Source of the DNA: a virus
Lineage: Duplodnaviria; Caudoviricetes
IMG/VR virus record: IMGVR_UViG_3300020044_006003
Span: 1-30,858 of that record
DNA length: 30,858 nt
Strand: one strand, 5' to 3'
Shown here: in pieces, positions 1-30,858 of the stretch
Layout: every line of letters begins with the position of its first letter
Numbering within the stretch: the first letter of the stretch is position 1
Program-made: the position numbers and the translations under genes
Notes under the pieces: model-generated
The model's database searches: none
Told to the model about the DNA's origin: nothing
Seen by the model: the letters and a program-made list of their open reading frames with translations, nothing else

Positions 1-530
1 GCTTTGGTGCGCTGTGCTTCCACCTTTGGTGCTTCTTTGATGCTCAACTTATCTGCTGCATCCTGCATCGCCTGTTGGATTTGCGGATGTTGGAACATTT
101 CGTAGATGTTGTTGCCTTGTTGCTTATCCTGTTGGATGCGCTCTGTGATTTGTCCGCGTTTGCTCATATACTTTTTGATCCACTCAAAGAACACCTGCCC
201 ATCTATCCGGTTATACAATGGACCAAACTCACCTTTCATTGCCATACGAAAGCATATCTGCAGTTCATCAATGCGCAGGTAGTAGTAATCTTCCATTATC
301 AGTTCAGCTGTTAGTGCTAACTGCATCGGTTGCATAGGTTGTTGCAGGTTAAAGTACTGTTGGCACGCATCCATCATACCAACTAATACACCTACTGCAG
401 CTTGTGGACCTTTTTCATTTTTAATCTGCACTAACATCGGTGAAGTTTTCTGTACCAAAATCGCGTGCAAGCTGGCTTCGGTATTGTTTGCGGAACTCTT
501 CCAGTTCTGTATGGCGTTTTGCTCTTTCAT
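1..530 (-). CDS. Replication-module protein (DUF6633-like, possible helicase loader); partial, runs off the left edge
   Basis: Not in the ORF track. Manual translation from ATG at 530 is open to the window edge: MKEQNAIQNWKSS...ELIMEDYYYLRIDELQICFRMAMKGEFGPLYNRIDGQVFFEWIKKY... It lies directly downstream of the initiator gene and overlaps it by 110 nt. Confidence 0.7.
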   Translation of the reverse strand, partial: MKEQNAIQNWKSSANNTEASLHAILVQKTSPMLVQIKNEKGPQAAVGVLVGMMDACQQYFNLQQPMQPMQLALTAELIMEDYYYLRIDELQICFRMAMKGEFGPLYNRIDGQVFFEWIKKYMSKRGQITERIQQDKQQGNNIYEMFQHPQIQQAMQDAADKLSIKEAPKVEAQRTK

Positions 531-1131
531 CTTGTATTATGTTTTTTGAGTTATTTACTTTTTCAAACTTAGCGTTGTTATTCATCCAGGTACGAATGGC
601 TGCTTCCCAATTTTTCATTTTGTTTTTACCTACCATCCATCCGTTACTTTCGTAATAATTAAAAAATGCCTTTGCTTCTGTAATCACTTTAGCACTATCC
701 CATCTATTACCGGCTAAAGTATTTTTTTCTTTCATATTATTCAAAACTTCATCATATGTAGGAGCGCGAAAGCGCGACCTTGAAACATTATCATTTTGAT
801 TATGATTTACATTCTCATTGACATTTACATTATCATTTACATTTACATTTACATTAGCTTCAACTTTGCTTTTTGTTTGCTTCGGTTTTGCTTCTTGTTT
901 GCTTATTGATTGCTTTACCTTTGCCTTAGTTCCGTTTTCATATCGCTTTAAGTTAGCATCTAATTGGGGTTTGATTAGGGTAAACACAGTCTTAGCTAAT
1001 CCTTTCACTTCTACCTCATTAAAGTTCAATGCATATTCAAAGATTGCAGAATAAACTTTAGATTGTGTTTCTGCATCCAGTTCTTTAATCGCTTCGTAAA
1101 ACGATCTATAAAAGATTGTTGATTCTCTCAT
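421..1131 (-). CDS. Phage replication initiator-like protein (N-terminal DUF6291-like domain)
   Basis: N-terminus FYRSFYEAIKEL...YSAIFEYAL, a central VNVNVN low-complexity linker, a C-terminal FFNYYESNGW..GKNKMKNWEAAIRTW motif, and an internal iteron array. Confidence 0.75.
   Translation of the reverse strand: MRESTIFYRSFYEAIKELDAETQSKVYSAIFEYALNFNEVEVKGLAKTVFTLIKPQLDANLKRYENGTKAKVKQSISKQEAKPKQTKSKVEANVNVNVNDNVNVNENVNHNQNDNVSRSRFRAPTYDEVLNNMKEKNTLAGNRWDSAKVITEAKAFFNYYESNGWMVGKNKMKNWEAAIRTWMNNNAKFEKVNNSKNIIQDERAKRHTELEEFRKQYRSQLARDFGTENFTDVSAD
785..926. repeat. Putative replication origin: 7 x TTTGCTT-like units at 11-bp period (854-926) plus AT-rich 6-mer repeats (785-856)
   Basis: TTTGCTT at 865, 876, 887 and 898, with one-mismatch copies at 854, 909 and 920. 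The adjacent CATTTA/CATTAT hexamer run also lies inside the initiator gene. Confidence 0.65.
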
Positions 1132-1136
1132 AAACT

Positions 1137-1240
1137 AAATACCCACCATCGCATACAATGGACTATCCGCGCACGATTGTGCTATGGCATTGCAGCGATG
1201 ATGGGATTTGTAATGTTTTCATTTACGGATAGTCAGTGCA
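1137..1240 (-). ncRNA. Structured leader RNA, copy 1 (C4/CI-like antisense element), upstream of the initiator gene
   Basis: Stem CCCAUCAUCGC/GCGAUGGUGGG with inner GCAC-AAUC-GUGC hairpin. Loop segment CGGAUAGUC (1169-1161) is complementary to upstream GACUAUCCG (1234-1226). Confidence 0.75.
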
Positions 1241-1247
1241 ATAATAA

Positions 1248-3503
1248 TCAAAATAATGATATCTGTGATTTTTCCTGAACAGCCGATGATATATTTCGCT
1301 TAGCTAAATCATAATAGCTTTCTTTAAGTTCAAAGCCTATACCTTTTCTGCCAAGCTTTACAGATTCATAAACTTCACTGCCAATACCTAAGAATGGAGT
1401 AAACACCGTATCTCCTGGATTTGTCCATAGTTGTATTCCACGATGTATTACATCAAGTTGTAAAGGGCAAATATGCCTCTCATCTTTTTCATTTCTAGCA
1501 GACATGTATTGAAGTGTATTGCCTGGATCTATATCCATCCATACTGGAGATGCATAGCGTTGCCAAATGTCAATAGACAATCTACCTTCCGATTTAAATG
1601 TGCTTTGATCTCCACAAAAATGATCAAACTCGCCTGCAACTGGTTCTAAATTTTCACCAGGCTTCTTCATTGTAACTAAATAATCTGGTATTCCCTGTCT
1701 ACTCATGCAACTATCTTTTGTTACTTGCTTATGTAGTAATCCTATTGCCTTTGTGCGTTGCATGGCTATAACAGGATCCTTCCATATACATACTTCAGAA
1801 TGGTAAGTAAAGCCACACTCTTGAAATAAACGAATAATATCTCCTCTAAAATCTTCTATGCCTATAAAACCATGATGCGACTTTGTAGTTGGCAGATTCA
1901 TGCAGTGTATTGATACATTGCGACCAGGCATTAAAATGCGATATAAATCTTTGACTAAAAACTTAAAATGTTCAAAGAACTCATGGTAGTTTTTAGAATT
2001 TCCCATATCTTCAATGTGATCTGAATAAGTATATAATGAAGCAAATGGTGGACTAAATATCGAATATTGAACACTATTATCTGGTATTGTTTTTATTAAT
2101 TGGCAACTATCGCCACGCTCAATACGATACCATTCATTATTTACTGATTCTGTATCTAAATTAACTTTAGATAGATATTGGTTGTTTAAATTGGCATTTA
2201 TTGCCATACTCATTTGATCTTGCATTTGTTCGAATTGGTTTTGTTTATTATTGATTGATTGTATTACATTCTGCATAGTATCTGTTGTTATCAGATATAT
2301 GTTTACGCTTTTCTTTTGTCCAAATCTATACGACCTACGTATTGCTTGATATAGACCTTCAAAGCTAAAATCTAATGAGGCAAAGATCTGATTACGGCAA
2401 TTTTGATAATTCAAACCAAACTGCGCAATCTTAGTCTTAGTGATTAAAACTCTAAATTCATTATTAGCAAATCCAAGCAGCATTTTCTCTTTATATTCTG
2501 GACTATCGCTTCCTTTTACTTCAACTGCTTCCGGTATCAATTTTCTTAAAAGTTCACCTTCCTCATTTTGTTTAATCCAAATAATAAAGTTTTCACTACT
2601 GTCATTTACTATTGAAACAACCTCATCAATACGTTCTATTTTAGTTAATCTCAACTCTTCATTGAAGTTAGTTGCATTAATAGCAGTATCATTAAATAAA
2701 GATCCATTATTTCTTTTTTCGGTTACAATTTGCCGTTCATAAAGTTCTAACTTAGGTAAATCATAGCCTTTCATTTCAAATCCTATATCTTGTGGCTTAT
2801 TCAACATAATTGCCCATGTACCTACAAACTGATAGAAAAGCTTTATTGCATGACCTTTTAATCTCCATTTAGCAGTTTCACCACCATCATGAATAAAATA
2901 CATACTCAACATTTCAGTGCGTGTCATCACATCGAGAAATTCGCTATGGTTGCCAAGTTCCATTGGATCATTTGGGCTAGGTGTTGCTGTACATGCTAAC
3001 TTATAAGGAGTCTTTTTGAAATACTCTAATATCAGTTTCTTTGTTGATCCTTCAAAGTTTTTTAGAATACTACTTTCATCTAATGCAATACCTGAAAAAA
3101 TAGAGCAGTCAATATCATCCAGTTGTTCATAGTTGGTAATCCAAATTCGCGGAATGCCCTCATGGTATTCATTAGATATTGCATTCTTATTTCCTTTCCA
3201 TTTCCATACTTTAATCTTAAACTTTTCACCTTCTTTAATAGTTTGACCAGCAACAGCTAATGGTGCAAGAATTAATACTGGCTTGTTTGTATGCTTTACT
3301 ACTTGATTTGCCCACTCTAATTGCATTAAAGTTTTACCCAATCCGCAATCTGCAAAAATTGCATACTTGCCTGCATTCAATGCACGCTTAACAATGAACT
3401 TTTGAAAATCAAATAACTTAGGGTTAAGTTGTAAATCTTGAATTATAAATCCACTTTTAACATGAGACTTGACTTTAGCCTCTAAAAAATTTAAATATTC
3501 CAT
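1248..3503 (-). CDS. SNF2-like helicase fused to a beta-class N4/N6 DNA methyltransferase
   Basis: Walker A ADCGLGKT, Walker B DESS, TATP and QAIRRSYRFGQ helicase motifs. In the C-terminal part FSPPF (motif IV) precedes PFLGIGS (motif I). Start moved to ATG 3503 because the track start at 3524 lies inside the RNA stem. Confidence 0.9.
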   Translation of the reverse strand: MEYLNFLEAKVKSHVKSGFIIQDLQLNPKLFDFQKFIVKRALNAGKYAIFADCGLGKTLMQLEWANQVVKHTNKPVLILAPLAVAGQTIKEGEKFKIKVWKWKGNKNAISNEYHEGIPRIWITNYEQLDDIDCSIFSGIALDESSILKNFEGSTKKLILEYFKKTPYKLACTATPSPNDPMELGNHSEFLDVMTRTEMLSMYFIHDGGETAKWRLKGHAIKLFYQFVGTWAIMLNKPQDIGFEMKGYDLPKLELYERQIVTEKRNNGSLFNDTAINATNFNEELRLTKIERIDEVVSIVNDSSENFIIWIKQNEEGELLRKLIPEAVEVKGSDSPEYKEKMLLGFANNEFRVLITKTKIAQFGLNYQNCRNQIFASLDFSFEGLYQAIRRSYRFGQKKSVNIYLITTDTMQNVIQSINNKQNQFEQMQDQMSMAINANLNNQYLSKVNLDTESVNNEWYRIERGDSCQLIKTIPDNSVQYSIFSPPFASLYTYSDHIEDMGNSKNYHEFFEHFKFLVKDLYRILMPGRNVSIHCMNLPTTKSHHGFIGIEDFRGDIIRLFQECGFTYHSEVCIWKDPVIAMQRTKAIGLLHKQVTKDSCMSRQGIPDYLVTMKKPGENLEPVAGEFDHFCGDQSTFKSEGRLSIDIWQRYASPVWMDIDPGNTLQYMSARNEKDERHICPLQLDVIHRGIQLWTNPGDTVFTPFLGIGSEVYESVKLGRKGIGFELKESYYDLAKRNISSAVQEKSQISLF

Positions 3504-3510
3504 TTGATTT

Positions 3511-3612
3511 AAAATACCCACCACTACACGTAAAGGCTCGTCCGCGCACGAAAGTGCTATGGCAATACGGCAGTGATGGGATTTAAAATGTTTTTCATTC
3601 GAACGAGCAATG
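3511..3612 (-). ncRNA. Structured leader RNA, copy 2, upstream of the helicase-methylase gene
   Basis: Stem CCCAUCACUGC/GUAGUGGUGGG with GCAC-UUUC-GUGC hairpin. Loop CGGACGAGC (3544-3536) is complementary to upstream GCUCGUUCG (3608-3600). It covaries with copy 1. Confidence 0.75.
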
Positions 3613-3643
3613 CAAAGATAGTCAAACTATCCTTACTTCCAAA
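3613..3643 (-). promoter_or_regulatory. Bacteroidota housekeeping-type promoter
   Basis: TTTG (3643-3640), N19, TATCTTTG (3620-3613): an exact match to the -33/-7 consensus. Confidence 0.75.
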
Positions 3644-4055
3644 TTAATGTGATGAAACCTGCGGCTACCATACCGGCAAAGAAGGCAATCACAATATCCA
3701 TTAGTGGGTATGGTGTATGTGTGCTGTCTATGTTCACAGGTTGTGGTGCTACATACTCAACTTTCTTGAGTGGTTTAATGATCATCTGTTGCGTACCTGC
3801 CTTGCTTTGTGAATTACAAATACGTGATTGCTTCAAACATTCCTTTGTGAAAGCATTTGCAATAGCTTGTGTCGGCTTATCACCTATCCAGTGTGTTATG
3901 CTACCATCACGCTTTATCATTTGATTTTCACGCATCAGTGTGATTAGTCGTGTACTAACCCTATAATCACGCTGCATTTCTTTAATGTCAAATTCCTTCA
4001 TGTCATAAAGTGTACACATGAATTGATAGTACTTCGTTTTTGTGTTCTTACTCAT
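3633..4055 (-). CDS. Hypothetical protein with C-terminal transmembrane segment
   Basis: 140 aa ending IVIAFFAGMVAAGFITLIWK; ATGA-coupled to the upstream gene. Confidence 0.7.
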   Translation of the reverse strand: MSKNTKTKYYQFMCTLYDMKEFDIKEMQRDYRVSTRLITLMRENQMIKRDGSITHWIGDKPTQAIANAFTKECLKQSRICNSQSKAGTQQMIIKPLKKVEYVAPQPVNIDSTHTPYPLMDIVIAFFAGMVAAGFITLIWK

Positions 4056-4414
4056 AGTTCCAAATATGTTTTTATTGTTGTTGTAAATTCTTCAAATGAC
4101 CTGCACACTTTAACACAGTACCCTGCATTGATAAGCTGTGCGTTAACGATTTTCTGTGTGTCCGATAGTTTACCCTTTTCGGTTTTCATCTCAACAAAAA
4201 GTGCATGGTATGGTCCACTACTCATGCATATCATCAGATCAGGCATACCTGGCATTGCACCTTCCGCTTTCAAGATGTTCCAGCGTTTAGCACGTTGCAC
4301 AGGTGTACCACCTATGAACACACCATTAGGAAAGGATGCAATAAGCACACGTGGGAAGGAATATCTAAACCATTCCACACAGTGCTGTTGTATTTTGCTT
4401 TCCTCATGCTTCAT
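4052..4414 (-). CDS. VRR-NUC domain nuclease (Holliday junction resolvase-like)
   Basis: E..IQ, GMPDL and FVEMKTEKGKLSDTQ PD-(D/E)XK motifs. Confidence 0.88.
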   Translation of the reverse strand: MKHEESKIQQHCVEWFRYSFPRVLIASFPNGVFIGGTPVQRAKRWNILKAEGAMPGMPDLMICMSSGPYHALFVEMKTEKGKLSDTQKIVNAQLINAGYCVKVCRSFEEFTTTIKTYLEL

Positions 4415-5015
4415 AGTAGTCTACCATATTACGCATTGCACACCAAAATTTACCGATGTAATCACCATCTGCTACTATCTGTACCACAGGTACATCATTG
4501 CGCAGGTGCAAGTATTCCCATTCAGACATTGAATGTACATCGTAATCACATCCCATTGATGAAGGGGCATACTGCAATTGATTGCGATCTACTGGAGTAT
4601 CAAAATGCACAATGTAATGTGCAGTGCCATTGATTGTACACATGAAGTAGGTACGATGCTCATTGACTAACCTGCGCTTCACTATGTAGATGTTCTTGCC
4701 ATATAGCTGCTTCACATCATGTATATCGTACTCACTTGACATTTCAGCATCAAAGCTTTCATGCATCTCTAAGAAGTTAAGGTTCTGCTCTATTTCGCGC
4801 CACCTTTTTTCCTTATCATCACTACCCAGTAACAACTTCATCCAACTTAGCAATGTATCATCATTGATGCGCAGTTGCTTTCTGATATCCTGAAACGGCA
4901 TTGAGTTAAAGTGCTTCATGATAAACAGAATATCATTGCGGTTAGGTAGTTTGTGATTGCGCAGTATGGGTTTGATAGTGGCCCTTCGTACTTTATTTCT
5001 ATTCATCACCTTCAT
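4404..5015 (-). CDS. Hypothetical protein
   Basis: 203-aa ORF overlapping its neighbours in the minus-strand operon. Confidence 0.65.
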   Translation of the reverse strand: MKVMNRNKVRRATIKPILRNHKLPNRNDILFIMKHFNSMPFQDIRKQLRINDDTLLSWMKLLLGSDDKEKRWREIEQNLNFLEMHESFDAEMSSEYDIHDVKQLYGKNIYIVKRRLVNEHRTYFMCTINGTAHYIVHFDTPVDRNQLQYAPSSMGCDYDVHSMSEWEYLHLRNDVPVVQIVADGDYIGKFWCAMRNMVDYYEA

Positions 5016-5235
5016 TTTTGATAGTTATTGATTGGATTAGTTCGCAAATAGGTATTTCCATAGCCTTAGATAAGTTGACTAATTGGGCAACTTTTATGGT
5101 GCGTGAATCTTCACACCAATTGTAGATGGTTTTTAGAGTTACCGGTGTATTGCTTCTTTGCATCGCACGCAGTAGGGCAGATTTACTGCCCATCGTGCGT
5201 GTGATTAGTTTACTAAATCTGTCGTTGCGTCTCAT
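4999..5235 (-). CDS. XRE/Cro-like helix-turn-helix regulator
   Basis: 78 aa with the pattern VTLKTIYNW...IKVAQLVNLSKAMEIPICELI. Confidence 0.7.
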   Translation of the reverse strand: MRRNDRFSKLITRTMGSKSALLRAMQRSNTPVTLKTIYNWCEDSRTIKVAQLVNLSKAMEIPICELIQSITIKNEGDE

Positions 5236-5570
5236 TGAATTGGTTTTAATTGATGATTAACTGCATAGAATACATTGCGGTGAGCTTCGCTGAAGTGGTG
5301 ATGAAATACTGATTCATCAATCACTTCATAATTTTGATTGTGCATGGAACGTTCAAGGCAAGTGATTACTTCATCCTGATCATCATACTGATGCACATCA
5401 ATGCTAATGGTGTAACCTTTACGCTGATACAACTCAATAAGAGTATATTCTTCTGTCATGCAGCAAAACGTTTTGCATAAGTTACCACTTGTAAAGTAGT
5501 AAGGAAGTTTGATTTCAAAAGTGTCAACTGTTGCTGGCACTTGAAGGCGGATTTGAATAGTGTTTGTCAT
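5232..5570 (-). CDS. Hypothetical protein
   Basis: 112-aa ORF with an A-rich start context and ATGA coupling to the next gene. Confidence 0.65.
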   Translation of the reverse strand: MTNTIQIRLQVPATVDTFEIKLPYYFTSGNLCKTFCCMTEEYTLIELYQRKGYTISIDVHQYDDQDEVITCLERSMHNQNYEVIDESVFHHHFSEAHRNVFYAVNHQLKPIQ

Positions 5571-5594
5571 TGTATATTGATTTTAAAAATTTAC

Positions 5595-5846
5595 TTAGTA
5601 ACAGATATCGCAGGTTGTTTTCACATGTGGCAATTGTGATAGGTTTTCAATTGCTTCATCAATGAATATTGAATAGTCATCTAACTGATCGTCTTCATCA
5701 TGCAGTGCATTCCATTGCTGCATCAACTTAATAGATTCTTCTTTTACCTCACGTTCGTAATCAAAGGCCCAATTGCAGTAGATGCATGGGATGGTGTTAT
5801 CTAATTCTTCTTCGTTTGGAGTGGTGTCAATAATGATAGTATACAT
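5595..5846 (-). CDS. Acidic hypothetical protein with two CxxC motifs
   Basis: CIYC and CDIC. Start moved to ATG 5846, downstream of the promoter at 5873-5903. Confidence 0.6.
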   Translation of the reverse strand: MYTIIIDTTPNEEELDNTIPCIYCNWAFDYEREVKEESIKLMQQWNALHDEDDQLDDYSIFIDEAIENLSQLPHVKTTCDICY

Positions 5847-5872
5847 AGTGCTGTGTTTTGTGTTATCTTTGG

Positions 5873-5903
5873 CAAATGTATGCAAGATTTTACAATATGC
5901 AAA
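5873..5903 (-). promoter_or_regulatory. Leftward early promoter (Bacteroidota consensus)
   Basis: TTTG (5903-5900), N19, TACATTTG (5880-5873). Confidence 0.75.
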
Positions 5904-5921
5904 TAATTTCAAGAATATTTT

Positions 5922-6461
5922 TTGGATAACTGCGTAAGTGACAATATTTCAAAGCATTACCAAGAGTGGCTAAACAAGGCTACAGGACTTTCTCACGATA
6001 AAAATAAAGCATCGGACCTGCTACATGAGGTACTTGCACGGTTAATGGATAGACCAGAGGCGGATGTAGAAGAAATTTGCTGTGGTGGGAAGATAGAAGC
6101 ATACATAAATAGAGCCATTTGGCTATCATGGCACAGCGGTAGAAGTGATTACGCTATGAAGTATCGCAAATACTACGAGCTGCACACAGATAGCCGGGTA
6201 GAAGATACCAAACAGGATGAAACGTGGATAGGTGCATTCATAGATGGTGAGTATTTATACAGCGCAATAGGTAGGCTAAATGAATTTGACAGCATACTAC
6301 TGCGCCTATACTCTAAACCTGACTTTGACTATAAAGAATTAAGCGCACAGACTGGTATACCCTATGCCTATCTGCGCACATCAATACATAGGGCATTAAA
6401 ACGAATACGCGAATATGTTAAACTTCAACGTGCCATTGCACATTCAACGCGAGAGAATTAG
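5922..6461 (+). CDS. Phage-encoded ECF-type sigma-70 factor
   Basis: 179 aa. Region 2-like ASDLLHEVLARL and region 4 HTH YKELSAQTGIPYAYLRTSIHRALKRIRE. TTG start is uncertain. Confidence 0.75.
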   Translation: MDNCVSDNISKHYQEWLNKATGLSHDKNKASDLLHEVLARLMDRPEADVEEICCGGKIEAYINRAIWLSWHSGRSDYAMKYRKYYELHTDSRVEDTKQDETWIGAFIDGEYLYSAIGRLNEFDSILLRLYSKPDFDYKELSAQTGIPYAYLRTSIHRALKRIREYVKLQRAIAHSTREN

Positions 6462-6861
6462 TATTTGCCACACTTGCAAGTTCTATAACTCAACATTCAA
6501 GACCTGTGGTACACCTTTGATTGGTGGTAAGGTAGATCCTGAAGAAAACAACGTGACCTACTACAAAGCAAAGATAAAGTTGTGCGGATGCTTTATGGAA
6601 GTAAAGACAAAGTTCCGTTTTGCATCTTGCCCGGCTAACAAGTGGTTTGCACTGGACATGAAACCTGAAGAGATAACCGTATTAGATCAGTTTATAAATC
6701 GCGTCAACAAAGCAAACAAGATAGAGCCTGATGATATCAATCTTTTGTATCATTGGTATAGCAAGATAAGCAAGAAGCATCAACAGCCAAGCGGATGTGC
6801 ATCATGCATACGCGACCTTATCAATGAATTTCGTAGACAATTAGGAAAAGTAGAAAAATAA
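6415..6861 (+). CDS. Cys-rich hypothetical protein
   Basis: RISICHTC, CGCFM..K......CPANKW and CASC motifs suggest metal binding. Confidence 0.7.
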   Translation: MLNFNVPLHIQRERISICHTCKFYNSTFKTCGTPLIGGKVDPEENNVTYYKAKIKLCGCFMEVKTKFRFASCPANKWFALDMKPEEITVLDQFINRVNKANKIEPDDINLLYHWYSKISKKHQQPSGCASCIRDLINEFRRQLGKVEK

Positions 6862-6868
6862 AAATACC

Positions 6869-7009
6869 ATGCCATTACCAGTACCAATACCAGAAGAATC
6901 AAAGAATGATTTTGTAGCACGTTGTATGAGCGATGCTAAGACACAAAGTGAATACCCAGATATTCAACAGCGCATAGCCGTGTGCATTGCGCAGTATAAT
7001 GCTAAATAA
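6869..7009 (+). CDS. Small phage protein (46 aa)
   Basis: Below the ORF track cutoff: MPLPVPIPEESKNDFVARCMSDAKTQSEYPDIQQRIAVCIAQYNAK. It fills the intergenic gap. Confidence 0.7.
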   Translation: MPLPVPIPEESKNDFVARCMSDAKTQSEYPDIQQRIAVCIAQYNAK

Positions 7010-7028
7010 CAATATATTATCGAAGCTT

Positions 7029-7313
7029 ATGGAAAAGACACGGAATGACAAAGGCCACTTGCTACCAGGTCATGGTGGCTTAAAACCGAAAGGTGCAGTT
7101 AGTGAAAAGACAAAGATGTGGAATGAGTTAGGCGAATGGTTTGTGCAACAAGGTGCAGCCAAGTGTATGCGCATAATGAATGATATGGAAGATGAGGAGT
7201 ACATCAAACACTACACTGCACTACTCGAATACTTCAAACCTAAACAGGCGCGAATCACTCACAGCGGTGATGAAAAAGCACCGGTTATTATTCAAGTGCA
7301 TTCCGATCTGTAA
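7029..7313 (+). CDS. Putative terminase small subunit-like protein
   Basis: RNDKGHLLPGHGGLKPKG N-terminal motif (DUF5681-like) and a C-terminal ITHSGDEKAPVII tail typical of TerS. Start moved to ATG 7029. Confidence 0.5.
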   Translation: MEKTRNDKGHLLPGHGGLKPKGAVSEKTKMWNELGEWFVQQGAAKCMRIMNDMEDEEYIKHYTALLEYFKPKQARITHSGDEKAPVIIQVHSDL

Positions 7314-7339
7314 CAAAAACGAATCAAAAACTACAATAC
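7309..7339 (+). promoter_or_regulatory. Candidate late promoter for the phage sigma factor
   Basis: TGTAACAAAAA-N11-CTACAATAC; a near-identical motif occurs at 19159-19188. Confidence 0.55.
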
Positions 7340-7347
7340 TACACGCA

Positions 7348-7950
7348 ATGAAAATCAATGTTAAGATAGCAGCTAATGCGCAGGGCATAACGATAGGCAA
7401 ATACATCGACTATCAAAATGCAATTGATAAGGTGGAACAGGTGCGCATCATCACTGGCAAGAACAGCGAAAGCATAAAGCTTATGCAGGTGCAAGTGATA
7501 GATGAAATCATCATGCGCTTTGAAGCAGCAATTAAGATAGGCAGCAACAACTTTGAAAGGAAGGTTGATTGTGGCCTATACAAGTTAGGGTTTATTCCTA
7601 ACCTCACTGAAATGAGTTTTGGTGAATACATCGACTTGGATACAGCCTGCGGTAATCTGTATAAGGATGATAAGATAAATGGTGAGGCTGCGCTAAAGAT
7701 GATGGGCATACTATACCGACCTGTTAAAGCTTCATTTGGTCAGTACTACGACATTGAAAAGTACAACCCAACAGAAGTACGCAAATACAGCGATGCTATT
7801 AAGCAGTTGACTTTAGACCATGTACTAAATGTGCTGCTTTTTTTTTCGAATTTAGAAGGGGAACTATACAACAGTTCCCTAGAATATTTGGCAAAGGAGA
7901 TAACGGAGATAGTGAAGGAGATGAAGCAGGAACAACCCCAGACGGCTTAA
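7348..7950 (+). CDS. Tail assembly chaperone (G-like, 200 aa)
   Basis: GFIPNL.EMSFGEYIDLD...ILYRP motif and a T9 slippery run at 7838-7846. Start moved to ATG 7348. Confidence 0.65.
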   Translation: MKINVKIAANAQGITIGKYIDYQNAIDKVEQVRIITGKNSESIKLMQVQVIDEIIMRFEAAIKIGSNNFERKVDCGLYKLGFIPNLTEMSFGEYIDLDTACGNLYKDDKINGEAALKMMGILYRPVKASFGQYYDIEKYNPTEVRKYSDAIKQLTLDHVLNVLLFFSNLEGELYNSSLEYLAKEITEIVKEMKQEQPQTA

Positions 7951-8114
7951 GTGTTTACGGATGGTTCCACATCATCGAATCACTTGCAGATAGGGACATA
8001 ACGAAGTTTGATGCTGTGACAGAGCGCAATGTTTACGAAGTGTTTACGCACCTAACGTACTTAGCAGATTACGTGTATGTGCAGAAAGTAGAAATGAGAA
8101 AACAAAGAAGATAA
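7845..8114 (+). CDS. -1 frameshift extension of the tail assembly chaperone (GT-like)
   Basis: The -1 frame is open for 89 codons from the slippery site (FEFRRGTIQQFPRIF...YGWFHIIESLADRDITKFDAVTERNVYEVFTHLTY...). It ends at TAA 8112-8114, overlapping the next ATG. Confidence 0.75.
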   Translation, partial: FEFRRGTIQQFPRIFGKGDNGDSEGDEAGTTPDGLSVYGWFHIIESLADRDITKFDAVTERNVYEVFTHLTYLADYVYVQKVEMRKQRR

Positions 8115-10771
8115 TGAGTAGCTACAATTACAGTTACAACGTACTTATCAATCGACTTGAAGCATTTGCTGCAGGTCACTTTCTGATTAAGCGTTTTACA
8201 CATGGGCAAATTGACCTTGCAGATCAGTTGCAAGATGATGAATACCCCTTCATGCACGTAGTACCGGAGAAGATTAGTCCTGTTGATGGTGGTATGCAGT
8301 TTGACTTTCTCATCATGTTTGCGGATATACCACGTGACAAAGAATACAAAGCAGAATACCAGCGCGAAGTAATAAGCGATTGTGTGCGCTTAGGGCAGGA
8401 CTTGATAGCTGAAGTAAAGAATGGATTGCAACTATTTGGATTCGATGTGCAGTTGGTAAACAATCCTACGTTTGAGCCTTTCATGGAAGAGCAAAAGAAC
8501 ACTGTGACCGGTGTGACTTTTACGCTATCAGTTGAAGTGCCGTGGGACTGGAGTGCCTGTGATATACCTGCGATATGGTCAGTAGGTGGAAGCAGTACAG
8601 GTGGAAGTGGTACAGGTTATGGCATTACACTTCAGACAAATGGAGTGAACAACGTAGTGCAAAATCTGCTCAACTTAGAAGCAGGCACTAATATAACTAT
8701 CACAGACAATGGCAATGGTACTGTAACAATTGATTCAACAGGTGGAGGTGGAGGTGGTAGCCCATACGTATCGACAGAATGGAATGCAAATCACACCACA
8801 GCAACAGGCAACCCTTATCAGATTGGTGATAGGGTATGGTACAATGGCAGCGTGTATGCTTGCATTGCAAACAATGATGGAATCAACCCATCTAATCCTG
8901 CATACTGGACTTTACAAAGTGCAGGTTACAGATTGCGTCAAACACCTGTAGACTGGAATGCGAGTAGTGGTGACTATCAAATATTGAATAAGCCAACACT
9001 TGCAACAGTTGCTACGACAGGTGACTACAATGATTTGATAAACGCACCTGCACCACCAACACCACAGGGTTTGCAGGATGTGATTACAACGGATAACGAC
9101 CTTACTTTAAACAACACTATTGAAGGCAATGCCACTAATCTGCTGTGGAATGCCAACAAAGAATTTAAAATTTATCCTGATGCAACAGGATTCTTTGAAG
9201 TGTTTGTAGGTAAGTATCCACCAAGTGAAACCAAATTAAAAATTAGTGCGACTGAAGGGTATTTGTATAGCAAAGGTGCAACAACGCAGCAGTTCAAAAC
9301 AGATACCACTAATCTATATATTCAAACACCTGCTGTAAGTGCAGGTACTGCAACAGTTGGACAGGTGCTTACATTAGGTAATGCCTCAACAGGTGCAGTG
9401 GAATATACCACCATTAGTGCAGGTTCAGGCACAGTTACATCAGTAGGTCTTACAATGCCATCTGCATTCAATGTCACAGGTTCACCGGTTACAACTGCAG
9501 GTACTTTAGCAGTAACAGGTGCAGGAACAACTGATCAATATGTGCGAGGTGATGGTACACTGGCTAACTTCCCATCAACAGGCGGTGGAGGTGGACAGAT
9601 ATTCTACTTCAATGGTAACATATCACAAGGCACAATAGGCGGTAACGTATATTATGAGTTAGGCACAGCAGCTAACACAGGACCAGCAGCTAACTTTACA
9701 TCAGCTGTTACAGGTCCAATAGCACGATTTATTACTGATGTAGGCAGTCCAAATCACTTAATAATACCTTCAGGCGTATGGACTATTGATGTGTACTTAA
9801 GTGAAACAGGTGGAGGCTCAAACAATGCTGAAATACTCGCAAAATTGTACACATACAATGGCAGCACTTTTACACTCATTGCTACTTCACCTTTAGAGCA
9901 AATCACCAATGGCAACGTCCCTGATTTGTACACGTTCAACATATCAGTACCAAACACGGTAACAGCTGCCACAGATCGCATACATATTGAGTTTGATATT
10001 CAGAACACAAATGGTAAGACAGTTACCCTGTACACTGAAGATGCGAAAATAGGTGAAGTACACAGCACATACGCTATCGGATTAAGCTCATTGAATGGCT
10101 TAACTGATAACACGCAAAACTTTGCAGTAGGCACTTCTGGTACTGACTTCGGAATAAGTAGCGCAGGAAGTACACACACCTTCAACCTGCCCACTGCATC
10201 TGCAGCTAATCGTGGTGCATTGAGCAGTGCAGATTATATCAACTTCAATACTGCCTATACTAATCGCATCACAAGCCTTACTACAACAGGCACAAGTGGT
10301 GCTGCCACTTTGATAGGCAACACTCTTAATATTCCCAACTATGGAGTAGGCACAGATACTTTTGTTATTCGTATGACATCAGGGCAGGTATCACCTGCAG
10401 ATAATGCCAATTATTACTTTGGTGATTCAACAGTATCACTAAGTAACAGTGCAACGATTAGCAAAATCATTTTTCCTTTTGCGTGTAAGTTGGTAGGCGC
10501 ATCCATTACAGCACAGAATACATCAGGTGCAACGGCAACAAGTGAAGCCTCAACATTGAACTTCCGATTGAATAACACAACTGATACGCTACTATCAAAT
10601 GCAGTATTGTTTGGTGGTGCGCCACTTGTGGTAAATAATTATGCGGTCACAGGATTAAGTGTAAACATCGCAGCAAATGATACGGCTAATATCAAGTGGA
10701 CTACTCCAATATGGGCAACTAATCCTACTACTGCTATCTTGATTGTACAACTTTATTTAGAAATACAATAA
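8114..10771 (+). CDS. Tail completion/terminator-like N-terminal domain fused to a fibre/adhesin with a CBM5/12-like module
   Basis: An N-terminal globular domain of about 155 aa, Gly linkers, YQIGDRVWYNGSVYAC...YW, and fibre motifs DWNASSG..QILNKP, LATVATTGDYNDL and GTVTSVGL. The protein is T/G/S-rich. Confidence 0.65.
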   Translation: MSSYNYSYNVLINRLEAFAAGHFLIKRFTHGQIDLADQLQDDEYPFMHVVPEKISPVDGGMQFDFLIMFADIPRDKEYKAEYQREVISDCVRLGQDLIAEVKNGLQLFGFDVQLVNNPTFEPFMEEQKNTVTGVTFTLSVEVPWDWSACDIPAIWSVGGSSTGGSGTGYGITLQTNGVNNVVQNLLNLEAGTNITITDNGNGTVTIDSTGGGGGGSPYVSTEWNANHTTATGNPYQIGDRVWYNGSVYACIANNDGINPSNPAYWTLQSAGYRLRQTPVDWNASSGDYQILNKPTLATVATTGDYNDLINAPAPPTPQGLQDVITTDNDLTLNNTIEGNATNLLWNANKEFKIYPDATGFFEVFVGKYPPSETKLKISATEGYLYSKGATTQQFKTDTTNLYIQTPAVSAGTATVGQVLTLGNASTGAVEYTTISAGSGTVTSVGLTMPSAFNVTGSPVTTAGTLAVTGAGTTDQYVRGDGTLANFPSTGGGGGQIFYFNGNISQGTIGGNVYYELGTAANTGPAANFTSAVTGPIARFITDVGSPNHLIIPSGVWTIDVYLSETGGGSNNAEILAKLYTYNGSTFTLIATSPLEQITNGNVPDLYTFNISVPNTVTAATDRIHIEFDIQNTNGKTVTLYTEDAKIGEVHSTYAIGLSSLNGLTDNTQNFAVGTSGTDFGISSAGSTHTFNLPTASAANRGALSSADYINFNTAYTNRITSLTTTGTSGAATLIGNTLNIPNYGVGTDTFVIRMTSGQVSPADNANYYFGDSTVSLSNSATISKIIFPFACKLVGASITAQNTSGATATSEASTLNFRLNNTTDTLLSNAVLFGGAPLVVNNYAVTGLSVNIAANDTANIKWTTPIWATNPTTAILIVQLYLEIQ

Positions 10772-10971
10772 TGAGAAAAGAATACCAATATAAATTGCAA
10801 GGTGATGGTACTGATTCATGGGTAGTCAGTGAGTATAACGAGAATGATGAACTTGTAACACGCTACATGGTGTATGAAGACCCTACAAACAACACAGGCA
10901 ACGCATTGAAGGCTGTCCAATCTGCTACACCTGAAGAGTTGATAGAGATTAAAAAGATACTCGGTATCTAA
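10771..10971 (+). CDS. Small protein, possible fibre assembly chaperone
   Basis: 66 aa with TAATG overlaps on both sides, directly after the fibre gene. Confidence 0.55.
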   Translation: MRKEYQYKLQGDGTDSWVVSEYNENDELVTRYMVYEDPTNNTGNALKAVQSATPEELIEIKKILGI

Positions 10972-11501
10972 TGGCACAGGATGAATTTGAAATAGTGCTA
11001 AATGAGTATGCTGCTGCAGTAGTTGAGCGTGCTAAATCTAACTTGCGTATAAGTAGGCAGGTGCGAGGTAAGAAAGTTAATCGTGTTGCATCGGGCAACT
11101 TGCTTAATTCACTTACTTATAAGGCAACAGTGCGCTATAAAAAGCCAGTAGTTGACTTCACTGTATCAGGCACAGCAGGTAAGTATGCGGATGTAATTGA
11201 GTTTGGTCGCAAACCATATCCGGGACAACCTACCAAACGTCCACCATATCGCGATATCATGGAATGGATACGCATCAAACCTTTGAAGCTACGCAATAAG
11301 CAAGGGCAGTTTATCAAGTCAACAGAATCAGCAATTAAAAGTGCAGCTATTGCTATTGCAAAAAGCATAGGTGAGAAGGGTATACAAGGCATCAACTATT
11401 ACACGGAAGCAATTGAAGATACATGGCCCGAATACGCGGATAAACTGATTGAAGGGTATATCAAAGGAGTTGAAAATAGATTACTGCTAAACAAAAGATA
11501 A
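10971..11501 (+). CDS. Virion morphogenesis / tail completion protein (HK97 gp10-like)
   Basis: Basic protein with SGNLLNSL and Y...IEFGRKP motifs. Confidence 0.55.
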   Translation: MAQDEFEIVLNEYAAAVVERAKSNLRISRQVRGKKVNRVASGNLLNSLTYKATVRYKKPVVDFTVSGTAGKYADVIEFGRKPYPGQPTKRPPYRDIMEWIRIKPLKLRNKQGQFIKSTESAIKSAAIAIAKSIGEKGIQGINYYTEAIEDTWPEYADKLIEGYIKGVENRLLLNKR

Positions 11502-12791
11502 ATGGCTATAACGATAAATGATGAACCGTATGCATGGGCATTGCGTGGTCAGAAGTTAATGATAATTGCGACAAGCACAGAGACAGCGAACACTGGTTTT
11601 CGCTACGGAATAGAAGTAGATATTGATGGTAAGGTGTACAACTTTTATGTACCTGCTGCACCTGATGATAAATTATACTTCGACCTTGCACCGCTGTTAG
11701 ATGATATGCGCAATTATGAGCCTTTAGATTATCACTTTAGTACCGATAACACTGAAGATGATCAAAGCAAAAGAGCAGTGAACGTAACACTTAGTGAATG
11801 GTGGATAGTTGGTGGTGTGCTAACTGAAGCAGAAGGTAGTGAAGTGGTGTTGGATGAAAAGCTCGTAGTGAATGGATACTTTCAAGTCATTGATGGATAC
11901 AAGCCAAACGTAGAAACAGGCTCACAAAAAGTGAAGCAATCACTAACGAGTAGTACAAGCCTTGCCATGAGTGACCGCAAAACAGATACACACGTATTTA
12001 GATTAGCGCAAACATGGGGTTTTAGTGCTGTACCAAATAGTACAAGCACGTGGATACCTGCCTATGAAAGTGACTATGGACTGCTATGCATACCGGGCAA
12101 TAGTACATACTTGAGTAACAACGATGCGCTCAATATACAGATTAATATTTTTTCAAGCACAGGTGTACCAGCATCACAGACTATTGCGCTCAATGGCTAC
12201 GATATTGAAGCATTGCCTGTGTATCCGGCTAACTTAAATGATTGGACAGGGTTAACTGTTAAGCCTTCACTATATCCGAACTGGAGGTTGTACCAAGTGG
12301 TCATCAAAAATGCCAGTACAAATCGCAGTATCAACTACGTATTTTATAACGCAGCTGTTTATGGTCAAACCGATTGCCACAATGATAAGATAAGATTGGG
12401 TTGGGTTAACTCGCGTGGTGGATGGGACTACTTCAACTTCACAAAGCGCAGTGAATTTACAGATGAAATAGAGCGCAAGACATATCGAAAGGTATTGTTC
12501 AATGGTACAACAGCCGTGTTTAGTGCTAACGATAGAGGGTTGCAGGATAGAAGGAATCTGATGCAACAGGTGTTAAGCATAACAAGTGATTACATCAGTG
12601 AAAACGAATTTACTTTTTTGCGTTCACTACTTGTAAGCAATCAAGTGACATGGCTAACTACCGATGCAGGTAAGGCAGTGCAGATACCTGTGAAGTTAGA
12701 TGATACTAACTACACTGAAAAGAAGACACGTGATGGTAAGTTATACAACCTCACATTGAAAGTAAGAATAGCAAACGAATACTGGACATAA
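11502..12791 (+). CDS. Tail structural protein (distal tail-like)
   Basis: 429 aa, beta-rich, with a WVNSRGGWDYFNF motif; lies in the tail module. Confidence 0.55.
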   Translation: MAITINDEPYAWALRGQKLMIIATSTETANTGFRYGIEVDIDGKVYNFYVPAAPDDKLYFDLAPLLDDMRNYEPLDYHFSTDNTEDDQSKRAVNVTLSEWWIVGGVLTEAEGSEVVLDEKLVVNGYFQVIDGYKPNVETGSQKVKQSLTSSTSLAMSDRKTDTHVFRLAQTWGFSAVPNSTSTWIPAYESDYGLLCIPGNSTYLSNNDALNIQINIFSSTGVPASQTIALNGYDIEALPVYPANLNDWTGLTVKPSLYPNWRLYQVVIKNASTNRSINYVFYNAAVYGQTDCHNDKIRLGWVNSRGGWDYFNFTKRSEFTDEIERKTYRKVLFNGTTAVFSANDRGLQDRRNLMQQVLSITSDYISENEFTFLRSLLVSNQVTWLTTDAGKAVQIPVKLDDTNYTEKKTRDGKLYNLTLKVRIANEYWT

Positions 12792-12792
12792 G

Positions 12793-15700
12793 ATGCAAGG
12801 TGAAGTACAATTAATAGTTACTGTTGGTGCAACAGAGTACATAGATAACGGCCTGTGGACAATTGATCCAAGTTATTTTGTTGGTCAAACAAGTTGGAAC
12901 ATCAACAGCGCAACCGCGATTAGTAACCCTGTACCATCAAATAGCTATTTTACAATAGGGACTATTATTGCGATGGATCCAAGCATAGGAGGTCTTGTTG
13001 AAACGTGTGTTGTTACTTCATTTGATTCTTTGACCGGTGATATAACAACAGATGTTGGTCTTGACTTTACAAACCTAAGTCCAATACCAGTTACTGCAAC
13101 TGCGCGTATAAGTACCTTAGTTGATACCACCACACAAAACTATCTTGACTTATTTGAAAACGAAAGCATATCACAGAATTGGAAGTTTCAAGACCTATCT
13201 AACTTCACTGCGCAAGGTGCTTTCACACGTGAGTTCAGAATACCATACAGCGAAAACAATCAACTTGCATTAGGTGCGCTATTTGATGTGAATGTAACTG
13301 CAGGTAGTGCTAACTATTTTCACTATAAGTTACCTGCTGAAATACGAGTTGATACGCTACCAATATCTACTGGCTATGTACGTGTGCGCAAAGTGTATCG
13401 TACACTTAACCGCATCAATGAAGTTGAGATAGCGTTTTATGCGGAAACACCTGACCTTGTACGCAACATTGGTGAGAAGAAGTTAGCGGATATTGCTGAC
13501 CTTACCACCTTAGATGAAATAGTACAGTATCAAAATGTAACTAACCCAAGTGCCACACGCATTTGGACTATTTGCGATCGTGGTCAGTTATGGAGTGAAG
13601 GCGGTGAGATTAACACACGCTCACTTACTACCAATGCAACACCAGTCTTTAGTGCGGATTTAACCCCTGCGCTTAGTTGGTGGTATCTGTTTGAGCAGAT
13701 AGTAACTGAAGCAGGTTTTGAATTGGTGGCAGGTACGCTTCAAAATATCATGAGCAACTACTGGATGCCGTGGTTAAATAGTCAAACTATTATAGGTAGT
13801 GATTCATTTAACGAGTTGTTTTTTCGTGCATACAATAGTGCGCAGGTAGGCATCAATAACACGTTCACCACTATACCAATCAACACAGAGTTGTTTGATA
13901 ACAATGGCGATTTCAATACAGGCACTAATACTTACACAGCTCCAGGTGGTGGATGGTATACATTCCGTGCTATCGTAAAATTTACCACAGCATCATCTAA
14001 TTCATTTGATACTATAATAGCACTATCTGTAAATGGCTCAACTGCATTCAATGAAATGTATGTTGGATCAGTAGCTAATAATAGTTTAGTTGATTGCAAT
14101 TTGCGCATAGCATTAGAGGCAGGTGATACAGTGCAATTAAAGGTATTGCAGTCTACAATCGCTGCCAATAACGTACTTTATGTAGTAGCAGGTGATGGCA
14201 CATATAACAGCACTTTGTTTGAAATCAACAAGACAGAGTTCTTTTATGGTCAAAGCATCTATTACAATCTGAATGCACCGGACATGAAGCAGATTGACTT
14301 CGTAACCGATGTAATCAAGATGCACAACTGCGCAATAGTACCTGATAGAAGCAAACCAAACGTGCTGTATGTAGTGCCACAAAATAGCTACTTAGGTAGT
14401 GGTGATGTATTAGACTGGACAGGTAAACTTGATACATCAAAAGACATCGTGTTGAGTAGCACGGTAGACTTGCAACGTGGTAAGTTTCAATTCAGCTATA
14501 CAACAGGTGAAGACATCTTTAGTCAGCAGTATAAAAATGTGAATCGCGTCTATGGTGATTATGAGGTAGCAGGTTATACGATTAATCCTGATACAGCACC
14601 ATCAGACTTTGCCATAGGTGACCAAAAGATTCAACTTGTTACACGCTCACTACCTGCAGGTGTAGTCAATGGTAGTGGTTATGTTATACCGATGTTCTTT
14701 GATTCGTCATTGCGTTTTAAAGTACCTGGACCACACTGCTTATTTGAGGCAGGCAGTTATGCTGTTGCCTTGTATAATGACAATACCAGTGCAGTAGTTA
14801 CTACTAACGTTAGTACGCTTAATCATTATAGCGTAATCAATGCGGATATTGATGATGAGGATTTAAACTTTGCACCTGAAGTACCACCACATACGATTGT
14901 CACTAATCCATTTAACAACTTATTCAACACGTACTGGCGAAGCTACATGAATAGCTTGTACAATCCTGATGCGCGAATCATGGAAGCATTCTTTGCGCTT
15001 GATTTAAAGGATGTACTCACCTTTAGTTTTAGTGATAAGGTGTGGATACAAGATACATACTGGAGAATACTTGAAATCAATGACTACAAAGTAGGGTTAC
15101 AGGAAAGCACTAAGGTTACACTGCTCAAATTTTTGGATGATCAGGAAGATTGTTTTAGCACACCTGTATCAGTTAGCATCAATGGTGAAGTAAACTTTGA
15201 AGATGCGAATGGTGATCCTGTGGCATCTACTCAAGATTGCTGTGTGCGCTATGGCTATAATTGGGATGAAGTGAATGCGATATGTTGGGCATTTACTCCA
15301 ACAGGTGATAGACCAAATACACCAACATCAGGCACACCAACTAACCCATCACCACGACCAACTACTGCAGCTTTGCAAAATCGTAGTGTACTAAATTCAG
15401 TCATCACAGGTAATGATGTGACCATTGCAACAGGCAACAGCAATATGCTTGCAGTTGGTAACAGATTAGAGTTAGATGCAGCAGTAAGTGGTAGCAATCT
15501 ACTTGGCAAAAACGTTTACACTAAGTTGCCCGGTATTCACTTAGGTGGAGGATGGAAAAATGGTAATACGTCATCTGCAGAAAAAGGATGGGCACAAAGT
15601 GGTGATGTGATACTACACTACAAAGATGCGTGGGTAGATAGCCAAATATATGACTTGTTAGTGGAAGGTGTGACAGCATCGTACATTGAAATACCTGATG

Positions 15701-15990
15701 ATAGTGTATGGTCATGTTTGATGAAGGCTACCATAGTTGATAGTGCTAATAATATCTGCACTGGTCAGTATGTATTTCAGTTAAGCAAGTTTTCAGGTGC
15801 AGCGCAAAAGATAGGTGTTATTACATTGGATGAACAGAACGCCACTGCATATACTTTTACTTTTGATATTGACACTGCTACTGATCCAACACAGCATCGT
15901 GTAAATTTACAAGTGACAGGTTTAGGCATAGGTACAGATACATTTATAGTTACTGCGTCAATACAATACCAACAAAGCACAATAGCATAA
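12793..15990 (+). CDS. Large tail tip / baseplate hub-like protein
   Basis: 1065 aa, with LDLFENESIS...FTREFRIP near the N-terminus and an internal C1q-like beta insert (FNTGTNTYTAPGGGWYTF); tail context. Confidence 0.6.
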   Translation: MQGEVQLIVTVGATEYIDNGLWTIDPSYFVGQTSWNINSATAISNPVPSNSYFTIGTIIAMDPSIGGLVETCVVTSFDSLTGDITTDVGLDFTNLSPIPVTATARISTLVDTTTQNYLDLFENESISQNWKFQDLSNFTAQGAFTREFRIPYSENNQLALGALFDVNVTAGSANYFHYKLPAEIRVDTLPISTGYVRVRKVYRTLNRINEVEIAFYAETPDLVRNIGEKKLADIADLTTLDEIVQYQNVTNPSATRIWTICDRGQLWSEGGEINTRSLTTNATPVFSADLTPALSWWYLFEQIVTEAGFELVAGTLQNIMSNYWMPWLNSQTIIGSDSFNELFFRAYNSAQVGINNTFTTIPINTELFDNNGDFNTGTNTYTAPGGGWYTFRAIVKFTTASSNSFDTIIALSVNGSTAFNEMYVGSVANNSLVDCNLRIALEAGDTVQLKVLQSTIAANNVLYVVAGDGTYNSTLFEINKTEFFYGQSIYYNLNAPDMKQIDFVTDVIKMHNCAIVPDRSKPNVLYVVPQNSYLGSGDVLDWTGKLDTSKDIVLSSTVDLQRGKFQFSYTTGEDIFSQQYKNVNRVYGDYEVAGYTINPDTAPSDFAIGDQKIQLVTRSLPAGVVNGSGYVIPMFFDSSLRFKVPGPHCLFEAGSYAVALYNDNTSAVVTTNVSTLNHYSVINADIDDEDLNFAPEVPPHTIVTNPFNNLFNTYWRSYMNSLYNPDARIMEAFFALDLKDVLTFSFSDKVWIQDTYWRILEINDYKVGLQESTKVTLLKFLDDQEDCFSTPVSVSINGEVNFEDANGDPVASTQDCCVRYGYNWDEVNAICWAFTPTGDRPNTPTSGTPTNPSPRPTTAALQNRSVLNSVITGNDVTIATGNSNMLAVGNRLELDAAVSGSNLLGKNVYTKLPGIHLGGGWKNGNTSSAEKGWAQSGDVILHYKDAWVDSQIYDLLVEGVTASYIEIPDDSVWSCLMKATIVDSANNICTGQYVFQLSKFSGAAQKIGVITLDEQNATAYTFTFDIDTATDPTQHRVNLQVTGLGIGTDTFIVTASIQYQQSTIA

Positions 15991-16163
15991 TGGATTCAAT
16001 TAAAAACTCAATGCGCTACATCCAGTTGGGTATAGCACCAAATCAAAAGCACAACTATGCACTACGCAAATGGCAGCGTGTAATGTGGCGTATTACGCTG
16101 TATGTATGGCGCACTATCTTGTTTTTTGGACTTATCTATTTACTATCTAAACTTATATACTAA
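15990..16163 (+). CDS. Small membrane protein (57 aa)
   Basis: Not in the track: MDSIKNSMRYIQLGIAPNQKHNYALRKWQRVMWRITLYVWRTILFFGLIYLLSKLIY. TAATG overlaps at both ends. Confidence 0.75.
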   Translation: MDSIKNSMRYIQLGIAPNQKHNYALRKWQRVMWRITLYVWRTILFFGLIYLLSKLIY

Positions 16164-18259
16164 TGGCAGAGCCTATCGTTCGGAGTTTTATTATTGATAC
16201 TGGTGATAGCGAGCAAAAACTGAAAGCATTAGGTGATCAGTTAAAAGCTATTCCAAGTGAAATACCTAAGGATAAAATACCTGATGACCTTGTACCACCT
16301 GATGTAATCGAAAAGACAAAATCCTTACGACAACAATTAAAGGAATTACAATTAGAGTTAGCTAATACTGACCCTGATAGTCAAAAATATTTAGAACTTG
16401 CAGCGGCAGCGGGTGAGCTTAAGGACAGAATGCAGGATGCTGCGCAAGCAGTAGGTACTCAAGCAGGTGGTGCATTTGAAAGAGTTAGCGGTTCACTTGG
16501 ACTTGTTACATCCCGTATTACGAGTCTTGACTTTACAGGTGCAGCGGAAGGCGCAAAGCAGTTAGCCGCAAACATTGGTCAGATAAAGCCCGGAGATATT
16601 ACCAAAGGTATACAGGGTATAGGTACTGCGTTTGCATCAGTTGGTAAAGCCTTACTTACTAACCCTATCTTTTTGATAGGTGCAGCCATTGCCGCTGCTA
16701 TCGTGTATGCAGATGAGTTGTTGACCTTAGTAGACGGTGTAACCGATGCTGAACTTGAGCAACTTGAAATTCAAAAGCAAAGAGTAACTCAATCAAAAGA
16801 ACAATTAAGTGCAATAAGTGACCAAGAAAACATCTTGCGTTTGCAGGGCAAGACTGAGAAAGAAATATTACAGTTAAAAGTTGAAGCTGCACAGGCCGCA
16901 CTTAATGAGCAGAAGATAGTAATTGAAACCACTAAGGCACAACGTAAGGCGCAGTTAGAAGCAGCCGAACGTAATGCAAGCATCTTGACGGGTATCATTA
17001 CCTTCTTGACTGCACCACTCCAGTTGATACTTGCGCAGCTTGATTTAGTCACGCAAACCGCTAAGGATTTTGGTTTACTAAGTGACGAAACGTTTGCAAA
17101 GGTTGGTAACCTACGTAACCGATTCAATGAATCAATTACAAGTTTGGTATTTGACCCCAAGCAGGTAAAGGCAGATGGTGATAAGGCGATAGAAGAACAA
17201 GAAAAAATCTACAAGGATTTAGAAAATCAACAGGCAGGTTTTAAGTTAAAGATTAAAGAAATAGATGATAAGGCTGCTGAAGATAAAAAACAAGCGGATG
17301 ATAAGACTGCTAAAGAACAAAAAGATAGAAACGAAAAAGCATCAAAGGAAAGAAAACAAGCAGCAGAAAAAGAAGCGGCTGACCGTATAAAAGCCGAGAA
17401 AGAAGTAAGCGATTTACTTAATCAACTATACGAAGAAAACGTAAAAGAGTTTGAAGCGGCTGAAAAAAAGAAAACAGCAGCGGCTGAAGCGGAAGCAGCT
17501 AAACGTAAGAAAGCGGAAGAGGACTACAATGCTGCAATAATTGCATTACGTGCTGAACAGGATGCTGCTAATCTTACACAGAATGAAAAGGATATTATTG
17601 CGATTGATAACAAGTATTTAGACCTCAGAGAAAAAGCAATACAGGCAGGTCAAAGTACAGTAGAAATAGACGCTGCATACAAGGCAGCATTAGAACAACA
17701 AGAACAAGATTCAGCTGAAAAAAGAAAAGCAAATGAATTTGCGGTACAAGATGCAAAGCTTCAGGCTACATCGGATGCATTAGGCGCAATCAATGGACTC
17801 GTAGCTGCATTTGCTAAAGGTGATGAGCGAAGGGCAAAGGCTGCGTTTAAAGTTCAGAAGGCATTGAGTATTGCGCAAGCAACAGTTGATACGTATAAAG
17901 CAGCGAATGCAATATTTTATGCAGCATCTGCTAACCCAACAACAGTTCTTTTTCCTGCACAGCCATTCATTGCAGCAGGTGCGGCTATCGCGGCAGGTCT
18001 TGCTAACGTAGCCACTATTGCACAACAGCAGTTTCAAGGTGGAGGGCAACCAGGTGGAGGTGGCAATAACGATTCAGTACCAAACCTGCCCGGTGATAGT
18101 GGAGGAGGTTCACAGCCTGCGCAGTTCAATCCACTTGCAGCATCCTTCTTAGATCAAAGGCAAGAACAAATAACACCACGTGCCTATGTACTTGCAAGTG
18201 ATGTTGCCAGTGCAGCAGAAACACGTGAGAACGTTGCAGATTTAGCTCGAATAGGTTAA
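16163..18259 (+). CDS. Tape measure protein
   Basis: 698 aa, Ala/Glu/Lys-rich helical protein with hydrophobic segments (LLTNPIFLIGAAIAAAI). Confidence 0.8.
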   Translation: MAEPIVRSFIIDTGDSEQKLKALGDQLKAIPSEIPKDKIPDDLVPPDVIEKTKSLRQQLKELQLELANTDPDSQKYLELAAAAGELKDRMQDAAQAVGTQAGGAFERVSGSLGLVTSRITSLDFTGAAEGAKQLAANIGQIKPGDITKGIQGIGTAFASVGKALLTNPIFLIGAAIAAAIVYADELLTLVDGVTDAELEQLEIQKQRVTQSKEQLSAISDQENILRLQGKTEKEILQLKVEAAQAALNEQKIVIETTKAQRKAQLEAAERNASILTGIITFLTAPLQLILAQLDLVTQTAKDFGLLSDETFAKVGNLRNRFNESITSLVFDPKQVKADGDKAIEEQEKIYKDLENQQAGFKLKIKEIDDKAAEDKKQADDKTAKEQKDRNEKASKERKQAAEKEAADRIKAEKEVSDLLNQLYEENVKEFEAAEKKKTAAAEAEAAKRKKAEEDYNAAIIALRAEQDAANLTQNEKDIIAIDNKYLDLREKAIQAGQSTVEIDAAYKAALEQQEQDSAEKRKANEFAVQDAKLQATSDALGAINGLVAAFAKGDERRAKAAFKVQKALSIAQATVDTYKAANAIFYAASANPTTVLFPAQPFIAAGAAIAAGLANVATIAQQQFQGGGQPGGGGNNDSVPNLPGDSGGGSQPAQFNPLAASFLDQRQEQITPRAYVLASDVASAAETRENVADLARIG

Positions 18260-18280
18260 CTTTAAATATAAATTTGAATC

Positions 18281-18865
18281 ATGGAAAAAAGAAAAGTAGT
18301 AAAGTGTGTGATTGATGAGGAAGGTCGTTTGGGCATCACGGCAATGGGACTTGTTGATGCACCTGCAATTGAAGAAAATTGGATTGCACTAAGCAAGCAA
18401 CAGCTAAGTGCAGTCAATGAAGAACGTAGAATGTTATATGGTCCTGCATTAATACCGGATAAAGAGATACTGCGGTATGATGACAAAGGTGAACCGTACT
18501 ATGTGTACTTTGAAAAGGCAACAGTGCAGGCTATTGCGCATCAGTTTTTCAAAAAGAATCTGCAACACACCACCAATTTGCAACATGAGATACCAGTAAC
18601 AGGTGTGACTGTTGTTGAATCATGGCTAAAGGAAGGTAAGCAAGATAAATCGATGCAGTTAGGACTGCCCGAACTGCCTGATGGTACTTGGTTTATCGGC
18701 ACTAAAGTAGATGAAGACCACGTATGGAATGATGTAAAGGAAGGCAAGGTAAAAGGCTACAGCATTGAAGGCTTCTTTAATGAAGTAGGTGTGGCAATGG
18801 CAGGTGTTAAAAACTATGAAGCAGAATTGTTGCTTGAGATAGATGGAATATTGAAAAACATCTGA
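18281..18865 (+). CDS. XkdF-like putative prohead serine protease
   Basis: GPALIPD, NLQHE, VVESW, LPDGTW and KGYSIEG motifs; directly upstream of scaffold and capsid. Confidence 0.75.
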   Translation: MEKRKVVKCVIDEEGRLGITAMGLVDAPAIEENWIALSKQQLSAVNEERRMLYGPALIPDKEILRYDDKGEPYYVYFEKATVQAIAHQFFKKNLQHTTNLQHEIPVTGVTVVESWLKEGKQDKSMQLGLPELPDGTWFIGTKVDEDHVWNDVKEGKVKGYSIEGFFNEVGVAMAGVKNYEAELLLEIDGILKNI

Positions 18866-18926
18866 TATTTGAAGTGCGTTTTATTCTCTCATAATTTCTG
18901 GTTTAAGGTTTTTTAAATTTCAAAGC

Positions 18927-18959
18927 AAAAAAAAGGGCCAAACGTGGCCCTTCTTTTTT
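18927..18959. terminator. Bidirectional intrinsic terminator
   Basis: A8-GGGCCA-AACG-TGGCCC-TTCTTTTT between convergent genes. Confidence 0.85.
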
Positions 18960-18977
18960 ATCTAACCCTCTATCAAA

Positions 18978-19112
18978 TTACAAGACGCAAGCACGGATGT
19001 ATTCCGCTACGTTCATCTTGTTAGCCTTCGCTGCTTTTTGCACAGCTTTAAATTGTTTTTCCGTCAATCGTGCAGATACTTTATGCACTAATGTTGTTGG
19101 TGTTGTTTTCAT
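18978..19112 (-). CDS. Ribbon-helix-helix DNA-binding protein (44 aa)
   Basis: Not in the track: MKTTPTTLVHKVSARLTEKQFKAVQKAAKANKMNVAEYIRACVL. It shows the RHH pattern and has its own promoter and terminator. Confidence 0.75.
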   Translation of the reverse strand: MKTTPTTLVHKVSARLTEKQFKAVQKAAKANKMNVAEYIRACVL

Positions 19113-19136
19113 ACTTATCGGTAAATATTTATACGG

Positions 19137-19167
19137 CTAAGATAAACAAAATGTTGGATGTAACAAA
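19137..19167 (-). promoter_or_regulatory. Host-type promoter for the RHH gene
   Basis: TTTG (19167-19164), N19, TATCTTAG (19144-19137); one mismatch to consensus. Confidence 0.6.
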
Positions 19168-19188
19168 AAGGGGTTTTGTCTACTATAC
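19159..19188 (+). promoter_or_regulatory. Candidate late promoter for the head operon
   Basis: TGTAACAAAAA-N10-CTACTATAC, 15 nt before the scaffold ATG; matches 7309-7339. Confidence 0.55.
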
Positions 19189-19203
19189 CCAAATATCCAA
19201 CAA

Positions 19204-19812
19204 ATGTCAAACATTAAAGAACAAATCAAATCCGTTTTCAATAAGTACGGCATTGATCCTTCAACTGTTGGTATCAAGTTCGAAGAGGAAACTACAGCAA
19301 CAGAAGCACCGGCAACGGAAGTGAAGTTTGCAGTAGAAGGCACTTTGTCTGATGGTACTAAAATCTATTCTACCGCTAATGAGTGGGTAGTAGGTGTAGA
19401 TATCTACACAATGGATGCTGAAGGTAATCCAGTGCCAGTACCTGCAGGTGAGTACCTGTTAGAAGATGGTGTTACCAAAGTCGTAGTAGGCGAGGATGGT
19501 ATGGTTGCCGAAATTGAACGTGAAGAACAATCAACTGAAATGAGCAGCGAAGACCTCGTAGCTGTTATCGGTTCATTGTCCGAGCGTATTGCTGTGCTTG
19601 AGTCTGAAAAGACGGAATTAGCTGCAGCAGTAGAATCTGCTAAGAAAGATGCGGATGCTGTTAAATCTGAACTTGCTTCAGTTAAAAAAGCACCTGCTGT
19701 TCCTTCTGTAAAATCTCAAGAATTTAAGAAAAACGCAGCACCTGTTGCAGCATCGAATGGTACTTCATTCAGTGACTTCATGGCTGAACTGCGTAATAAA
19801 CAAAGTAAATAA
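19204..19812 (+). CDS. Capsid scaffolding protein
   Basis: Acidic protein with a C-terminal coiled coil, lying between protease and capsid. Confidence 0.6.
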   Translation: MSNIKEQIKSVFNKYGIDPSTVGIKFEEETTATEAPATEVKFAVEGTLSDGTKIYSTANEWVVGVDIYTMDAEGNPVPVPAGEYLLEDGVTKVVVGEDGMVAEIEREEQSTEMSSEDLVAVIGSLSERIAVLESEKTELAAAVESAKKDADAVKSELASVKKAPAVPSVKSQEFKKNAAPVAASNGTSFSDFMAELRNKQSK

Positions 19813-19836
19813 TTCACCTCATAATTTAAAATTAGT

Positions 19837-20730
19837 ATGCCAACAACTACTTCTCTCACCACCACCTATGCAGGTGAATTAGCTGGTGAAATCTGTGCGA
19901 AAGCACTTCAAGCTAACGTATCAACTCAGTACGTTACGTTTAAACCAAACGTTCCCTACAAATCAGTAGCACGTAAAATTGATGACACTGTTACCTTTGC
20001 TGCAGGTACTTGTGACTTTACCCCAACAGGTACAATCACTTTGACTGAGCGTATCTTGACTCTTGAAGAGTTCCAAGTACAACGTCAAATCTGTAAAAAA
20101 GACTTCTTCACAGATTGGTCTACGGCTGATGTAATGAGTGGCCGTGTAAATACCCAAATCCAAGATGCTATTATTGAGCGTATGGTAAGCGGTATTGCTG
20201 CTAACAACGAAACTATCATGTGGTCAGGTGTTAATGCAACAGCTGGTCAGTACGATGGATTCGAAACTTTGATTACTGCAGGTGGTTCAGGTGCTGTATC
20301 TGCAGGTTCAGGTTCAATCACTAGCGGTAACGTTATCGCTACCATTTGGGATGTAATCAACACTGCATCTGTTGGTGTTAAAGGTGCTGCTGAAAAGCCA
20401 ACACTTTACATGGGCCAAGCTGTATGGGAAGCTTATATGCAAGCTCAAATTGCTGATGGCAACGGATGGTATGCAACGGCAGGGCCAGAAGTACAGAAGC
20501 GTTTTGTCGGTATGTACGAAATCGCAGTATGTCCGGGTATGTCTGCTAACACAATCATCTTCGCACAGAAGTCAAATCTGATGCTTGGTACTTGGCAGGA
20601 AAATCAATTGAACGAAGTGTTTGTATTGGATATGCAAAACTTGGATGGTTCACAAAATGTACGCTATGGCGCACGTTTCTACCTCGGTGCGCAAATCTGT
20701 GTTGGTGAAGATATCACCTACTGGAAATAA
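19837..20730 (+). CDS. Major capsid protein
   Basis: 297 aa with TTTYAGE.AG and CDFTPTG..TLTERIL; follows the scaffold gene and is followed by a terminator. Confidence 0.75.
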   Translation: MPTTTSLTTTYAGELAGEICAKALQANVSTQYVTFKPNVPYKSVARKIDDTVTFAAGTCDFTPTGTITLTERILTLEEFQVQRQICKKDFFTDWSTADVMSGRVNTQIQDAIIERMVSGIAANNETIMWSGVNATAGQYDGFETLITAGGSGAVSAGSGSITSGNVIATIWDVINTASVGVKGAAEKPTLYMGQAVWEAYMQAQIADGNGWYATAGPEVQKRFVGMYEIAVCPGMSANTIIFAQKSNLMLGTWQENQLNEVFVLDMQNLDGSQNVRYGARFYLGAQICVGEDITYWK

Positions 20731-20739
20731 TAATTAATC

Positions 20740-20770
20740 AAAAAGGGGTAGTCTACGGATTGCCCCTTTT
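20740..20770 (+). terminator. Intrinsic terminator after the capsid gene
   Basis: GGGGTAGTC-TACG-GATTGCCCC-TTTT with a cUACGg tetraloop. Confidence 0.85.
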
Positions 20771-20788
20771 ACAAAAATCTATATAGAT

Positions 20789-21331
20789 ATGGCTTGTGAT
20801 TTAACAAAAGGTTTTACCCTCGGATGCCTTGAAGGTATCGGTGGTGTTAAAGAAATATTGATTGCTAACTACGATGACTTCACTTCAGGTATCACCTATG
20901 GTGGTACTAATGGTGAAGTTGACGGATTGCCCACTGCTACTATCTATCGTTACGTTCCTTTCCGTAATTCAGGTTCATATGTTGAAACCGTACAAAAGAA
21001 TTTGGAAACAGGTACTTTGTTCTTCTCGCAGGAAATCCAATGGACATTCGGTAAGTTGAATCAAGATATGCGTAACGAGTTTTTGAATGTAGCTAAAGCA
21101 AAGTTCATTGCATTTGTTCGTACTAATGACGATCAGATATTGCTCGTTGGTGCAGGTGAAGGTTCGCAGTTGACTGCAGGTACTGTACAATCAGGTGCGC
21201 AGAAAGCTGATCTAATGGGTTATCAAGTTACTGCAGTTGCTGAAGAGCTTACACCTGCTGTACACCTTGAGCCTTTCACATCAGTACCTTTCGACAACTT
21301 CGCAGGTATTACTGTAAGCCCTGCTTACTAA
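20789..21331 (+). CDS. Major tail tube protein (putative)
   Basis: 180 aa, beta-rich, N-terminus MACDLTKG...C...GGVK; followed by a terminator as expected for an abundant protein. Confidence 0.6.
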   Translation: MACDLTKGFTLGCLEGIGGVKEILIANYDDFTSGITYGGTNGEVDGLPTATIYRYVPFRNSGSYVETVQKNLETGTLFFSQEIQWTFGKLNQDMRNEFLNVAKAKFIAFVRTNDDQILLVGAGEGSQLTAGTVQSGAQKADLMGYQVTAVAEELTPAVHLEPFTSVPFDNFAGITVSPAY

Positions 21332-21365
21332 GGATTGTTCCGTTCGTGTGTTATTGTTGTATTGG

Positions 21366-21400
21366 AAAAAAGGGCAGGTTATATTTGACTTGCCCTTTTT
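21366..21400 (+). terminator. Intrinsic terminator after the tail tube gene
   Basis: A6-GGGCAGGTTA-TATT-TGACTTGCCC-T5. Confidence 0.8.
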
Positions 21401-21412
21401 AAATATAAAAGC

Positions 21413-21802
21413 ATGATCTACTTATTCACAAATCAAGCAAATCAACTTGCTTTTCTTAGCTTAGATGAAGCAAGACAATACTTCGCTACACCATTCACGG
21501 ATTACTTGATAGTACTAACACACGAGGAAAATAGTACTACTGGCACATACCTGGCACAGATTGCTAATATCTTAAGCGAAAGTGTGCGCATAACTCAACT
21601 GCAAATAACGACTGTTGGCCTTACCTTAGCGGGAAGATACCGCTATGAAGTATATGGTCAAAATTCAAACAGCAATCTTAATCCGGCAGATGCTTCTGTT
21701 GTTGGTTTATGCCAGCGCGGATATGCTGTATTAAATGATAACACCACGTGGTTTGATGTGCCAACTGATACCATAGCAAACGATATAATATATGAACCAT
21801 AA
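21413..21802 (+). CDS. Hypothetical virion protein (possible head-tail joining)
   Basis: 129 aa, beta-rich; overlaps the portal start. Confidence 0.55.
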   Translation: MIYLFTNQANQLAFLSLDEARQYFATPFTDYLIVLTHEENSTTGTYLAQIANILSESVRITQLQITTVGLTLAGRYRYEVYGQNSNSNLNPADASVVGLCQRGYAVLNDNTTWFDVPTDTIANDIIYEP

Positions 21803-23759
21803 CGAATCAAACATAGTATCATTGAAGCTTAGTGAGTATGTTGCTAAGAGTGATGCTGAAAAATTAGATAGAAAAGGTTGGGTTAATTATGGAGATCAAA
21901 ACGATTTCCCTCAATACTTGCGTGACCTTGCACATGAATCACCTGTGCATGGTAGTTTGGTAGTTGCTATTGGTGATATGGTAGCAGGTAAGGGTATCAA
22001 GTCTGAACAATATCAAGCCGAATTAGATGCATTAGATGTAAACACTTTGACCTATGCCTGTGCGCATGACTTGAAGTTGTTTGGTGGTTTTTTTATTGAA
22101 GTAATTTGGAGTAATGACCGCACGGTGATATCAAAGCTAAATGCTATTCCATTTGAAGAGTGCAGAATAGCGGTGAATCAGGATGATGATAGTGAGATAG
22201 GAATATTTCATAGCTACGACTGGAGTAACATACGCAAGAAAAAGAACACACCTGAATTTATACCCAAGTACAACTACCTTACACGTAACGAAGAGCCACG
22301 CCAAATCTATTGGTGCTTCACATATACAGGCAGTGATGTGTACCCACGTCCTGACTACTGGAGTGCTATTAATTATATTGAGTTAGATAAGCAGATAAGC
22401 ATATTCCACATCAATCAAATCAGCAATGGTTTGTTCCCATCGACTATTATCAACTTCTACAATGGACAGGCAACACCTGAACAGAAGCAGCAGATGATGA
22501 TGGACTGGGAAAACAAGATGAGTGGTGCAAGGAATGCAGGTAAGGTAGTGATGTTCTTTAATGAACGTGATCAACCTAAGACTGAAATCACACCATTCCC
22601 TGTTAACGATGCAGATAAGCAGTACCAGTTAATGGATACTACTGCTACGCAAAAGATAATCACTGCGCATCGTGTTACTACACCACTGCTATTTGGTATT
22701 CGCGAAACATCAGGCTTTGGTAGCAATAAAGATGAAATGGCTACAGGTCTTGAGATATTCAACAAGCAGGTGATTGAGCCATATCAAGAAAAGATAAATA
22801 CAAGTATCGAAGAGTTGTTGAGCAATCAGTTGCCCGGTGTAACCTTTGAGATTGTACCGAACACACCACTTGCAGTTGAGCAAGCTGAAGCGGTTGTAGA
22901 TGCAACAGGCACGACAGCGGATGTAGCTGCAACAGCCTTGACTGGTGCGCAGATATCATCGCTTGTTGACATCGTGATGCAGAGTGCAGCAGGTGCAGTA
23001 CCTGTAACAAGTGCCAAAGCTATTGTTGGTGCTGCCTTCCCGACATTACCACAGGCAACTGTTGATGCAATCTTTGCCGATGTTATGCCGGGTAGCTTAC
23101 AACCTACGGAGGTAATACAATCTGCTTTTAAAAAAAAAGTAGATGCGGACTTTGATGATAACAAAGTTGCAGATGCATTGATTGCATTAGGTGAAGACCA
23201 AGATGAAGACTGGGTATTGATTGATGAGTATGATGTTGATTATGACACGGACGATGAGGATAATGAGCGCATACAATCACACAACTTTGCAACTACCAGC
23301 ACAGGCACTGCACGACCCAATGCGAAATCTGCACAGGATGAAACGATAGAAGATGTGAAGTTCTATACACGCTATAAATACAACGGTGAAATCCGTGATA
23401 ACTCGCGTGAGTTTTGCCGTAAAATGATAGCTGCCGATAAGCTTTATCGTAAAGAAGACATCATGCAAATGGGTAAGCAAATAGTCAATGAAGGATGGGG
23501 ACCACGAGGTGCTGACAGGTATTCGGTTTGGTTGTACAAAGGCGGTGGGGCATGTGGACACGTGTGGCGCAAGATGACCTTTGCAAGTGCTAAAGGATTT
23601 GGGTTAGATTTAACTAATCCGAATATCAAAGAAGCATTAGATGTGCGTGTAAAGAAGGCAGGATATAAAGTGCGTAACAATCCAAAGGTAGCTATTGAAC
23701 CACGCAATATGCCTTATGAAGGTTTCTTACCTGATAATCCAAGATTCGCTAATAAATAA
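21792..23759 (+). CDS. Portal protein with a C-terminal minor-head-like extension
   Basis: WVNYGDQNDFPQYL, NGLFPS, SGARNAGK and IITAHRVTTPLLFGI portal motifs. The C-terminal domain has SREFCRKM...YKGGGACGHVW. Confidence 0.8.
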   Translation: MNHNESNIVSLKLSEYVAKSDAEKLDRKGWVNYGDQNDFPQYLRDLAHESPVHGSLVVAIGDMVAGKGIKSEQYQAELDALDVNTLTYACAHDLKLFGGFFIEVIWSNDRTVISKLNAIPFEECRIAVNQDDDSEIGIFHSYDWSNIRKKKNTPEFIPKYNYLTRNEEPRQIYWCFTYTGSDVYPRPDYWSAINYIELDKQISIFHINQISNGLFPSTIINFYNGQATPEQKQQMMMDWENKMSGARNAGKVVMFFNERDQPKTEITPFPVNDADKQYQLMDTTATQKIITAHRVTTPLLFGIRETSGFGSNKDEMATGLEIFNKQVIEPYQEKINTSIEELLSNQLPGVTFEIVPNTPLAVEQAEAVVDATGTTADVAATALTGAQISSLVDIVMQSAAGAVPVTSAKAIVGAAFPTLPQATVDAIFADVMPGSLQPTEVIQSAFKKKVDADFDDNKVADALIALGEDQDEDWVLIDEYDVDYDTDDEDNERIQSHNFATTSTGTARPNAKSAQDETIEDVKFYTRYKYNGEIRDNSREFCRKMIAADKLYRKEDIMQMGKQIVNEGWGPRGADRYSVWLYKGGGACGHVWRKMTFASAKGFGLDLTNPNIKEALDVRVKKAGYKVRNNPKVAIEPRNMPYEGFLPDNPRFANK

Positions 23760-23766
23760 CTGAACT

Positions 23767-24336
23767 ATGCCTGAAGTACTACTAATATCAGAGAACTACA
23801 TAAAGAAGTACACTACTATCAATGGTAGTGTAGACCCTAACCTGCTCTATCCATCTGTGTATCTTGCACAGGATAAGTGGCTACTTCCCTTTTTGGGAAC
23901 TGATTTGATGAATAAGATTAAAGCAGATGTAGCAGGTGGTACTATTGCAGGTAACTATCAAATACTTTTAGAAGATTACATTCAAAAGTGTTTGCTGTGG
24001 TGGGTAATGGTGGATGTAACACCTAACCTATGTTATCGTTTGGACAATGGTACACTTGTACAGCGTCAATCGGAAGATACACAACCGGTATCTGACCTTG
24101 TAATGAAGGATATGATAGATCGTGCAAGACAAAATGCAGAGCATTACACCACTTTGCTTGTAGATTACTTATGTGCTAACAGCAGTTTGTTCCCTGAATA
24201 CTCAACTGCTACATGGCCAGACCGCTCACCTCGTACTGATGTGACCAATACGCTGAATTATCAGTTCAGCAGTGGCAACACTTCAATAAGTTATCGTCCC
24301 ACATACAGCAGAAATATTCTTAATCGTATACCATGA
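23767..24336 (+). CDS. Head-tail connector/adaptor (DUF6712-like)
   Basis: 189 aa, helical, with AQDKWLLPFLG..L; lies after the portal gene. Confidence 0.55.
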   Translation: MPEVLLISENYIKKYTTINGSVDPNLLYPSVYLAQDKWLLPFLGTDLMNKIKADVAGGTIAGNYQILLEDYIQKCLLWWVMVDVTPNLCYRLDNGTLVQRQSEDTQPVSDLVMKDMIDRARQNAEHYTTLLVDYLCANSSLFPEYSTATWPDRSPRTDVTNTLNYQFSSGNTSISYRPTYSRNILNRIP

Positions 24337-24455
24337 TAGAAAAAAAGACGCTTAAACAAGACTATACTGAAAGGTTACGCAAGTATGAGCGTGATTTATC
24401 ATTGAAGCTACGTGCTACTGCACAGAAGGAATCGGATAAAACAAAAGTCAAATAA
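24333..24455 (+). CDS. Small basic protein (40 aa)
   Basis: ATGA overlap; MIEKKTLKQDYTERLRKYERDLSLKLRATAQKESDKTKVK. Confidence 0.5.
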   Translation: MIEKKTLKQDYTERLRKYERDLSLKLRATAQKESDKTKVK

Positions 24456-24470
24456 TAAACAACTACAACT

Positions 24471-24593
24471 ATGGAAGAGTTACTGCCTAACACTAACGCG
24501 GATGTCATCCGTGAATTGATTTTAATTGTCTTTGGTTTGATAGTTCGTGCAATTGAAAAGCGCAAACTAAAAAAAGAAACAGATGCCAAGTAG
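24471..24593 (+). CDS. Small hydrophobic protein, holin/antiholin candidate (40 aa)
   Basis: MEELLPNTNADVIRELILIVFGLIVRAIEKRKLKKETDAK; overlaps the endolysin start. Confidence 0.5.
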   Translation: MEELLPNTNADVIRELILIVFGLIVRAIEKRKLKKETDAK

Positions 24594-24966
24594 AAAGATT
24601 GAAGATTGTGTTCAGGCATTACAGGTTGCATGGGTAGATGCGTCTAAAGCATTTGCTCAATTGCATCCTGATTTGCCACAGCCATTTTTAACCTGTACAC
24701 ATCGTACGGAAAAAGAACAGTTGGAGCTTTATGCGCAGGGACGTACTAAGCCAGGTCCTAAAGTCACACAACTAAAGAAAGGTAGTAAGCACAATGCCTA
24801 TCCATCGAAGGCATTTGATATTGCATTTAAAAAAGATGGTAAGTTAGATTGGTCACCTAAGTTATTCAAAGCATTTGCCGACATCATTGAACAGCAGCAT
24901 CCAGCAGTTGAGTGGGGGGGTAACTGGACATCGTTTAAAGACCTTCCACACTTTCAAGTTTCATAA
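24583..24966 (+). CDS. Endolysin, M15 family L-Ala-D-Glu peptidase
   Basis: RT..EQ..LYAQGRT, SKH......AFD and WGGNW..F.D.PHFQ zinc-peptidase motifs. Confidence 0.92.
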   Translation: MPSRKIEDCVQALQVAWVDASKAFAQLHPDLPQPFLTCTHRTEKEQLELYAQGRTKPGPKVTQLKKGSKHNAYPSKAFDIAFKKDGKLDWSPKLFKAFADIIEQQHPAVEWGGNWTSFKDLPHFQVS

Positions 24967-24977
24967 TAATTATTACA

Positions 24978-25214
24978 ATGCATTTCAACTTTGATCCAAC
25001 TGATGTAGACTTAGCAAGACCCGGTGAGGCTTTTTTAAAGTCAAGTAGTTTCATCATGATGGGAACGATGTTCGAAGGTCTTAATTTGCAAACTATGCAC
25101 ATACCACCTATCTTCTTAGAGTTCGCAAAGTTGCTTGCATACTTAGGTGCAAGTGTGGCCTTTTTTAAGTTTATGATAAAGCTAATGGTCAAACCGAAAG
25201 ATACAGTTGAATGA
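24978..25214 (+). CDS. Membrane protein, holin candidate
   Basis: 78 aa with hydrophobic segments, adjacent to the endolysin. Confidence 0.45.
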   Translation: MHFNFDPTDVDLARPGEAFLKSSSFIMMGTMFEGLNLQTMHIPPIFLEFAKLLAYLGASVAFFKFMIKLMVKPKDTVE

Positions 25215-25447
25215 TTGTATTCATCATAGGAATGATAATAGCATCTATTGCTATTTTGATTGTTGAGTTACGGCAGTTTGATGAAGAGATGCGTGCGGGT
25301 TATGACCGCATAATGAAAAGCATTGAAAGCACATTTGATTCGGTAAAAACATTTTTCACGGTTACATTGATAGATAGTATTTCATCTGCATTTAGTTCAG
25401 ATGATAGTGATGATATCGACTTAGACGAAACAAATACCGACGTGTAA
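25211..25447 (+). CDS. Membrane-anchored hypothetical protein
   Basis: N-terminal transmembrane segment and acidic tail; translationally coupled. Confidence 0.5.
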   Translation: MIVFIIGMIIASIAILIVELRQFDEEMRAGYDRIMKSIESTFDSVKTFFTVTLIDSISSAFSSDDSDDIDLDETNTDV

Positions 25448-26475
25448 TGACTAACTACAATCACATCTACGAAGCAATCCACGCAGCTACCGGTGGACAA
25501 ATGAAAAGGGTACTGCAGGCAATCAATGATTTTGGGTTAAGCTGCCAACCATCCACATTGCAGCGCAATTACCAAAGATGGGCACAGGTGAAGAAGTTAA
25601 AAGATGATGCAGCACCTAAACCTGCAAGTACTTTGAACAAGTTGCAAGTTAACTTGAATGAGTTTGAGCACATAGTTAATGAGTTAGCACCTGAACTAAA
25701 CACCTTTGACCTGCCACCTTCGCAGGAGAGTAACTACCAACCTTACAAGTTACCGATAAATCACAATAACATTCTTATAATCGGTGATATTCACGTACCA
25801 TACCACAACATACCAGCACTTACACTTGCGTTGAAATATGGCCTTGAAAATGGCGTAAATACAATACTGCTAAATGGTGATATAATCGACTTCTATGCTA
25901 TCAGTCGTTTTGAAAAAGACCCACGCAAAAGAAACTTTGGGCATGAAGTGTTGATGACACGGCAATTTCTTACCACACTACGCAAGCTATTTCCAGATGC
26001 TGCGATTTATTACAAGTGTGGTAATCACGATATACGATATGATCACTACATTATGCGCAATGCACCTGACTTGTTGGGTATGGATGAATTTTCATTCACG
26101 AGTTTGATGAAGTTGGATGAATTAAATATTGAATTTATACCGGATAAGCAGGTAATACACGCAGGTAAGTTGACAATACTGCATGGACATGAGTTAGGAG
26201 CATCGGTATTTAGTCCTGTGAACATCGCACGTGGTCTGTTTTTACGTGCAAAAGACAATGCTTTGTGTGGTCATCATCACCAGGCAAGTGAACATACTGA
26301 ACCTAACATCAATGGTAAGCTCACAACGTGTTGGAGTGTGGCGTGTTTGTGCGAGTTGCATCCTGATTACCTGCCCATCAATAAGCACCATCATGGCTTT
26401 GCTCATGTAAAGGTGATGGATACAGGTGAATTTGAGGTGAGCAATTACCGCATAGTGAATGGTAAAATTCGATAA
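25447..26475 (+). CDS. Calcineurin-like metallophosphoesterase
   Basis: DIH, GDIID, GNHD, HGH and GHHH motifs. Confidence 0.9.
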   Translation: MTNYNHIYEAIHAATGGQMKRVLQAINDFGLSCQPSTLQRNYQRWAQVKKLKDDAAPKPASTLNKLQVNLNEFEHIVNELAPELNTFDLPPSQESNYQPYKLPINHNNILIIGDIHVPYHNIPALTLALKYGLENGVNTILLNGDIIDFYAISRFEKDPRKRNFGHEVLMTRQFLTTLRKLFPDAAIYYKCGNHDIRYDHYIMRNAPDLLGMDEFSFTSLMKLDELNIEFIPDKQVIHAGKLTILHGHELGASVFSPVNIARGLFLRAKDNALCGHHHQASEHTEPNINGKLTTCWSVACLCELHPDYLPINKHHHGFAHVKVMDTGEFEVSNYRIVNGKIR

Positions 26476-26545
26476 ACAAAAAGCCTCCACGTTTGGAGGC
26501 TCTTTGAATCATCAATAACATAACACATTTATGACACTTTAACCT
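26474..26545 (-). ncRNA. Candidate ~70-nt small RNA with terminator
   Basis: TATATTTG -7 box at 26555-26548 and terminator GCCTCCA-AACG-TGGAGGC-TTTTTGTTT. The body is complementary to early-gene leaders. Confidence 0.5.
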
Positions 26546-26560
26546 TGCAAATATAGCACG

Positions 26561-26806
26561 ATGAAACGCAAGCAACATCCTAAAGTTATTCAAAGAAAGT
26601 TAGGCAGGGAAAAAGCTGATGGTTTGTACTGCGATAATCTGATTGAGATAGATCCAACGTTGCCACCTATGCGGTATCTGATTGTGTTAGTGCATGAATA
26701 CTTGCACCATATACAACCGGAATGGAGTGAGGAGAAGGTGGATGCAGAAGGTGAAGCACTGGGTAGGTTTCTTTGGAAGCAAGGCTATCGCAAGGTGTCA
26801 CAATAA
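26561..26806 (+). CDS. Minimal HExxH zinc metallopeptidase-like protein
   Basis: IEIDPTL...LVHEYLH.....WSEEKV, zincin-like. Confidence 0.65.
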   Translation: MKRKQHPKVIQRKLGREKADGLYCDNLIEIDPTLPPMRYLIVLVHEYLHHIQPEWSEEKVDAEGEALGRFLWKQGYRKVSQ

Positions 26807-26823
26807 TTCGAAGATTTTTGATA

Positions 26824-27237
26824 TCACAAGTTCATAATAAACTTACGATAGGCAGGTTCATCCATTGCAGTGTATTCATCCAATGGTCTGCTCAAATCGT
26901 GTACATGGAATGTTGTAAGGTCATCTGTATGAAGAACAAAGTATGCAGGTACACCTAATGCTTTTGATGCAGTTGTTAATACTTCACGCTGCATACCACT
27001 TCGCTTCCACACATAAGGCTTTGAGTTAATTAAATGTGCTTCATCTTTAAACTTAGCGGTAGTATCTATTAGTGCCACTATACCCCTATCGCTTCTAAAC
27101 TCTACATGGTCTATATCAGTACGGAAGTATTCTGAACCTAATGTATGATGCCACTTAGTGTAATCATCACCATAATGTTTTATGGTACGCACACCATCTT
27201 TTTTTGCAAATATCCAGTCTAATATATCCTGATTCAT
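26824..27237 (-). CDS. Hypothetical protein, possible PD-(D/E)XK nuclease fold
   Basis: TDIDHVEF...VALIDTT...Q...L...LGVPAYFV pattern. Confidence 0.45.
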   Translation of the reverse strand: MNQDILDWIFAKKDGVRTIKHYGDDYTKWHHTLGSEYFRTDIDHVEFRSDRGIVALIDTTAKFKDEAHLINSKPYVWKRSGMQREVLTTASKALGVPAYFVLHTDDLTTFHVHDLSRPLDEYTAMDEPAYRKFIMNL

Positions 27238-27443
27238 AGTTCTAACCCTTCAACTATATCGCACATCTGTTCATATAAGTTGGCTACTGCTTCTGCAGTC
27301 TTTTCATCATACTCATTCCACTTATCAGTTTTGCGCATCAGGTTCATGATGTCGCTTAGCGCATCCTTGTACCGGGCAGCGTTTAGTGTGTACTCATATT
27401 CGTACTGATCATCGGGAAGGTTAAAGGTCAGTGTTGCTTTCAT
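27234..27443 (-). CDS. Small phage protein
   Basis: MKATLTFNLPDDQYEY...; start moved to ATG 27443. Confidence 0.65.
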   Translation of the reverse strand: MKATLTFNLPDDQYEYEYTLNAARYKDALSDIMNLMRKTDKWNEYDEKTAEAVANLYEQMCDIVEGLEL

Positions 27444-27651
27444 CTTGTATTGTTGCGTTTGGTAATCCTGCTTTGCAATCTGTGTAGCCATCGTTGTAGG
27501 CATCATGGATATTTATCATTTCATTTTGCTGTGCAATGTTAAGGAATGCATCCAGTTCTACCCATGAGATATGGACTGCTGCACCTTGAAATCGTCTACG
27601 CAGTGTTTTGCTTAGTTTGCGGATTGCTGTTTCTTTCTTTTGTTCACTCAT
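27421..27651 (-). CDS. Hypothetical protein
   Basis: 76 aa with an IHDAYNDG motif; part of the coupled operon. Confidence 0.6.
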   Translation of the reverse strand: MSEQKKETAIRKLSKTLRRRFQGAAVHISWVELDAFLNIAQQNEMINIHDAYNDGYTDCKAGLPNATIQDESNTDL

Positions 27652-27818
27652 AAATATTTGATTTCTTTAGTTAGTGTGTACAGTTCTTTGTTGACTGATT
27701 TTATTTTGTGATGCAGGTTATCTTTAAGGTAGGTAGTCTTAGCCTTTGCAAACATGGTGAGTAGGTTAATTCGTTCTACTCTCAGTTCGTCTACCGATCG
27801 TAGCTTCTTTTGTCCCAT
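27648..27818 (-). CDS. Hypothetical protein (56 aa)
   Basis: Not in the track: MGQKKLRSVDELRVERINLL...KEIKYL. ATGA overlap with the next gene. Confidence 0.6.
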   Translation of the reverse strand: MGQKKLRSVDELRVERINLLTMFAKAKTTYLKDNLHHKIKSVNKELYTLTKEIKYL

Positions 27819-28059
27819 TCAATTTTAGTATTTCGTTTTTCACGTGTTGATAGTAGGCAAGTACAGAGTAGTATTCACCTGTTCCATCAAAGTCTTGCAT
27901 CACATCGGTAGGTGCATTGCTCATAGCTTCCATTACGCAATAGAGTGCAGCATTGATAGCGCGAAGGTGTGTATGTACTAACTCACCTGATTGCTCATTA
28001 GCTTCAATGATATCAAAATAGTTCGAGTACAGTTGCCATGCCTTTTCCTTTGCTTTCAT
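27766..28059 (-). CDS. Hypothetical protein
   Basis: MKAKEKAWQL...AALYCVMEA...YYQHVKNEI. Confidence 0.65.
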   Translation of the reverse strand: MKAKEKAWQLYSNYFDIIEANEQSGELVHTHLRAINAALYCVMEAMSNAPTDVMQDFDGTGEYYSVLAYYQHVKNEILKLNGTKEATIGRRTESRTN

Positions 28060-28153
28060 CTTTGAGTTTGTTTAGTAGTTCTATAACCTGGTCTTTGTTG
28101 TAGTAGTGCTGCATTGAATTGCGCACGTGGTCTTTGAGTTGGTCGATGGTCAT
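28013..28153 (-). CDS. Hypothetical protein (46 aa)
   Basis: Not in the track: MTIDQLKDHVRNSMQHYYNKDQVIELLNKL... ATGA-coupled. Confidence 0.55.
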   Translation of the reverse strand: MTIDQLKDHVRNSMQHYYNKDQVIELLNKLKDESKGKGMATVLELF

Positions 28154-28302
28154 TTATTACCTCCATTTTCTAAAAAAATATACATCTCATTTGCTAATTC
28201 CATGACATCATAATATGTCATACGACCTGATGCACATTGTGCTGTTACTATTTCAGTTGCCATTTGCAGTGCCCTTTGTCTGTTATTTATCTGTTCGCTC
28301 AT
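28150..28302 (-). CDS. Hypothetical protein (50 aa)
   Basis: Not in the track: MSEQINNRQRALQMATEIV...LENGGNK. ATGA overlaps at both ends. Confidence 0.6.
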   Translation of the reverse strand: MSEQINNRQRALQMATEIVTAQCASGRMTYYDVMELANEMYIFLENGGNK

Positions 28303-28547
28303 TGTTCTGTAAAATTTGGAAGGTTTTTTCCCGTTGAATAAAAATATAATTGGTTCAACTCATCCATGTATTTGACATATTTATACATTGAAAATAAATG
28401 ACCACCTTCTTGTTTATGCCTAAGGACAGCTCTCGGAGTCCATCCAAACTCAAACCCGATGTTATCATACCAATATACTCTATCGGTTTCTGATGCTCTA
28501 AATCCGTAATCAAGAAGGGTTGCTTTGTTAATTGGTATTCTACTCAT
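28299..28547 (-). CDS. Hypothetical protein
   Basis: IPINKATLLDYGF...KYMDELNQLYFYSTGKNL; start moved to the coupled ATG at 28547. Confidence 0.65.
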   Translation of the reverse strand: MSRIPINKATLLDYGFRASETDRVYWYDNIGFEFGWTPRAVLRHKQEGGHLFSMYKYVKYMDELNQLYFYSTGKNLPNFTEQ

Positions 28548-28726
28548 AGTGCTTTGCATTTAGGTGCTTTATAACTTAAAGATTCGGGTTTTCCGAAATA
28601 GTAGTATACTTGTCGTATTGTCCTATCATTAGAACGCAATCTTATCAAACCACATATTTGGCATTCAGACTTTCCATCATTGTGGTGATATTCCAATTGA
28701 TGAGGATTAGCCCATTTGTGTCTCAT
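28544..28726 (-). CDS. Small zinc-ribbon-like protein
   Basis: 60 aa with HKW...CQICG...C; coupled. Confidence 0.55.
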   Translation of the reverse strand: MRHKWANPHQLEYHHNDGKSECQICGLIRLRSNDRTIRQVYYYFGKPESLSYKAPKCKAL

Positions 28727-29493
28727 AGTGCTAAGGTATTAAGGTATTCGCGCCACATTGGTACACGCTCCTGAAGCTTTGCGATTGCTTCCGCATCAAA
28801 CTCAACAACCTTCTCATGTATGCGTTCAGCAATGGGTATATCAAATGCCCATTCATCACGTGGTGTTTCAAGGTTAGCATCCGGGTATTCGCGCATAAAT
28901 CGTGGCATATCATAAATCATATTACGTTCAATGCTCTGTGCCTTCTTTAAGAATACAGGGTCGCCTTGCGGATCAATAAGATTTAACCTGCGAGATAGTC
29001 GGTACTTCTCATCATTAATCATTTCAATTGGTGCGCTAACAAGTACATAGCAGAATGTTGCACGTGGTGCGCCTGTTAGCCAACAATACGCCTGACCTTG
29101 CCAGTAGTATTCTTTACTGATATCATTCTGCTTCGCATCCATAAAGGTGTGTATGTCCCAACTTGATTTGATATCCGGTACGTTCACCACTAATCCTGTT
29201 TCATCATCTTTGATAAGCAAATCAGGTGTGCCTTTGATATACTCATTAGTAAACATCTCTTCATTCTTAAAGACTATTTCACCGCGATGTCTACGCCACA
29301 TATCTATGGCATCATTCTCAACTGCTAAACCTTTCTCGATATACTTATTGGATATCTCTTTATAGCGGTTGTACTTCTGCTGTATGTAGACTTCCAGTAG
29401 TGCGCTCTTAGTCGTTTCGGATAGACCTGATTTGGTACGTGCATCGGTCATTAGCTTACCAAGCTGCGATGCTCTAAATAGTGTGTTGTTCAT
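28723..29493 (-). CDS. YqaJ/lambda-exonuclease-like recombination nuclease
   Basis: FRASQLGKLM, KGLAVE, GTPD, DIKSS and YYWQGQAY motifs. Start moved to ATG 29493. Confidence 0.85.
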   Translation of the reverse strand: MNNTLFRASQLGKLMTDARTKSGLSETTKSALLEVYIQQKYNRYKEISNKYIEKGLAVENDAIDMWRRHRGEIVFKNEEMFTNEYIKGTPDLLIKDDETGLVVNVPDIKSSWDIHTFMDAKQNDISKEYYWQGQAYCWLTGAPRATFCYVLVSAPIEMINDEKYRLSRRLNLIDPQGDPVFLKKAQSIERNMIYDMPRFMREYPDANLETPRDEWAFDIPIAERIHEKVVEFDAEAIAKLQERVPMWREYLNTLAL

Positions 29494-29564
29494 GTGTGTG
29501 TTATTGATGGGGTAAAAATAGTACATAGGGATATACTGTCCCCATGTACTACAAATTTTAACAT

Positions 29565-30230
29565 TTATTCGATACCATACATGGCTTTCTTTTCCTGTAG
29601 TTCCTGCCCAACTTCCGCTAATACTTCAGGACTGCAAGCCTTCATGATTTTACTTAGCTGCTGGATGTCTGTTGCCTGTTGGATCAATTCGCGTACATAC
29701 GCTACATCCTGTTCATGTCCACGACCTAATGCACCTTTTAACTTGAAAGGCTTATACGTATCCTTATTCCGCCTATTTAGATCACGTCCGAACACCTTAC
29801 CAAACGATAGTGCAGCGTTTTTTAAGCACTCTGCTTTGAGTTTAGGAAAGGCAAGGTCTAATGCATTGGCTTTTTTGTTATCGGGGTTTAATGCCCATCT
29901 ATTACGGTCACTGCCTGTGACGTTATCAGGTACTTTATCTACCATTATGATAACTGAAGCAGCACCTGTTCTCCTTAATTCGTATCCGGAAATAGGATGA
30001 ATTACTACCAATTCTATTGATGCCTGTACTTCATTGGCAATAACTGCCCATTTGAAGTTCTCTGTTTTCCATTGACCAAAGAATAATTCATCTAAGGTCA
30101 TTTCGACGTGGCTAACTACCAGTGTACGTGCTTTCTTATCCGGTGTGGATTCGATGCCTAATTCATCAGGCTCTGCATTTAGCATCTGCTGAAATTTCTG
30201 CAGTGCTTCTAAGTTGTCTTTGTGGAACAT
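29565..30230 (-). CDS. Sak/Rad52-like single-strand annealing protein
   Basis: VEMTLDELFFGQW and AECLKNAALSFGKVFGRDLNR; adjacent to the exonuclease. Confidence 0.7.
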   Translation of the reverse strand: MFHKDNLEALQKFQQMLNAEPDELGIESTPDKKARTLVVSHVEMTLDELFFGQWKTENFKWAVIANEVQASIELVVIHPISGYELRRTGAASVIIMVDKVPDNVTGSDRNRWALNPDNKKANALDLAFPKLKAECLKNAALSFGKVFGRDLNRRNKDTYKPFKLKGALGRGHEQDVAYVRELIQQATDIQQLSKIMKACSPEVLAEVGQELQEKKAMYGIE

Positions 30231-30248
30231 AGTGTATTGTGTTATTGA

Positions 30249-30353
30249 TTAGTACTTAGAAAGGCAATCGTTTATCTCTTGGCAGTAGCTAAGGATTGCG
30301 AAAATAATAATAGCTGCGATAACGTAGCGGATGATAGTGCTTGTATTTTTCAT
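30249..30353 (-). CDS. Small membrane peptide (34 aa)
   Basis: MKNTSTIIRYVIAAIIIFAILSYCQEINDCLSKY; first gene after the promoter. Confidence 0.6.
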   Translation of the reverse strand: MKNTSTIIRYVIAAIIIFAILSYCQEINDCLSKY

Positions 30354-30377
30354 GTGATTAAGTGTTATTGATATTGA

Positions 30378-30407
30378 CAAATGTAATGTAAATAGTTACA
30401 TAACAAT
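30378..30407 (-). promoter_or_regulatory. Early promoter of the recombination operon
   Basis: TACATTTG -7 box (30385-30378), with TTG about 18 nt upstream. Confidence 0.6.
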
Positions 30408-30497
30408 GTTAAAATTTGTTAAAATTCAGTAATGACAATGGTTACATGGGGTCAATTAGTCCCTATATAAGCACAAATATTTGAAGATTTGTGACAC

Positions 30498-30858
30498 CTA
30501 TGCCCACGAATAGCTGCCGTAATTCGGGAAAAGTTCGAAATACATCCGCATCATTATGGCATCTGCATAGTCTGGACTCTTACCGTGCATCCGGGCAATC
30601 TCATCTTTACTGATCACGGCTAACTTTCCATCTGCTTCAGGTTGCCTACGTCTAATCATGTCCAGTTCTTGAATGATCACATCACGGAAGCGATCAACTT
30701 TAAACACAACCTTGTTCTGTTCGATGAGTTCGGCCAACTTGAAGTAGCATTCTGCTTTTTGGTTGGTGTACCGGTCAGGCATTTTTGCTCTACCTCCATT
30801 GAGAAAACCACGGCACTTTAAAGTATCTACTACCCCACCTCCAACACCATCTTCATCA
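30498..30858 (-). CDS. terL: Terminase large subunit, C-terminal nuclease domain (partial)
   Basis: The frame is open to the right edge: DEDGVGGGVVD...N.KAECY...SKDEI....GKSPDYADA RNase H-like motifs. Confidence 0.85.
   Translation of the reverse strand, partial: DEDGVGGGVVDTLKCRGFLNGGRAKMPDRYTNQKAECYFKLAELIEQNKVVFKVDRFRDVIIQELDMIRRRQPEADGKLAVISKDEIARMHGKSPDYADAIMMRMYFELFPNYGSYSWA

What the first reader, a model, noticed from the sequence alone, without database searches (positions are those of the whole stretch)
1137..3612. Two covarying leader RNAs, each with its own 9-nt guide/target pair (C4/CI-like riboregulator)
Seen: 1137-1240 and 3511-3612 are diverged copies of one element, each between a -7-like box and a gene start on the minus strand. 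The order is target, then a uORF AUGAAAA, then outer stem, CCAUA, GCAC-N4-GUGC hairpin, guide, outer stem, UAUUU and the gene AUG. Copy 1 has target GACUAUCCG and guide CGGAUAGUC. Copy 2 has target GCUCGUUCG and guide CGGACGAGC. The guides differ but each still matches its own target. The outer stems show compensatory changes (AUCGC/GCGAU vs ACUGC/GUAGU), and G-U wobbles work only on the minus strand. The conserved CAU is placed to pair with the uORF AUG just 3' of the target. Established: P1 C4 and P4 CI RNAs use two loop segments against leader targets to block translation and trigger termination, giving immunity specificity. Inference: a compact Bacteroidota analogue with swappable specificity that gates the replication initiator and the helicase-methylase. 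I cannot tell whether it is already in Rfam.
Basis: partly seen in the sequence, partly recalled or inferred. Interest (0 to 1): 0.85.

Follow-up and report, generated by a model that had tools for sequence, protein, structure and literature searches.

The report
Self-locking leader RNA in Bacteroidota phages
This phage carries two copies of a leader RNA absent from Rfam, whose inner 'guide' matches the RNA's own predicted first 9-12 bases in 52 co-varying versions across related phages, and it likely acts as a lock that rations DNA-replication and DNA-cutting genes.

Summary
The two copies are real and belong to a family with no Rfam hit: 145 distinct elements and 52 guide/target types in phage-like contigs. 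With the start fixed only by the -7 box, 91 of 98 viral pattern hits pair 8/8 (cross-pair control 9.5%); G-U outnumbers A-C 67 to 3, so the minus strand pairs. Layout: -7 box, target at the predicted transcription start running up to an AUGAAAA uORF, a ~16-bp stem ending 10-15 nt before the next gene, a U-rich tail, and the guide inside the stem's loop. Likely mechanism: guide pairing blocks the uORF, so the stem stays shut over the next gene. Whether guides also act in trans, C4/CI-style, is open; rapid guide diversification favours it. No expression data. It works like C4/CI but is not a member.

The parts
3613..3620 (-). Copy 2: TAnnTTTG -7 promoter box (exact)
   Evidence: 4 nt from box to target G in 125 of 127 elements with a box; box occupies -12..-5 per PMC9723704
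3600..3608 (-). Copy 2: target; its G is the predicted +1 of the transcript
3557..3598 (-). Copy 2: uORF AUGAAAA..., 13 codons, stop right after the CCA in the loop
3563..3580 (-). Copy 2: 5' arm of outer stem P1
3561..3562 (-). Copy 2: invariant CC, predicted latch on the guide's GG (3543-3542)
3546..3557 (-). Copy 2: inner hairpin GCAC-N4-GUGC (covaries; stem and loop length vary in distant members)
3536..3544 (-). Copy 2: guide
3517..3535 (-). Copy 2: 3' arm of P1
3509..3516 (-). Copy 2: U-rich tail (terminator-like; poor start context for the next gene)
1248..3503 (-). SNF2-type helicase fused to N6/N4 DNA methylase (751 aa), gated by copy 2
1239..1246 (-). Copy 1: -7 box (one mismatch), overlapping the region just after the helicase-methylase stop
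1225..1234 (-). Copy 1: target at predicted +1
1163..1222 (-). Copy 1: uORF, 19 codons, different frame from copy 2, stop inside the guide
1188..1205 (-). Copy 1: 5' arm of P1
1186..1187 (-). Copy 1: invariant CC latch (predicted partner GG 1168-1167)
1171..1182 (-). Copy 1: inner hairpin
1161..1170 (-). Copy 1: guide
1142..1160 (-). Copy 1: 3' arm of P1
1134..1141 (-). Copy 1: U-rich tail
421..1131 (-). DUF6291 protein (236 aa), likely replication initiator, gated by copy 1
   Evidence: PF19808, E 1e-19; residues 118-202 match an annotated phage replication initiation protein, E 4e-8; a DUF6291 homologue is followed by DnaB in L697

Best explanation
This is a portable promoter-plus-leader RNA whose internal guide is complementary to the predicted first 9-12 bases of its own transcript, and this pairing likely locks the next gene off. 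Shown from sequence: the -7 box, the target, the AUGAAAA uORF, the long stem P1, the guide and the U-rich tail are conserved in this order, and the guide-target and P1 pairs covary. Inferred steps: (1) RNA polymerase starts at the target's G. (2) A ribosome loading on the uORF runs into the 5' arm of P1 and opens it, which frees the start of the next gene and would also prevent termination at the U-tract. (3) In the free RNA the invariant CC holds the guide's GG, leaving a 5-6 nt seed exposed. (4) Once the free 5' end threads into the guide loop, the helix reaches the uORF AUG, ribosomes can no longer load, P1 stays shut and the next gene is off. Each transcript would thus get a short window of expression and then lock itself in cis, which suits genes needed in small amounts: initiators, homing endonucleases, methylases.
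For: Blind test with the start fixed by the box alone: 91 of 98 viral and 36 of 50 metagenome box-bearing hits pair 8/8 (cross-pair controls 9.5% and 4.2%; the two sets overlap in part); G-U 67 vs A-C 3 and 29 vs 1. 35 of 35 distinct elements found through the initiator protein alone pair at least 8 bp. In 49 sequences, 99.5% of guide-target cells pair and 7 of 9 pairs change on both sides; slid controls give 38-50%. Box-to-target spacing is 4 nt in 125 of 127, matching the +1 position in Flavobacterium (PMC9723704, PMC6847099). The helix ends within 2 nt of the uORF AUG in 134 of 145 and is never longer than 12 bp. AUGAAAA is kept in 145 of 145 (partly by selection) while frame, length and peptide vary, so initiation rather than the peptide matters. 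Computed cost to open the downstream start region averages 14.9 kcal/mol with P1 shut and 7.6 with a ribosome modelled on the 5' arm; the gap is 3 or more in 107 of 127. At least 5 U in the 8 nt after P1 in 124 of 128; gated genes have 66% U upstream vs 27% U/45% A for 31 other window genes. All 52 guide types keep a GG while the target side tolerates C or U there; CC-GG pairing is predicted in 138 of 145. Precedents: leader-ORF-dependent initiator translation in I-complex and IncL/M plasmids; hairpin-limited translation of T4-type homing endonucleases.
Against: No expression, processing or structure-probing data. The sign of the switch is inferred from geometry. The uORF's own upstream context is C-rich and lacks the A at -3/-6 that favours initiation in Bacteroidota, so it may be weakly translated. 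Two copies (L199, L205) have a 4-codon uORF and three have the uORF fused in frame to the next gene. The simple terminator scan did not call either stem (it allows loops of 3-8 nt only). CC and GG are both invariant, so the latch has no covariation support. A cis-only lock does not explain why 6 of 9 guide-target pairs show double transversions against 1 of 15 P1 pairs in one close group. Close relatives lack the element altogether (L209, L210, L215), so it is dispensable.
Confidence: 0.55

Rival explanations
1. C4/CI-like trans repressor: the stem-enclosed ~64-nt RNA is cut out of terminated transcripts, accumulates, and binds the 5' end of new transcripts of the same type, giving negative feedback on the gated gene and exclusion of co-infecting phages with the same guide. 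Not exclusive with a cis lock.
For: 15 guide types among 94 near-identical elements, reassorted over more than 20 downstream gene starts; double transversions in 6 of 9 guide-target pairs vs 1 of 15 P1 pairs; types are orthogonal; the predicted latch leaves the most variable positions exposed as a seed; P1 encloses 63-65 nt in 112 of 128 and is followed by a U-rich tail; P4 CI is processed from a transcript that also holds its upstream target (PMC4825925).
Against: No second target: own guides bind the 400 nt downstream no better than other guides in any marked way (mean -9.7 vs -8.9 kcal/mol, similar to the upstream control -9.6 vs -8.8; 45 elements). No tyrosine integrase in 9 of 9 carriers at least 90% complete (1 of 10 overall) and no serine recombinase in 5 of 5. 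Not found in 150 + 150 sampled bacterial genomes beyond the centre MAG (only 25 candidates scored per genome). No processing signal identified. The different guides in the 4 two-copy contigs (3 combinations) are uninformative: two random copies share a type only 11% of the time.
Confidence: 0.3
2. The guide-target helix activates: forming first during transcription, it hinders closure of P1 (an anti-terminator or activating pseudoknot, as in ColIb-P9/IncL-M plasmids), or short RNAs in trans unlock the long mRNA as IsrK does.
For: The guide is transcribed before the 3' arm of P1; activating pseudoknots in front of initiators are established; IsrK short RNA activates its own long mRNA through a uORF.
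Against: The guide lies in the loop and not in a P1 arm, so the two helices do not compete for bases; P1 (median -29.5 kcal/mol) is far stronger than the guide helix (mean -12.8); the helix covers the uORF start region.
Confidence: 0.1
3. The pairing mainly shields the 5' triphosphate end or sets a cleavage site, i.e. it controls RNA stability and not translation.
For: The target sits at the predicted 5' end in 125 of 127.
Against: It does not explain the invariant AUGAAAA abutting the helix, nor P1 ending just before the next start codon.
Confidence: 0.04
4. Chance repeat, or a DNA-level structure (origin or recombination site).
For: It often lies next to replication genes and at the border of exchanged gene modules.
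Against: Strand-specific G-U use, fixed phase to a promoter box, covariation, and many copies far from replication genes.
Confidence: 0.01

Closest known systems
P4 CI RNA / seqA-seqC and P1/P7 C4 antisense RNA (Rfam RF01695)
   Same: Promoter, then target, then a stem-enclosed antisense segment in the same transcript; short pairing; a downstream gene kept off; many specificity variants (the P1/P7 specificity point is recalled).
   Different: One guide, not two segments; one target, at the very 5' end, none downstream; one inner hairpin (the C4 alignment rows seen show two, read by eye); no Rfam hit; carriers mostly lack integrase; RF01695 is listed for Proteobacteria and phages.
IsrK of Gifsy-1 (seqA-like)
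   Same: A leader RNA that pairs with its own mRNA and works through a uORF whose peptide is not conserved.
   Different: IsrK activates in trans and precedes an antirepressor; no Rfam match here; different architecture.
I-complex and IncL/M plasmid replication control (repB/repY leader peptide, pseudoknot, RNAI)
   Same: Leader ORF translation needed for initiator expression; long-range pairing; specificity set by short RNA pairing.
   Different: There the antisense RNA is a separate RNA and the pseudoknot activates; here guide and target are on one strand of one transcript and the pairing covers the uORF start; no match in PLSDB plasmids.
Hairpins that limit translation of T4-type homing endonucleases (I-TevI, segB, mobE)
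   Same: A stable stem over or beside the start region of an HNH or GIY-YIG gene.
   Different: Those are relieved by a late promoter inside the hairpin; here there is a promoter upstream, a uORF and a covarying guide.

Membership tests
C4 antisense RNA / P4 CI RNA | Scores against the Rfam C4-type models | tested here: not met
   No match at gathering over the window; none on the elements at E<=10, in 20 homologous loci at E<=5 or 4 more at E<=2
C4 antisense RNA / P4 CI RNA | Antisense segment lies in the same transcript as an upstream target | tested here: met
C4 antisense RNA / P4 CI RNA | A second target downstream of the RNA (seqC; a2/b2 recalled) | tested here: not met
   45 elements, no excess pairing in 400 nt downstream; no other promoter-proximal target in the window
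C4 antisense RNA / P4 CI RNA | Two single-stranded segments pair with the target | tested here: not met
   CAU is kept in 6 of 24 lineages; the invariant CC is predicted to pair with the guide instead
C4 antisense RNA / P4 CI RNA | Mature small RNA released by RNase P | not testable with these tools
   No RNA holder listed; RNase P substrates noted in PMC5499578
C4 antisense RNA / P4 CI RNA | Acts in trans to give immunity in a temperate element | tested here: inconclusive
   Trans action not testable; context weighs against lysogeny by integration; plasmid-like maintenance not tested
I-complex / IncL-M replication control | Leader ORF upstream of a replication initiator | tested here: met
   holds for copy 1 and 6 of 24 lineages
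I-complex / IncL-M replication control | Separate antisense RNA fully complementary to the leader | tested here: inconclusive
   No opposite-strand TAnnTTTG box facing either element; other promoter types not excluded
I-complex / IncL-M replication control | Pseudoknot activates initiator translation | not testable with these tools
   Geometry suggests the opposite sign
T4-type endonuclease RBS hairpins | Stem occludes or abuts the start region of the endonuclease gene | tested here: met
   (computed)
T4-type endonuclease RBS hairpins | Late promoter inside the stem removes the 5' arm | not tested
   The phage late promoter motif is unknown

The most novel reading that the evidence does not exclude
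Non-integrating Bacteroidota phages carry a swappable RNA lock-and-key with at least 52 types: released guide RNAs silence the initiator or homing endonuclease of any co-infecting phage with the same key, a kin-specific incompatibility system outside lysogeny, and escape from it drives the rapid diversification of the seed.
Probability: 0.25. Interest if true: 0.87.

Novelty: new variant of a known kind. Interest (0 to 1): 0.7.

Why it matters
It adds a well-supported RNA family that Rfam lacks, in a phage group with almost no described RNA regulation, and shows how a ribosome that ignores Shine-Dalarno sequences could be switched by pairing at the very 5' end of a message. One ~100-nt module is reused for initiators, homing endonucleases and methylases. 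If guides act in trans, RNA-based incompatibility would extend to phages without integrases. The 52 natural, mostly orthogonal guide-target pairs make cis versus trans directly testable with one reporter set in Flavobacterium johnsoniae, and could serve as orthogonal switches for Bacteroidota.

Tried and rejected
Rfam: four searches, nothing on the element. CAU-AUG pairing rejected. Second target rejected. Conserved leader peptide rejected: three frames, 4 to over 30 codons. Insulation of the two copies as evidence for trans action rejected as uninformative. Sequencing runs: no RNA holder listed, so no reads were laid. Isolated phages and plasmids: no blastn match of copy 2; no element near the initiator homologues of a Riemerella and a Porphyromonas phage. 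Bacterial genomes: 0 of 119 parsed pattern hits pair (the scan covered 23 of 64 parts); one further hit, cut at a contig start in a freshwater Bacteroidetes MAG, is a true element before an HNH-like gene; one false positive (L610) was dropped for lacking the box. A second genome-collection scan with the initiator protein could not be run, so the initiator's spread in chromosomes is open. The L232-type leader gave only itself. Earlier findings of the scan: nothing. Papers: 9 searches found no description; motif searches in 7 of 9 supplementary files of PMC10690425 were blank, but its files 1 and 2 and the supplement of PMC5737381 could not be read, so a listing there as an unnamed candidate is not excluded. 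PMC41593 is not held.

Full report
Observation. Copy 2 has an exact TAnnTTTG box at 3620-3613, target 3608-3600, uORF 3598-3557, outer stem P1 3580-3517, guide 3544-3536, and the helicase-methylase AUG at 3503. Copy 1 has a one-mismatch box at 1246-1239, target 1234-1225, uORF 1222-1163, P1 1205-1142, guide 1170-1161, and the DUF6291 gene AUG at 1131. The cores fold at z -5.1 and -4.0, better than the plus strands. A covariance model finds no third copy. Rfam has nothing on the element.

Setting. The window is a 30.9-kb virus record with portal, tape measure, endolysin and exonuclease genes and no integrase among the 38-40 ORFs scanned; both ends are open, so it is incomplete. A Bacteroidota host is inferred from the TAnnTTTG boxes, from initiator homologues in Riemerella and Porphyromonas phages and from one element in a Bacteroidetes MAG. 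The initiator label for DUF6291 is an inference.

Homologues and covariation. Pattern scans and protein-led scans gave 128 distinct elements in 24 clusters at 75% identity, and 145 elements with 52 guide-target types once metagenome loci were added; these sets were filtered for pairing and are descriptive. The unbiased tests are these. A pattern that names neither target nor guide gave 102 distinct viral stretches; 98 had a box, and with the start fixed 4 nt after the box 91 paired 8/8, against 9.5% for cross-paired controls. Of 114 metagenome stretches 50 had a box and 36 paired 8/8 (control 4.2%; partly the same elements). Of 119 bacterial-genome stretches 7 had a box and none paired. Among elements found only through the initiator protein, 35 of 35 pair at 8 bp or more. 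In a 49-sequence alignment 99.5% of guide-target cells pair and 7 of 9 pairs change on both sides; P1 pairs in 80% of cells with 15 of 16 pairs changing on both sides; slid controls give 38-50% (one search agrees for P1 and the inner hairpin). G-U outnumbers A-C 67:3 and 29:1, so the pairing is on the minus strand.

Anatomy. The target's G lies 4 nt after the box in 125 of 127 cases. The box spans -12 to -5 in Flavobacterium (PMC9723704, passages; PMC6847099, passages), so the target is the predicted 5' end. The helix is 8-12 bp and ends within 2 nt of the uORF AUG in 134 of 145. The uORF start is constant, but it uses all three frames; 73 of 128 stop right after the loop CCA, two stop after 4 codons and three fuse to the next gene. 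P1 encloses 63-65 nt in 112 of 128, and 124 of 128 have 5 or more U in the next 8 nt; the 10 nt before gated genes are 66% U against 27% U and 45% A for 31 other window genes. Instead, all 52 guide types keep a GG at pairs 6-8 while the target there may be C or U, and the invariant CC is predicted to pair with that GG in 138 of 145 free RNAs, leaving the variable 3' part of the guide exposed. This latch is a prediction without covariation support. No second target was found downstream in 45 elements or elsewhere in the window.

What it gates. By lineage, 13 of 24 clusters have a member whose first downstream gene is an HNH, NUMOD or GIY-YIG endonuclease-type gene; 6 of 24 have an initiator-like first gene (DUF6291, DUF1376, Lin1244_N); 3 more have a replication gene second (my tally). 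Near-identical elements sit at different places in related phages (L716 and L725; L695 and L385). The element is in 49 of 64 initiator loci; 3 close relatives couple the initiator directly to the VRR-NUC gene without it, 6 more distant ones to an exonuclease gene. Only 4 of 80 helicase-methylase loci have it directly upstream. Ten other carriers have one copy each. It is therefore an accessory, portable expression module and not a fixed part of replication control.

Mechanism. I commit to a self-locking leader. A ribosome on the uORF would open P1; the computed cost of opening the next start region falls from 14.9 to 7.6 kcal/mol on average. Pairing of the guide with the 5' end would block that ribosome, since initiation in this phylum depends on low structure around the start codon. 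P1 then stays shut, hiding the next start and possibly terminating at the U-tract, though a simple scan does not call it a terminator. A free 5' end and a helix of about one turn fit threading into a closed loop; this is inference. The cis lock is hard to avoid physically and suits genes needed briefly. Against a cis-only view, in the 94-member close group 6 of 9 guide-target pairs show double transversions against 1 of 15 in P1, 15 types are reassorted over many downstream genes, and the types are orthogonal. This points to selection for new specificities, as expected if guides also act in trans. Against prophage immunity: no tyrosine integrase in 9 carriers at least 90% complete (1 of 10 overall), no serine recombinase in 5, and no match in 300 sampled bacterial genomes beyond the centre MAG (limited sensitivity). 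The different guides in the 4 two-copy contigs do not discriminate.

Comparison. It works like P4 CI and P1 C4 in having target and antisense segment in one transcript (PMC4825925 and PMC3632133, passages; PMC5499578, passage; PMC2864571, passages and supplement hits). It fails membership on the Rfam score, the second target and the second pairing segment. It shares the leader-ORF logic of I-complex and IncL/M plasmids (PMC8125031, PMC10286972, passages) and the purpose of T4 endonuclease hairpins (PMC2988022, passages). Details of C4 a/b sites and P1/P7 specificity are recalled. Nine paper searches found no description; unread supplements of PMC10690425 and PMC5737381 may list it as an unnamed candidate. 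PMC12360218 (passages) added nothing.

Verdict. A real, strongly covarying RNA family, apparently uncatalogued; a new variant of leader-antisense control rather than a C4/CI member. Function is inferred from sequence alone. Interest 0.7.

Noticed in passing
L192:3240-3320 and L253 (same contig): The helicase-methylase follows the VRR-NUC gene with no leader, and its 3' end runs in frame into the 3' half of the element and the initiator gene: a deletion of promoter, target, uORF and 5' arm, or an assembly chimera.
   Followed up: partly
L264:1882-2000: Variant before a helicase-methylase in another lineage: the target is 5 nt off the predicted start and sits in the loop of a 4-bp hairpin, which suggests loop-loop pairing.
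   Followed up: partly
L232:3897-4000: A different leader before a DUF6291 gene: -7 box, a 6-nt word at the predicted start with its complement inside a long stem, then a U-tract, no AUGAAAA uORF. Possibly a second class with the same logic; only itself found.
   Followed up: partly
L209, L210, L215: Close relatives lack both the element and the 140-aa gene (window 3633-4055); the VRR-NUC stop overlaps the initiator AUG.
   Followed up: yes
L826:1480-1600: A full element precedes a gene for a secreted-looking 261-aa protein unlike the usual DNA-acting genes, near a head-protease-like gene.
   Followed up: no
loci L243, L170, L241, L753 and others: Several unrelated 56-119 aa ORFs without Pfam hits are inserted between the element and the initiator, making this site an insertion hot spot.
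   Followed up: partly
window 5880, 26555, 30385 (minus strand): Further exact TAnnTTTG boxes; 5880 heads the early operon that reads through both elements, so long transcripts would carry the target without a free 5' end. 26555 points antisense into the phosphoesterase gene.
   Followed up: no
window 4999-5235 (minus): A 78-aa ORF that looks like a Cro-type helix-turn-helix protein by eye and is conserved in relatives, with no Pfam or PHROG hit.
   Followed up: no
L232:3087-3119: Rfam DUF805b match above its gathering score, unrelated to the element.
   Followed up: no
L036, L103, L105: The first loose pattern also hit tRNA-like sequences in unrelated viral contigs.
   Followed up: no
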